Positions 1 through 64,000 of a stretch of 64,000 nt of DNA are shown here, in pieces. Each line of letters begins with the position of its first letter. The stretch's first letter is position 1. Where the stretch lies: positions 92,318,001-92,382,000 of the forward strand of contig OX597820.1 of NCBI GenBank assembly GCA_951406725.2, written 5' to 3'. This DNA is from Octopus vulgaris. Lineage: Eukaryota. Both the position numbers and the translations under genes were made by a program. A model generated the notes under the pieces. It saw only the letters and a program-made list of their open reading frames with translations. It did not search any database and was not told the DNA's origin.

Positions 1-127
1 AAAATCTACTGACAAGGCTTTGGTTGGTCTCAGGCTATAGCAGAAGACATATGCCAAGTCACCACACAATGGGACTGAACTTAGACCATGTGTTGTGGAA
101 CCAAGTTTGTTGCCACACCTGCACCTA
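1..127 (-). mobile_element. tRNA-derived SINE family A, 5' part (truncated by window edge)
   Basis: Reverse complement matches head and core of the fuller copy at 49822-50285 (tRNA-like head, then gtcttctgctata..gaccaa..gccttgt.agt.gattt). Confidence 0.8.
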
Positions 128-319
128 TGTGTGTGTGGGTGGGGGTGGATCGGTGTGTGTATGTGTATATGAGTGTGTATATGTATGCATGTATATATGT
201 GTATATATATGTGAACATATTACCTGTAAATCTATATATACATCTAGACATACATGTATATCTATAGAAATACATCTATACATATACATGTATACATATA
301 CATCTATATATATATACAT

Positions 320-530
320 GTAAAGTTAATCCAAACAAGAAAACAAAAAGACAACAACGCGAGGATGTGGAACAAATAAAGTATTATTGGACGCTCAGGA
401 AAGAAGGGAAGAAGGAGGGTAAGACGTTTAGAGCGGAGCTCTTCGTCGGAAACATAGGAGAAAGAAAGATCCCGAGGTGGGAGGACAGAGGAAAAAAAAT
501 TGCAAGTGGTCTTCACGAGGTCACATACTG

Positions 531-533
<3 letters not shown>
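320..533 (-). mobile_element. Short non-coding Penelope pLTR-like module with degenerate hammerhead motif
   Basis: Lies between (TA)-rich repeats. Same layout as 30459-30668 (shared cgctcaggaa and acgttt.gagc...gctcttc). Minus strand 418-454 reads CCGACGA-A-GAGC-UCC-GCUC-UAA-ACGU-C. Confidence 0.6.
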
Positions 534-570
<37 letters not shown>

Positions 571-856
571 CATATATATACATGTGTATATATATATATA
601 TATATATTTGCATATATATATATGTATATATTCATATATATATATATATGTATATATATGTATATATATATATACACATAGATATATGTATGAATGTATG
701 TATGTGTGTATATATATATATATATCCATATGTAAGTATAGATATGAGCGTGCATATGTGTGTATATATGCATGTATGTATGCACCTATATATCTACGTA
801 ACTATTTATCTACGTATATATGTGTTTGTGTGCGTATGTATATATATATATATATA
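534..856. repeat. (TA)n/(TATG)n compound microsatellite
   Basis: Directly visible. Similar tracts at 2750-3035, 10985-11235, 28877-28930, 30160-30228, 38375-38432, 47415-47470. Confidence 0.95.
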
Positions 857-858
857 GT

Positions 859-991
859 CATCTCGCCATTTTGGACCGTTGAACTCAGCACATTTTTTTC
901 TCTCTACATTGTTTTTTTATTCACTTTCCATTTTACACCTGCTTAGTGTTCCTACATCTCTCTTCGTCTTTTGTTTCCTGTAAATTTGAAG
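859..991 (+). mobile_element. Internally deleted relative of the short pLTR-like modules
   Basis: Begins cgccat and ends cttcgtcttttgtttc, like the reverse complement of 30459-30668, but has no hammerhead core. Confidence 0.4.
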
Positions 992-2282
992 TATATCTGT
1001 GTGTGTGTGTGTAGATAGAAAGAACGATTGATAGATAGTTACAGAGAAAGAGAGACAGAGAGATTACACTCGAATTGCGGCCAGCTCAAAGGTTGCTTAC
1101 ACGCTCGTCCATCTCCCCTGTCATAAGGTCCCCAAAGAGCGATCAATATGTCCAAAATCTGGTCAGCGGTTAACCCCGATTCTTACCATCACCGATCCAC
1201 ATTCGCATTTATGGTTATTGGGTTCGTTATCCACTCCAACATGCTCCCCTTTTCCCGTTCTTTCTAGATTTCTATTTCTCGGGTATTTAAATTCTTGTAT
1301 TGTATGTTTGTAGCTGGTATCTGTCTTTTGTGTGTTTGGGAAAGTGTTTGCTTATGCGCGCTGCCCTTATCAGCTGCAATTATGCATCGCATTTACAGAG
1401 TGTCATCACGGGTTACCGAATACTGAAATGCTGGAGTACCTAGTTGAAGCTCATGTTCTTCTCTCTCATTACCGATCTTCTCCTTTTTATTCAGTTATGG
1501 CTCATCTCAGACTGCATTAGATACCGTGTAAACACACACTGGTGTAAGTCTCATTCTAATACATATATCTTGTAGATATTTAATGCTAGCTTATATCAAC
1601 GCCTTATGTTTTAATCAATGATGGAGAAGAGATAACTTCCTAGCCTCCAATAAACTCAATTACTCGTATTTGTTCCCATGTGTGCGTGTTTGTGTGTCTG
1701 TGTGTTATTTTGTGTGTATGTGCGGTACTTGCGTGTGCGTGTGTAGGTGTGTGTACGTGCGTGTGTGTGTTGTGTGCTGCGTGTGTTTGTTTGTGTGAGT
1801 ACGTGTTGTGTGTGTGTGTCTGTGATCTCAAATGCATTTCTGTTTGTCGAGGATAAATGGAATGAGATTTTTTTGCTTCTCTGTACCTACGTAACTCATC
1901 CTGCACAAAAAAAATGATAAATGCATAAACAAAGAGCAAATGTTTGTATATACTGGAATATATAACAAGACAGATGAACATTTGCTTCGATAAAAAATAT
2001 AAGAGGCGGGAACTCCTTTGAAATAGAAATGTTTCTAAAAACTTATTTGAAAAGTAATAACATTGTGTTACAAAAATACAAAACAAACTATTTTCTACAT
2101 GATTATAGCATATATAGATACATGAAACAGGTAATATAACCATCATATTTAGGTTAATTCACATGGTTTTAAAGTGATACACTATTTCGTGTAATATGTA
2201 AAGATTACATATTGTCATCAGAACCACTGCAGTTGAAAGAGGAGTCATGGCGATTGACGTACGAATGCAGAGGATTTTAATA

Positions 2283-2450
2283 TTGGTTTCAAATTTTGGA
2301 ACAAGGCTAGCAACTTCGGGGGACGTTGTACGTCGGTACCTATTTTATCGACCCCAAATGGATAAACGGTAAGCTGACTGTGGTGGTCATAAAGGAAAAA
2401 TATGGATTAAATTCCGCCAAGCATTTCGCCCGAATTTGCCAGTTCACCGT
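2283..2450 (-). mobile_element. tRNA-derived SINE family B, degenerate
   Basis: ggtacctattttatcgaccccaaa core and ttggtttcaaattttgg.acaaggc tail, shared with 12537-12748 and 38826-39041. Confidence 0.65.
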
Positions 2451-2665
2451 CACGGAAGTTTCGAATATTATTGTTTGTCTCTTCACGGTTAGTTTCTTAT
2501 TCCCTTACTATTAACTCTTCTCCATGTCCTGCCCATTTAACTATCGATTTATCTGTTTTCTATCACACGACATATCCCGACATCAATTCTTCTGGCGATC
2601 TAACGTTTTTTGCACACTGCTTCTGAACACACACGTGCCTTGGGAAGGAGTGCATGAGCGTGTGA

Positions 2666-2712
<47 letters not shown>

Positions 2713-2747
2713 CAGAGACAGACAGACACACAGATAGAAAGGTACGT

Positions 2748-2795
<48 letters not shown>

Positions 2796-2800
2796 GCGTA

Positions 2801-2842
<42 letters not shown>

Positions 2843-2966
2843 TACGCACGCGCACGCACACAAACACACTCACACATACACACACATATATATATACATT
2901 CAGGAACACACATATAGACATAAAAATAGTTTTGTTTCTCTCTTTCTCTCTCTATGTATATATATA

Positions 2967-3041
<75 letters not shown>

Positions 3042-4099
3042 CTGTGTGTGTACAGAGATAGAAAGAATGGATGTGTGTGTGTGCATGTGTGTACAGAGAT
3101 GGATGAATACATAGATAGATATTGCAAGTGACGTCGATTGTGCCTTCATGTTTTACTTATCGGCTGGTTGCTAGACCGGTTGACCACGTCCAAGGCAAAA
3201 CTTGGATTTTTAGAATACTGTGATTACAAAGTTATGTCGTCAGTGAATTTTCTGTCTTTTTCAAACCTGCTTAAAATAACATTATTTCAAGATACACGCA
3301 CACACACTCACGGCTGTGTACGTGTATACGTATACCTGAGCATTTGTGTGCATGTTTATGTGTACTATTTTAAAATTTAAGGTAAACTTTAACTCGCCAC
3401 CGATTTGGTAGCAAGGTAGTGGAAGAAAGTATCTTGATATAATCGTCATCTTTGAAATTTTAAGAAGGTCTTTTTACAGTCCCAGATATCGTGATAATTT
3501 GTTGCGCATGAATTATTAGTGACCCGAGATATCCTCTTTCTTTATGCATTATTGTATGTATGCATGTATGACTGTATGTATCTTTATCTGCATGCATGTA
3601 GGTATGTATATCTACCATTTTATAATTAGAAATAATGAGCACCCACGCATGTATGCATGTTTCGACCTTCCGCTCGATTTACAAACCCACATAAACAGAA
3701 AGAACATTTTAATTAAGAATGATTTTTTTTTTTTTTATTCTTTTTCTCTTTTCATCCTGTCATGTTTTCTACCGATAAAACACTACTTAGCATTTGAATG
3801 CATGGCGTGCAACGTTTCTTAGATGCATTTAATTGAAGCTAGCACTTCGCAGGCTGCGCGGTGGCAGAATCGTAGGAGCATTGGTAAACATGTACAGTAG
3901 TATTTTTTTTAGATACTTTATGTTCTTAGTTCAAATTCTACTGAAATCAACTATGCTTTCATCCATTAGTATCGATAAAATAGAGAACTTGTTCCTTCTA
4001 TCAACTTGTTCCTTCTATCAACACGTCAATGTACATAAATGAGAAACCGTTTAATACAATTCTGTACGTATATATATATATATATTCTTACATATCTGT

Positions 4100-4415
4100 G
4101 TTTCAGTCATTTCACTGCAGCCATACTGGGGTACCACCTTAAAGTGTTTTAGTCGACGAAATCAGCCCTAGTACTTATTCTATCGTGTTCTTTTGACGAA
4201 TCACCACTTACGTTGATATAAATACACCAACATCGATTGTCAAGCGATGATAAGAGGACAGACACAAACTCACACGCACAAGCACATATATATACATATA
4301 AGACGGGCTTCTTTCAGTTTCCGTCTACCAAATGTACTCACAAGACTTTGGTCGGCTCGAGACTATAGTAGAAGATACTTGTACAAGATGCCAAGCACTG
4401 GGAGTGAACGCAGAA
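4100..4415 (-). mobile_element. SINE family A copy
   Basis: gggcttctttcagtttccgtctaccaaat...agaagatacttg...gaaccatgtggttggtaagtaagct is the reverse complement of the 49822 copy. Confidence 0.85.
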
Positions 4416-4621
4416 CCATGTGGTTGGTAAGTAAGCTTTTAATAGGCATAAGCTGCCGGACGAGATGGTGAAGATGCCGACGACCGCTCGATTCAAAGTC
4501 TCCCTTGACCACAAATGGCCTGAACTCTTTACATGAACACCACCCTGTACATAACTCCATGTCCCTCCACATGGCCTTGCTTTTTGCTTTTTGAGTCAAA
4601 AAATTAACTAACTAACATATA

Positions 4622-5460
4622 TGAGGAGGTACCGAAAAATAACCGGAAACGTTCACTGTGGGACAATCCCGTTGTAATTCAGACTTCCACCGCTAGAAGT
4701 CACTTGATACGACCTTGAAGCTTCAGTATGCCGATGGCCGTCGTCGAGTGATATCGTACTGACACGTGATGCATCTTTATTTTGCAGTGTTTTTCCACTG
4801 TTTATCGATTTCTGCAATGGCCGTAACGATGGAACAGCATACTTCCGTGAAATTCTATTTTCTTCTGGGGAAATGGTGGTTTAGACAGTTGTCATTCTTC
4901 AAACAACTTACAAGGACGCTGCCATGAGCAAAACACAAGTTTACGACTGGTTTTCATTCTTTAGGAGCAGTCACTTGTCGCTTGAAGACCAACTTTGATA
5001 AGGGCGTCTATCGATATCGCGAACAAAAGAAAATATGAAAATCCATGAACCGACCTTGGGAGACAATCACTGAACAATTGGCGAACTTGTGGATATGATT
5101 GTCGTGTCCTGGAGCTCTTGTCAACGTATTTTGAGAGAAGAAAATGCGAATGAAATGAGTTGCAGCAAAATTTGTACTTCACTTGCTTACGGAGGGTCAA
5201 AAGCTGTCACGACTAAATGCGTGTCGTGAACTGAAAGAACAGTAGGAAATTGATCCGGACCATTTCCTCGAAGGTCATTACTGGTGACGAAAGCCGGTGC
5301 TACGGAATTTGCAGATGTTGAAGAAGTGAAGAAAACACGACGGAGGCGTTAAAAGATATCGCTTTGAAAAAGTTACGGTACCACTTCGAACTGTAGAAAA
5401 TGCGCCTGGACCAATGCATTGCTTCAAATATAGAATACTTTGAAGGCGATAAAAGTGTAA
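4622..5460 (+). mobile_element. Mariner transposon remnant, internally deleted transposase pseudogene
   Basis: Translated pieces MEQHTSVKFYFLLGK, YKDAAMSKTQVYDWF, KVITGDESRCYG and RLDQCIASNIEYFEGDK match mariner N-terminal HTH, first catalytic D motif and C-terminus. TIR-like start after TA at 4620. Confidence 0.85.
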
Positions 5461-5501
5461 ACATCTCAAACTTAGCAGCGGCAGATTTAGAAGTTGTTAC
5501 T

Positions 5502-5534
5502 GTAGTAGTAGTAGTAGTAGTAGTAGTCGTAGTC

Positions 5535-5621
<87 letters not shown>
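5502..5621. repeat. (TAG)n microsatellite
   Basis: Directly visible. A (GA)n tract follows at 5794-5851. Confidence 0.95.
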
Positions 5622-5790
5622 ATACCTTCCCATTGGATTGTAGTTTTTGTTAGTCTATTAAATGCCCTCCCAAGACACAGATCATTGGTACAGTTTCTCT
5701 ACCGGAAGATACTTTAAACACCTTATTAAAGGATTCGTTTCAGTTGGAAAGTTTTTCATGGTGGAACAAAGAGGTTGATTAAATAAAAGA

Positions 5791-5853
<63 letters not shown>

Positions 5854-6689
5854 GTGGCAATAGAGCAGAAAGAAAGAAGGGCTCAGGGTGAAGAATGGTT
5901 TATTAGATAACAGTAAAGGTTTATTATAGGAAGAATGCTGGAGCGATAGAATGAAGGATACAGAGAAAAGAAAGCCTAGAGAGAGAAGATAATGCAGAGA
6001 GTTGAAGTAGGACAGACATGTAAAATAGAAACTAACGACTGAATAAGAGAGAATAAAAATGTCTGAATTAGACTGAAAGGAGAAGAAAAAGAACGTGTGG
6101 AAAGGTGAGAATTTAGAGCATGGATGAAAGAAGGAGAGCTCGTGATGTGAAAATGAGAAATATCCATAGGAATAGTACAAATCGCTGCAGACAATGAGTG
6201 GTTTTGAGAATAAAGCTGAGATTGTTTGAGCCTCCACATAATTTGTTTGGGTAGAATATTTATCAGTAGAAATTTTTAACTGTTGTGTATTTTTGGCAAC
6301 AATCCATTGGTTTTATTATTTATTGTTGCGAATAGCTTCGAAATTCGCTGGAAGAAGTGTTTGCCACTGTAGTGGCTACTGTAAACTCGACAACGCATTC
6401 AAACGCCTTCTATAAGTATTTTTAAAAGTAAAATAGAAATTAGAGAAAACAAAGATGCACATGTATATAGATAGAGCTTCAGGCTTAAGCTTTACAGTTG
6501 AATAATTGAAGACGCTAACGGGAACTGTGTTGGAAATCTTAAAATTAATAGGGAAAAGAAATAGTACGAATAGCAAAGATACTTCAACAGCATCAACATT
6601 CTCTCTTTTGCAAAACATTGAGAGTCAAAAGGAACAGCTCGATTTGATCCATCTCGAAATTTAAGAATAATAACGAACCAACTTATCAC

Positions 6690-7500
6690 GAAAGACAGAG
6701 TTTCGATGATGGGCGAAGGTACTGAGTTGACAAAAAAGGAATAATTCTGTCTTTTCTTTTTAGATTTTAGGAACATGACAGAAGAGACATTCCAAAAGCA
6801 TTCTAAAATGGAGTTAGAGGAAACTGTGTCCGATGTGAGGCAGGACATGTGCACCATCGAACAAGGCAAGTCATTGAGAAAAGTGTACTTTGTCTTTAAG
6901 GTCGTTTACTCAGCAAGGAAGTACAAGGAGCTTATGCACCATACGTTTCCCTGTAGATGGCTGCCACGGTATTTTGGTTTCAGAAATACAAGGAAGACAG
7001 TCAGAATATCAGTACGGACATGCAACGGTTGTACTTCCCCACATTTACGCAATTGTTGGAAGAAGCTGTGCATAACAGTTTGTTCAAAACGTTGAACCTA
7101 ATCCCTTGGATATATTATTCAATAGCCACAGATATATTTGGAAATTGCATCCCAAAGAGGCAGAAAGACAGAAGTCAACTGGGTTAGTCATGTTAAGTAG
7201 AAAGCCCCGTTGCAGTGTATCTTTAAATACAAGATAATTTAATGCGCTTTTCTCTAGATAGAAACACCATACGAAAAATTTTCTGTAGTCATCACTAACA
7301 GCAAAAGCAATCTTTACATGTGAAGAGCTATAGCTACTTCTACCTGTTTCTAGAATACCAACGGTCACAGATAGCGCGAGCAGAATTAAACAAAATATCC
7401 TTGTCCACAATACCATCAACGGAAACAGTACGATGACCGAGAAAGCAAAATGGTTTACGTGTCCTGCCTCCACCGGAAAGGGAGGTATCTAAGTATTTGA
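6690..7500 (+). mobile_element. Possible decayed L1/Tx1-type ORF1 remnant
   Basis: ORF 6775-7095 (IEQGKSLRKVYFVF...LPRYFGFRNTRKTVRI) resembles RRM-like ORF1 segments of L1/Tx1 elements. Resemblance from memory only; multiple stops. Confidence 0.3.
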
Positions 7501-7697
7501 AAAGCGTTCTTTTCCTTGAGGTACTTGAAATTTCTTTAATAGATCCCATTTTATGCATTATTATTTCTAAAAGCATATGTTAATATTCTGTATCTAAATT
7601 AATTTTAGATGATTTTATAGCGTATTATAGTGTGAAATGCCAGCATTACATGACAATACTTAACTCAGGTAATAACGATGATAATAACTACTATTCA

Positions 7698-7805
7698 ACT
7701 GGTACTTATTTTATCGACCCCAAAATGATAAAAGGCAAAGATGACCTCGGCGGAAGTTGAACTCATACTGTTAACTATTTTGGCCGGCGTTCTAACGATT
7801 CGGCA
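7698..7805 (-). mobile_element. SINE family B fragment
   Basis: actggtacttattttatcgaccccaaaatgataaaaggcaaagatgacctcggcggaagttgaactca core. Confidence 0.8.
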
Positions 7806-7869
7806 AAATACCCACCCTTTTGATAGCCGAATTATTGATGCCTATTGATTATTGGATCAGTTTTTACCA

Positions 7870-8240
7870 GCAGTCTGTCATTTCGATTTTTAGACCCATT
7901 GTCCCCTTTAATCATCGCAGTATGCTATCTATATTCGCCAATTTTTCATGCTCTTTAGCGTATACACTTTTGTCTGATGATATAGCCATGTCAATAAGTA
8001 GAGATGCTATATTCTCGTATCTGACAATGATATCAATCCGATTGGCATGTATGGTCCCACCTGTATGTAACTCCATAAAATTGTGTCTTTTGTGGGTGAT
8101 GTTCACACCAGGTTTTTAAACATGATCTACACTTCTATGTCTGCATAGTGCCCAATGAATGCATTTGCCAACTCTTAGTATTTGCGATACACCATAGAGT
8201 GTGGGTAAGTACCTGGCTTCGTGGGACACAAAACAATTTG
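7870..8240 (-). mobile_element. R4/Dong-type LINE, degenerate RLE domain remnant
   Basis: RVGKCIHWALCRH and TIHANRIDIIVR..LLIDMAISSDKSVYAKEHEKL align with RVGQYLHWLISRH and TIKANKPDIVVK..LLIDMSIPCDHNISAKEFDKL of the 19.6-kb copy. Confidence 0.75.
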
Positions 8241-9109
8241 GATCCCTCGGAAATTTTCCATAGGGTCGACTCTAGTTACTTGACAAGTGTCCTCAAAGTA
8301 TTCTATCTTGGTGTAGTTTTCAGACAGTGAAGTTCAGAAATGTACTTAACCATCTTCCCAAATATTTGTGTCAATAACCATTTCATGGAACACTTTTGTA
8401 CTCGGATTGATAGAAATGTCATTCCCCACCTCTTTTGCGTATATTAGCTACAAATATCGACTCCCAAAGGTAGATCTGTTGAGATTTGAAATAGGATAAT
8501 GTGGAGCCATAAAAATAGAATTGTGTCGGATACCTCGGATATGAAGCCGTTTGGCACCATCCTGAAGAAGTTCAAAGCCGTGGTATCGGCTGAGCTTATC
8601 CTGGATAGCAGATGAATTTCTAGACTGATGTCTGAAGAGGCTGACTGATGCTGGTGGACAGCATTGCGGGGCGCTCCTCGACAGACCTGCTAAACTATTT
8701 TGGGTGTTGTTTCGTCCGGGCCTCTTTGTGCACAGGAACTAGAACGGTTTCATACGTATTGTGCTGCAGATTACATAGATACATGCCGAGGGGAATCTGT
8801 TTCTAGAAGTTCGGTTAGAATTGATGAACCACTGTATCGCCTGAGTTATAATTTCTCGGTTGACCATCACACCTATCCCCAATTTTCGTATAACCAGATT
8901 GGCGATCCTGCTATGTTTGCGGGTAGATTCGATTATTAAGACGAGTCTCTCCACAGCTCTCTGCTTGACTGATGTCAGTCTTGGACCGAAGAAGGACTAG
9001 AAATTAACTAGATTTTCAAGCACTCACTACAACCTATTAGTCGAGATATGCGATTTATATAGGGGATAATAGATAATATTCAGAAATTATTTTGCTTATA
9101 GTCGAAAGA

Positions 9110-9278
9110 ATCATCATCATCATTATCATTATCATCATTATTGTCATTATCGTCATTATCATCATTATCATCATTATTATCATTATTATCATTATTATCA
9201 TTATTATCATCATTATCATTATCATCATTATCATTATTATCATTATTATTATTATTATCATCATTATTATTATTATTA

Positions 9279-9375
<97 letters not shown>

Positions 9376-9496
9376 CATTATTATTATCATCATTATTAGT
9401 ATTATTATTATTATCATCATTATTATTATTATTATCATCATTATCATTATTATTATTATTAGCATCATTATCATTATTATTATTATCATTATTATT
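9110..9496. repeat. (ATT/ATC)n compound microsatellite
   Basis: Directly visible, about 390 bp. Confidence 0.95.
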
Positions 9497-9499
9497 GTA

Positions 9500-9860
9500 C
9501 TTCTCAAGGCTCTCGGTCGTGTTTCCTCTGGTTGATTCTGTGAGATCGGACAGGAAACTGTTGACAGAAAGTCTCGCAAGGTCTCTTTCCGCACATTATA
9601 AGCTTTGATATGCTGTTGCTAATTATCGTGGAAAATATTCAACAACCAAGTACCAATCTCACAATCCTAGCTGTCCCCAACAGCTTGTTTTGTTCTCATG
9701 TCAATTCTGATTTCTCTATTTTTCTCGAATTTGTTTGTTAGCGCTCCGAGTGCCCTACAACTATTGGAATGACAGACACTCTCCTCCTAGTCCATATTCT
9801 TGCAGTTTCGTCTGTTAGTAGTCTGTACTTTAAAATTATTTTTAGTCCTTTGTCGCTTGT
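9500..9860 (-). mobile_element. R4/Dong-type LINE 3' end fragment between (TAA)n tracts
   Basis: Minus translation KYRLLTDETARIW..VSVIPIVVG..GTARIVRLVLG is the RLE C-terminal motif. Flanked by TAA repeats on both sides. Confidence 0.75.
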
Positions 9861-9874
9861 GCGTGCATTGTTGT

Positions 9875-10540
<666 letters not shown>

Positions 10541-11193
10541 TAGTTTCAGACAGTGAGCCTGTTGTTGCGTTTTATATATATATTATTTCAGAAACTGTTA
10601 TTTCATTTGTTTTGACAGTCCATTCATTGTATTTAGTACAATTATATAAATAAATGAAAAAAAGAGAAGAAAAAAAAAGAGTTACGGTATTAAATGCCGC
10701 AATGCATTCGGACAGTTTTCAGAATTAAGTATCGAAAGTGTTTAAGACGATACGAGCTACTCTCTTTTTGTTTTCAATATGAATATAAATTTCCCGTCGA
10801 CGGAATAACAATTGAGACAAGCAAAACGATACGATAGTTTATAGAAAGCCACTTAAACGAAAAACTTACTGATATTGAAACTTATGAAACAAAGATAATA
10901 CAATGGAATGTAGAGATTGAGTTACACAATAAAATGTACAGCAAATGTGTGTCTATATACATACGCCCTTATGTATATGCTTGTATATATATGTATATAT
11001 AAATATGTATATATATGTATATATATATGTATATATATGTATATCCTTATACATAGACGCGCAAGCGTATGTATGTATATACATACACTCTCATATTTAT
11101 ACACGCAACATATATGCATATATATATATATATGCATATATGTTGCGTGTATAAATATGAGAGTGTATGTATATACATACATACGCGTCTATA

Positions 11194-11239
<46 letters not shown>

Positions 11240-11845
11240 GTATGCATGAATACATATGTTCCTGCGTGTATCAGTGTATACATACATACATACATACATA
11301 CCAAATACACAGCATTTCTGTTTGGCGATTTTCAACTTTGATAGTAAAGCAATGGATGTGGTCAAATAAAACGCTTTCTTGAAAAATTAACCCTTCACTC
11401 GAATCCTATTCATCTCAAGAATACTATGTTTAACACGTTCTCTAGAGGTTTGAAACTCTAGTGTTGTAGTCATGCTAATATTTATTATTATTATAAGTAT
11501 TTTGCTTCATATGTACTAGTATGTGTTTGTTTACGCATGCATCAATATCAGATCACTCTCATAATTATTGGTAACAGTAAAACTCGTTACATCTTCGTTT
11601 ACTAAAGCGAATCCTACATCATATTAAACTGGTGAGGATGGACGGTGAAAAATACAGAAAGACGAAAATATGACCTATCAAACTAATATGTTATATTTTC
11701 GTCTACCAGAGTCTAACGAGCAATAAATATTACTAATGCCAGAGTAAATTTGTTCACAGGTTTCATCTTAGTCTGCATGTTGTTTAATGCGTAATATGCA
11801 CAATATGTGTGTATTCCTGATAGTTCGCTTTGTCCTTTGTTCATA

Positions 11846-12048
11846 TTAGGTACATTTATGCAAGGGAAACATGATGTAAAATGTGAACGACGTTGATAAA
11901 GGAGAGTGTCTTCGAATTTTCATCAAAGGTGACTTTGTATTTTCCCCAAGTACATATTCTTTTGGCAGTGGTATTTGGCACGCTTTGCACTTGTCTAACT
12001 TACGCATTTCGAAAGAGATGTTCTTATCAGATTTAAAATAACTCATTC
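11846..12048 (-). CDS. Candidate terminal exon of an unknown, possibly decayed gene
   Basis: Acceptor ttctttcaacAG at 12060-12049, then an open phase-1 frame of non-repetitive sequence (MSYFKSDKNISFEMRKLDKCKACQIPLP...HKCT) to TAA. No family recognised. Confidence 0.3.
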
Positions 12049-12536
12049 CTGTTGAAAGAAATTATTTGAGCAGACAAAAGAAACATTCTTATATTTCATC
12101 CAAATGCCTATGATAACGGATAAAGTCAGTGCAGGCGAAAAAGGCACAGGATTTTGATGGAGATTTTTAGACCACTCCTTGTTAAAATCAAGGCTCAGAT
12201 GTCACTCCCGTCATCAAGTCATATTTACATATTGACGATGAAGTAGGCTAACCCGATACGTAGATAACGTAGATATAGAGGGAGAAGTCTAAACGTCGAA
12301 GAATTGAGTAGAGGTCATCCGAACGTGCGATATAACAGTGGCGACGAGGATGAGATGCTCACACAGCCACTGTGTAGTAGTGCGACATAACACATATATA
12401 AAAACATGGCATGGCAACAGAGGGAATTGATGACATTTAACTGTGAAATTAGGCGGTTCACTCTCAAAATCAATATGGTATGAAAAATTGATAAGAAATT
12501 CTGTTTTAAGAAGTTGCTCATATTGAATTATTACTT

Positions 12537-12748
12537 TCAAATTTGAGACAAGGCCAGCAATTTCGGGGAGGATGGCGTTTAAGTCGATTACATCGACCCC
12601 AGTGCTCGACTGGTACTCATTTTATCGACTCCGAAAGAATAAAAGGCAAAGTCGAACTCGGCAGAATATCAGCTCTGAGAGTATGTTCGGACAAAATGCT
12701 GCAAAGCATTTTTCCGGCATGCTAAAGAATCTGCCAGCTCACTGCCTT
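12537..12748 (-). mobile_element. SINE family B copy, near full length
   Basis: Tail ttcaaatttgagacaaggccagcaatttcgggg, core ctggtactcattttatcgac..aaggcaaagtcga, head tctgccagctcactgcc. Confidence 0.85.
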
Positions 12749-15700
12749 CTCATATTCAAATATTAAATAATAGCGTATATAATACCAGGTATATGCAGAT
12801 ACTTTTAACTGAAAACATGGTAAAATTGCACACACCAATCGAAACACCTATCTCGTGCAGTAGACAAGAAACCTTGAAACCACCAAACGAAAAAAATCTT
12901 ATCAAATTTTGACCATGAAATTTAATGTAATCATACAAACAAAAATTGTGATTTCTTTGTATTGCAGGGTAATTTTTATGAAACTACTCGTACGTAAATT
13001 AAGCTGTAGATAATTTTTCATAGCATAGTAGGTGGATACATTCACCCTCAAAAATCAAACCCCAAATCTGGTGTTTATATTTTTCAAATTTCACACGGCT
13101 TCAACATTTACACGCAATTATACTCACACAAACACACACTCACGCATGCACACATGCACACACACACAGACACACGTGTATACATATGTATTTGATCTAT
13201 ATGCGCACATGCAAGCATAAAAAGCATACATCCATAGGCGCACATATATAAATGAGTATATACAAAAATATATATGTATGCGTGTGAATATATCTATGTA
13301 TGTATATAGATATATATTATAAATATATATACATGCGTGTGTGCATGTACATACATGTATGTACATATATACATATATATATATGATTATACATACATGC
13401 ATACATGTGTGAATATACAGATGTATGTATGTGTGTACGCGTGTGTGTGTTTATAATCATATCTGAGCAAAAATGTGTCTGATAAATGTGCAATTTGTAG
13501 TTGATGGTTCCCTTACTAGAAATTGTGGTTTGCGCTTTGCCCAAAGTAAAATTCATCTATCTAAAATATTTTCTATTCTTTTGTGAGATAGTGAACTAGG
13601 AATTATGAAACAACAGTTTTATTATAATGGAATAGATTAAGCGAACACTATCGAAACAAGGCAAACAAAACAAATCTCTCCAAAATTCATAAAATGTTCC
13701 CGTAAATCTAATATACCACCAAATAACGATAAATATGTATTTTAACCTGGCACTATCAGGTTTCTACGCAATCAAATTACTCATAAAAAATTCCTTCTTA
13801 ACACATCACACATAATTCAATACGACTGCCGGCAAATGTATTATTCTTCTTTAAAGTATTATGTACCTTTGTGCTCAATAATCCAGTCAGCTACCTTGCT
13901 TAGCTTCTACTGAATGTTCACTATCCTCATTTTATCGGAAATTTAAACGGTAATATGTGAATTAAAACAGGTATTGCAAATGGGTATTTTTACTGGTCCA
14001 AATTTTACGCATTTGGCAGACAACATCAGATTTCTTGTTTCTGGATGTCACAATTTTCAAAGGTTGAATCCATGTTATCATCAAGAATCGCAGAGTTTTT
14101 GCACCCATTTAACCACAACTGCATTGATTCTAAGTAACTATTCCCACCCCCTCTGTTTTGCCATTCAGGAATATCTGTTGACATGTTGTTGAATATTCCT
14201 TATTTCTAAATTGTTTTCCTTTTTTGCAACATTTCTCCATCGAATTCCAATGATTTCTTAATCACATTTTGTTCTGTTTTTCCGTGCAGTTAGATTGCAT
14301 ATACTTGCTTCAATGAATCTCCTTCATGTCTTCTGTGTGGAAGATTTTCTTGCTTGATAAGGATTTCTAGCTTCCTGATTGACCCATCTCTTCCGTACAG
14401 GGGGACAGTCATTGTGGACGTCATGTTAATAATATTTACAAGACTGAACATAAAGGATTACATTTCTAGTGTCTAAAAGAGTACACTTTCCTACATGCTA
14501 ATCAATTCACTTGGATGCCTTACATGCAGTGCAATCAATGCTATATACATCGACATATTCAGATATTCATAAATCCCTTGATGCCTTTCCTCGAAAATGC
14601 TTAAACACATGAGCATATGAACCTGTTGGTCCTCACCCGGAAAGATTCGGCTGGTACGAATTTTTGGTCCAATAATATAAAAAATTTCCTGAATATTCTT
14701 ATATTCCGTTTTCTGTTACCTAAGAATACACCAGAGGAATTGAGGTCAACCCTTATTCAGGTAATACTCCAAATAATATTTTCTTCAAGTGTGATGAGGT
14801 TGCGGAAACTTAACATTCCGTTAAGCGTTAAGATCGCTTTGAATTTTCTTCTCTGAAACCTGGTTATGAAGCTACACAGTAATCGGATTAAAGTAATGAA
14901 ATTCCCATGTATTTTGTGCTACATCATTGATTCACAAGAACATTTGAATCATGTAGCCTCACTTAATACAATTCGAGATAATGTTTTACTGAGTTATTCA
15001 CTTGATCGTTCATTTTTTTTAATAAGGTTGTACGTATGTTCTTTTGAGTTGGTGTGGAGGAAGGACGATTATAATGATTGTATTCTATTATTATTATGGC
15101 AATAGAAGCAGCTGTATCGCCACGAGACTATGTTGCTATAAACACTTTATAACCTGCTATTTCTGATAGTTCTGTCAGTAGAGCCTTCGTTCAATTTGCT
15201 TTTGAATGTCAAGTTTTGCATTATTATAAGCAAAGTAAATGTCTTCTATAAAACATTTTATAATCCAGTGATTAGCTACAATTTCATATAGTTTATGTGA
15301 AATGTTGACTTCTACTTAAACTTCCACTCAGCCTACGCCTTAAGAGGAAATTACGTAGCAGGAAATGTAGGATTCTGTCAGATCCATCTCCATAGGTTTC
15401 CAAGTCCCAAACTTTTTGCACATAATCAAAATCATTCTGAATGTTATGGTAAAAGCAAAAATATCAATGAAAATATTCACTTATATACATAATACAAATT
15501 ATGTTGAATGAAGAACTGAAACTCTGATATATGAAAATATGCTGATTTCCTTCACAATGGGTGACATATAACCACGTACCCTGTAACGGGTACCTGTATA
15601 TTTCACTTAAACTATTAATTAACCTAGTATTTGCGTCTAAAGTAATATGATATAGAATAAAGTGTTCTAACCAATATTCAGTCAAACAACTTCAGTATAT

Positions 15701-16899
15701 TTAAACTGAAGTAGGTAGAGTAACTATCTTATCCATTGAAAGAAGCCACCTCATATTTTATTCTGTGTAAGGTTTTGAGAACCGAAGAGAAAAAAAAAAT
15801 TACATAAACTATAAAATTTCAAATTTACCTCAATGGTGCTTATTTGGCCGAAGATCGGATATTTTATAGAAGAAACTCAAGTCATGACTATCCTGTCATT
15901 TCTATACCCACGAATGCACTATCCAATGTTTGGATTTGATTTAAGGAAGCTTTGGCAATTATCTCTCGCTAATCTAAGGAACTGCATAGCAGCTCGTTTA
16001 CTAACTCGCTCCGAGATAACTTCCTTTTGAAAATTAGATGTTCCTCTTAAATACATATATTTTTCATATACAGAGAGTCTATGTTATGTTTCTCTTCTTT
16101 GCTCAGTCTTTCATGAAATTATTGGACAGGTGTGTTGATTTATGATGGGTTACATTTTGTAAAATCAATAAAGTATCTTTGAACATGCTCTCTGAAAGTG
16201 AAAAATGGGAAATATATAACATCTGAAGACTCAGTTTTATAAATATATGTAAAATTAAAGGAAACATGTAAGGCTCTATGGAAAGAGATTTGCTCTACAA
16301 GCACCTGGTTTTTTTTGTTTCATTTTCAATTCTTGAGCAAAATGTTTATAGCAAAATCTCGGATAAACCAAATTTTGGGGAATGAAATTGGACAACGATG
16401 AATGCATGCAAGCCCGTTTCAGAAACCGTTTTTATTGTTTTGGTAGATTTAATACATTACCTGGCTCATGTTTAAATGAATCTCCATTTGAACTAGGTAT
16501 CAGCCCTGATGATAACTCTTCCGTATTCTTGTGTTTGACCAGTAGATAAGGTTTTGAAATATATTATAGAATTTTCCTTCTCTGCTCTGAATAAAACATT
16601 AAAATACGAGGCTTCTATCGGAAGTAAAGAAAGGGATTGGTTAAAACGTGGTTGCGAGGACTGTGCTTCATTTTTTCGAATATGTAGAAGTCGGAGGGCA
16701 ACAGATCCTGTTACCGTATAGAGAGGACCACTAACCTGCACAATTTACCGATTGCCTGATTGTGATGGTAAAGAAACGTGTGTAGTCACGCACTGTCATA
16801 GTGAATGTGGATCGCTTTCAGGTTCTTGATCACTATCTTCTCTTAATACCCTCTTAATATCTCTATGTACCACTCAGTGTTTAGATACAGCTACGTTTC

Positions 16900-17476
16900 A
16901 GAATATCGAGAGGAATGCTGCATTCTTGATCCCTATCAAAAAAGAAAAAGCCGTCACCATAAATTTATATGCTGTTCTTTTTCTCTTCAAAATTTTAGGT
17001 TTTCGGAAAGTGGTGTAAATTATTCTGGACTGAGCCTTTAGTTCTGGATCATAAGAAAACAGCCACATTTCGTTCTATGTTACCAAATCGAAAAGGAAAG
17101 TGTCTTCATTGGTTTCAGTTACTTCAAGCCGATTAGAACATACTTCCACGCTTGAGTTATCCTCACTTCACTCACTTTCCTACACCCAAAGTCTTCAATG
17201 ATTTTCTGCCATGCAGTGTGTCCAGACTCCACTTGCGCAGCAAACACGTGGTCTATGACTCCACTGTCTGCTTGAATCAATTCGTCCATTCGTTGACCTG
17301 TAAGTGGTTGCAGTTGATGTCGCCTTCTGCTTACTTCATCTTCAATGTTGGTTTCCATTTCTTTAAACTTCGTCACTCCTTTGTGAATATTGTTCGTTTC
17401 AGATATCTATATGTCAGATATCTATGGTAACAACCTACTACTTTCTGTGGCTATCAAACAGTCTGAACCCCCTCAT
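16900..17476 (-). mobile_element. Mariner transposon remnant (5' half)
   Basis: Minus translation IIEDFGCRKVS, then FLFDLVT*NEMWLFSYDPELKAQS (the VTGDETW..YDPE.K.QS motif). TIR-like end near 17476. Confidence 0.75.
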
Positions 17477-17999
17477 TCGTTTAGATCTTAATGATGGTCC
17501 GTTGCAATGAAAGAGAACAAGAAGAAAAGTTACTAAAGTGGAATAGGTATTTAATCAACATGTGCAATTTGAAGCTTCTATGTTATTTTTGCCCACGTAT
17601 GCATTACTTAAGTAACAACACTTGCATATCCTACTTGAAAACTACCAACACTACATATTCATATTAGTCAACGCAATATGTATATTATGTGTAGTTCTAT
17701 AAAACATATCAATTCCTATTACATCGTGTTAGTTCCATCAGCTCCTGGCTAGTATGATATCTATAGCTTTTCTCTGAATACAATCTATAAATTGAAGTGA
17801 AATGTCCTCTACTAGCGACCGTAAACGTGTTGCAGCCTTGTAAAGTTGGGGACCTATAGAATTCTCCTATAATCATGCATTAATATCTATAACAAAAATA
17901 ATGTTACGATTCACGGTTTTCACTCAGGTGGGTTTTAAAGGTAACAAGCTAAAGGATGTAACTAAATGACAACCCCCTTTTTTTTCAGAATTATCAAAT

Positions 18000-18207
18000 A
18001 TTGACTTCAAATTGTGACAGAAGTCCAATGAGTTCGGAAAATGGGGTAAATCAGTTATATCGATCCAAGTGGTCATCAGGTATATATTTCATTAAATTGG
18101 ATGAAAGGCAAAGTCGACCTCGGCGAAGTTTGAACTCAGAATGCAAAGACGGACTAAATGTCAAGAAATATCTTGTCCGGCATGATAACAATCCAGCTTG
18201 CTGCCTT
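18000..18207 (-). mobile_element. SINE family B copy
   Basis: ggatgaaaggcaaagtcgacctcggcgaagtttgaactcagaa core. Confidence 0.8.
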
Positions 18208-19200
18208 GGTATTATCAAATATTAATGGAGATAGCATGCTCTGCTCAGTTATGCACTTGACTAAAATCAAACAAACTGCTCTCACATCAATATGGCATCA
18301 TGCAACGCCTATCTAAATGTAACATTGAACTATGCATTCTCCATGCATTAAATTTGAACACAGATGGAATAAGCATGACCGGAAGGTTTTGGATCATATG
18401 TGTGCTGGTCAAAGTTGATCAAGGCTCAAATCACAAGAATTATAGAATACACTTTTATAAACAAATATGTCTTTTGTCTGACTAGTTTCGGTGTTCGAAT
18501 GCCATTAAATATATATCCCGTGTTGATTAAACAACATAATGCATACCTAATATCCTAGTCAACAAAGAAATCAATTTCCAGTTGCTCCACCTGACAAAAA
18601 TAGTAAGCACAATATCCTCATCTTATACACTTCTGAAAGCATGGAAGACATATGAGATAATAGAATATTTATACATTTCTGAATAGAAGGATATTCAGGA
18701 CTAGATACACTTTAATCGTAGCTCAGCTCCATTAGTGAATACCGATTTCTAAACAAGCAAAAGAAAGACACCAGAATCGAAAACTGACATGCGATACTCT
18801 CACATTTTCTAATAATTGCAAACACTTTGGGGGAAAGAGTGTGTGTGTGAGATAGAGAGCTAAAGAGAGAAAGAGAAAGAGAGAGAGAGGGAGTGAGAGA
18901 GGAAAAGGCAGAGGGAGAGAAACAAAGAAGAGAGAGTGCTTGATTACATGCAAGATCCACAAACCTTCACAAAACCACTTAGAAATGATTTGTGTTATGT
19001 GAATCTTCTGGAATTGCTGCAAAAACGGTAGAGCTTATCTTAGTTTCATACATGATACACTCCGGAGAGCTTCCTCAACAATCACATCAGGGATTAAATA
19101 AGTCAAAGCAAATACTTACAAAACTGAGATACAATTCTACTGATGGCTCCACATAGCTCAATGTGCATTTTATTTAAAGTAAGAGAATTCATTTGTCTCA

Positions 19201-19401
19201 TCAAAAGAAGAGTTTGGACATCAACAAAAGAAAATAGAAAAAGTCTGCAGCCCCATCATCACAAAGCTCTATCAAGCTACTGGTGGTATGTCCGGTGGTA
19301 TGCCAGGAGGTATGCCTGGTGCTATGCCAAATTTCGGAGGTTCCTCTAATGGTGCAACAAAAGGAGTAGGCAGTGGCCCTATCATTGAAGAGGTTGATTA
19401 A
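19201..19401 (+). pseudogene. HSP70: Cytosolic HSP70/HSC70 C-terminal fragment (5'-truncated pseudogene)
   Basis: Translates to [47 protein letters not shown]...[10 protein letters not shown]. In-frame TAA at 19180. No splice acceptor and no upstream HSP70 sequence seen in the window. Confidence 0.9.
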
Positions 19402-19470
19402 AACCTTTTTCATTCTATATTCTGGCCACATCACGTTGCTACCCTCATATATTTATTATTATTATTATTA

Positions 19471-20886
19471 TTTTTTTTTTTTTTTTACTTCTTTCAAATT
19501 TGCTTCCATTTCTTGCCGAGTGTCTTCCCGACTCCTAGGGCAAAGAAACTCATAGTATACATTGGTAGGCCATCAAACCAAACTCAGTAGTTCGTTAATT
19601 TTTTTTTTTTTTTTTTTTTTAAAGTTAAATTAAAATACATGAGCAGCAACAGTTCTCACATCGACAATGCTCTTCTCAATACGTGTGATGTACCAGTTAA
19701 GACAATCTTTTGCACTTCTTGCAGGGATGGTAAGCCAGGTATCATTCTCATATAATTTTCGGTTCCCTTCTTGATCATTCCTAGTTCTCCTACGATCACT
19801 GGTATTGTAACCGCCTTGAGATGCCACATTTTCTCAATTTCAATGAGTAGGTCTTTATATTTTCTGAGCTTGTCAAACTCTTTCGCTGAGATATTATGAT
19901 CACAGGGGATGCTCATGTCGATCAATAAGCAAACTTTATTGTTTTGGTCTTTCACAACAATATCTGGTTTATTGGCCTTGATGGTTCGGTCTGTATGTAC
20001 TGGAAAGTCCCACAGAATGGTTACATTTTCTCCTTCAGTTACAGCCTCAGGGTGGTGATTATACCACTTGTCGGCAGTTTTGATATTGTAATGCCGACTT
20101 ATTAGCCAGTGGAGATATTGGCCAACTCTGTCATGTCTTAATTTATACTCCAACTGGTGCTAAGACTTTACATCCAGAGATTAGGTGGTCCACTGTTTCA
20201 ATCATGTCGTTGCAGAATCGGCATTTTGGGTCTGCTCCATTTTTCATCACATTAGCCTGGTAGTTCCGGGTTAATAGGGTTTGATCTTGAGCAGCCAGGA
20301 TGAAACCTTCGCTCTCTGCTTTTAGCCCTGAGCTCCGTAGCCACTGATGGGTTTGCTTCTGGTCAACATCAGCTTGTTTGCTGCGGGTCACATATTTGCC
20401 GTGCAGAGGTTTCTCCTCCCACCTATCAGCCAATTGCTCGTGCGCTTTTTTCATTGCCATCATTTTCACCTTCTTTGCAACAATAGTTGCCGTACTTCCC
20501 TCGGGTTGTTCAGTTTGGGTATCCTGCACGAGATCAATAGCAAATATTTTGCTTTCCTTTATTATAGAATGAAGCTTCTTTCGTCTCTCGTGATTTTCCA
20601 CGAGCTTTAGCATCCAGTCATTCGATATTTCGAGATATTTGGCCAGTCCAATTGTGGTTGTTTTGTAAGCAAGTTCAAATTGGATCAGGCCTCGACCTCC
20701 TTGGGCTCTGGGAAGGTAAAGGCGATCTACGTCTGCCTTTGGGTGGTGCATCCTATTACAACTCAGCAGCTTGCGTATTTTCCTATCTATATTCTTTACT
20801 TCACTTATATTCCAGTTCAACACATTGTAGCTATAAGTAACAACTGGAACTGCTAAGGAATTTATAGCTAACACCTTGTTACGTGC
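19471..20886 (-). mobile_element. R4/Dong-type RLE non-LTR retrotransposon, 5'-truncated, well preserved
   Basis: ORFs 20143-20874 (AINSLAVPV, HPKADVDRLYLPRAQGGRGL, CRFC..ETVDHLISGC) and 19656-20153 (RHDRV, KPDIVV, LIDMSIP, K..KY), joined by one frameshift near 20150. A-tail at 19471-19486; (TAA)n on both flanks. Confidence 0.93.
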
Positions 20887-20887
20887 A

Positions 20888-20972
<85 letters not shown>

Positions 20973-21050
20973 TTTTTTGTTGTTGTTGTTGTTGTTGTTC
21001 TTGGTCTTGTTCTTTTTGCTGTTGTTGTTCTTGTTATTACTATTATTATT

Positions 21051-21162
21051 GGGTGAGAGAGCAGCGCATGCCATCAAAGTGACACTGGGGTAAAATATGC
21101 GAAGCCCAGTATACCCATCATGACTACCCATTTGATAAGGGTACTCTAGACACATGCATCAC

Positions 21163-21163
<1 letters not shown>
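21051..21163 (-). mobile_element. Short copy of the end of a non-coding repeat embedded in (TAA)n
   Basis: gtgagagagcagcgcatgc.atcaaagtgacactggggt is repeated at 21279-21390. Orientation inferred. Confidence 0.6.
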
Positions 21164-21233
<70 letters not shown>

Positions 21234-21278
21234 GTTATTATCAGTTATTGCTATTGTTGTTTTTGTTGTTATTATTAT

Positions 21279-21880
21279 TGAGTGAGAGAGCAGCGCATGC
21301 TATCAAAGTGACACTGGGGTGCAAATATATGAAGACCATTATACCCAACATGACTACTCGTCTGATAAGGCTACAACTGGCATATACATCACAACCGTAT
21401 GTGCGCGACATGGTAATCTCATATTAAGATAAATAGCGCATGACATTGCATGTGTCTACCACATGGAATTTTCTTCGGTTCGAGTGACCCACCTGATCAA
21501 ATGGTTCCTGAATAAGATTTATTTAAGGATGATGAACCCCCCCAAAAAAACATGCTTCCAGAGGTTAATTATCAAAATCCCCCCAATTAATTTCAACATA
21601 TAGTTATATTTCTCTCCCACTATTTCTGTTCGTGATCAAAGATGAACATATCGTCAGCCACTAAAGGACATGCTCAACTGGTTAAGGTCAAACAACTGAC
21701 AAGCAAATCTGTGGTATTGAACAGAATATTTACTGTAGCCCATCTTTTATACCAAGACAAAACAATGTATATGGTAACACTTCCAATCAGTTAAGATCAG
21801 AAACCATTGATAACACTTCCAGTCAGTCAAGATCAAAAGTCATTGATAACACTTCCAGTCAGTTACGATCAGAATCTATC
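21279..21880 (-). mobile_element. Non-coding repeat element embedded in (TAA)n, possibly a non-autonomous Dong partner
   Basis: Shares its terminus with 21051-21163, is flanked by TAA repeats and has no ORF. Confidence 0.5.
21775..21876. repeat. 36-bp tandem repeat, about 2.8 copies
   Basis: taacacttcca.tcagt.a.gatca.aa..cattga at 21775, 21811 and 21847. Confidence 0.9.
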
Positions 21881-22337
21881 TATTAATATTATTATTGTTG
21901 TTATTATTATTTATTATTACAATTTATTTTAGCTCCTGGAGTCTTGTGTGTATAGCGGGATTACTACGTTCAGCCCACAGTACGATGCTATTTGTTCTGG
22001 CAGCTAGTAGAGTCGTTTGTACGTCGGCAAGCTGGCAGAGTCGTTAGGAAGCCGGGCTCATGTTTACAGCAACAGGAACATAGAATACATATTCTACTAT
22101 GATCCAATGTAAAGATAGATGTTATGCTTGAGCACCTGGAACCTTGCCACCTGTTACCAAATTTACTATGCTATTTGCCCTCTTCATCAATCTTGTACAG
22201 GTATGTTATCACGTATTTAAAATGATTATACACCTCTGCTTTCTCACATGTGGGAAAAAAGTTGATGGTAAGTAGTAACATACTATAAATGTGGAGGTTT
22301 CAATCCCTTCCTGGAAGACTTGATATGTGTTTAAGAT

Positions 22338-22525
22338 GACGCTCTGGTAGAACAGTTACCACACTTGTCAAAATGCCTAACAACATTTCATTGCTGTTTA
22401 CGTTCTGAGTTCAAATTCAACCGAGGTTCACCTTGTCTCTCATACTTTCGTTGTCAAGAACTGGGATCGATATCATCGTATATCCTTCTCTCCTAAATTT
22501 TAGGCCATGTGTCTATATTAGAAAG
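22338..22525 (+). mobile_element. SINE family B copy, degenerate (extra head fragment at 22026-22066)
   Basis: tacgttctgagttcaaattcaaccgaggt B-box/core. Confidence 0.7.
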
Positions 22526-22735
22526 CATTATTATTACTTTTATCATTTTCATATCTAATATTTGTTGCAGGAAATATCGTCAGACACATTAAGGCCTGTG
22601 TTTAAGTTTTCCGATCGCTCTTTTTTCACTGCAGCCATCTGTTATCTGTTATATTTCAAGAATATCTGTGCATCTTTATATTCTTTCATTTGTTTTTAAA
22701 TCTTCCTACTTGCTTTTAATTTTTGTCAGTCATCA

Positions 22736-22798
<63 letters not shown>

Positions 22799-22816
22799 CA
22801 TTATTATTATTATTTT

Positions 22817-25140
22817 ATTGTCTTTGCACAGCTTCTAACACTGGAGATGTACTACGTTGTCAGCTGTTCACTACCAGTGGAATAAGGTAACACTTCTTAT
22901 TTATCGAGGACCATCAGGAGTATTCGAGCAGTTCCGAGCAGTGCTGTTTTCTGCAAGTGCTCCAGCCTTATTGCGTCCACTAATTGTTCCATGTACTTCT
23001 CAAGGTATTTATTCACTATTCACACGGCTCCGACAATTATTGCTAATACTACCACTTTTTCAGCGATAACAGCTGCTTAACCTCCAAAGCTAACATGTTA
23101 TATCTATTGACTTTTCTTTCTTCCTTATCGCATAGCTTGTTGTCAGCTGGGCATGCTATATCTATGATCCAGTATAGTTTATTTTCTTTCGCAGTTAAGA
23201 CTGGTTACTTATTCTCTATCACATTGTTGCACTGAATCATAAAATCCCATAGCCTTCGCGTTTATGTCCGTACTACTTTTTGCTCTGTCAAGTTCATACT
23301 TTTTGCAAAGTGCCCAATGGACAATCCATAGTATATTGCTATTATGACACATATTCTTTGCGGGCTAATGGCGTACATTGATGGTAATATACCATACCGT
23401 TTCACCTTTTTCTCCACAAATTCTGCCCTGATCACTTTCTAATTTGTTGTTCATTCTGTATTTCATATAGTTGGTTCTTAATGCTTGCTCTTGGACAAAG
23501 TTCGAGCCTCCGTTTCCGGTTTTAAATCACTTTTAGCCATTCATAGCCATCTTTTTTCTCTGTCTGTCTTATCTTCAACATCCATATGAAATTGTTCATG
23601 TATTTTTTTCTTTATCCACCTATTTTCAGTTTCATTCGTTTTCAATTTCTTGTATAGTGTTTTATCTTTGCAATCTTTCATCCTACAGAAGCCTGACCTT
23701 CCTCCTTCAAATAATAGCGGTTCTGTGGCATTTTTTTACATACCATGTTATGTTGTTTTCTTCTGCTCTTATGCTGTGTTCGCATCCAATAAGACATCTT
23801 CCACCTCTTTTTCTTAATTCTCACAGTCTGTCTGTGTCAAATTTTAGGTGGAGTGTCCCATATATAGTTAGCAGCTTCCTTGTCTTTCGTTCGTCTACTC
23901 TCCATGCGATTATCCTTACTCCATATCTAAGGAGTGAAACAACCCAGGTTTTGATAGCTTCAGTCTTATTCCGACCGTTTAATTTCGACAACCTCCCCCG
24001 ACGATATCGTTAGCTCGTCCATACATTTGATTTTGCCTCTCTTCAAGACTAACATACCATTTTTTGTTGGCCGCTTTTGAATACATATCCAGCTTTTGCT
24101 TTCCTTAGAATCAGTGTTAGTGGTATCAGGCATAGTACAAAGATCAGTGGGGACAGACAATCCCCTTGGAAGATGCCCCTCCTATTTTCTACTCTCCCTA
24201 AACTTCTTCCGTATGCTGTCAGGTCCGTCCTCCAATTCGCCATACTTTTCCCAAACAATCGCTCAGCATTTGATACAATATCAAATCGGTCCATACACTC
24301 CATTATCCAAGAATGTGAGATCATATCGTACGCCTTACGATAGTCGATCCATGACATGGCTAAGTTACTTTTCCTTCTCATGCAGTCGCTGAGAACATTT
24401 TTGTCTATCAGAAGTTGATCCTTGGTACCTCTGCACTACGCTTGCAACCCTTCTGCTTATGTCGCAGGACTCCATTTTTTCGTATGTTCGTTCATTGACT
24501 CTGCGAGCATTCCAGTCATAATTTCCACATAAGTGGTGGACAGGGTATCAGTCTGTAATTGTCTACCGTAAATCCTTTTTTTGTGTTTTTCAAGCACAGC
24601 ACTGTCCTACCCAATGTCAACCACTCTTGTGCTACTTGGTCGGCATTTAACAAGGCGTTGAGTTACGCAGCTATTCGTGCATGACATTCACCAAATATTT
24701 TGATCCAGTAGCCTTGAACTCCGTCTGGTCGCGGGGCCTTCCAGTTGTTCATTTTTTTGCTGATTTCATACACTTCCATAATTGAAATGACTACTTCTGC
24801 CTGTTTTGGACATACTACTGTTTGCTTCAGTTCTTGCAACTATTTAGCTTTCCTTCCTGTGTTCCTTGTCTTTGCTCCAGATGTCACTCCAAAACCTTTG
24901 ACTTTCAATGTTATCTGTACACTCTCCATTTATTTCTTTACAGAATCTCTGCTGATCTACTCTGAATAAGCTATTGTGGTGGTAACCCTTCATTCTTTGG
25001 TCATATCTTACCATCTTTACTTTCTTTGCAATGAGGCGCTGTTTCGGTTCCTCCAATGCTACTTTCAGGTAATGTGTTCAAATTCAGCCGTACTGGGATT
25101 GATGTAATCGACTTCTTCTCTTTCCCCGAATTTAAAGCAT
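22817..25140 (-). mobile_element. R4/Dong-type LINE, decayed RT + CCHC + RLE, between (TAA)n tracts
   Basis: [47 protein letters not shown]. Many frameshifts. (ATT)n at 22737-22812 and 25160-25370. Confidence 0.9.
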
Positions 25141-25175
25141 TTTGCTTCCAGAAAAAAAGATTATTATTATTATTA

Positions 25176-25296
<121 letters not shown>

Positions 25297-25899
25297 CATC
25301 ATCATCATCATCAATGTTTTCGTTATTATTATTTTTACTATGAATATTATCATTATTATTATTATTATTGGGAATTTTCTCTCATTATTAATTACAAGAT
25401 ATTACAATCTACTCTGGAAGAAAGACTGCATATAAATGCTATAAAGACTGTAACATGAGGTTGATTTGAAAGTAAAGCTAAGAATCTCTCAACTACCATA
25501 GTTTCAATAATGTCTAGAATGTCACAGATTCATTAACTCTCAAATTTTTATTTCAATAGTACAACATGTCGCCATCGTATTTCATTTGAGATCTCAAACA
25601 TTCTAAAGTGCTAACAACAATGTAACATCAAACAATGTTAAGAAACGAGCACATTTGACTTCTTCAGAGAGGACACAGTAAGATATAGAGAGAAATGGAC
25701 AATGAAAGAGGTGAAGTTATCGCGATATACTAGCGTAATGTTTAGAGCTCAGTAAACGGAGAATACAGATTTTAGTATTATCTAGTCTAAAGACAGACAG
25801 AAGAAAAATAATGTTAAAAAGGTGAAAGACTTCTCAGTGATGCTGAGAATATAACACTGATGAAAATGTTGGCTGTCATTATATTAATATCTATGTGAT

Positions 25900-26125
25900 C
25901 TAAATAGCCCTGGGTCAACATATGAGGTTATACAACTCTACGGTTCCACAAGAGGTATGAGAGATCGAAAAAGATGAGATTTTCCCTTTATACAGTTTCT
26001 CCTCATAGTCATACATAGTTGGCGATGCAAAGATTTATACAAGTGGCTAGAGACTTCTTAGTATTGCAGGATTTTTGGGGACATGGTAAGGGGAAACTGT
26101 AGATTCTTTGCTGTTTGCACTTTCA
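25900..26125 (+). mobile_element. Possible ancient CR1/L2 RT remnant
   Basis: STVPQE and VGDAKIY resemble SGVPQG and ADDAKIY in the expected order. Very degenerate. Confidence 0.3.
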
Positions 26126-26471
26126 GAATGACAGAGTTTTAACACATCACGTCATTATATTTGTTTACCGAGAATTTTTTGTAATGGCCTTACTATTATT
26201 ATTGGTTTCATAAAATAAAATTAAATTTTGAAGCTCTAAAAATAACTAAACAAATGAAAACAATATAAACAAGGTGAAGTAACAGATGTTATTGTCAGAA
26301 ATGTAGCAAAAGAGATTGTATGAAGATACATCTATTTGATTATGTAACAAAGAATTTTACTCAACAGACAAACAGAAATTTGTAAACGCAGAACTATCTC
26401 AATCACAGCTATCATAGAGATATAGATACGATGAGTCAAGTATTCTTGTAATACGGTGAGTATATGTATGC

Positions 26472-26556
<85 letters not shown>

Positions 26557-26584
26557 CGTGTGTATGCGTGTGTGTGTGTGTGTG

Positions 26585-26815
26585 GAACAAAAACTCGATA
26601 AAGTGTATTAAAACGTTCGGATAGATAGACGACACAAAGGCAGACAAAAGGTGCAAAAATTAGGACAGGCAATAAAGACATTCTTTCCTCAGCCACGACC
26701 ATTTCGGATAGTGACTCTTGAGTTGGTTAGATCTGGTTGTCCCCAAAAAGGTCTAAGCTAAGAGCATTAGATCCCTTTGTAAGAAAGCTAGCGAATGTTT
26801 ACGGCAACAAAGATA
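26585..26815 (-). mobile_element. Short pLTR-like module with partial hammerhead remnant
   Basis: Lies between (GT)n and A/(TA)n tracts. Minus strand has gg-CUGAGGA-aagaaugucuuuauu but lacks the GAAA half. Confidence 0.35.
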
Positions 26816-26857
26816 AAAAAAAAAAAACCCAAAAGAACATGATGCAGTATTACGAAT

Positions 26858-26904
<47 letters not shown>

Positions 26905-26924
26905 AAATATTGAATTTCTAAATC

Positions 26925-27300
26925 TCTCGTAGAGACATGTACGGTGGTGGGGCGATAGAATGGTTGTATACTGTCAATCTGACAAGAACGTGACAGTAGG
27001 GGGTACACCACCGCTGTATAGCCCTACGAAGCATCGAACGCCTCGTGATGGCTTTGACACATTTTTCCCTGTGTCCTTATATACATTTACGAAGGGGAGA
27101 CAAACACCCCGGCTGCCGGAACTGCATCTAGGGACACGTGTTTCAGGATCGTTGTCCTTCATCGGCCTAGAGTAGCAGACACCGGTCAGCTGGTGATATT
27201 TGCCTCGACTTCGTAATTGTATATATCTATATTCAGTGATGTCTATTCACTGATAAAAGAAATTCCAACCTTGTCTGATTTTCACGTTTTATTTACAATC
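26925..27300 (-). mobile_element. Short GC-richer non-coding module carrying a hammerhead (retrozyme or solo-pLTR-like)
   Basis: About 370 bp between (TA)n at 26863-26902 and an (ATATA/AAAAT)n tract at 27305-27348. Contains the ribozyme at 27112-27190. Boundaries approximate. Confidence 0.55.
27112..27190 (-). ncRNA. Type I hammerhead ribozyme (U4C variant) with extended stem I
   Basis: Minus strand: GCUG-a-CCGG-ugu-CUGC-uac-UCUAGG CCGAUGA AGGA-caacga-UCCU GAA ACACGUGU C^CCUAGA-u-GCAG-uu-CCGG-CAGC. All three stems pair. Confidence 0.85.
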
Positions 27301-27349
27301 TTATAATGATATAATATAATATAATATAATAAAATAAAATAAAATAATA

Positions 27350-28874
27350 GAATGTTAAATGTTCATTCTGATTGAACTAGAACTTTCATGCATTAAATTC
27401 TGCAATCTTCAGGTTCATGTAGTAGTGGTGACAGTCATGCTTCACAATTTTTGACTGTAGCGAGATAATTGAATCTGTGCCTTAAATACAGCTGTGTAGG
27501 CTCCAGATTGCTAGGTTTTGCAAACTGTATTCTGACCAATCAGTGTGTAGTATCACTCAATTACTTAAGCTGATTGGTTGGTTTGAGCTGATTGGTTTAG
27601 GCGTCACGCTTTGTTGGAAATGTCAAGAGTCCTGTATCTTAACCCTGGCCGAGGCAGCAATTGTTGGGCTACTTTTAGAAATGTTGTAAATAGCCTTTGT
27701 CAGAGATTTTTATATTTTTATATTTCAATTGTCATCATCATCATTGTCAGCACCTTAATTATTGTTGCTAATGGTGATGGTGGTGGCAATAGAACTTTTA
27801 ACCCTAAATAAGATAATTTTCTTGCTATCTAAGTATTATTATTATTGTTTATTTAGCTTGGGTTCGAATTTATCAATAAAATTATTTTCTCTGATTTTCC
27901 TCTCGATTTCACTTCGGCTGTGTAATTTGTAGAATGGAAATATTATATATATTTTCCGACCACATGTTGCTAGGTGGTTACTCAAAGGTATCTGACGGAC
28001 CTCTGGGTCTCTAATCTGTTGTCGGTGTACCCGTGAGCGTTCTGATAGTGCATTTCCGGTCTGACCTACATATATTTCTTCACAATTTGGGCATTTGATG
28101 CAGTAAATTAAATTTCTGCTTTTGCAGTTCATATTCGCGTTTGTGAATATTTTCCCGGTTTTTGTGTTTATATATGTATGTATGAATTGGCATGTGCCAC
28201 ATCGGCTAACATGGCATTTAGATACAGTGAATGTTTGGTCTTTGTTGCTAAGGTCAAATTTTGCCTTTGTTAGTAATTTTTTCAAGTTTTCAGGCTGTCT
28301 TTTACTAAGAACTATAGCTCGATCCGTGATTATGTCTTTTAATTCATTACTTTGGGCAATGATTGGTAGGTTTGCTTTGGCAATGTTGAAGATATTCTGG
28401 TGACATGGGTTGTGTGTCACTATGAATTGTATGACTTGTTCTTGTTTTCCTCTTCCTTGGGTTGTCCTAAGTTATTGTATGAGTATTTTTATAACTCGCT
28501 GTATGCCATTTTCTATAAGTAGAGATGGGTATTTTCGTTTGAGCAAAAATTCTCTTAGTTCTGTTAGGCGTTTGTTCCTGATATTTGCATCTTCTATAAT
28601 GGTACAAAGTCTTCTGGCTAGGCAGTATGGGATGTTGCGTTTTGTATGTGGTGGAGGGCACGACTTAAAATTTAGGTATTGATGTGTGTCTGTGTGTTTA
28701 TAGTATATATCTGTGGTGATGGTGGTGTCTTTTTTAATTACCACTATATCTAGGAATCGTAATTTAGTACTACTCATCTCCTTTGTAAATTGGAGAGATG
28801 GGTGTAGGTTGTTCAGGAGGATATTGAACTCTTCCAGAGTATTTAGAGATTCTGTGCAGATTATGAAGCAGTCG

Positions 28875-28876
<2 letters not shown>
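27350..28876 (-). mobile_element. Penelope-like retroelement, 5'-truncated (RT C-terminus + GIY-YIG endonuclease + 3' pLTR)
   Basis: [42 protein letters not shown] (28472-28876) and C...RCGTC..NCKSRNLIYCIKCPNCEEIYVGQTG..LSER...H (27842-28420). Frameshift between the two parts. Confidence 0.93.
27373..27417 (-). ncRNA. Minimal type I hammerhead ribozyme in the Penelope 3' region
   Basis: Minus strand: UGAAC CUGAAGA u-UGCA-gaauuuaa-UGCA-u GAA AG-uu-CU A^GUUCA. Canonical core, about 425 nt downstream of the GIY-YIG stop. Confidence 0.8.
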
Positions 28877-28935
<59 letters not shown>

Positions 28936-28996
28936 CATATGTGTATGTATGTTTGTATGTATATATAATATACATATACATATATACGCACGCCTG

Positions 28997-29033
<37 letters not shown>

Positions 29034-29779
29034 TCAGAGACACACATATCGACATAAAAGTAGTTTTGTTTCCCTCTCTCTCTCTATGTATATAAATGTG
29101 TGTGTACAGAGAGAGAGAGACAAAAAGAGAGATAGATGGATGGGTGGATAGATAGATTGATAATAGATTGATCGATACATATACATATATATGAATATAA
29201 ATACATACATATACATATGTATTATCATTATTATTATTATAACTATTATTATTATCATTATTAAAACATTATTTAAAACACCTTGTTTCGGCACCATGCG
29301 ACTTAAAGGTTCGAGAAATCTCGGTCGTTGGGCTCAGTTATGAACCACAATAGAGGCGATGCAGGAAGTCCTGACTAGCTACCATTTACCGAGCCGTCAT
29401 TGGTCAAGTGAGTCACCTGGTGCTATTAGATGAGAGGTGAACTTTCAAGAGACTCTAGATGCATTAAAAAGAACTATTTGAACAGCGTAGCTGGATGGGA
29501 AGCTGAAAGCGCTTACGGTTGTCCGGTCTTCGAAGAGATTGCGGGCGATGGTGTTTGTGTGTGCTCTCAAGGCGTATGAGTACGTAGATGTGTGCGTCTG
29601 ATATCTATGCGCATGCGTATGTGTTGGAGTGTGCGTGCCTGTGTATTAGCTGGCGTGCAGAAGAAAGCTGATGGCATCATCTCGTTGGTGCATTCGTTTG
29701 TGTTTGCTAGGTTGTGTGTACGTATGGATGTTTCATATATATATATATATTTATATATATATTCTTTTATTCTTTAACC

Positions 29780-30060
29780 GGTTTCAGTCGCTTCAGTGCG
29801 GCCATGATGGAGCTCTGCCTTTAGTCGAACGAATCAACCCCAAAAATTATACTTTGTAAGCCGTTTGCCGAACCGCTAATTTACGGGGGCCTAAATATAC
29901 CAGCACACACATACACACACACCTATATACGACGTGCTTCTTTCAGTTTCCGTCTACCAAATCCACTCACAAGTAGAAGACATTTGCCTAAGGTATCACG
30001 CAGTGGGACTGAACTCGGAACCATGTGGTTGGGAAGCAAGCTTCTTACCACACAGCCATA
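29780..30060 (-). mobile_element. SINE family A copy
   Basis: tttgccgaaccgctaa, ctttcagtttccgtctaccaaatccactcacaa and gcagtgggactgaactcggaaccatgtggtt..cttaccacacagcca. Confidence 0.88.
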
Positions 30061-30152
30061 TCTGAAGTCTTACATGTCCCTCCTGAGCCATAAGAACATA
30101 AGCCCACTTTCTCGGATTCTGTGACATGTATACTTATACATACATACATAAA

Positions 30153-30231
<79 letters not shown>

Positions 30232-30458
30232 TTCGTTACTTAGAAAATTGTTTATGTGAATACGTGTGTTGCAACAAATTGTAATTCGCGTGAATTCGCG
30301 TATTGCATCAAATAATGTAAATAATGTACATAATTCCTCATCTCTTGAATATAAAACTGTCCTCTTTTTTATAATTGTAGATTCTTCAGTCTTGGGGTGA
30401 ACCACGCTAATAACTTTTGAATGAAAATAACCCATCTACACATATTAGGACATATATA

Positions 30459-30668
30459 ACGGGAAGCTTTATGAAAATAAACAAAAGACGAAGGCAGGTG
30501 GAATACAAACAAACAATTGTATTAGTATGGCGCTCAGGAATATAAATAAAACAAGTCTTTTACGTTTCGAGCCTACGCTCTTCAACAGAAAGATACACAG
30601 AAAAGAAACACGGAGAGAAACAAGGAAGAAGAAAAATGCGTGCAGAAGCTAGCGAATCAACATGGCGA
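30459..30668 (-). mobile_element. 210-bp hammerhead-bearing insertion with 13-bp target-site duplication
   Basis: taggacatatata at both 30446-30458 and 30669-30681. No ORF; internal hammerhead motif. Confidence 0.85.
30556..30593 (-). ncRNA. Minimal hammerhead-like motif (CUGUUGA core variant, palindromic stem III)
   Basis: Minus strand: UCUUU CUGUUGA a GAGC-guag-GCUC GAA ACGU A^AAAGA. Confidence 0.7.
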
Positions 30669-32112
30669 TAGGACATATATAGTTATATACTGTGACAGTA
30701 GTTTTCAATAGACACTCACCTGCCGATGAAACAATATAAAAGAATGTGAAGTAAAACTGAATGATGGGTGAATAGTCAGCTGCGTATTTTTCTGTAATAT
30801 CTTTAGTATTAAAGTTGAATAGAGTAAATAGTTTTAATTACATAAAAGAGAGCAATAAGTATTAGTTTATTAATATAATTATGCTAACGGATTAAGTAAA
30901 CAAGAGGAGACTAAATATATGTGTGAATGTATATACATATGATTTGTTGTAAGTCGGTGATGTTTCTAACTCAGCTGGCGTTAATCAAAATCTGTTCAAT
31001 AATACTAGAAGAACGTTCCTAGCAGAGAATATTTGCCTGCGATAAAACTGTCTTGCCATAGAAAGAAAAGATAGATGACGATTACTGACGTGTCCAAATC
31101 AAAAAATTCCTTCCTGATTACAGAAAGAAAACAAAATATCGATCCATTATCCATAGCATATTACTGGTTGCGAATGCATATACTGTCGCAGACCATGGTC
31201 TCTGCAGGAGCCCTGATGCTTTCTGAGTGCATTGGACTCAGAGGTGGATGAAAAGAAAGTCGCGTTTACCTTTAAGGTAGTTCTTGATAAACTAGGCGTT
31301 CGGAAATTCCATGCTTATAAGCGTAGTTAGCCCATAATATATCCCCTTCGGATCGAAGATGACGATGCTGGAAAGTATAAACTCTCCAAGAGAACATAAT
31401 CGTCCATTGCGTATGTAACTTGTCCAAAGTGAATCGTAGATCATTCATGTTAAATATGCTTGTAGCCTTAGTGGTGGTCGAGTATGGCGGCCATCTGGGC
31501 CCATGAAATACGTCTACAGTATGTGTAGTACGGCAGTAGTATACAATGATTATACGGTCCCCTGATTAGTTATGTCCTCATCAGCAGTCCTCATTTTTGA
31601 AAGTACAGTTATCAAACGATTCCCGGCTGAAGATGTTTTCGGATATTAAATGACCCACAAATATAGAAGAAGATTATCCCCGAATTCGGTAGCGAGCCAT
31701 CAGAAGCCAGCAAGGAATCTTGTTCAATCTATAAAGATATCTATCACCAAAACCCATCATGTGTATTTACATAATGCATATAAATTAAGTTTGACTGGGT
31801 TTTAATGAATTCGATCTCTTTTAGAATGTTTGCAGTCATAGTGTAATAATCTCTAACATTTGCGAGTTTATAATTCGAGTCCCAAGACTCACCAGGCCAC
31901 TGATATTGAACATAGTATATGAAAAATTATTATCCTACATATTCTATATACTCTATAATAATATTATTGATGTAGAATATAACTGTCTGTAAATTTTATA
32001 TTGGCGTGCCGCTTTGAAAAGTATACAGTGACGCGCGCGCGTATATGCTCGCATAAAATATATAATACAGTGTGTATCTATGTATATATGTGTGTACAAA
32101 CGCGCGCATGCA

Positions 32113-32155
<43 letters not shown>

Positions 32156-34123
32156 GTATATATATATACACGCACTGAGAAGAATAAATTCAATTTACAT
32201 CGAATCAAGAAATCTAACGGGAGGTATCGTGATCTATTTTATATCCTTCCACCAGACATGATGTTATAGCATTCCTATTATTAATTTCCAATTCCTCGCT
32301 GCAGTTTATCGAACTGAAATATGGCATCTGAATAGATAATTATCTGCTACTGCTTCGGATAAGAAATCTCACGTTGATCTCACCCTAGTTTGTTAGTCAT
32401 ATTAAGAATTGAAATGAAAAACATTATGCCATTTGATATTGTTGTAGCGGAAAAACAAAACTAGTGGAACGTTAGAAATTCCTATGAGCACGATAATTTT
32501 AAAAAGTTGTTGTTGCTGTAGTGGTGGGGGTGGTGGTGGTGGTCGTCGTCGTCGTCGTGGTCGTCGTGGTCGTCGTCGTTGTAGTCGTTGTCTTCATCGT
32601 CGTGTCGTTCTCATGGTTCCTGACTGAGTAGACCAATGACGAAATGTGTTCAGCACATCACCATCGTATATGAAAATCCCCTATTCAAAGCCTCTCACCA
32701 GTTTCGATACGGTAGTGTGTAATTTGAAATAGAACGTGGCTGCTGTTTCATTTCTCGTATTCTAGCTTATCTAGTGAATAATTACAAGCTTCCTGACGTA
32801 AACTTTACAGTATGTTAATTTAGCGGTAACAGGACTGATTACAGAACACTCACTCTAAATGTTCCACAACTTATTTGCCCTCTGTACAGAAGAAAACTGA
32901 TAATGATGATGTGGTATGTCTACGTATACTGAAAAATTAGTCGAAGTCGTACCAGGAAATTTTCTTTCATCATTTTACTTATAATTTAATGATTTTTGAA
33001 AGTATGGAAATTTTCTTTGTAACATATTATTACAAATGGATTCGTACTTTACAGCAAAGTGAGTGTTTGTTTATAATCGAGCATTAGTTACACACTATGA
33101 TTTACGACTTTCGGAATGTCATATTTCAAAGTGTTGTCTAGAGAAAACGGTTTCTATAAAGTAATGTTTTCATGAAATTAAGCGTTGAATAAACAAAAAT
33201 ATTCTTTGTGTAAATCATTCCGATTATTTGTCTCATTATAATTGATAGTTCATTCATTTCCTAGAGAATTATAATTTATGTACATATAATTTGTAGCATC
33301 CTCTCTCACCGACGTAACCATATTTAATGGATTGGTGAAACAAATATTTACCTGTGGTGATGTGATTGCATCATTAATTATATATTTGACATTGTTGACA
33401 TTACAGTTATTATTCCTTCATTATAGAAATATTACTTTATTTGTTCTTGCTGAAAAGTAGAATTAAATTTGTTTAATATCGTTTCAGACACTTCCCATCG
33501 CACACCCATTATCAAAATATTTTATGAAACAATTATAATTTATGCAATTTATAAACATTCAGTCAGGGCCTCCAGCTAAGCAAATCGATAGAAAACAAGA
33601 CTGCAGAAAAAATGGTCAGCTGGTTCTGGTTTTGTTACTGATATTGTTGTACATAACACACATATTCAGATCCAATTTAACTTACTTATTTTCTCAATTG
33701 CCTGATACATAACTGATGTGAACAATTGTCATCTGTTAAACCGTTTTGTGTGCTTTTCAATCCTGTTGTTGTTCTGTTGTTCCGGTGAAATAGTAGAATA
33801 CTATAGAATAAAATAGTCTTAGATATCCTAAAATAGTCTTAGATTTATATCACCCAGAAGGTGCCTCTTTTCCATTCACCAAAGTGAGTGGAGTTCTGGC
33901 CATGAAGAATTGGTTTCATCAGATCATCGGTTGTTTTGACCTTAAACCTTAACGCCCACCCACTGGTGGTTCTGCAGAGATCGCCAAATCACTTACCGTT
34001 ATCTCCTTTTGGTTATGTACGTTCTCTAGTTGTCAGTTTGTTGGGCAGAAAAACACGAGATTATATTGAGTTCTTTGAGAAGAAGGCATGCTCCTTAGCG
34101 AAATAGTAGTGTTGTTCTAATTA

Positions 34124-35350
34124 TGATGGTCGGCTGTAAAGCTCATAGGCTGACCAACATACTCTCAAGGAGGGTGATTAAAGAAGGTTTATGTTTCAAC
34201 ATATTCTCCCTTGCGGATCACATATTTCTGCCATCTGTGTTGCATTGTTTGGACCCCAGTGGTGAATGGTGAAGATGTCTTTATGCTATTGGTCAAAAAT
34301 GTCATCAACAGCAAATATGACGTCATCATTACTGGGTTATTGGTTCCTAGCCAAGTGTGTTTTTATGCTGAGGAACAGCTGATAGTCAGATGGGGCTAAA
34401 TTAGGAGAATAGGGAGGGTTATCAACTAGTTCAAAGCAACAGTCATGCACAGCAGCCATTGATACCAAGGACGTGTGTGCTAGATCATTGTACTGATGAA
34501 ACAAGACTACTTTCGTCAGCTTTCCTCGGCGTTTGGCATTGTGCTCGCCATTAATGGTGAGGCCCTTTTCAAGACAGTACATAAAAACAATGCATTTTGC
34601 ATCCGCAAAAACTGAAGCCATCACATTTCACATTCTCTGCAGATACAACTTGGCCTACTTTGAAGCACGTGAAAGAGGGTTTTTCCACTGTCTGGATTGT
34701 CTCTTTGTCTCTGACTCAAAGGGAAGAAGCATCTAACACCAATCCCGGGTCAGGAAACGTTCAGGCCAACTAGCTGGATCTGTCTCAAAAGTTTCAGGTC
34801 CTCCTGTTATGTAAACAGCCTATTGGGCTGCTGATTTGGTGTCGGAAAACGTGTCACTTCTGAGCAGAAACTTTCGTCAAACCAGGTTCATTGGGCGGAA
34901 TCCTCTCAACTCTCTCTCGGTATATGTTAATGGCATTAGATATTTCATGTATAGTCATTCATCGATGTTTTCCTCACTGGTGACAGTTGACAGACGTCCA
35001 GGCCTTGGATCATATTTCTAAATTTCAGCTGCCCATCTTTAAACTGTTGACTGAACTGGAGCATCATAACCTAATGTAGCAGCCATGTCAGCATGAATGT
35101 CCTGGGAGGGTGGGTAAACTCTTCTTCTTCAGGTACTTGATAACACCAGGATGCCAAATTGTGTCCAATTTCAAGAGCAGCAGCTACTAGTTTTGAAGTC
35201 TTCTTTTAACAACAAGCTGCCAGTTGACCTATACATAAATAATGTTATTAATGTTATTAACAAAAATGTTTGAAATTAATCCAAGCAAGACTTCACAGCT
35301 CTACCATCACTCTTTCATAGTCAGCCTATAAACCTTTTAACCCACCCTCG
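34124..35350 (-). mobile_element. Mariner transposon, near full length with both TIRs, inactivated transposase
   Basis: TA-flanked imperfect TIRs (tgatggtcggctgtaaagctcataggctgac vs reverse complement cgagggtgggttaaaaggtttataggctgac). Motifs MMASVF, VLFHQYN, NPPYSPNLAPSDYQLF. Confidence 0.92.
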
Positions 35351-35749
35351 TATATAAACGAATGTCTTATCCGCAAAGAATAAGATCCTCATATAAACAA
35401 TTGGGAAGATGTGGGAAACAGATTTGTTGTTGCTTCATGTTTAGAGACCCATTACGATTTAATCTCTTCTGAACGACGATTTACAAAACACTGAAAGTTA
35501 AAAATCACCAATAATAATTATTACAACGGAAATGATAAAAAAGGTGTATTTGAATGTTTAACAAAGATTGAAAGAAATCTGTAAGATTTTATAGAATATA
35601 CGGTTAGGTTTGTGATTAGATATATTTTTCTTTCTATAATGCATCATAAAATATTTGGAGTAAGAAGATGCTGAAAAAGGAATTTACAAGATTGATTGTA
35701 CGAATATAGTATATTTTATAAATAAGTGGCAATATTTTAAACATTCCTT

Positions 35750-36182
35750 ATTTCCAGTCTTTCTGAAATCAGCTGTGGTTTTAAGATCGGTAAAGAAAAG
35801 TATTACCCAGTTGCTATCTACCGCGAAATTAATTGTATTATAATTTATGTAGCCATTCAATATTACCTTCTGAAACACGCTCGCCCGTTCTTACGTATTT
35901 TCCACGTTTGTCGCATATAGTACGTCTGAACACATACACGTGATGTTACATGTTGATTTCTGTTCCTACAAAAGCAGGCATAGTTGAGTGACTCGGATAT
36001 TTGAGACTTGATAACCATAGATTGACATCTCTTCACCGAAGGTAAAGTAAATTTTTCATTTCTTTGATTCGTTAAAAACATTATACCTCACAATCATAGA
36101 TTGTCTTCTTGACGATCTTTCATATGTAACCGCAAACTCAGCGTCGAGAAAATTTTTGCAGTTCCGAACAGGTTCTGACATT
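35750..36182 (-). pseudogene. Candidate decayed exon, weakly CUB-like
   Basis: Acceptor tgtttcatAG. One frame reads VRYNVF..KIYFTF..CMCSDVLY..VILNG..FAVDSNWVILFFTD with three stops. Resemblance judged by eye only. Confidence 0.3.
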
Positions 36183-37169
36183 CTATGAAACAGATGTGAA
36201 AGCATCCATGGAAAAGTGTTCTCAAATTAATAGAGTGCTGCTGGTTTTTTTTTTATAGAAAAGTAGTAAGCGGCATCAAAAAAAGAAAACAGTCGCATGG
36301 TTTTCATGAACACGAACACAAATACTTCCGTTATCTCACACAATCCCTTCCACTATTAGTGCAACATTCACTACTTTTCAGAACCACATGAGTGGATAGA
36401 TATCCCAGCCAAACGCATCTGTCTTTTTCCACTATTCTTTCCCTCCTCCTCCCGTCTCTCATTTCGTACCACCTCTTCGCGGTCTTTACACTAACTTCTT
36501 TATTCACTCAGTACCTGTCTAAACGGGAACCGAGTCATCTATTTGCAGTTGTTTAAGTTGACCAGCAAATTTTGGAGAAACAATGAAGGTTGTGTTATAC
36601 GCTTTTACTTCCAACCAAAACAACAGAAACCATAAGATTGTGGACGCTACTTGCAGTACAAAATAACTAATTAAGCCTGACATTCAGTTTCATAGAATAC
36701 TAAGCAACTTATAGTAAAATTCAACGAGAGCAAAATATTCTTGATATAAAAACTATAATATTGGTGCAATGAGTTTCTGATTTTGGTTAGAAAACCATGG
36801 AGAGCTAATCACCAACTATTTATAAACACACTTATAACTCACGAATGAGTTGACATGGTGCACCCGAAATTTAGCGATTATTATTCTACGATGAGCATTG
36901 ACCTTTTCAAGGTCTAGAAATCGGGTTCTATAAAAAATGTTAGTGAAAGGTTAACGTCAACATTTCCCCCATATTTGCACATATATTTATATTTCCATAT
37001 ATCATAATCTCTGTTATAAATCTAATGCAATTAAATAGCGCTTTGTTTGAACTATGTTACAATACTGGTCGTTAAAAGTGAAATATGATATCTTACTTTT
37101 GTAATTTTGAAAGTGACCACTACTTAAAAACTAATCAATATATATTTCATAAAAGAAAATTATATATAT

Positions 37170-37228
37170 ATATACATACATACATACATACATACACACA
37201 TACATACATACATACATACATACATACA

Positions 37229-37262
<34 letters not shown>

Positions 37263-37272
37263 CATACATACA
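37170..37272. repeat. (TACA)n microsatellite
   Basis: Directly visible. Confidence 0.95.
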
Positions 37273-38372
37273 TATATATAATTATAGACAGAAATGTATA
37301 TACTTACACACATACGTGGTGTATATATTCGTGTACACACACCCGCCCCGCACACCTACACTTTGAATTGGCATGATGTATCATAGATGTGGCGACATTG
37401 TATTGAATAAATTTGCTAAATATATTTCCTCTCCTTTTCTACCAGAGTTCAAATCATCCAGAGTGAACCTTGCTTTCTATACTTTCGGTGTCGATAAATA
37501 AAATACCAGCACTCAACTGGTGGTCCTGCAGCAGTTTCTCCTGCCAGCTATCACATAATCCTATGGTTCTTTAACTGATCGTGATATTGTCTGTGCCCGA
37601 TGAAATCATCATGGTAATCTGAAACAATATGAGAAAGCATGGTATATACTCATATACTGATACCATGTTACCCTCGATTGCTAACGACGGTGGACTGTCT
37701 TCTTTATGGGACAGTAATTATATAGAATAAAGTTATGACGAAGAAGCAAACATATGTTAAAATGCTAGTTGTTTATATCCTATTTTTGCAATATCCCTCT
37801 TTACATTCAATAAATAATAATATATTCTTTTAGAAATCCTAGCTTAATAATTTAATGATCAAATACTTTTATGTTCATTACTTATTGGCTTCCAATATGA
37901 AATTAGGCAAAACTATAATGTAACTTTGGTGTGGCAATAAAGGAAATGATGATTAATACAATCTAAAACAATATCAGATGATGAACTGGCTCACGGAATT
38001 AAAGTCGAACAGTAATTGATAATGAAATAGTTCAAAGGCATTGTAGCTAATTAGTTTCTTACTAAATAACTATTATACTATTGATAAACTTGCAGAATTC
38101 AAAAGATTACCAATGAACAATGGCGTTCCTTGTGAAATTCTGGCGCAGTTTTCTAACTGAACTTGTAGATATTTCCTGATGTATTTGTGTCTTAAAATGT
38201 TGTTTGAGTCCTAATTTAGATATAACAATTTGATTATAAACATTAGGAAATATGAAGGTGACATTACATGTATTGATTTTTCTCCCGTTTTTTGCTAGTT
38301 TTGGCAATAAACTTCAGACTACATCCGATTTGTATTAAATAATAATTTTAAAGAAACTAAACACTTATATAC

Positions 38373-38434
<62 letters not shown>

Positions 38435-38635
38435 TCATAATGTGTATGTATATATGGTTTCTTAAAAAACAAATCGATGTTAAATTAATAATTTAAACAT
38501 TAGACTTTTGTACGTTAAATACAGCATTCTCTCCTCATAGATATATGTCAGACAGGTTGCTTTGTGTTGATGAACTCAAAGGGAATGGAATTACAAAATG
38601 AATAAATGTGAATGTTATTATCATTTCCCAGTGAC

Positions 38636-38822
38636 TGGTAGTACGCTGACGCAATTGCTAGCGTGTCGGGGATAATGTTTTGCGGCATTTCGTCCGTCTC
38701 TTTAAGTTCTGAGTTCAAATTCCGCTCAAGTTGTTTTGGATTTGCCTTTCATCTTTTCGTAAATGATAAAATGAGTACCAAATGGTTACTGGGCTTCATT
38801 TAATTGATTGACCCGTCCCCCC
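38636..38822 (+). mobile_element. SINE family B copy
   Basis: gcggcatttcgtccgtctctttaagttctgagttcaaattccgc..tttgcctttcatcttttcg..gataaaatgagtacc. Confidence 0.8.
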
Positions 38823-38825
38823 GAT

Positions 38826-39041
38826 ATTGGTTTCAAATTATGGTGTAAGGCCAGGTATTTCAGGGGAGGTGGTAAGTCGATTACTTCGATCCCATTGCTC
38901 AAGTGGTACTTCTTTTATCGACTTCGAAATGATGAAAGGCAAAGTCGACTATGTGACAAGCTGAACTCGGAACGTAAAGACGGACGAAATACCACTAAGT
39001 ACTTAGCGCGACGTGCTAACGATTTTACCAGCTCGCCGCCT
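38826..39041 (-). mobile_element. SINE family B copy, inverted relative to its neighbour
   Basis: tggtacttcttttatcgac..gatgaaaggcaaagtcgac..gaacgtaaagacggacgaaatacc..ccagctcgccgcc. Confidence 0.85.
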
Positions 39042-40851
39042 ACCCTCCGCAACCTAATGTTGATGTCCATGGGCTACAGTTTGAAACCATTATCATTTTC
39101 GAAAGGACTGTACCGAAGTGAATCTTTTATTCACTACCCAGTCCTATTGTAATGATTACAAATGCAAACATTGATTTCTCAAATGTGATACTATTTTGTG
39201 TTATAGTAAGAAGACTTTTATTTAGAATCCTACACTTGGTATTGTTTTTAATTACTATTTTCTAAGCATTAATCAAGTATGCAGATTTACATGAGAGATT
39301 GGATTTATACGAAAATTATGCGTAGTATGTGACTTTTGTTTTTGAACGAACCCTTCAATATCACTACATAAAGAACATGCTTGTAAGAAAGGCTGTAATG
39401 GCCGGAAATATGCACCAGTTGAAGAGGAGGTATAGATTCAAGATTGACTAGCACCTATATTAAACATTTCAATTTCGTATCAAACTACAGATACTTCTTT
39501 GATCACTTTGTTATTGCTAGCTGGGTCTTTTTCTTGTATATAATGTCATATTTGTTGATGCTCTTTATATTCTTCTACAGAATGTATTGTTCAAAATTTT
39601 GCAATAAATTATCCAAATTTGAATGAAGTTTTACTCTTAGTAATGAACAAGTATTGTTGTATCTCTATGTGTTATCATCATACTGTTTAGACACTGACAT
39701 TAAAGATGTAGAACAAAATTTTGAATGCAGTATAAATTAATTGAAATTATTTTAAAACCCTGTCGTATTTTTATCTGTTAGTTTCTCTAAAATTTTATCG
39801 CGTGTAAATATTTGACATATAGAAAATAGTGGCTGAAGTTAATCATTTAAAAATAATGTTAAATTATCGAAATCGATACAAACTTCTCAGAAATTTTCGT
39901 TTAACTTTTAATTCCTCTTTTGACGTTTATCTGAAAGAATTTTGCGATGATATATGTTGAAATAGTCCACAATTATATTCTCTTTATTAGATTATTTTTA
40001 CCAGTTTTAAAGATTAGCATTCGTTCTATTTGATTTCAACATCAAATAAAATGTTGAAGCAAACATTTTTTTTTTCAAGATCAACAAGAGAGAAATTATA
40101 TTATTTCTCTATCTTTGCTATTAAAGCGAATTTATCTTTCCGTGTTATCTAATTTATCAAACCTTCAATGTTACCTAGTGCTTGTTTGAACCTATTATAC
40201 CCATTGTTACTAAGCTACATTATATCTACTCCACAATATATACCAAGAACATCCAAATAATGATCAGATAATTAAGGTAGCAACGTTTATTCCATTTATA
40301 CGTTTGTACGTTAAACTTAAGTTGTTTTATAATCAGTTTTACAAAGCAAAAAGGATACCACCATCTATTTATTCCATTTCTGTATAAATTTGATATAGAA
40401 AAAATATAGAAATGATTGATTTTTAAGGATAATTTTAACAGCATTTGCATCGATTACGAAATAATATTTTTACGATAAATTATAAACGTTGATTAGAAAT
40501 AAATTGATAAAACACTATATTTATATTTTTTGTAACTTTGTAACCTATGATAAAGGGGTAATCTATATGCTTGGCGTATCACCCATATAAATTCTCACCC
40601 ATTGATTTGATTTGATGCTTATTTAATTGAGAACTAACGACACGTCGATTCCTTGGTTTTAAAATCATCAAGAGCAGCTTTACGCCAGCCAAGTTTCTCA
40701 TGAGATAGCAGTAATAACCACCGCCTACATTCCTATGAAAAATACACTGTTCAATACGTTTGTTTTTAAATGAAAATAGTTGACCGATAGATTCGAACCA
40801 TCTATATGATAACCTTGATTGAAATTTCCCTACAATGACAGTGATGCTGTA

Positions 40852-40925
40852 GAGGCGCGAGGCGTAATGGTCAGGATGCTGGACTCAGGATCGTAAGATA
40901 GTGGTTTCGATTCCTTGACCAGGCT
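40852..40925 (+). mobile_element. Isolated tRNA-like SINE head
   Basis: A-box-like aggcgtaatgg and B-box-like gtttcgattcc. Similar to the head of 41322-41613; acceptor stem does not close. Confidence 0.55.
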
Positions 40926-41321
40926 ATACTATTAGGCACAAATAAAAAGATGGTATTTAAATTGTTTATCCACCCTCGTTTTTATCACGACGAAAGTAAT
41001 CTCTCTTATCAACAAAATATTTTTTAAATGAACTTAGTTTGATACTCATTTGATAAACATTGCTCTTATCAAATGTCAATAATTTAAAGGCTTCTATCCT
41101 TGAAAAATTTTAAACTGCACTCCCAACATATCGGACTAAGATAAGCACTGTCGTTTACGCTATTATGAACTGATGCTAATCAATGTTCTTTCAGTTATGC
41201 CACAGAAAATAAAACGTTTATATTTCTATTACTACATAACGTGGTCCTATCTGCCCAGAGACTGACGTTATTTTCCACAACTTCAAATGCAGTGATTTCG
41301 CACTTTACATATATGTAACAT

Positions 41322-41613
41322 GTGGAGATACATGGCCTAGTGGTTAGAGCAGCGGATTTTGGTCGATGGGCCGCGTGTTCAAATATCAGACCGGGCGATG
41401 TATGCGTTTACGAGCGAAACACCTAAGCCCGGCGGAGGGTAATGGCGAACTTCTGTTGACTCTTTCGCCACAACTTCCTCTCACTCTTTCCTCCTACATC
41501 TTGCAGCTCTCCTGCGACGGACAGGTGGCCCGTCCAGGTGGAGAACCTATACGCCAAAGAAACCGCGAAAACGGCCCTATGTTTCACAAGGGGCAAAAAA
41601 ATTAAGAAAAAGA
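41322..41613 (+). mobile_element. tRNA-derived SINE family C with 11-bp TSD
   Basis: A box tggcctagtggtt, B box gtgttcaaat, V-SINE-like block cctgcgacggac..cccgtccagg and A-rich tail. atatgtaacat at 41311-41321 and 41614-41624. Confidence 0.85.
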
Positions 41614-42745
41614 ATATGTAACATACCTCATCTTGAAACATTTAAAGCATCGTCAAATTAAGACCTGCCATTTCTAGTTAAAGTATAAAAGTAAAAATGG
41701 ATGTTTTGAGTTAATTTATTTAAATTATAATAAAGACAACAGGACTATTTTAACAGTAATAATACTTATAAATGAATAAAGCTCTAAATTGTGAAAGCCC
41801 TCGTGGAAAAAACTTCTGGCTGAAGCCGTCCCAAAACTGACCCTTGTAAATGCTTTTGGTTATAGTGTATCTGTTCAGCATTAGGAATCTATAATGTGTC
41901 ATTTTTTAATACCTGATAATCAGGCTCATAGAGTGACTGCATAGTGACTTTTTCGCTGACATATTACATGTTGCAGTAAACATCATGAGACATTTGAACT
42001 GTCCACCACACAAGTAACAAAGACATAGCAGTAGATATCAAATAGAGACAGACACGAGATAACGGTGGTTCAGACCAAAATATTCGCCGTTATTTCTTCC
42101 AATTCATAGTGTTGCAAACACAGAACCATAAGGAGACCACAGATTATATTTTGGAATGATAATCAATAGCCGGGTTAAAAACTAACAGCTCGTCCATTGC
42201 AATATTAGGAATATCGAGTCAATTGGAGGCATACAAGTGAAGGGTTTAGGTCTCAGGAAAATGGCACCCCTTCCCCGTATTAGAAGGCCCAGAAAATGTC
42301 ATGGATGACACTTCTTCTCTCCTGAGTAAGCCATAAAATCTGTATAAATATCGGCTTCGTTCATAGCCGTCAACGTCACACACCGGAATCTCGCTAGTAT
42401 ATTAGCAAGGGACTGAAATCACATATATTGTATCTCCATGAATATCAAAATAGCAATAGTATAAAACTTATAAAATATAGACTGGCTTCTGTTGATAGAG
42501 ATTTGTGAAGCAATTATTTAGATAATTCTATTCAACTGAGATGCATTTCAGATGTCTTACATTACTTTAGTCATTGAATATATCGAATTAATAAAATAAT
42601 AGTAATGTTAATTAATAATTTGGTCACAAAGTCTTATATAAAGATTGTCACACGATTCATAATAACTTGTGCTACAAAACGTACGTTTTTACTTACAAGC
42701 TGTTATCTTTTACTGATCTCGGCCATTAGAATGTGTGCACGTTAC

Positions 42746-43010
42746 CTATATCAGCTGTTAAGCTCTTGGTGGCAACGGCTGCAACATTAGAAATTCCATT
42801 AGTCTTTGGGAAACATATGTCCTCAGGATAACATTGCTGGTAGGATGAAGGTAAACCCTTTTCGAAATCTTTGTATACAGGTACAGATGCATGATCAATC
42901 ATCAACGACAAAGGCCTTAGCACCAATGATGTATTTAACAGGCGTACGTTTAATTGTAACACTTTCATATCAAAGCAAGAGGAAAAACAGTTCATGAAGT
43001 TGGCAAACAT
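42746..43010 (-). CDS. Candidate first coding exon of an unknown gene
   Basis: ATG-initiated non-repetitive ORF (MFANFMNC...QQCYPEDICFPKTNG...TADI) ending at phase-1 donor G|GTAACG. No family recognised. Confidence 0.3.
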
Positions 43011-44519
43011 CGAAAAGAGTAAAGCTGTTTTTCCAGGTTTAAATCACGAAATATGAATGGTTTAACTGTTTTGATTAGTCACTCCAGTTTTAGAGACGGA
43101 ACTGATGTTCTTAATATGTATATCTACACTAAACTTCAATTAGTTTTAACTCTGATATCATTCATTAATCCAACAATGCTCTATGAATGTGTATCTGTGT
43201 ATATGTGTGTATATGTGTGTAAGTGTGTGTGTTTGTGTGTGTTTGTGTATGTGTGTGTGTCCATCCTTAGTAGTTTATTTGGTAAGACTAGTGTAATGTT
43301 AAGCAGTGAATATAATTTGTGTACATATCCAGAAAAAAATAGACCTGATGTCAATTCGAAATTAAACCATTTCAAACATAAGCACTTCTCGCCATGTATA
43401 CAAACTGTTTCAATCAATTGCCAGTTCTTCCTTCCAAAATTTCATTTTTGACTATGAAAATATCTAAGTGGATTTCAGGAGAATATTTTCTAGGGGTTCT
43501 CCATTTTATTATATTTTTATAATTGAATTCTAATGAACAATAATCATCATTTCCACAAGCAGCTTTACAATGCCATGGGATTAATAAAAAAACATACAAC
43601 ATTGAATATTGTACTTAGTGTGTATATTAAACATATTTCACAATCAGATAGTTTTTTGTCTGGTAAACTTGAAATGTCCTCTGATTAATGTCACCGCATT
43701 TATGTTTAGCGGAGTTCATTTTGCCATAAGCAATCAGTCGGAGGATAACGTTCTCATTTAGGAAATTGCAAGCTCTGCTCTTATTCACATTGTAATTATA
43801 TTTCCCTTTGGCATTGTCATTTAATAGCCATCATTTATTCGTAACGAACTCCCAATGCAATAAGACCAGTAAAATGTCACTTTATTCTTTGATTGGATTA
43901 TTTTTTAAAACTCAAAAAGCCAAAAATAATTTTCTATATTTAAAAAAATTAATGAAAACGAATTATTTAATAAAACACGGATGTTTCCACAGTATTTGAA
44001 GAGAAACCAAATTTCTTGTGCGATAGTTATTGCGGATCTCTTGTATTTGGATGTATTCTATTTAAGGCGTACATGATTCATACAGATATGCATGCTCACT
44101 TCGGTTGAGCAACTATTCACAACTGCAAATTACATAAAGTAATAAAAGCAACAGCGAGGAATAAATAATTGCACCTGGTGTGCATTATTTAGGTCCTATT
44201 ATTATTATAATTTACTGGTGAGGCATTAAATGTCACAAATATTCATCATTGTACAATAAAACGCCCTAGTATTTGGGAAAATTCTTTCTTTATTTCCATG
44301 TGTTACCATTCACCAGACTAATGGGTAATGAGATAAATTGGTGGGGCCATTTGGAATAAAATACTTGCTATTAAGTGACAATGAGAAATATAAATATAAA
44401 AAAGCGATCAGAATCAGAATTAGAGCTCAACTTGCCATTTTATTAAATTATGTTATGCGAATTCTTCACATTTGTTTTAGCATATCTCTCTCTTCTCTCT
44501 CTCGCTCTCTCTTTCTCTA

Positions 44520-44561
<42 letters not shown>

Positions 44562-44638
44562 ATGTATGTGTATCGGCATGAATTTAAGCACCAGAAGGAA
44601 TGGACATGTATGAAGGCATATCTATGTCTGTGAGAGTG

Positions 44639-44684
<46 letters not shown>

Positions 44685-44726
44685 GTTGTTGTTGTTGTTG
44701 TTGTTGTTGCTGTTGTTGTTATTACT

Positions 44727-45060
44727 GCGAGCTACCAGAATCGTTAGCACGCCTGACAACATGCTTAGCGACAAATGCCATTTAGGTCGACTTTGACTTT
44801 CATCCTTTCAGAGTCGATAAATTAAGTACCAGTGTGGAAGATTTAATCGTTTACCTCCTCCCACCAAATGTCAGGCCTTGTACCGTTGGTAGAAAAAAAT
44901 TGTTATCATCAAGGAGGCGAGCTAGTAAAGTGATTTTCGGCATTTTCAAATTCCTCTGAAATCGATTTTGTCTTTCGTCTTTCAGTGTCGATAAAATAAG
45001 TATCCGTTGAGAATTGTGATTGATATAATGCACTAACCCGCTGCCCCCAGAATTGCAACC
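44727..45060 (+). mobile_element. Two tandem SINE family B copies
   Basis: gcgagctaccagaatcgttagcacgcc..ggtcgactttgactttcatcctttcagagtcgataaaattaagtaccag. Second head ggcgagctag at about 44916. Confidence 0.8.
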
Positions 45061-45061
45061 T

Positions 45062-45695
45062 GATAACGTCGCCACAACTTGTAGTGATTTGGGGGCAAAT
45101 CTAGGGCATTCGTTCATATTATGGGCAATGGTGTCAGCCACTCTATTACAGATGTAGCATAGCGGAGACATTTGCTCATTCTTAAGGCTGATTCTCCAGT
45201 TCGTGGCCAACGCTTGCCCTTGCGCAGCCAGGATTGTGCTCTTCATGTTTGTTTCTTTTTCCTTTCTTTTTCTTTTTTACTCTGTTTTCAATACTTCCCG
45301 TTCCTAACTGCGCTAGCAAGGTTTCATTACTTTGGTCTATGTAGATCATTAAGCTCTTGAATTCGATACGTCCGCAGTCTTCCACATGGAGAGACGAAAT
45401 GGATTAAGTCCTCTTCATCCATTTCCTCTTTCTATGTATAGGTGATCAGTGTCAGCACGGGGATGATGAGTTTCATGCATCGTTCGGAGATTTCTTGAAT
45501 TTCTGTCCATCTCATTTAGCTCCTCCTCTGTCCATTTCAGGATACCAGTACTATATCGAACTAAAGCGACTGCGCGCGAGTTGATTGCCGAAATTATTTC
45601 TGGCATTCAGCTTTGAAGATTATATTTTTCTCAATTGCCGCGTGTACTCTCTTTTTATCATTTCCTTCATGTCGTTGAATTTAATTCCATCTGCC
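45062..45695 (-). mobile_element. R4/Dong-type LINE internal fragment adjoining (TAA)n
   Basis: ISAINSRAVALVRYSTGILKWT..HHPRADTDHLYIER and ILAAQGQALATN..CYIC..DTIAH...EC. Confidence 0.85.
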
Positions 45696-45696
45696 C

Positions 45697-45757
<61 letters not shown>

Positions 45758-46189
45758 TTTATCATCATCATCATCATCATCATCATCACTTTATCACAGG
45801 TTTTGTTGGAGCTCCTTGGAGCTTTCTTGATTACCTGTGACATTACATGTGACATTGTCATTCAGTGACGCACATACATTAGAAAAAAAAATTCTTGGAT
45901 CGCATGGGTAGACAGGAAGTTAATTGAGCCCTGGTGTATTGCCGGTCTTTGGAAAATCTTGGAAGCCGGCGTGTGTGTGTGTATGTCTGTGTGTGTGTTT
46001 GTGTGTGTGGCTGTTTGTCTGTGTGTGTGTGTGTGTGTGTACTATAAATGTGAGAGCGTTGAAGTGGGCATCAGATATCAGTGCATGTGTGTCAGCTACG
46101 TGTGTATGTACATACGGTGCGTGTACGTTGCTTGTGCATGGATTGTGACAATGTTTTGTCCTTAATATGTGAAACGTTCTCTTTTGATG

Positions 46190-47300
46190 TTATATATTTA
46201 ATCTTTTAATAAAGCAGATCTCGTATTTTCTGCCCCGTTCCTTGTATTTTTTGTCCTTAGTTATTAGGTCTGTCATGTATGAAATTTGCAGAAAAGAAAA
46301 CAAAAACGTTTCAATGCAAGTTTTTGATGTTCTGTCCAAATCCATAATGCTGGCCTTGAATACTAATTCTTTTTCCAGGGATTGGTGTTCGGAGATGTAC
46401 AATTTCAGCATATTTCGTGGGGTATGTTTAATATTATTTTTATTGTTGTTGAAAATGAGCAACCCTATGTTGGGGAGGCAAGTGTATATAGCTGTTCGTG
46501 ACTACATTCATGTTATATACATACGTTGTAGTATGAAATTTTCCTCTTTTTACCTCTTTTTGGTCTGTCTATATTTGGTTCAATACGCTTAAAGGTGGAC
46601 CATTCGAATGTGGCGTTTTAGCATGTGACAGCCTCTTTGAAAATACTTTCAAGTTGAAAATACTTCAGCGGTTAGGTTGGAAATATGCCTACTACTGCTA
46701 TTGACTAAATGTTTGATTGTGGGCGATGGGTTTTTAAAGCCTATGACAGTATAGAAGGTACCAACGTATTGTTTAGGGTAGGGCTTATATTTGCCTGTAC
46801 CAAGATTCATATTAAGGATAAGAAATTACTTCGTTGAGGTTACTGTTAGTTGAAGTTCTTAGGTTCAGCTGGCTAAATAGTTTGCATATTTTCCGTATCT
46901 TATCCACATTGTGTCCATTTGTGTTATGTTCTACTCCAAAACCGTTGTCCCCGTATAGCTCATATCGGTTTCTTCTGTCTCTTTTTTTTAAGGACATCTA
47001 AGATGTGAAGGCTAAGCAGATCATTTATATCTGCAGCATCATAGCACCACTTAATGACAACTAATAGTTCATCCTATTCATTTTCAACCAATCTGAATTA
47101 TAATGTAAAAAGCAATAACTTCCTTGTAATCATTATACCATATATATCAATATTAGTGATGGTTAGATTTGAATTACTAAACCCAAGTGCCTTTTGGAGC
47201 AGGTTTCTGAAGTTCGAGAAGTAAGACTTCACGATGTCGGATTGGATGAATTTTATTGAAATATTCAATGGTTGTGCTGCTTTCTATCCGTTGACTATAC
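46190..47300 (-). mobile_element. Second Penelope-like element, heavily decayed
   Basis: FIQSDIVK..LLQKALGF, ELYGDNGFG..DKIRK..LF, GKYKPYPK, YTCLPNI and LVFKASI occur in Penelope RT/GIY-YIG order. Confidence 0.7.
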
Positions 47301-47420
47301 TGAAGGGAGAGGAATACAATAACCTCATATAAAAAGCTTGAAAATGTTAAGAGAACCCTCTTTACATGAAAGCATTGGTAGTCTTGCTAAATCACAAACG
47401 AAAATGTGCCTGTGTATATA

Positions 47421-47471
<51 letters not shown>

Positions 47472-47539
47472 GCATACATACATACACACAAACATACAAA
47501 CACATACATGCACACACACATACACACACATACACACGC

Positions 47540-47900
47540 TTACTGATGAAACATGCCCATCAAAATATCTGTCAAGAGTAAATTTAACAGGCCGGATTTT
47601 GTTGTTGGGACAAGTAGGGGACCGCCAGCTTTTATATCCAGATTATAAATTCCTATATATACGAATAATAATTAGTGAACTAATATTTTCAGAAACAGAA
47701 ATCAACCAATTATCTTGCACATTACAAAAACAATCTGAAAGTAGGACAGTAAAAATATGGAAGAATTTTTGCAAGTTTAAAATGTGACATTATTTTTGTT
47801 AAGTACATTCAAAAGATGAAACTTTGTATCTTTGCTAGAAACCAGCTCCTTCCTCAAGAGGAAAAATTCAATAATTAAAAACAGTAGAGAACCTACATAT
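47540..47900 (+). mobile_element. 3' fragment of the LINE family seen at 54582-58620
   Basis: QLLYPDYKFLYIRIII..LQKQS...VKIWKNF matches LQLLYPDYRFTFISVII..LQIQS...LKFCKTF. Shared 3' UTR motif tagaaacc.g.tc.ttc. Confidence 0.75.
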
Positions 47901-48129
47901 GCTGCATATTCTGAAATTTGGGCGGAATTATTTAGATTTCCAATGAATTCATATGATATGGCAACCGAATACTTACGTTATTGGTAAGTATGCAACAAAT
48001 AAGTTGTCGTTTAAGAGATGATATTTTCTCAGCAGTAATATATTTCAGCAGAAACATATTACATAGACTACGTTATAGGATTACGAGTTTATTACATAAA
48101 TATGAATTACCGAAATGATGTTTCACGTA

Positions 48130-48262
48130 TTATTGGTTTCAAAACTTGCCACAAAGCCAGCAGTTTTTGAGCACGTAGTAAGTCAGATATATTGACCACA
48201 GTACTTGGATTAGAGCCGCGAAGCAGTTTCTCGAGCGTAATAGCGATTCTGCCAGTTCACAT
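48130..48262 (-). mobile_element. SINE family B, internally deleted
   Basis: Tail ttggtttcaaaacttgccacaaagccagc and head gcgattctgccagttc. Confidence 0.6.
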
Positions 48263-48465
48263 AATACTGGAAGACTTCGCCTAACTAGAAACGTTTTAAA
48301 AGTGAAATTTTTGCTGATCATCTTGAGTATACTGTTTAAAAGAAAAGCAATGAAAATTTTAGAAACTCTCTCTCTCACACATACACACACCCGCTCTCTC
48401 TTTCTCCCTTTGTATATATATATATATATATATATATATGTCTGTATGAATGTATGCATGTATGT

Positions 48466-48742
48466 TTTTTTTTTGTTTCCCGTCTGTCTTGATAGACAAT
48501 GGGTCGCGCCAAGGGTGGGCCTACTTTGATGATGTGCAGCGTCTGCTGTGACTGAACAGTCCAATTCTAGAGTGGCAGTCCCTGGTACAGTTGCTGCACA
48601 CGAACATCGATGGGTACGTGTGGGGTGTTGCTGCAGTTGTCCTCCTCCTGCATTTTTGCTGGGCGTATGTTGTCCAGCTGTCGCTGCCGTAGAGTAGGGT
48701 GCTCAGCACGCAGGCTCGGTACACTGCGATCTTGGTGGTTAT
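48466..48742 (-). mobile_element. RTE (BovB-like) LINE 3' end with internal deletion
   Basis: TKIAVYRACVLSTLLYGSDSWTTY joined to terminal FVCSNCTRDCHSRIGLFSHSRRC*. Short 3' UTR and A-tail. Confidence 0.88.
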
Positions 48743-48794
48743 ATACATACATATATATATATATATATATAAAGGAAAAAGAAGATATATACAT

Positions 48795-49693
48795 ATTTAC
48801 AGATATTTTGTTGGATGTCCGTAGACTGGTCAGGAGTTCCTCCACTCTTTGACAGAGTTCCTCAAGCTTCGTTTGAGTTGGAGTTCAAGGACTGAGAAAG
48901 AAGTGTATTGCCTAAGTTTTGTTTTTCTAGAAGTAGATCATATCTGCTGATCTATCTGAGAACCAGTCACTAGACTTACGTGATTTAAATCCCAGTGACG
49001 AACTTTCAGCCTGAAATACTTTTGTTTTGAAATCTACCCAAATATTTTTTGGTCAAGATTGATACTTTCTATAGCATCGTGGAATCTTTGCAAGTTGCTT
49101 GATAATATAAAGTTTGCAACGCACTAGATGATGTCAATCCAGCACTCTTCCCCTCTCATGGCCCGAACGCTAGAGCCGTCTTTCATATCACGCTTTGTGA
49201 TCAGAAAATAGCTGTGAAATCGAGGAGGTAAAGAAGAATGTCTAGTCAGGGCACAGAGTGATTATACGCTAAGATATAGAGGCTGAACTCTCAGAGAGAG
49301 TAAGGACGGGATGCTCCAGACAAAGCTAGACAATGCCATACGTGCTTGAGCCTTGAATAACCTCTTTCTGCCTACGCTGTTCTATACAAATGAGACGTGC
49401 GCTACTACGAAGAAGATAGAACATCAATTGGCTATGCGGCAAAGGGCCATCAAATGATCCATGCTCATAATAACAGAGCCCATTCGAGATGAAATAATTC
49501 TAGAACGGACCAGAGTGAACAATGTGAGTTCATTGTACGGAAAGTAAAAATTCTGCTGGGCCGAACACCTCACAAGATTCACAGATAACAGGTGAACATG
49601 GACATCGGAAAGGCCTCTTGGAAGGCCTCCATGATGATAGGAAGATGATATGATCAAGGAATTTGGGTCAAGATGGAAAAGGGTGATGCAATA
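48795..49693 (+). mobile_element. Decayed RTE LINE 3' region
   Basis: LPTLFYTNETCA, QRAIK, IRDEIILERTRV, CWAEHLTRFTDNR and RPLGRPP in RTE order. Confidence 0.7.
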
Positions 49694-49821
49694 AAGTGTG
49701 TGTATGTGTGTATTTGCGTACATGCGTGTATGTGTGTTTATATATAATATATGTATACTGAATACATAAATATATATGAATATATGTACACTTATACATA
49801 TATTGGTACGATATATGTATA

Positions 49822-50285
49822 AGGCGCAGGAGTGGCTGTGTGGTAAGTAGCTTGCTAACCAACCACATGGTTCCGGGTTCAGTCCCACTGCGTGGCATCT
49901 TGGGCAAGTGTCTTCTGCTATAACCCCGGGCCGACCAATGCCTTGTGAGTGGATTTGGTAGACGGAAACTGAAAGAAGCCTGTCGTATATAACTTAGAAA
50001 GGTTTTTGGCCAGTATTGGCCCAGGCCATGTCTAACTTAATAGCACCACCTGGCTCTAACTTAATAGCACATATATATATGTATGTGTGTGTGTCTGTGT
50101 TTGCTTGACAACCGATGCTGGTGTGTTTACGTCCCCGTCACTTAGCGGTTCGGCAAAAAGAGACCGATAGAATAAGTACTGGGCTTACAAAAAGAATAAG
50201 TCCCGGGGTCGAGTTGCTCGACAAAAGGCGGTGCTCCAGCATGGCCGCAGTCAAATGTCTGAAACAAGTAAAAGAGTAAAGAGAG
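49822..50285 (+). mobile_element. SINE family A, full length and well preserved
   Basis: A box tggctgtgtggtaa, B box gggttcagtccc, core ttgggcaagtgtcttctgctata, internal (TA/TG) tract and 3' tail gaaacaagtaaaagagtaaagagag. Confidence 0.92.
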
Positions 50286-50894
50286 ATAACTGTTTGAATA
50301 GACATATTTATTAACAAATATCTGGAACTATGAGAATGGGTGTTTGCTTCAACAAGCGCTAATTCAGTCGCCGTAATTAGGTGTCCAACTATAGAAGTTA
50401 CGTATACACATTAAGATACGGAAACAACCCCCTTTATTGTTGAGAAACTAGAAACGATAAAGGAATGATTGCGAATCTACAGTGTCCAAGAAGGTAATGA
50501 ATTCAAACCAATAGTATTGAATTTTAGAAAGAATATACTAAAATTACAACGAATTTTGCGATTTCATTCGTTAAAACAGACATGAACGTCAAAACCAAAC
50601 AGATTCAACAAATAATGGTTATTTAGTATGATTTTGAGATGTTGTGGATTTGTTTTTTGTTTTTTTAAAGTTTTTTCGTTGGTTATCTAAAACATTCAAG
50701 AACAAATACAACATTAAATTTGGTATGAGGAATCTGCATAATTTCATCTCTTGAAAAAAATGTCAGTCTAAGCGATTTTAAGAATACAAGAAAATATTAC
50801 AAGAAAGACAGTCACCAGCAACGTATATTTATTATAACGGAGTAGATCGAGTCAAATCGATAAATATTCAGATACTTCGAAGGAGAATGTAAAG

Positions 50895-50912
50895 GATAAG
50901 AGGAAGAAGGAA

Positions 50913-50947
<35 letters not shown>

Positions 50948-51049
50948 AGAAGAAGAGGAGGAGAATGAAGAAGAAGAAGAAGAAGAAGAAGAAGAAGAAG
51001 AAGAAAAAGAAGAAAAAAAGAAAAAGAAGAAGAAGAAGAAGAAACTGAC

Positions 51050-51080
<31 letters not shown>
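50895..51080. repeat. (GAG/GAA)n(GAT)n microsatellite
   Basis: Directly visible. Confidence 0.95.
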
Positions 51081-51099
51081 ATCTCCTATCGTGAGTGAA

Positions 51100-52145
51100 T
51101 AATGCTGGTTTAAACAAAAGTTCGTACCTTTTTTGAAGTAACATTGAAGAACAATATTTAGATATTTGTACATATCTTTATTCAACCAAATGTATCCCAT
51201 TTTGTTGCATTAACTTTCGCCATTTTCGAAGCTGCTTCTTGAATTCATTCTCCCAGAATTTGGCAGCCTTGTTGATCATGTACTAGTCTAAGTGGTTTTT
51301 GCAGCCTTCCAAATAACTGAAGTTCTTCCCATTAAGAGAATTTTACAGGGATAGAAATAAATGGTAATCCTAAGGTGCATTGTCAGGCAAGCAACATAGG
51401 TGTGGTAGGACATACCAACCAAGTTGTTTCAATTTTTACCGGGCCTGCAATTTCTACTTAGCGTTTTCTTGATAAAGAACGATATCACACTTCCGCCTCG
51501 CCAATTCTGGACGTTTTTCATCTGTTGCCTTCTGTATTCAGTGTAACTGGGAACAATAAATGTCTGAATTCAAGTTCAGGCTTTACGAGATGTGCTCCTA
51601 ATGCAGAATACGCTTCTATTCTGACCGGGAATTTTTCACACCACATCGTTGTAAACAATCCGTTTTATACCAGCTTTGATTAATTTTTAAAACAAATATC
51701 TTGCTTTTGTTATATTTGAGCAGAGAATTGCAAATATAAATGTAGTCCTTTCGATTTGTTTTTCGTTATTTTAATTTGTTACTAAATTCTTATGCCCACA
51801 AGTATCATAGAGTTTTATGTATCTAAGTTTTTTCAAAGTGCATTATAACTTGCATATGTATGTAGGGGCATCTCTGCTACTCTAATCTCGTGTGAACTAG
51901 AACATTTCTCATTAGCATTTCCACTTGGCAGATCGTTCACGATGTTTTAGTTTAAAAGTTTTGCTCTTAAACCGTGGGAACAATTCTGTCAGCTTTGACA
52001 CCATCTCTATCAAATGCACATATCTGTTTTTGTTATTTGTAGAACATTTCCTTCCCAGAAATAAAAGACCATCAGATTGTGAAAGTGTATCTCATTCTTT
52101 TTTAAATTTAATTTTCAATATAAAAATTATAAAAATAAACTAACC
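51100..52145 (-). mobile_element. Decayed mariner transposon
   Basis: Minus strand LPHLCCLPDNAP*DYHLF (the PHPPYSPDLAPSDYHLF motif), IVYNDV, and C-terminal KWRKLMQQNGIH. Confidence 0.65.
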
Positions 52146-53367
52146 ACACAATAATCATATCGAAAGGTATGTTGTCATGTCACTATTCAGAATGTGTGTG
52201 TGTGTGTGTTTTAGGCTTCTGTCATGTGAGATATGGAATCCTGTGTTTAGACGTCACTAATGGATAAACTGTTTGAACATTTCGTACTAGTTTAAATGAC
52301 AAGTGTATTGCATTGGTCTTCTGCAGTATTATGATACCCCAATACTATGAAAAATTGTTTGTTTTCTTGTCATTAATAATGGACGTTCACAAAAAGGCTT
52401 TGATGCAGATGTTATAAGCGAATAATTGGTATCCACTGTTTATAAGGAGTAAATACTCGGTAAGTTTATGTGAAAATATTGACAATCATTAACACCATTT
52501 AAAAAATTAAATTGCTTGGAAATATTCAAATATCCCAGGAATGAACAACTGGACACTATAGTAACATTTATAATTTCATAATGATGGTAAATTACAAATT
52601 TGTAACTTAAAACACATTTCACACGAATATCCATCACTTGGGTTGTGTATGAAATAAGGTAAAACATGGGTACTTGAAACGTGTGCAGACCTTTTTTTTT
52701 GTCACGAAAATCATCTGAAGTGTTTGGCCATATTAAACTGACATTGTATGTGATTGTGGTGTCTTTTTTAGTATATAGATTCCTAATACTACACCCCGAA
52801 GGGGTCTCCGATTATGTGCTACACTATGACTTTGCACGCGTAGCACTAAACAGATAGAGTATGTCAGCAACAACTGTGTGCATAGGGAAAGGATTAACAA
52901 AAATGACTACTAAAATATCAGTCAGAGAAATGTAGTTGTAGATTCACAGAGAAGCAATATATTACACTCCCCAGTACGCAAAAATAGAGAATTCTTTAAA
53001 ATATTATAACTGAAGGTTTCATAATTTCCAGAGTTACAATTTGCCGATTATATACCTGGCAACAGTAGCCAGAGGGAAGTTATGGGAGCGGTTATACGAA
53101 TGGGAGTATATATATATATATATATATATATTTAAGCATGTGGTTGACTGCTACTGAATTGCAGAGAATCGCTTCTAGCTGAAGAATTTATATCTATATT
53201 ATATTAAACAGTGAAGAGCATACATATATTTCTATATAATTCTTTTATCTGTTTTTTAACTTCCATGCGATAAAGTTCGTAAAGTCGCTTGTAGCATTAT
53301 TTCGTTTTCCCTTTGAACTCATCATCACGATATAACTCGGCACTTGGAATTAAGCTAAATTTATTTC

Positions 53368-53431
53368 TTCTTTTTCTTCTTCTTCTTCTTCTTCTTCTTC
53401 TTCTTCTTCTTCTTCTTCTTCTTCTTCTTCT

Positions 53432-53466
<35 letters not shown>

Positions 53467-53486
53467 ATCCTCTTCTTCTACTTCTG

Positions 53487-53523
<37 letters not shown>

Positions 53524-53622
53524 GACCACTACTACTGCTGCTGCTGCTGCTATTACTACTACTACTACTACTACTACAACTACTACTACTATAGTGCTGC
53601 TGCTATTGCTACAACTACTAAC
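53368..53622. repeat. (CTT)n(CTA)n(CTG)n compound microsatellite
   Basis: Directly visible. Confidence 0.95.
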
Positions 53623-53998
53623 AGCAGAGAAAAAGTGCTGGAGAGAAACTTGCTAGAGGGGTGTAATATACTTCCAATGCAGATTTGTTTGGCATAAAAG
53701 TTGTTTGCGTAGATGCAGTTGTGAAATACAAAATCTTGATCTCCTATGTTCTTTCCAGATGCAAAAATGAAATTTCTCGCTGTATTTTCGTGTTGTATTA
53801 TCCGTCGGGGTGATTTAGGTTCGTTATCATTATTTCCACCTCAGCGTGGCATATTGCCACCAGTTTGTAAGGATATTGTTAGAAATACTACCATAGTCAT
53901 ACAAAAACTTGGTTGACTGCTACTGGGGAGGAGAGAATTGCATCTAGCTTTAAGCATATTGAGTGAAGTAACAAATAATTTCCTTTTGCAAATAAGTA

Positions 53999-54518
53999 CC
54001 GTAAATCCTCGCTTATAATCCGCCCTTGAGTATAATACGCAGGGGATTTTTAGCGGGCTGTACCTCTGAAAACCTAAACATGGTGTATAATACGCACCTC
54101 TTCTCTAACTTGAGTCGAGGAGGTCTATATAACGTCCTTGTTTTGTAACATATATATACGGTAATGTTCTTTATTATTATTGTATATATAACATAATGTA
54201 AACGTGTAGCTTTTTTGTACATTTTGTTTGCAGAAAATAAATAAATAACAGTAATAAGAGTAATAACGTTTAATAAATGTTGCTTACTGCAAGTTATGGA
54301 TGATTCTTTTATGACTTCATTGCTTTCGGCTTAGCTTAAGTTATTTTCGCGCCCGACATCACAAAATGCATCTGAATAAACATCGCCGGACAGCAAATAG
54401 AGATTCGGATATTGCTTAGAAAATATTTTTCATTTTTAACCTCGTATATATTACGCACTAGGGGTTTTGAACTTTAAATTTTGGCGAAAAATTGCGGATT
54501 ATACTCGAGGATTTATGG
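53999..54518. mobile_element. MITE of pogo/Tc2 (Tc1-mariner superfamily) type
   Basis: TA-flanked TIRs ccgtaaatcctcgcttataatccgc and gcggattatactcgaggatttatgg. Internal tataatacgca repeats; no ORF. Confidence 0.88.
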
Positions 54519-54581
54519 TAATCATTTTGTCAACAAAATAGAAACGTACATGCATACAAGCATACATACATGCATACATAG

Positions 54582-58620
<4,039 letters not shown>

Positions 58621-60883
58621 ATACATACATACATTAAAATACATACATACATTACATACATACAAATATGTCGTTAAATTTGTGAGTCATTAAAATGTTT
58701 GTTATGCAGTATAAGTGAGATAGTATTGTTGATGATAATCTTCCAAATTCGGTTGTTCAACTTCGCAATTCCGTTAAACACGTCCAGTAGAAGATATGCT
58801 GAGCGTTGTGGGAAACCGTGTAGTCTAACATAAAATATGGTGGTGTATATTTCTGATCACGTGCTTTATATTTTCTGAAATTTATTACTGCAGTTCATAC
58901 AGCAACAACAGGATATTGGATTTGCAACTTATGATATGACTATCAGAGAAGGATGAAAGACCTTCCTATAGTAACAGCGAAATAATACCTAGAAGGAACT
59001 GGTCATTAAAAGCAACTCCGTTATTGCAGATGGTTTAAGAGATTTATCGAATACAAAAATGCTGATGTGGTGGACGGAAACAAATTTACAAACAAAATGG
59101 GATTCTGGTTACGTTAATTCCCAAAACACGCAGTTGTGTTCATCAGATCCTCAAAATCTGTGTGAATTTTTCTGCGTGTTTTAAAAATTTATGTCTGCGA
59201 TTTTCAGTCTATGCACTCTTAGCTATACTACACGTATTCCGTGCTAGTGGCTACATGTTGAATATGGCTATGCAAGTTTTGAAATAATGATTTTCGTGGA
59301 CTGCATATCTGAAAATAACTTGTATTACATTCATTCACCAAATCTAAATCTACCTCACCTTTATGTATAATGTACAGAGAGCGGTAAACTCTGGAAACTT
59401 ATAAATAACATTATCCAAAAAATATATATACAAACTGAAAATGAAGCTTTCAATAACAGTGAAAACTTAGATCATAATTTGTACTGAGGCTAAACGATAT
59501 AGCGTTCAATTTCATATATGCTTCCCTGCCGAAACTTTTCTCTGCATTTAGCATTGCCCACACACACACACACACACACACACACATTTATATATACGTA
59601 TGTATGTAATTATACGTATATATTTATATGCATATATATGTGTATGTATGTGTGTATGTGTGTGTGTTTGTGTGTGTGTGTGTGTAATTTTGGGGACCAA
59701 TGGGCATATGTCAAAATGTGTTGACTAGTCTTTATTCAGTACGACGATCATTTCGACCCACCCTGCAACAGTCTGTTACAGTTAGGATTTTGCGCCTCTA
59801 ATTGTCTTACATCAGTTTGTGCATTTTCTGTTACATTAAGTACATGTATAAATAAGGGGATGTCCTACTAAGTATACTAAGAAGTCTTAGGCATGTTGTT
59901 CCTACCTGGTGCATCTTGGTTATTGCCAGCTACAACTGTCCGTGGGTATATAACGTAAAGTTAAAGTGATTGAATATAGACAGTACAACCTATCAAGGAA
60001 AGATTCTATACTACATAGGGATCCTTCACTCCTCTGATAATTATGCATAAAGTTGCTACGCCTTTACATGCTTACACATGCATATAAACGTAAAGTATCC
60101 AGATACTAGCATGTTTCAGAGCCACTGAATACGAAACTTATCCCAATTATTCCTATATTCATTTATTTTTGCAACCGACTGCTTATATAATATTTATTAT
60201 TATCTCAACATAGTCTCAGTTTCTCGAATTTGTGGTGTTATATCGCCCTGAAGAAATGCTAGTGATTACAAATATTACATAGAAATACATATAGACATAC
60301 GTGTATGTTTTATAAATATATACACACATGCACATACTCATTATTCATGAATAGGAGAGAGTGAGAAAAGAGGGAGAGATATTAGTGAATAGGTTTCCGC
60401 AAGTATACGTTATGTGTGTGTTTAAGTTCATAATTGAATTTGGACTGGTATGATTGAGTATTTAGTATTGTTTTATATGAATATTAATAACGCATTTCCT
60501 TACTGAATATGTCTTTCAATTTCTTACTGAAAATCAAATAATTAATAATTCTCTTTCCACCCAAACCATGCTTCCTCTGCTCCCTCTCCTTGTTTTCTCA
60601 TACATACATACCTACCTCCATACAAACATACACTCATATATATATATATATATATATATATTGATGTATATTTATCTTCCTGTATCTCATTTGAATGTTT
60701 GTGAAGATAATTTGAATCATAAATTTGTATACTGTCAGGAATAGTCGTCTTCAATAACTGAAAATGAAATCATATTTAATAAAATGAACTGCAAACAGAG
60801 AAGTCTTGAAGCATACAATTTGTTAATATTTATATATTTATTTACTCATGTGTAATTATTTATTTATTACGTATTGAATAATT

Positions 60884-60914
<31 letters not shown>

Positions 60915-61534
60915 GGTGGGGGGTGTATTAAATTCATTTTCTCATAATATATTATTGTTTCATTCTCGTTTTTGTATATATACTTCATAAGTGTCTTCTA
61001 TTTCAGTGTTAGTAAACAGATTAGGGTTTTATTCCAAGAAATTGCAATATTTATGCAAATGTATATAATATAGAGTTTTACTGCTTCCTATCGAAATTAA
61101 TAAATCGCAATATAAATATTGTTGTCCATTAGTTTTTCAAAGTATCCAACAAAATTTGCAAATATGAAGAATAGTTATCAATATACTATCATATATATTT
61201 TAATATCTTTATCTATTTTTAGACTATACAGCAAAATGTTCCAGCAAGATGTGTAAATCAGAAATGTTATATGCAAACATGTTGGACAGCGAAACATAGC
61301 AGTGATTTGTAGTCGAATTAACGAGTTCATGTCTGGCGTTTTGGCATTAAAAAACGTTCAGCTGCTTTTATGTGTATTGCTGTTGCTACTGTTAGTGCTA
61401 TAATAATGACAACGACGAAGACGGCGACGATGACGATGATGAAAGATAAGAGGATGGGGACAACAACGAGTGAAAATATAGTACGTCTGAGGACTAGCTA
61501 ATTTCAAGTATGTAGGTCAAACGGCTCATTATAC

Positions 61535-61805
61535 CAATTTCTTTACTAACCACAAGGGGCTAAACACAGAGAGGACAAACAAGGACAGACAAACGGATTA
61601 AGTCGATTATATCGACCCCAGTGCGTAACTGGTACTTATATAATCGACCCCGAAAGGATGAAAGGCAAAGTCGATCTCGGCGGAGTTTGAACTCAGAACG
61701 TAGCGGCAGACGAAATACCGCTAAGCATTTTGCCCGGCGTGTTAACGTTTCTGCCAGCTCGCCGCCTTATTTTGCCCGGCGTCCTAAAGTTTCTGCCAGC
61801 TCGCT
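61535..61805 (-). mobile_element. SINE family B, best-preserved copy, with duplicated head
   Basis: actggtacttatataatcgaccccgaaaggatgaaaggcaaagtcga.ctcggcggagtttgaactcagaacg..tttctgccagctcgccgcc. Head repeated at 61769-61806. Core resembles the Meta-SINE domain (from memory). Confidence 0.9.
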
Positions 61806-62121
61806 GCTCATTATAGGCCCCAAATGAAACTAGGTAGCTGCTAAGAGAAACGCACATATACGTGAATACCACGGATTTCTGCTCTATTTCCGTTTATCAT
61901 ATTTCACACGAAAATCATTCGTCTACTTGGAGTTATAACATAAGCTTGCCTAAGAAGTTATGCAGTTGCACAGAAGAGAACATAAAGTGGTTACCAAATA
62001 AACTGCTTAACAAGACAACCACGATCGAACCTTAGATTGGTAGATTGAGGTCAAATCTCTATTATTGCATCAAAGTGCAACTCATTTAGTTTACGTAGCA
62101 TAACGTAAATAACTATAACTC

Positions 62122-62555
62122 AGTGGCTTTGCGAGAGTGTGGTAAGAAGTTTACTTCCCAACCACATGGTTCCGGATTCAATCCCACTGCATGGCACCGT
62201 TGGCCACTGTTTAACTACTACATTTTCTGGCCGACTAAAGCCTTATGGGTGGATTTGGCAGACGGAAACTGGCTGATCGAAGCCTTGTGAGTGGATTTAG
62301 TAGACAGAATACATATATTTCTATATATACGCGCGTGCGTAGTGTGTGAGTGAGAGTGTTTGTCCCACGCCAGAGCATTAACGGTGCTGGTGTGTTTATA
62401 TCCACGTAGTTTAGCGTTTCGGCAAAAGATATCAATTAAATAAGTACCAGACTTTAAAAAGTAAATATAGAGGTCAATTCATTCGACTATAAATTTTTTG
62501 AAGGCGGCGCGCCCCAGCATGGCCGCAGGCTGATGTCTGAACCAAATAAGGGATT
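62122..62555 (+). mobile_element. SINE family A copy with duplicated core segment
   Basis: gtgtggtaagaagtttacttcccaaccacatggttccggattcaatcccactgc; gccttatgggtggatttgg and gccttgtgagtggatttag in tandem; ccagcatggccgcag. Confidence 0.87.
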
Positions 62556-63851
62556 AAGAAATAAAATACAAACAAAATAGAACATTTCAGCTCGAATTCC
62601 CAAATGGCCGAATTACCCTTCCGACATACTGGGGTAGCTGGCATAAAGTAACTATCATGAAATGCTAGAAACGTTGGCCTCTGCATTTAGTGAGAAAAAA
62701 TATTGCACTCGACCTGTTACGAAATTTCTACCAAATTTCATACAGTCTTAAAAGCAAGATAGTATGGGTAAAATGTTCTCAGATTAGTATGTGTAGAATG
62801 TTCTCAGATCATTCGATAGGAAGTTAATGACTGGAATGCTTTTAACATATATCTGCTCAGTCAAGATTCACCTGGAATTACGTAGAATGTCAAACAGATA
62901 ACAATTTGGGTTTTGTATGTAAGTTGAGCATTGAAATTGCTTTGCTTAGCAAGTTAAGAATGAAAAAAAAAAACACATTTCATATGAACAAGTCAGTGTT
63001 TCCATGTTCAATACAATATGCATTAAAAGAATAATTAGAAATAATTCTACGATGAGGAAATACAATATTACTTAATTACTAACATTAGTTCTTTTATTCT
63101 AAAGGGTAGGAACATGTATCGATGTTATTAGACCGTTACATCTAGCACAGACATTACTGTTCTGCCGAAGTTGTGATAAGAGACTCACGAAGTAAATGTA
63201 CAATTGTATACACGAGTAGGCGTGAAATATTCCCATATTTCACTGAGAAAATTACTAGGAGAAATTATTCAGACAATAGACAAACTACAGACGCCAAAAT
63301 TACGTATATCACGAGCAAAACAGCTTATGATTACTTTTACCCGTATAATGTCTAACAATATATAAAAGTATAAAAGTTTTCTATAAAACAACCAAACTTC
63401 TAAACACAATTTACAAATATTCTTAGATATTTTTTTAAGAAGATTTCATTTATATTTGCACACAATTTGTTTTATTTTGTTGGTGGTGATTCTTGTTGGC
63501 TTCGTTTTTGTTCTTTATTATTTAACAGTGATTAGTTCACATGTGTGTATATGCGTGAACAGCGAATCTTTCCGACTAACAAAAGAAAGGTAATTAATTA
63601 TCATTTATGCTATGTCGGTGTTACATCGTATTTGTGAACATACAATTTCCACAAAACAGGGAAATGTTTAACAATTCACGATGTGTATTCGTGCAGAAAA
63701 ACAATCTAAAAATAAACAAGCAAAACATGAAGAAATACACACGCACATACATACACACACACATTTACATATATATACATATATACATACGTAAATATAA
63801 ATGCATACATACGTATATATATATATATATGTGTGTGTGTGTGGATACATC

Positions 63852-64000
63852 ATTTACATTAATTGCATTATTTACATTTGACGTATATTTGTCCTCATCT
63901 TGTTTGTTGTTAATACAACTTTTCGGCTGATACACCCTCCACATTTCATCAGGTATCCTGGGGAAATTTCGAACGTGGATTCTCATTCCTAAGGTATTTA
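63852..64000 (-). mobile_element. pLTR-like element end with hammerhead (runs off the window)
   Basis: Starts after (TG)n with attta.att repeats and contains the hammerhead motif at 63912-63957. Confidence 0.55.
63912..63957 (-). ncRNA. Degenerate type I hammerhead motif
   Basis: Minus strand: GAUAC CUGAUGA aauguggaggguguaucagcc GAA AAGU U^GUAUU. Core and stem I intact; stems II and III mutated. Confidence 0.55.

What the first reader, a model, noticed from the sequence alone, without database searches (positions are those of the whole stretch)
30446..30681. 210-bp hammerhead-carrying insertion with a perfect 13-bp target-site duplication
Seen: taggacatatata on both sides; no pol III boxes, TIRs, poly(A) or ORF; internal motif UCUUU-CUGUUGA-A-GAGC(GUAG)GCUC-GAA-ACGU-A-AAAGA. 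Inference: the TSD indicates the unit was inserted by itself, probably recently and by target-primed reverse transcription. The A6U change in the normally conserved CUGA could be a copy-specific mutation or a lineage-specific core variant.
Basis: partly seen in the sequence, partly recalled or inferred. Interest (0 to 1): 0.72.

Follow-up and report, generated by a model that had tools for sequence, protein, structure and literature searches.

The report
Penelope end-repeat with altered hammerhead core
This 210-base insertion is one of thousands of lone end-repeats of a recently spreading Penelope-type jumping gene, likely copied into TA-rich DNA by that gene's enzyme; the whole lineage carries a hammerhead ribozyme motif with one changed core base (A6U) whose cutting is untested, and many copies stop at exactly this length, possibly because the RNA starts there.

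Summary
Observation confirmed. The 13-bp duplication is exact, and contigs from one study show the empty site (exactly 223 bp skipped). The unit is not an independent element. It is the pseudo-LTR of a 4.5-kb Penelope-like retrotransposon (RT, CxxxxCxxC linker, GIY-YIG; Neptune-like) and lies on both sides of intact ORFs. Copies share a fixed 3' end beside TATATAT, which matches the element's own internal junction. The window copy's end is nevertheless a strong hot spot: 373 copies stop there, against 23 and 6 at identical GAT sites 5 and 25 nt further on. This likely marks run-off at a transcription start (untested). U6 is not copy-specific: at least 13,700 exact copies in several sister families carry it while position 7 varies freely. 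The predicted cleavage site lies mid-unit and defines neither end. The scan noted A6U Penelope hammerheads before in two other genomes. The key paper on such variants (Lunse 2017) could not be read. Verdict: a known kind of element with a variant core; moderate interest.

The parts
30446..30458 (.). Target-site duplication, left copy (13 bp, TAGGACATATATA)
   Evidence: single copy in the empty allele
30452..30458 (-). 7-nt match (TATATAT on the element strand) between the target and the element's own sequence just 3' of the upstream pLTR; inferred priming homology
   Evidence: BLAST of a full element extends to 30452; internal junction GCTTCCCGT-TATATAT(T/C) in 23 of 30 ORF-5' loci
30459..30668 (-). 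Solo pseudo-LTR (pLTR) of a Penelope-like element, 210 bp; RNA sense = minus strand; fixed 3' end at 30459
30556..30593 (-). Minimal type I hammerhead motif: stem I 30593-89/30560-56 (5 bp), core CUGUUGA 30588-82 (U6 at 30585), extra A 30581, stem II 30580-69, GAA 30568-66, palindromic ACGU 30565-62, predicted cleavage 3' of A17 (30561)
   Evidence: architecture compared with PMC4209133
30661..30667 (-). CGCCATG motif at the 5' boundary, kept in sister families whose upstream sequence differs; candidate promoter/initiator element (YY1-like resemblance is recalled, untested)
30669..30681 (.). Target-site duplication, right copy; its first T also fits the element (1-nt microhomology at the 5' junction)

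Best explanation
The 210 bp is a lone pseudo-LTR of a recently active Penelope-like retrotransposon, likely inserted by the element's own RT/GIY-YIG protein through target-primed reverse transcription, and it carries a lineage-wide A6U hammerhead motif whose self-cleavage is untested. Shown: family membership, parent structure (pLTR - 5' region - single RT/Cys-linker/GIY-YIG ORF - 3' UTR - pLTR, 4.46-4.58 kb repeat), same sense for hammerhead and ORF, fixed 3' end, TA-rich targets, TSD and empty site, 5'-end hot spot, fixed U6. Inferred: (1) the endonuclease nicks a TATA-containing site; (2) the nicked end ATATATA-3' pairs with UAUAUAU just behind the pLTR in the RNA and primes cDNA there; (3) cDNA of about 210 nt is common because the transcript likely starts 1-7 nt upstream of the CGCCATG motif in the upstream pLTR, so RT that starts internally behind that pLTR runs off the RNA's 5' end (this step about 50%); (4) a second nick 13 bp away gives the TSD; (5) the hammerhead would cleave slowly, only as a dimer through ACGU or with protein help, and does not make the ends.
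For: Family: 40 of 40 scored matches (1,373 candidates) are 98-100% identical over nearly the whole unit; the top 30 differ by 1.2% on average. Parent: copies extend by up to 3.3 kb into frames matching RVT_1 (E 1e-7) and weakly GIY-YIG (E 0.002, below cut-off). The unit lies directly upstream of the ORF's 5' region in 23 of 30 loci. 34 of 88 scored RT matches have stop-free frames of 1,000 aa or more (counted by eye). 10 of 20 stretches chosen for long frames or paired units have a whole pLTR on both sides of the ORF, with 0-2 substitutions between the pair. Seven intact ORFs differ by 0.14-0.61%. Ends: 72 of 90 copies picked only by a hammerhead 30-mer share the modal 3' end with the 7-nt TA match. 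5' ends: 21 short of the boundary, 31 within -7..+8 (14 within 1 nt), 7 at +9..+100, 31 beyond. Genome-wide exact counts at GAT+ATATA junctions: 373 at +1, 23 at +6, 6 at +26, with 1,915 reading through, about 16%, 1.2% and 0.3% stopping. Core: U6 in 30 of 30, 2,971 CUGUUGA, 10,748 CUGU[ACG]GA, against 697 non-U6 (first 100 rows: 74 C, 18 A, 8 G). Literature: RT starts internally behind the pLTR and AT-rich DNA is nicked (PMC11167929); the Penelope transcript starts inside the upstream pLTR (PMC2377424); a TA bias is linked to the Cys linker (PMC8557442).
Against: No transcription start could be mapped, because only contigs were available. The boundary also sits in a predicted stem that could stall RT, though the fold is no more stable than shuffles (z +0.2 to -1.3 in 7 copies). 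The intact-ORF copies belong to a sister subfamily with pLTRs about 90-93% identical to the window unit; the closest long copies of the window's own lineage that I translated (L061, L063 and others, 96.7-98.1%) are frameshifted or truncated. In the anole element, RT starts at a site not homologous to the cut DNA and hammerhead mutants do not impair insertion in vitro (PMC11167929). A natural A6C hammerhead cleaves at under 0.1 per min (PMC3088659), so U6 may mean a weak or dead ribozyme. The hot-spot patterns differ in length and subfamily coverage, so the percentages are approximate. The empty site rests on one study, whose flanks differ from the window by about 3.4%, so polymorphism within the host species is not shown.
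Confidence: 0.8

Rival explanations
1. Ordinary 5' truncation from the 3'-terminal pLTR: RT starts at the end of a full-length transcript and often stalls at an RNA stem near the boundary, where AT microhomology with the target fixes the junction. No transcription start is involved.
For: Ends are ragged on both sides of the boundary. A stem with pairing probabilities near 0.9 spans the boundary in 7 of 7 copies folded. 16 of 59 ends below +100 finish in AT.
Against: Microhomology alone fails: the same GAT at +6 and +26 is used 14 and about 50 times less often. The fold is not significant. In sister families with different upstream sequence, 5 of 20 U6 loci (judged by eye) also end 0-15 nt upstream of CGCCATG, while 4 read through and 11 are shorter. 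Beyond the boundary the stopping rate falls to about 0.2% per nt.
Confidence: 0.35
2. The short unit has become a self-renewing non-autonomous element: solo pLTRs carry their own promoter, are transcribed into the flanking (TA)n, and are re-copied in trans by the sister subfamily's protein, like a pol II SINE.
For: In the window's lineage short forms dominate. 26 of 27 top-scoring copies with 0-1 substitutions stop by +8; in the unbiased set 7 of 7 copies with up to 3 substitutions are short, against 13 of 45 with 7 or more (Fisher p 0.0006). I saw no intact ORF for this lineage. All sequences needed for Penelope transcription in carcass lie in its 3' pLTR (PMC2377424).
Against: Two long copies (L035, L038) differ from the window unit by 1 substitution, and L035 runs 3.3 kb into the ORF, so an ORF-linked source existed. 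I searched for intact ORFs once, and only 88 of 17,462 candidates were scored.
Confidence: 0.2
3. A retrozyme-type element: a small RNA cut out and circularised by its hammerhead, replicated as a circle and inserted as a monomer.
For: Type I hammerhead, small size, no ORF; animal retrozymes derive from PLE pLTRs and occur as dispersed monomers (bioRxiv 10.64898/2026.07.22.740005).
Against: The predicted cleavage site is after nt 108 of 210, at neither end. Ends are not circularly permuted, since the 3' end is fixed. BLAST of the 30 closest loci found no head-to-tail repeat of the unit. Copies continue into the ORF.
Confidence: 0.04
4. Solo pLTR left by recombination between the two pLTRs of a full-length insertion, as for LTR elements.
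For: The paired pLTRs are nearly identical. Recombination or deletion was proposed for solo pLTRs without TSDs in a rotifer (PMC3846280).
Against: The 5' end of the product would be that of the upstream repeat, which ran well past the 210-bp boundary in most of the full-length copies seen, so this would not give a peak at +1.
Confidence: 0.06

Closest known systems
Minimal type I hammerheads in pLTRs of metazoan Penelope-like elements (Cervera and De la Pena 2014, PMC4209133; parts 1-2 of 4 and supplement 2 part 2 read)
   Same: Short stem I, no stem III but a palindromic 15.2-16.2 pair, extra base between 9 and 10.1, G10.1-C11.1, U-rich upstream; mostly single motifs from truncated PLEs; dimer predicted.
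   Different: Core CUGUNGA instead of CUGANGA. All 44 rows of their alignment that I saw have A6, but their descriptor was built on the conserved core, so this is biased. Stem II is only 4 bp.
Neptune/Nematis-type EN+ PLEs (as described in PMC8557442 and PMC3846280; passages read)
   Same: Single ORF with DKG motif, RT (YIDD), CX4CX2C linker and C-terminal GIY-YIG; partial-tandem pLTRs; microsatellite (TA)n bias; TSDs often hidden in the microsatellite.
   Different: Clade not tested with a tree. The element's own pLTR/5' junction matches the target over 7 nt, and the 5' ends peak sharply at the pLTR boundary; I did not see either feature described in the passages read.
Poseidon of Anolis (PAc; Frangieh et al. 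2024, PMC11167929; parts 1-2 of 4 read)
   Same: pLTR-ORF-pLTR, hammerhead in the ORF sense, AT-rich targets, RT starting at a fixed internal site behind the pLTR, hammerhead not defining the ends.
   Different: There the start site is 111-118 nt inside the ORF and not homologous to the target; here the end lies about 670 nt upstream of the Met (L199) at a TA-homologous site, and no 'tail' class was evident.
Non-LTR animal retrozymes (bioRxiv 10.64898/2026.07.22.740005; part 1 of 5 and passages read)
   Same: Short, non-coding, pLTR-related, type I hammerhead.
   Different: Defined by tandem units; here none was seen, and the ends are those of TPRT products of a coding element.
PLE-associated small hammerhead variants (Lunse, Weinberg, Breaker 2017; seen only as a reference and a review sentence in PMC6765202)
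   Same: Shrunken stem III, PLE association, dimer cleavage.
   Different: Cannot tell: the paper is not held, and it may already include U6 variants.

Membership tests
EN+ Penelope-like element (parent) | Single ORF with RT and C-terminal GIY-YIG endonuclease | tested here: met
   L199 ORF of 1,079 aa from Met: RVT_1 E 1.4e-7 above cut-off; GIY-YIG E 0.0065 below cut-off but IIYC...LYIGQTGR motif present; homologues at 38-58% identity nearly all share two further Pfam domains, most also RVT_1 and some GIY-YIG
EN+ Penelope-like element (parent) | Direct pLTRs flanking the ORF (partial tandem) | tested here: met
   10 of 20 selected stretches with two whole units 4,462-4,575 bp apart; 2 more with a partial upstream unit
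EN+ Penelope-like element (parent) | Hammerhead motif in the pLTR, ORF sense | tested here: met
EN+ Penelope-like element (parent) | Short TSD, variable 5' truncation, fixed 3' end | tested here: met
   clear non-simple TSDs of 13-15 bp in L001, L013, L014, L025; most are unresolvable in (TA)n
EN+ Penelope-like element (parent) | Intron in the 5' region (seen in some PLEs) | tested here: inconclusive
   No joints listed in 4 possible-RNA contig sets laid on L199:1040-2400; contigs cannot show absence
Neptune/Nematis clade | CX2-5CxxC linker between RT and EN | tested here: met
   CSRPRCR(T/I)C in 13 of the 14 printed frames that reach the YIG motif
Neptune/Nematis clade | RT phylogeny groups with named Neptune or Nematis references | not tested
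   No labelled reference sequences were on hand
Minimal type I hammerhead ribozyme | Stems I and II, G12-A13-A14, A15.1-U16.1, H17, palindromic stem III region | tested here: met
   a domain-swapped dimer model scores -14.7 kcal/mol against -7.8 for one constrained monomer, so no net gain is predicted, and the monomer MFE is an alternative hairpin (-10.2)
Minimal type I hammerhead ribozyme | Conserved core CUGANGA (A6) | tested here: not met
   U6 in at least 13,700 exact copies; no Rfam match at gathering score. It looks like a hammerhead variant, not a canonical member
Minimal type I hammerhead ribozyme | Self-cleavage 3' of H17 | not testable with these tools
   Needs a bench assay or raw reads; only contigs were available
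Non-LTR retrozyme | Tandem hammerhead units or circular RNA with ends set by cleavage | tested here: not met
   Cleavage site mid-unit; no tandem unit in the 30 closest loci; circles not testable
SINE | Pol III A/B boxes and 3' tail | tested here: not met
   (box consensus recalled); no tRNA scan run

The most novel reading that the evidence does not exclude
Solo pLTRs are a programmed product of Penelope retrotransposition: transcription starts at the CGCCATG boundary, RT primes internally where the RNA's UAUAUAU pairs with the nicked (TA)n target, and run-off yields a promoter-carrying 210-nt module that can be re-transcribed and re-copied as a pol II, SINE-like lineage. The hammerhead it carries is a working U6 variant kept by selection through several families and more than 13,700 copies, invisible to CUGANGA searches.
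Probability: 0.25. Interest if true: 0.65.

Novelty: new variant of a known kind. Interest (0 to 1): 0.4.

Why it matters
How pLTRs are regenerated and what PLE hammerheads do are open questions (PMC2377424, PMC8557442, passages). This family is young, has intact ORFs, thousands of readable junctions, a 7-nt RNA-target match and a sharp length class, so it makes both questions testable. A core change fixed in more than 13,700 copies means either that hammerhead descriptors miss a very large natural class, or that the motif is kept for something other than fast cleavage. The single locus itself is an ordinary transposon insertion.

Tried and rejected
Rfam scan of the window: no match at gathering score. 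MFE folding does not recover the hammerhead fold (z -0.4 and +1.1), as expected without stem III, so it is not evidence either way. Other copies in the window: none; the weak hits are purine-rich chance matches. Expression: no RNA holder listed; four contig sets guessed to be RNA cover the pLTR and 5' region but cannot show starts, ends or strand, and gave no splice joint. A 3' splice site reading of the boundary (CAG|AT) was considered and set aside: copies ending at +1 continue into target DNA, not into a shared exon. RT stalling at a hairpin: not significant, kept as a rival. The 5'-end offsets were wrong (landmark error) and were redone; L118 is placed at -3 there but reads as +1 by eye, and values above +100 are capped by the stretch length. 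Lunse et al. 2017 is not held; passages or sections of four other papers did not give its variant list. Paper searches for A6U or CUGUNGA-type cores, octopus plus Penelope, solo pLTR and Neptune targeting listed nothing describing this variant or the hot spot; only listings and named passages were seen. Supplement 1 of PMC4209133 and bioRxiv supplements could not be seen and may bear on the novelty of U6. The scan's look-up by sequence returned nothing.

Full report
Observation. The finding is in the sequence as written. TAGGACATATATA flanks 210 bp at 30446-30458 and 30669-30681, and it occurs nowhere else in the window. The minus strand carries a 38-nt minimal hammerhead motif at 30593-30556 with core CUGUUGA, an extra A before a 4-bp stem II, a palindromic ACGU in place of stem III, and a predicted cut after unit nt 108. 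Rfam does not detect it. The duplication is a real TSD. A contig of run X15 joins 30445 to 30669 with 13 ambiguous letters, X16 (same study) does so weakly, and X17 holds the filled right junction. The empty contigs differ from the window's flank by 20 substitutions in 582 bases plus small gaps, so the insertion post-dates that split; polymorphism within the host was not shown. The host is a 2.8-Gb animal genome, probably an octopus (recalled resemblance of its repeats; not tested).

Family. All 40 scored matches are 98-100% identical over nearly the full unit. In the 30 fetched, the left end (RNA 3' end) is the same in every copy and abuts a TA-ending flank, mostly (TA)n. Several run past the right end into shared sequence. 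A pattern spanning that end has 49 exact copies, whose extensions stop at ragged points, three of them beyond 1.5 kb. Longer stretches show RT and GIY-YIG frames on the hammerhead strand. The unit also stands directly upstream of the ORF's 5' region in 23 of 30 loci, joined by TATATAT(T/C). Full elements read pLTR - 5' region - ORF - 3' UTR - pLTR with a 4.46-4.58 kb period and 0-2 substitutions between paired pLTRs; seven intact ORFs differ by 0.14-0.61%. [quoted passage not shown] The intact copies belong to a sister subfamily (pLTR about 90-93% to the window unit). The window's own lineage has ORF-linked copies within one substitution (L035, L038), but those translated are broken.

Ends. 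In 90 copies chosen only by a hammerhead 30-mer (the first 90 of 2,971), 72 share the modal 3' end with a 7-nt TA match to the element's internal junction; the window copy has the same match at 30452-30458. 5' ends fall 21 short of the boundary, 31 within -7..+8, 7 at +9..+100 and 31 beyond. Controlling for microhomology, exact genome-wide junction counts at GAT followed by ATATA are 373 at +1, 23 at +6 and 6 at +26, with 1,915 copies reading through +26, about 16%, 1.2% and 0.3% (patterns differ, so approximate). The boundary motif CGCCATG recurs 64-79 nt upstream of the core in sister families with different upstream sequence, and several of their copies end just upstream of it. A stem spans the boundary but is not more stable than shuffles.

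Core variant. U6 is invariant in the 30 closest copies. It is present in 2,971 exact CUGUUGA copies (a lower bound) and 10,748 CUGU[ACG]GA copies with the same stem II, against 697 with another base at 6, mostly C. Position 7, which is free in hammerheads, takes all four bases among families while U6 and the rest of the searched pattern stay. That fits selection on a variant core, but the pattern itself fixes the other positions and shared ancestry can explain part of it. More distant PLE-like motifs in the same loci keep A6 (CUGAAGA, CUGAGGA, CCGACGA). Published minimal PLE hammerheads that I could see all have A6 (44 rows), and a natural A6C motif cleaves slowly (PMC3088659 section 8).

Mechanism. 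Most likely the element's endonuclease nicks TA-rich DNA, the free end pairs with UAUAUAU behind the pLTR in the RNA, RT copies towards the RNA's 5' end, and a second nick 13 bp away leaves the TSD. Internal initiation behind the pLTR is shown for the anole Poseidon, and a transcript start inside the upstream pLTR for Drosophila Penelope. Together they predict a short run-off product, which is my reading of the 210-bp class (about even odds against RT stalling). The hammerhead makes neither end. Short forms are enriched in the window's lineage, which leaves open a non-autonomous spread of the short unit.

Comparison and novelty. It works like, and passes the structural tests for, a solo pLTR of an EN+ PLE. 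It fails the canonical hammerhead core test at A6 and the retrozyme and SINE tests. PLE hammerheads, solo pLTRs and TA targeting are in print, and recently active PLE families are reported for an octopus (PMC13282606, passages, where 'hammerhead' and 'ribozyme' do not occur). I did not find the U6 core or the boundary hot spot in the searches named under Tried and rejected, but the most relevant paper (Lunse 2017) was unavailable, and this scan noted A6U PLE hammerheads in two other genomes (unchecked notes). Papers seen: PMC11167929 parts 1-2 of 4; PMC4209133 parts 1-2 of 4 and supplement 2 part 2; bioRxiv 10.64898/2026.07.22.740005 part 1 of 5 and passages; PMC6765202 passages and section 11 part 2; PMC3088659 passages and section 8; passages only of PMC8557442, PMC3846280, PMC2377424, PMC13282606, PMC11014351, PMC10085705, PMC6155905. 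Verdict: new variant of a known kind, interest 0.4.

Noticed in passing
window 27842-29083, minus strand: Decayed 3' part (RT thumb and GIY-YIG) of a second, different Penelope-like family, about 30% identical in protein to the parent described here; a 775-aa frame of what looks like the same family sits in L062:4454-6778 as an insertion with 506-bp repeats.
   Followed up: partly
window 19656-20889 (minus), 55946-56578 (plus) and 57920-58423 (minus): Frames that look like fragments of non-LTR retrotransposon proteins (resemblance recalled, no family scan).
   Followed up: no
window 30303-30438: The insertion sits next to or inside older repeats: contig depth is very high at 30303-30370 and raised at 30371-30438 in all four runs.
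   Followed up: no
window 29800-30070: Two fragments resembling common tRNA-derived SINEs just upstream of the site (resemblance recalled).
   Followed up: no
window 31228: Other genomes carry 18 extra bases here (X15, X16, X17).
   Followed up: no
L237/L238 (G000:C1:1878304-1878477), L083, L061:8616-8776, L117 left flank: pLTR copies of this and sister families often lie next to each other, some inverted, as expected if they insert into each other's TA-rich flanks.
   Followed up: no
L120:783, L179:843, L215:3484 and L130:840: Other hammerhead-like motifs with A6 or variant cores (CCGACGA, CUGAAGA, CUGAGGA, CUGCGGA) in more distant repeats.
   Followed up: no
L199:1452-2123: The parent has a long T-rich 5' region (about 670 nt) between the upstream pLTR and the Met, and its ORF runs on into a low-complexity pyrimidine-rich 3' region of variable length.
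   Followed up: partly
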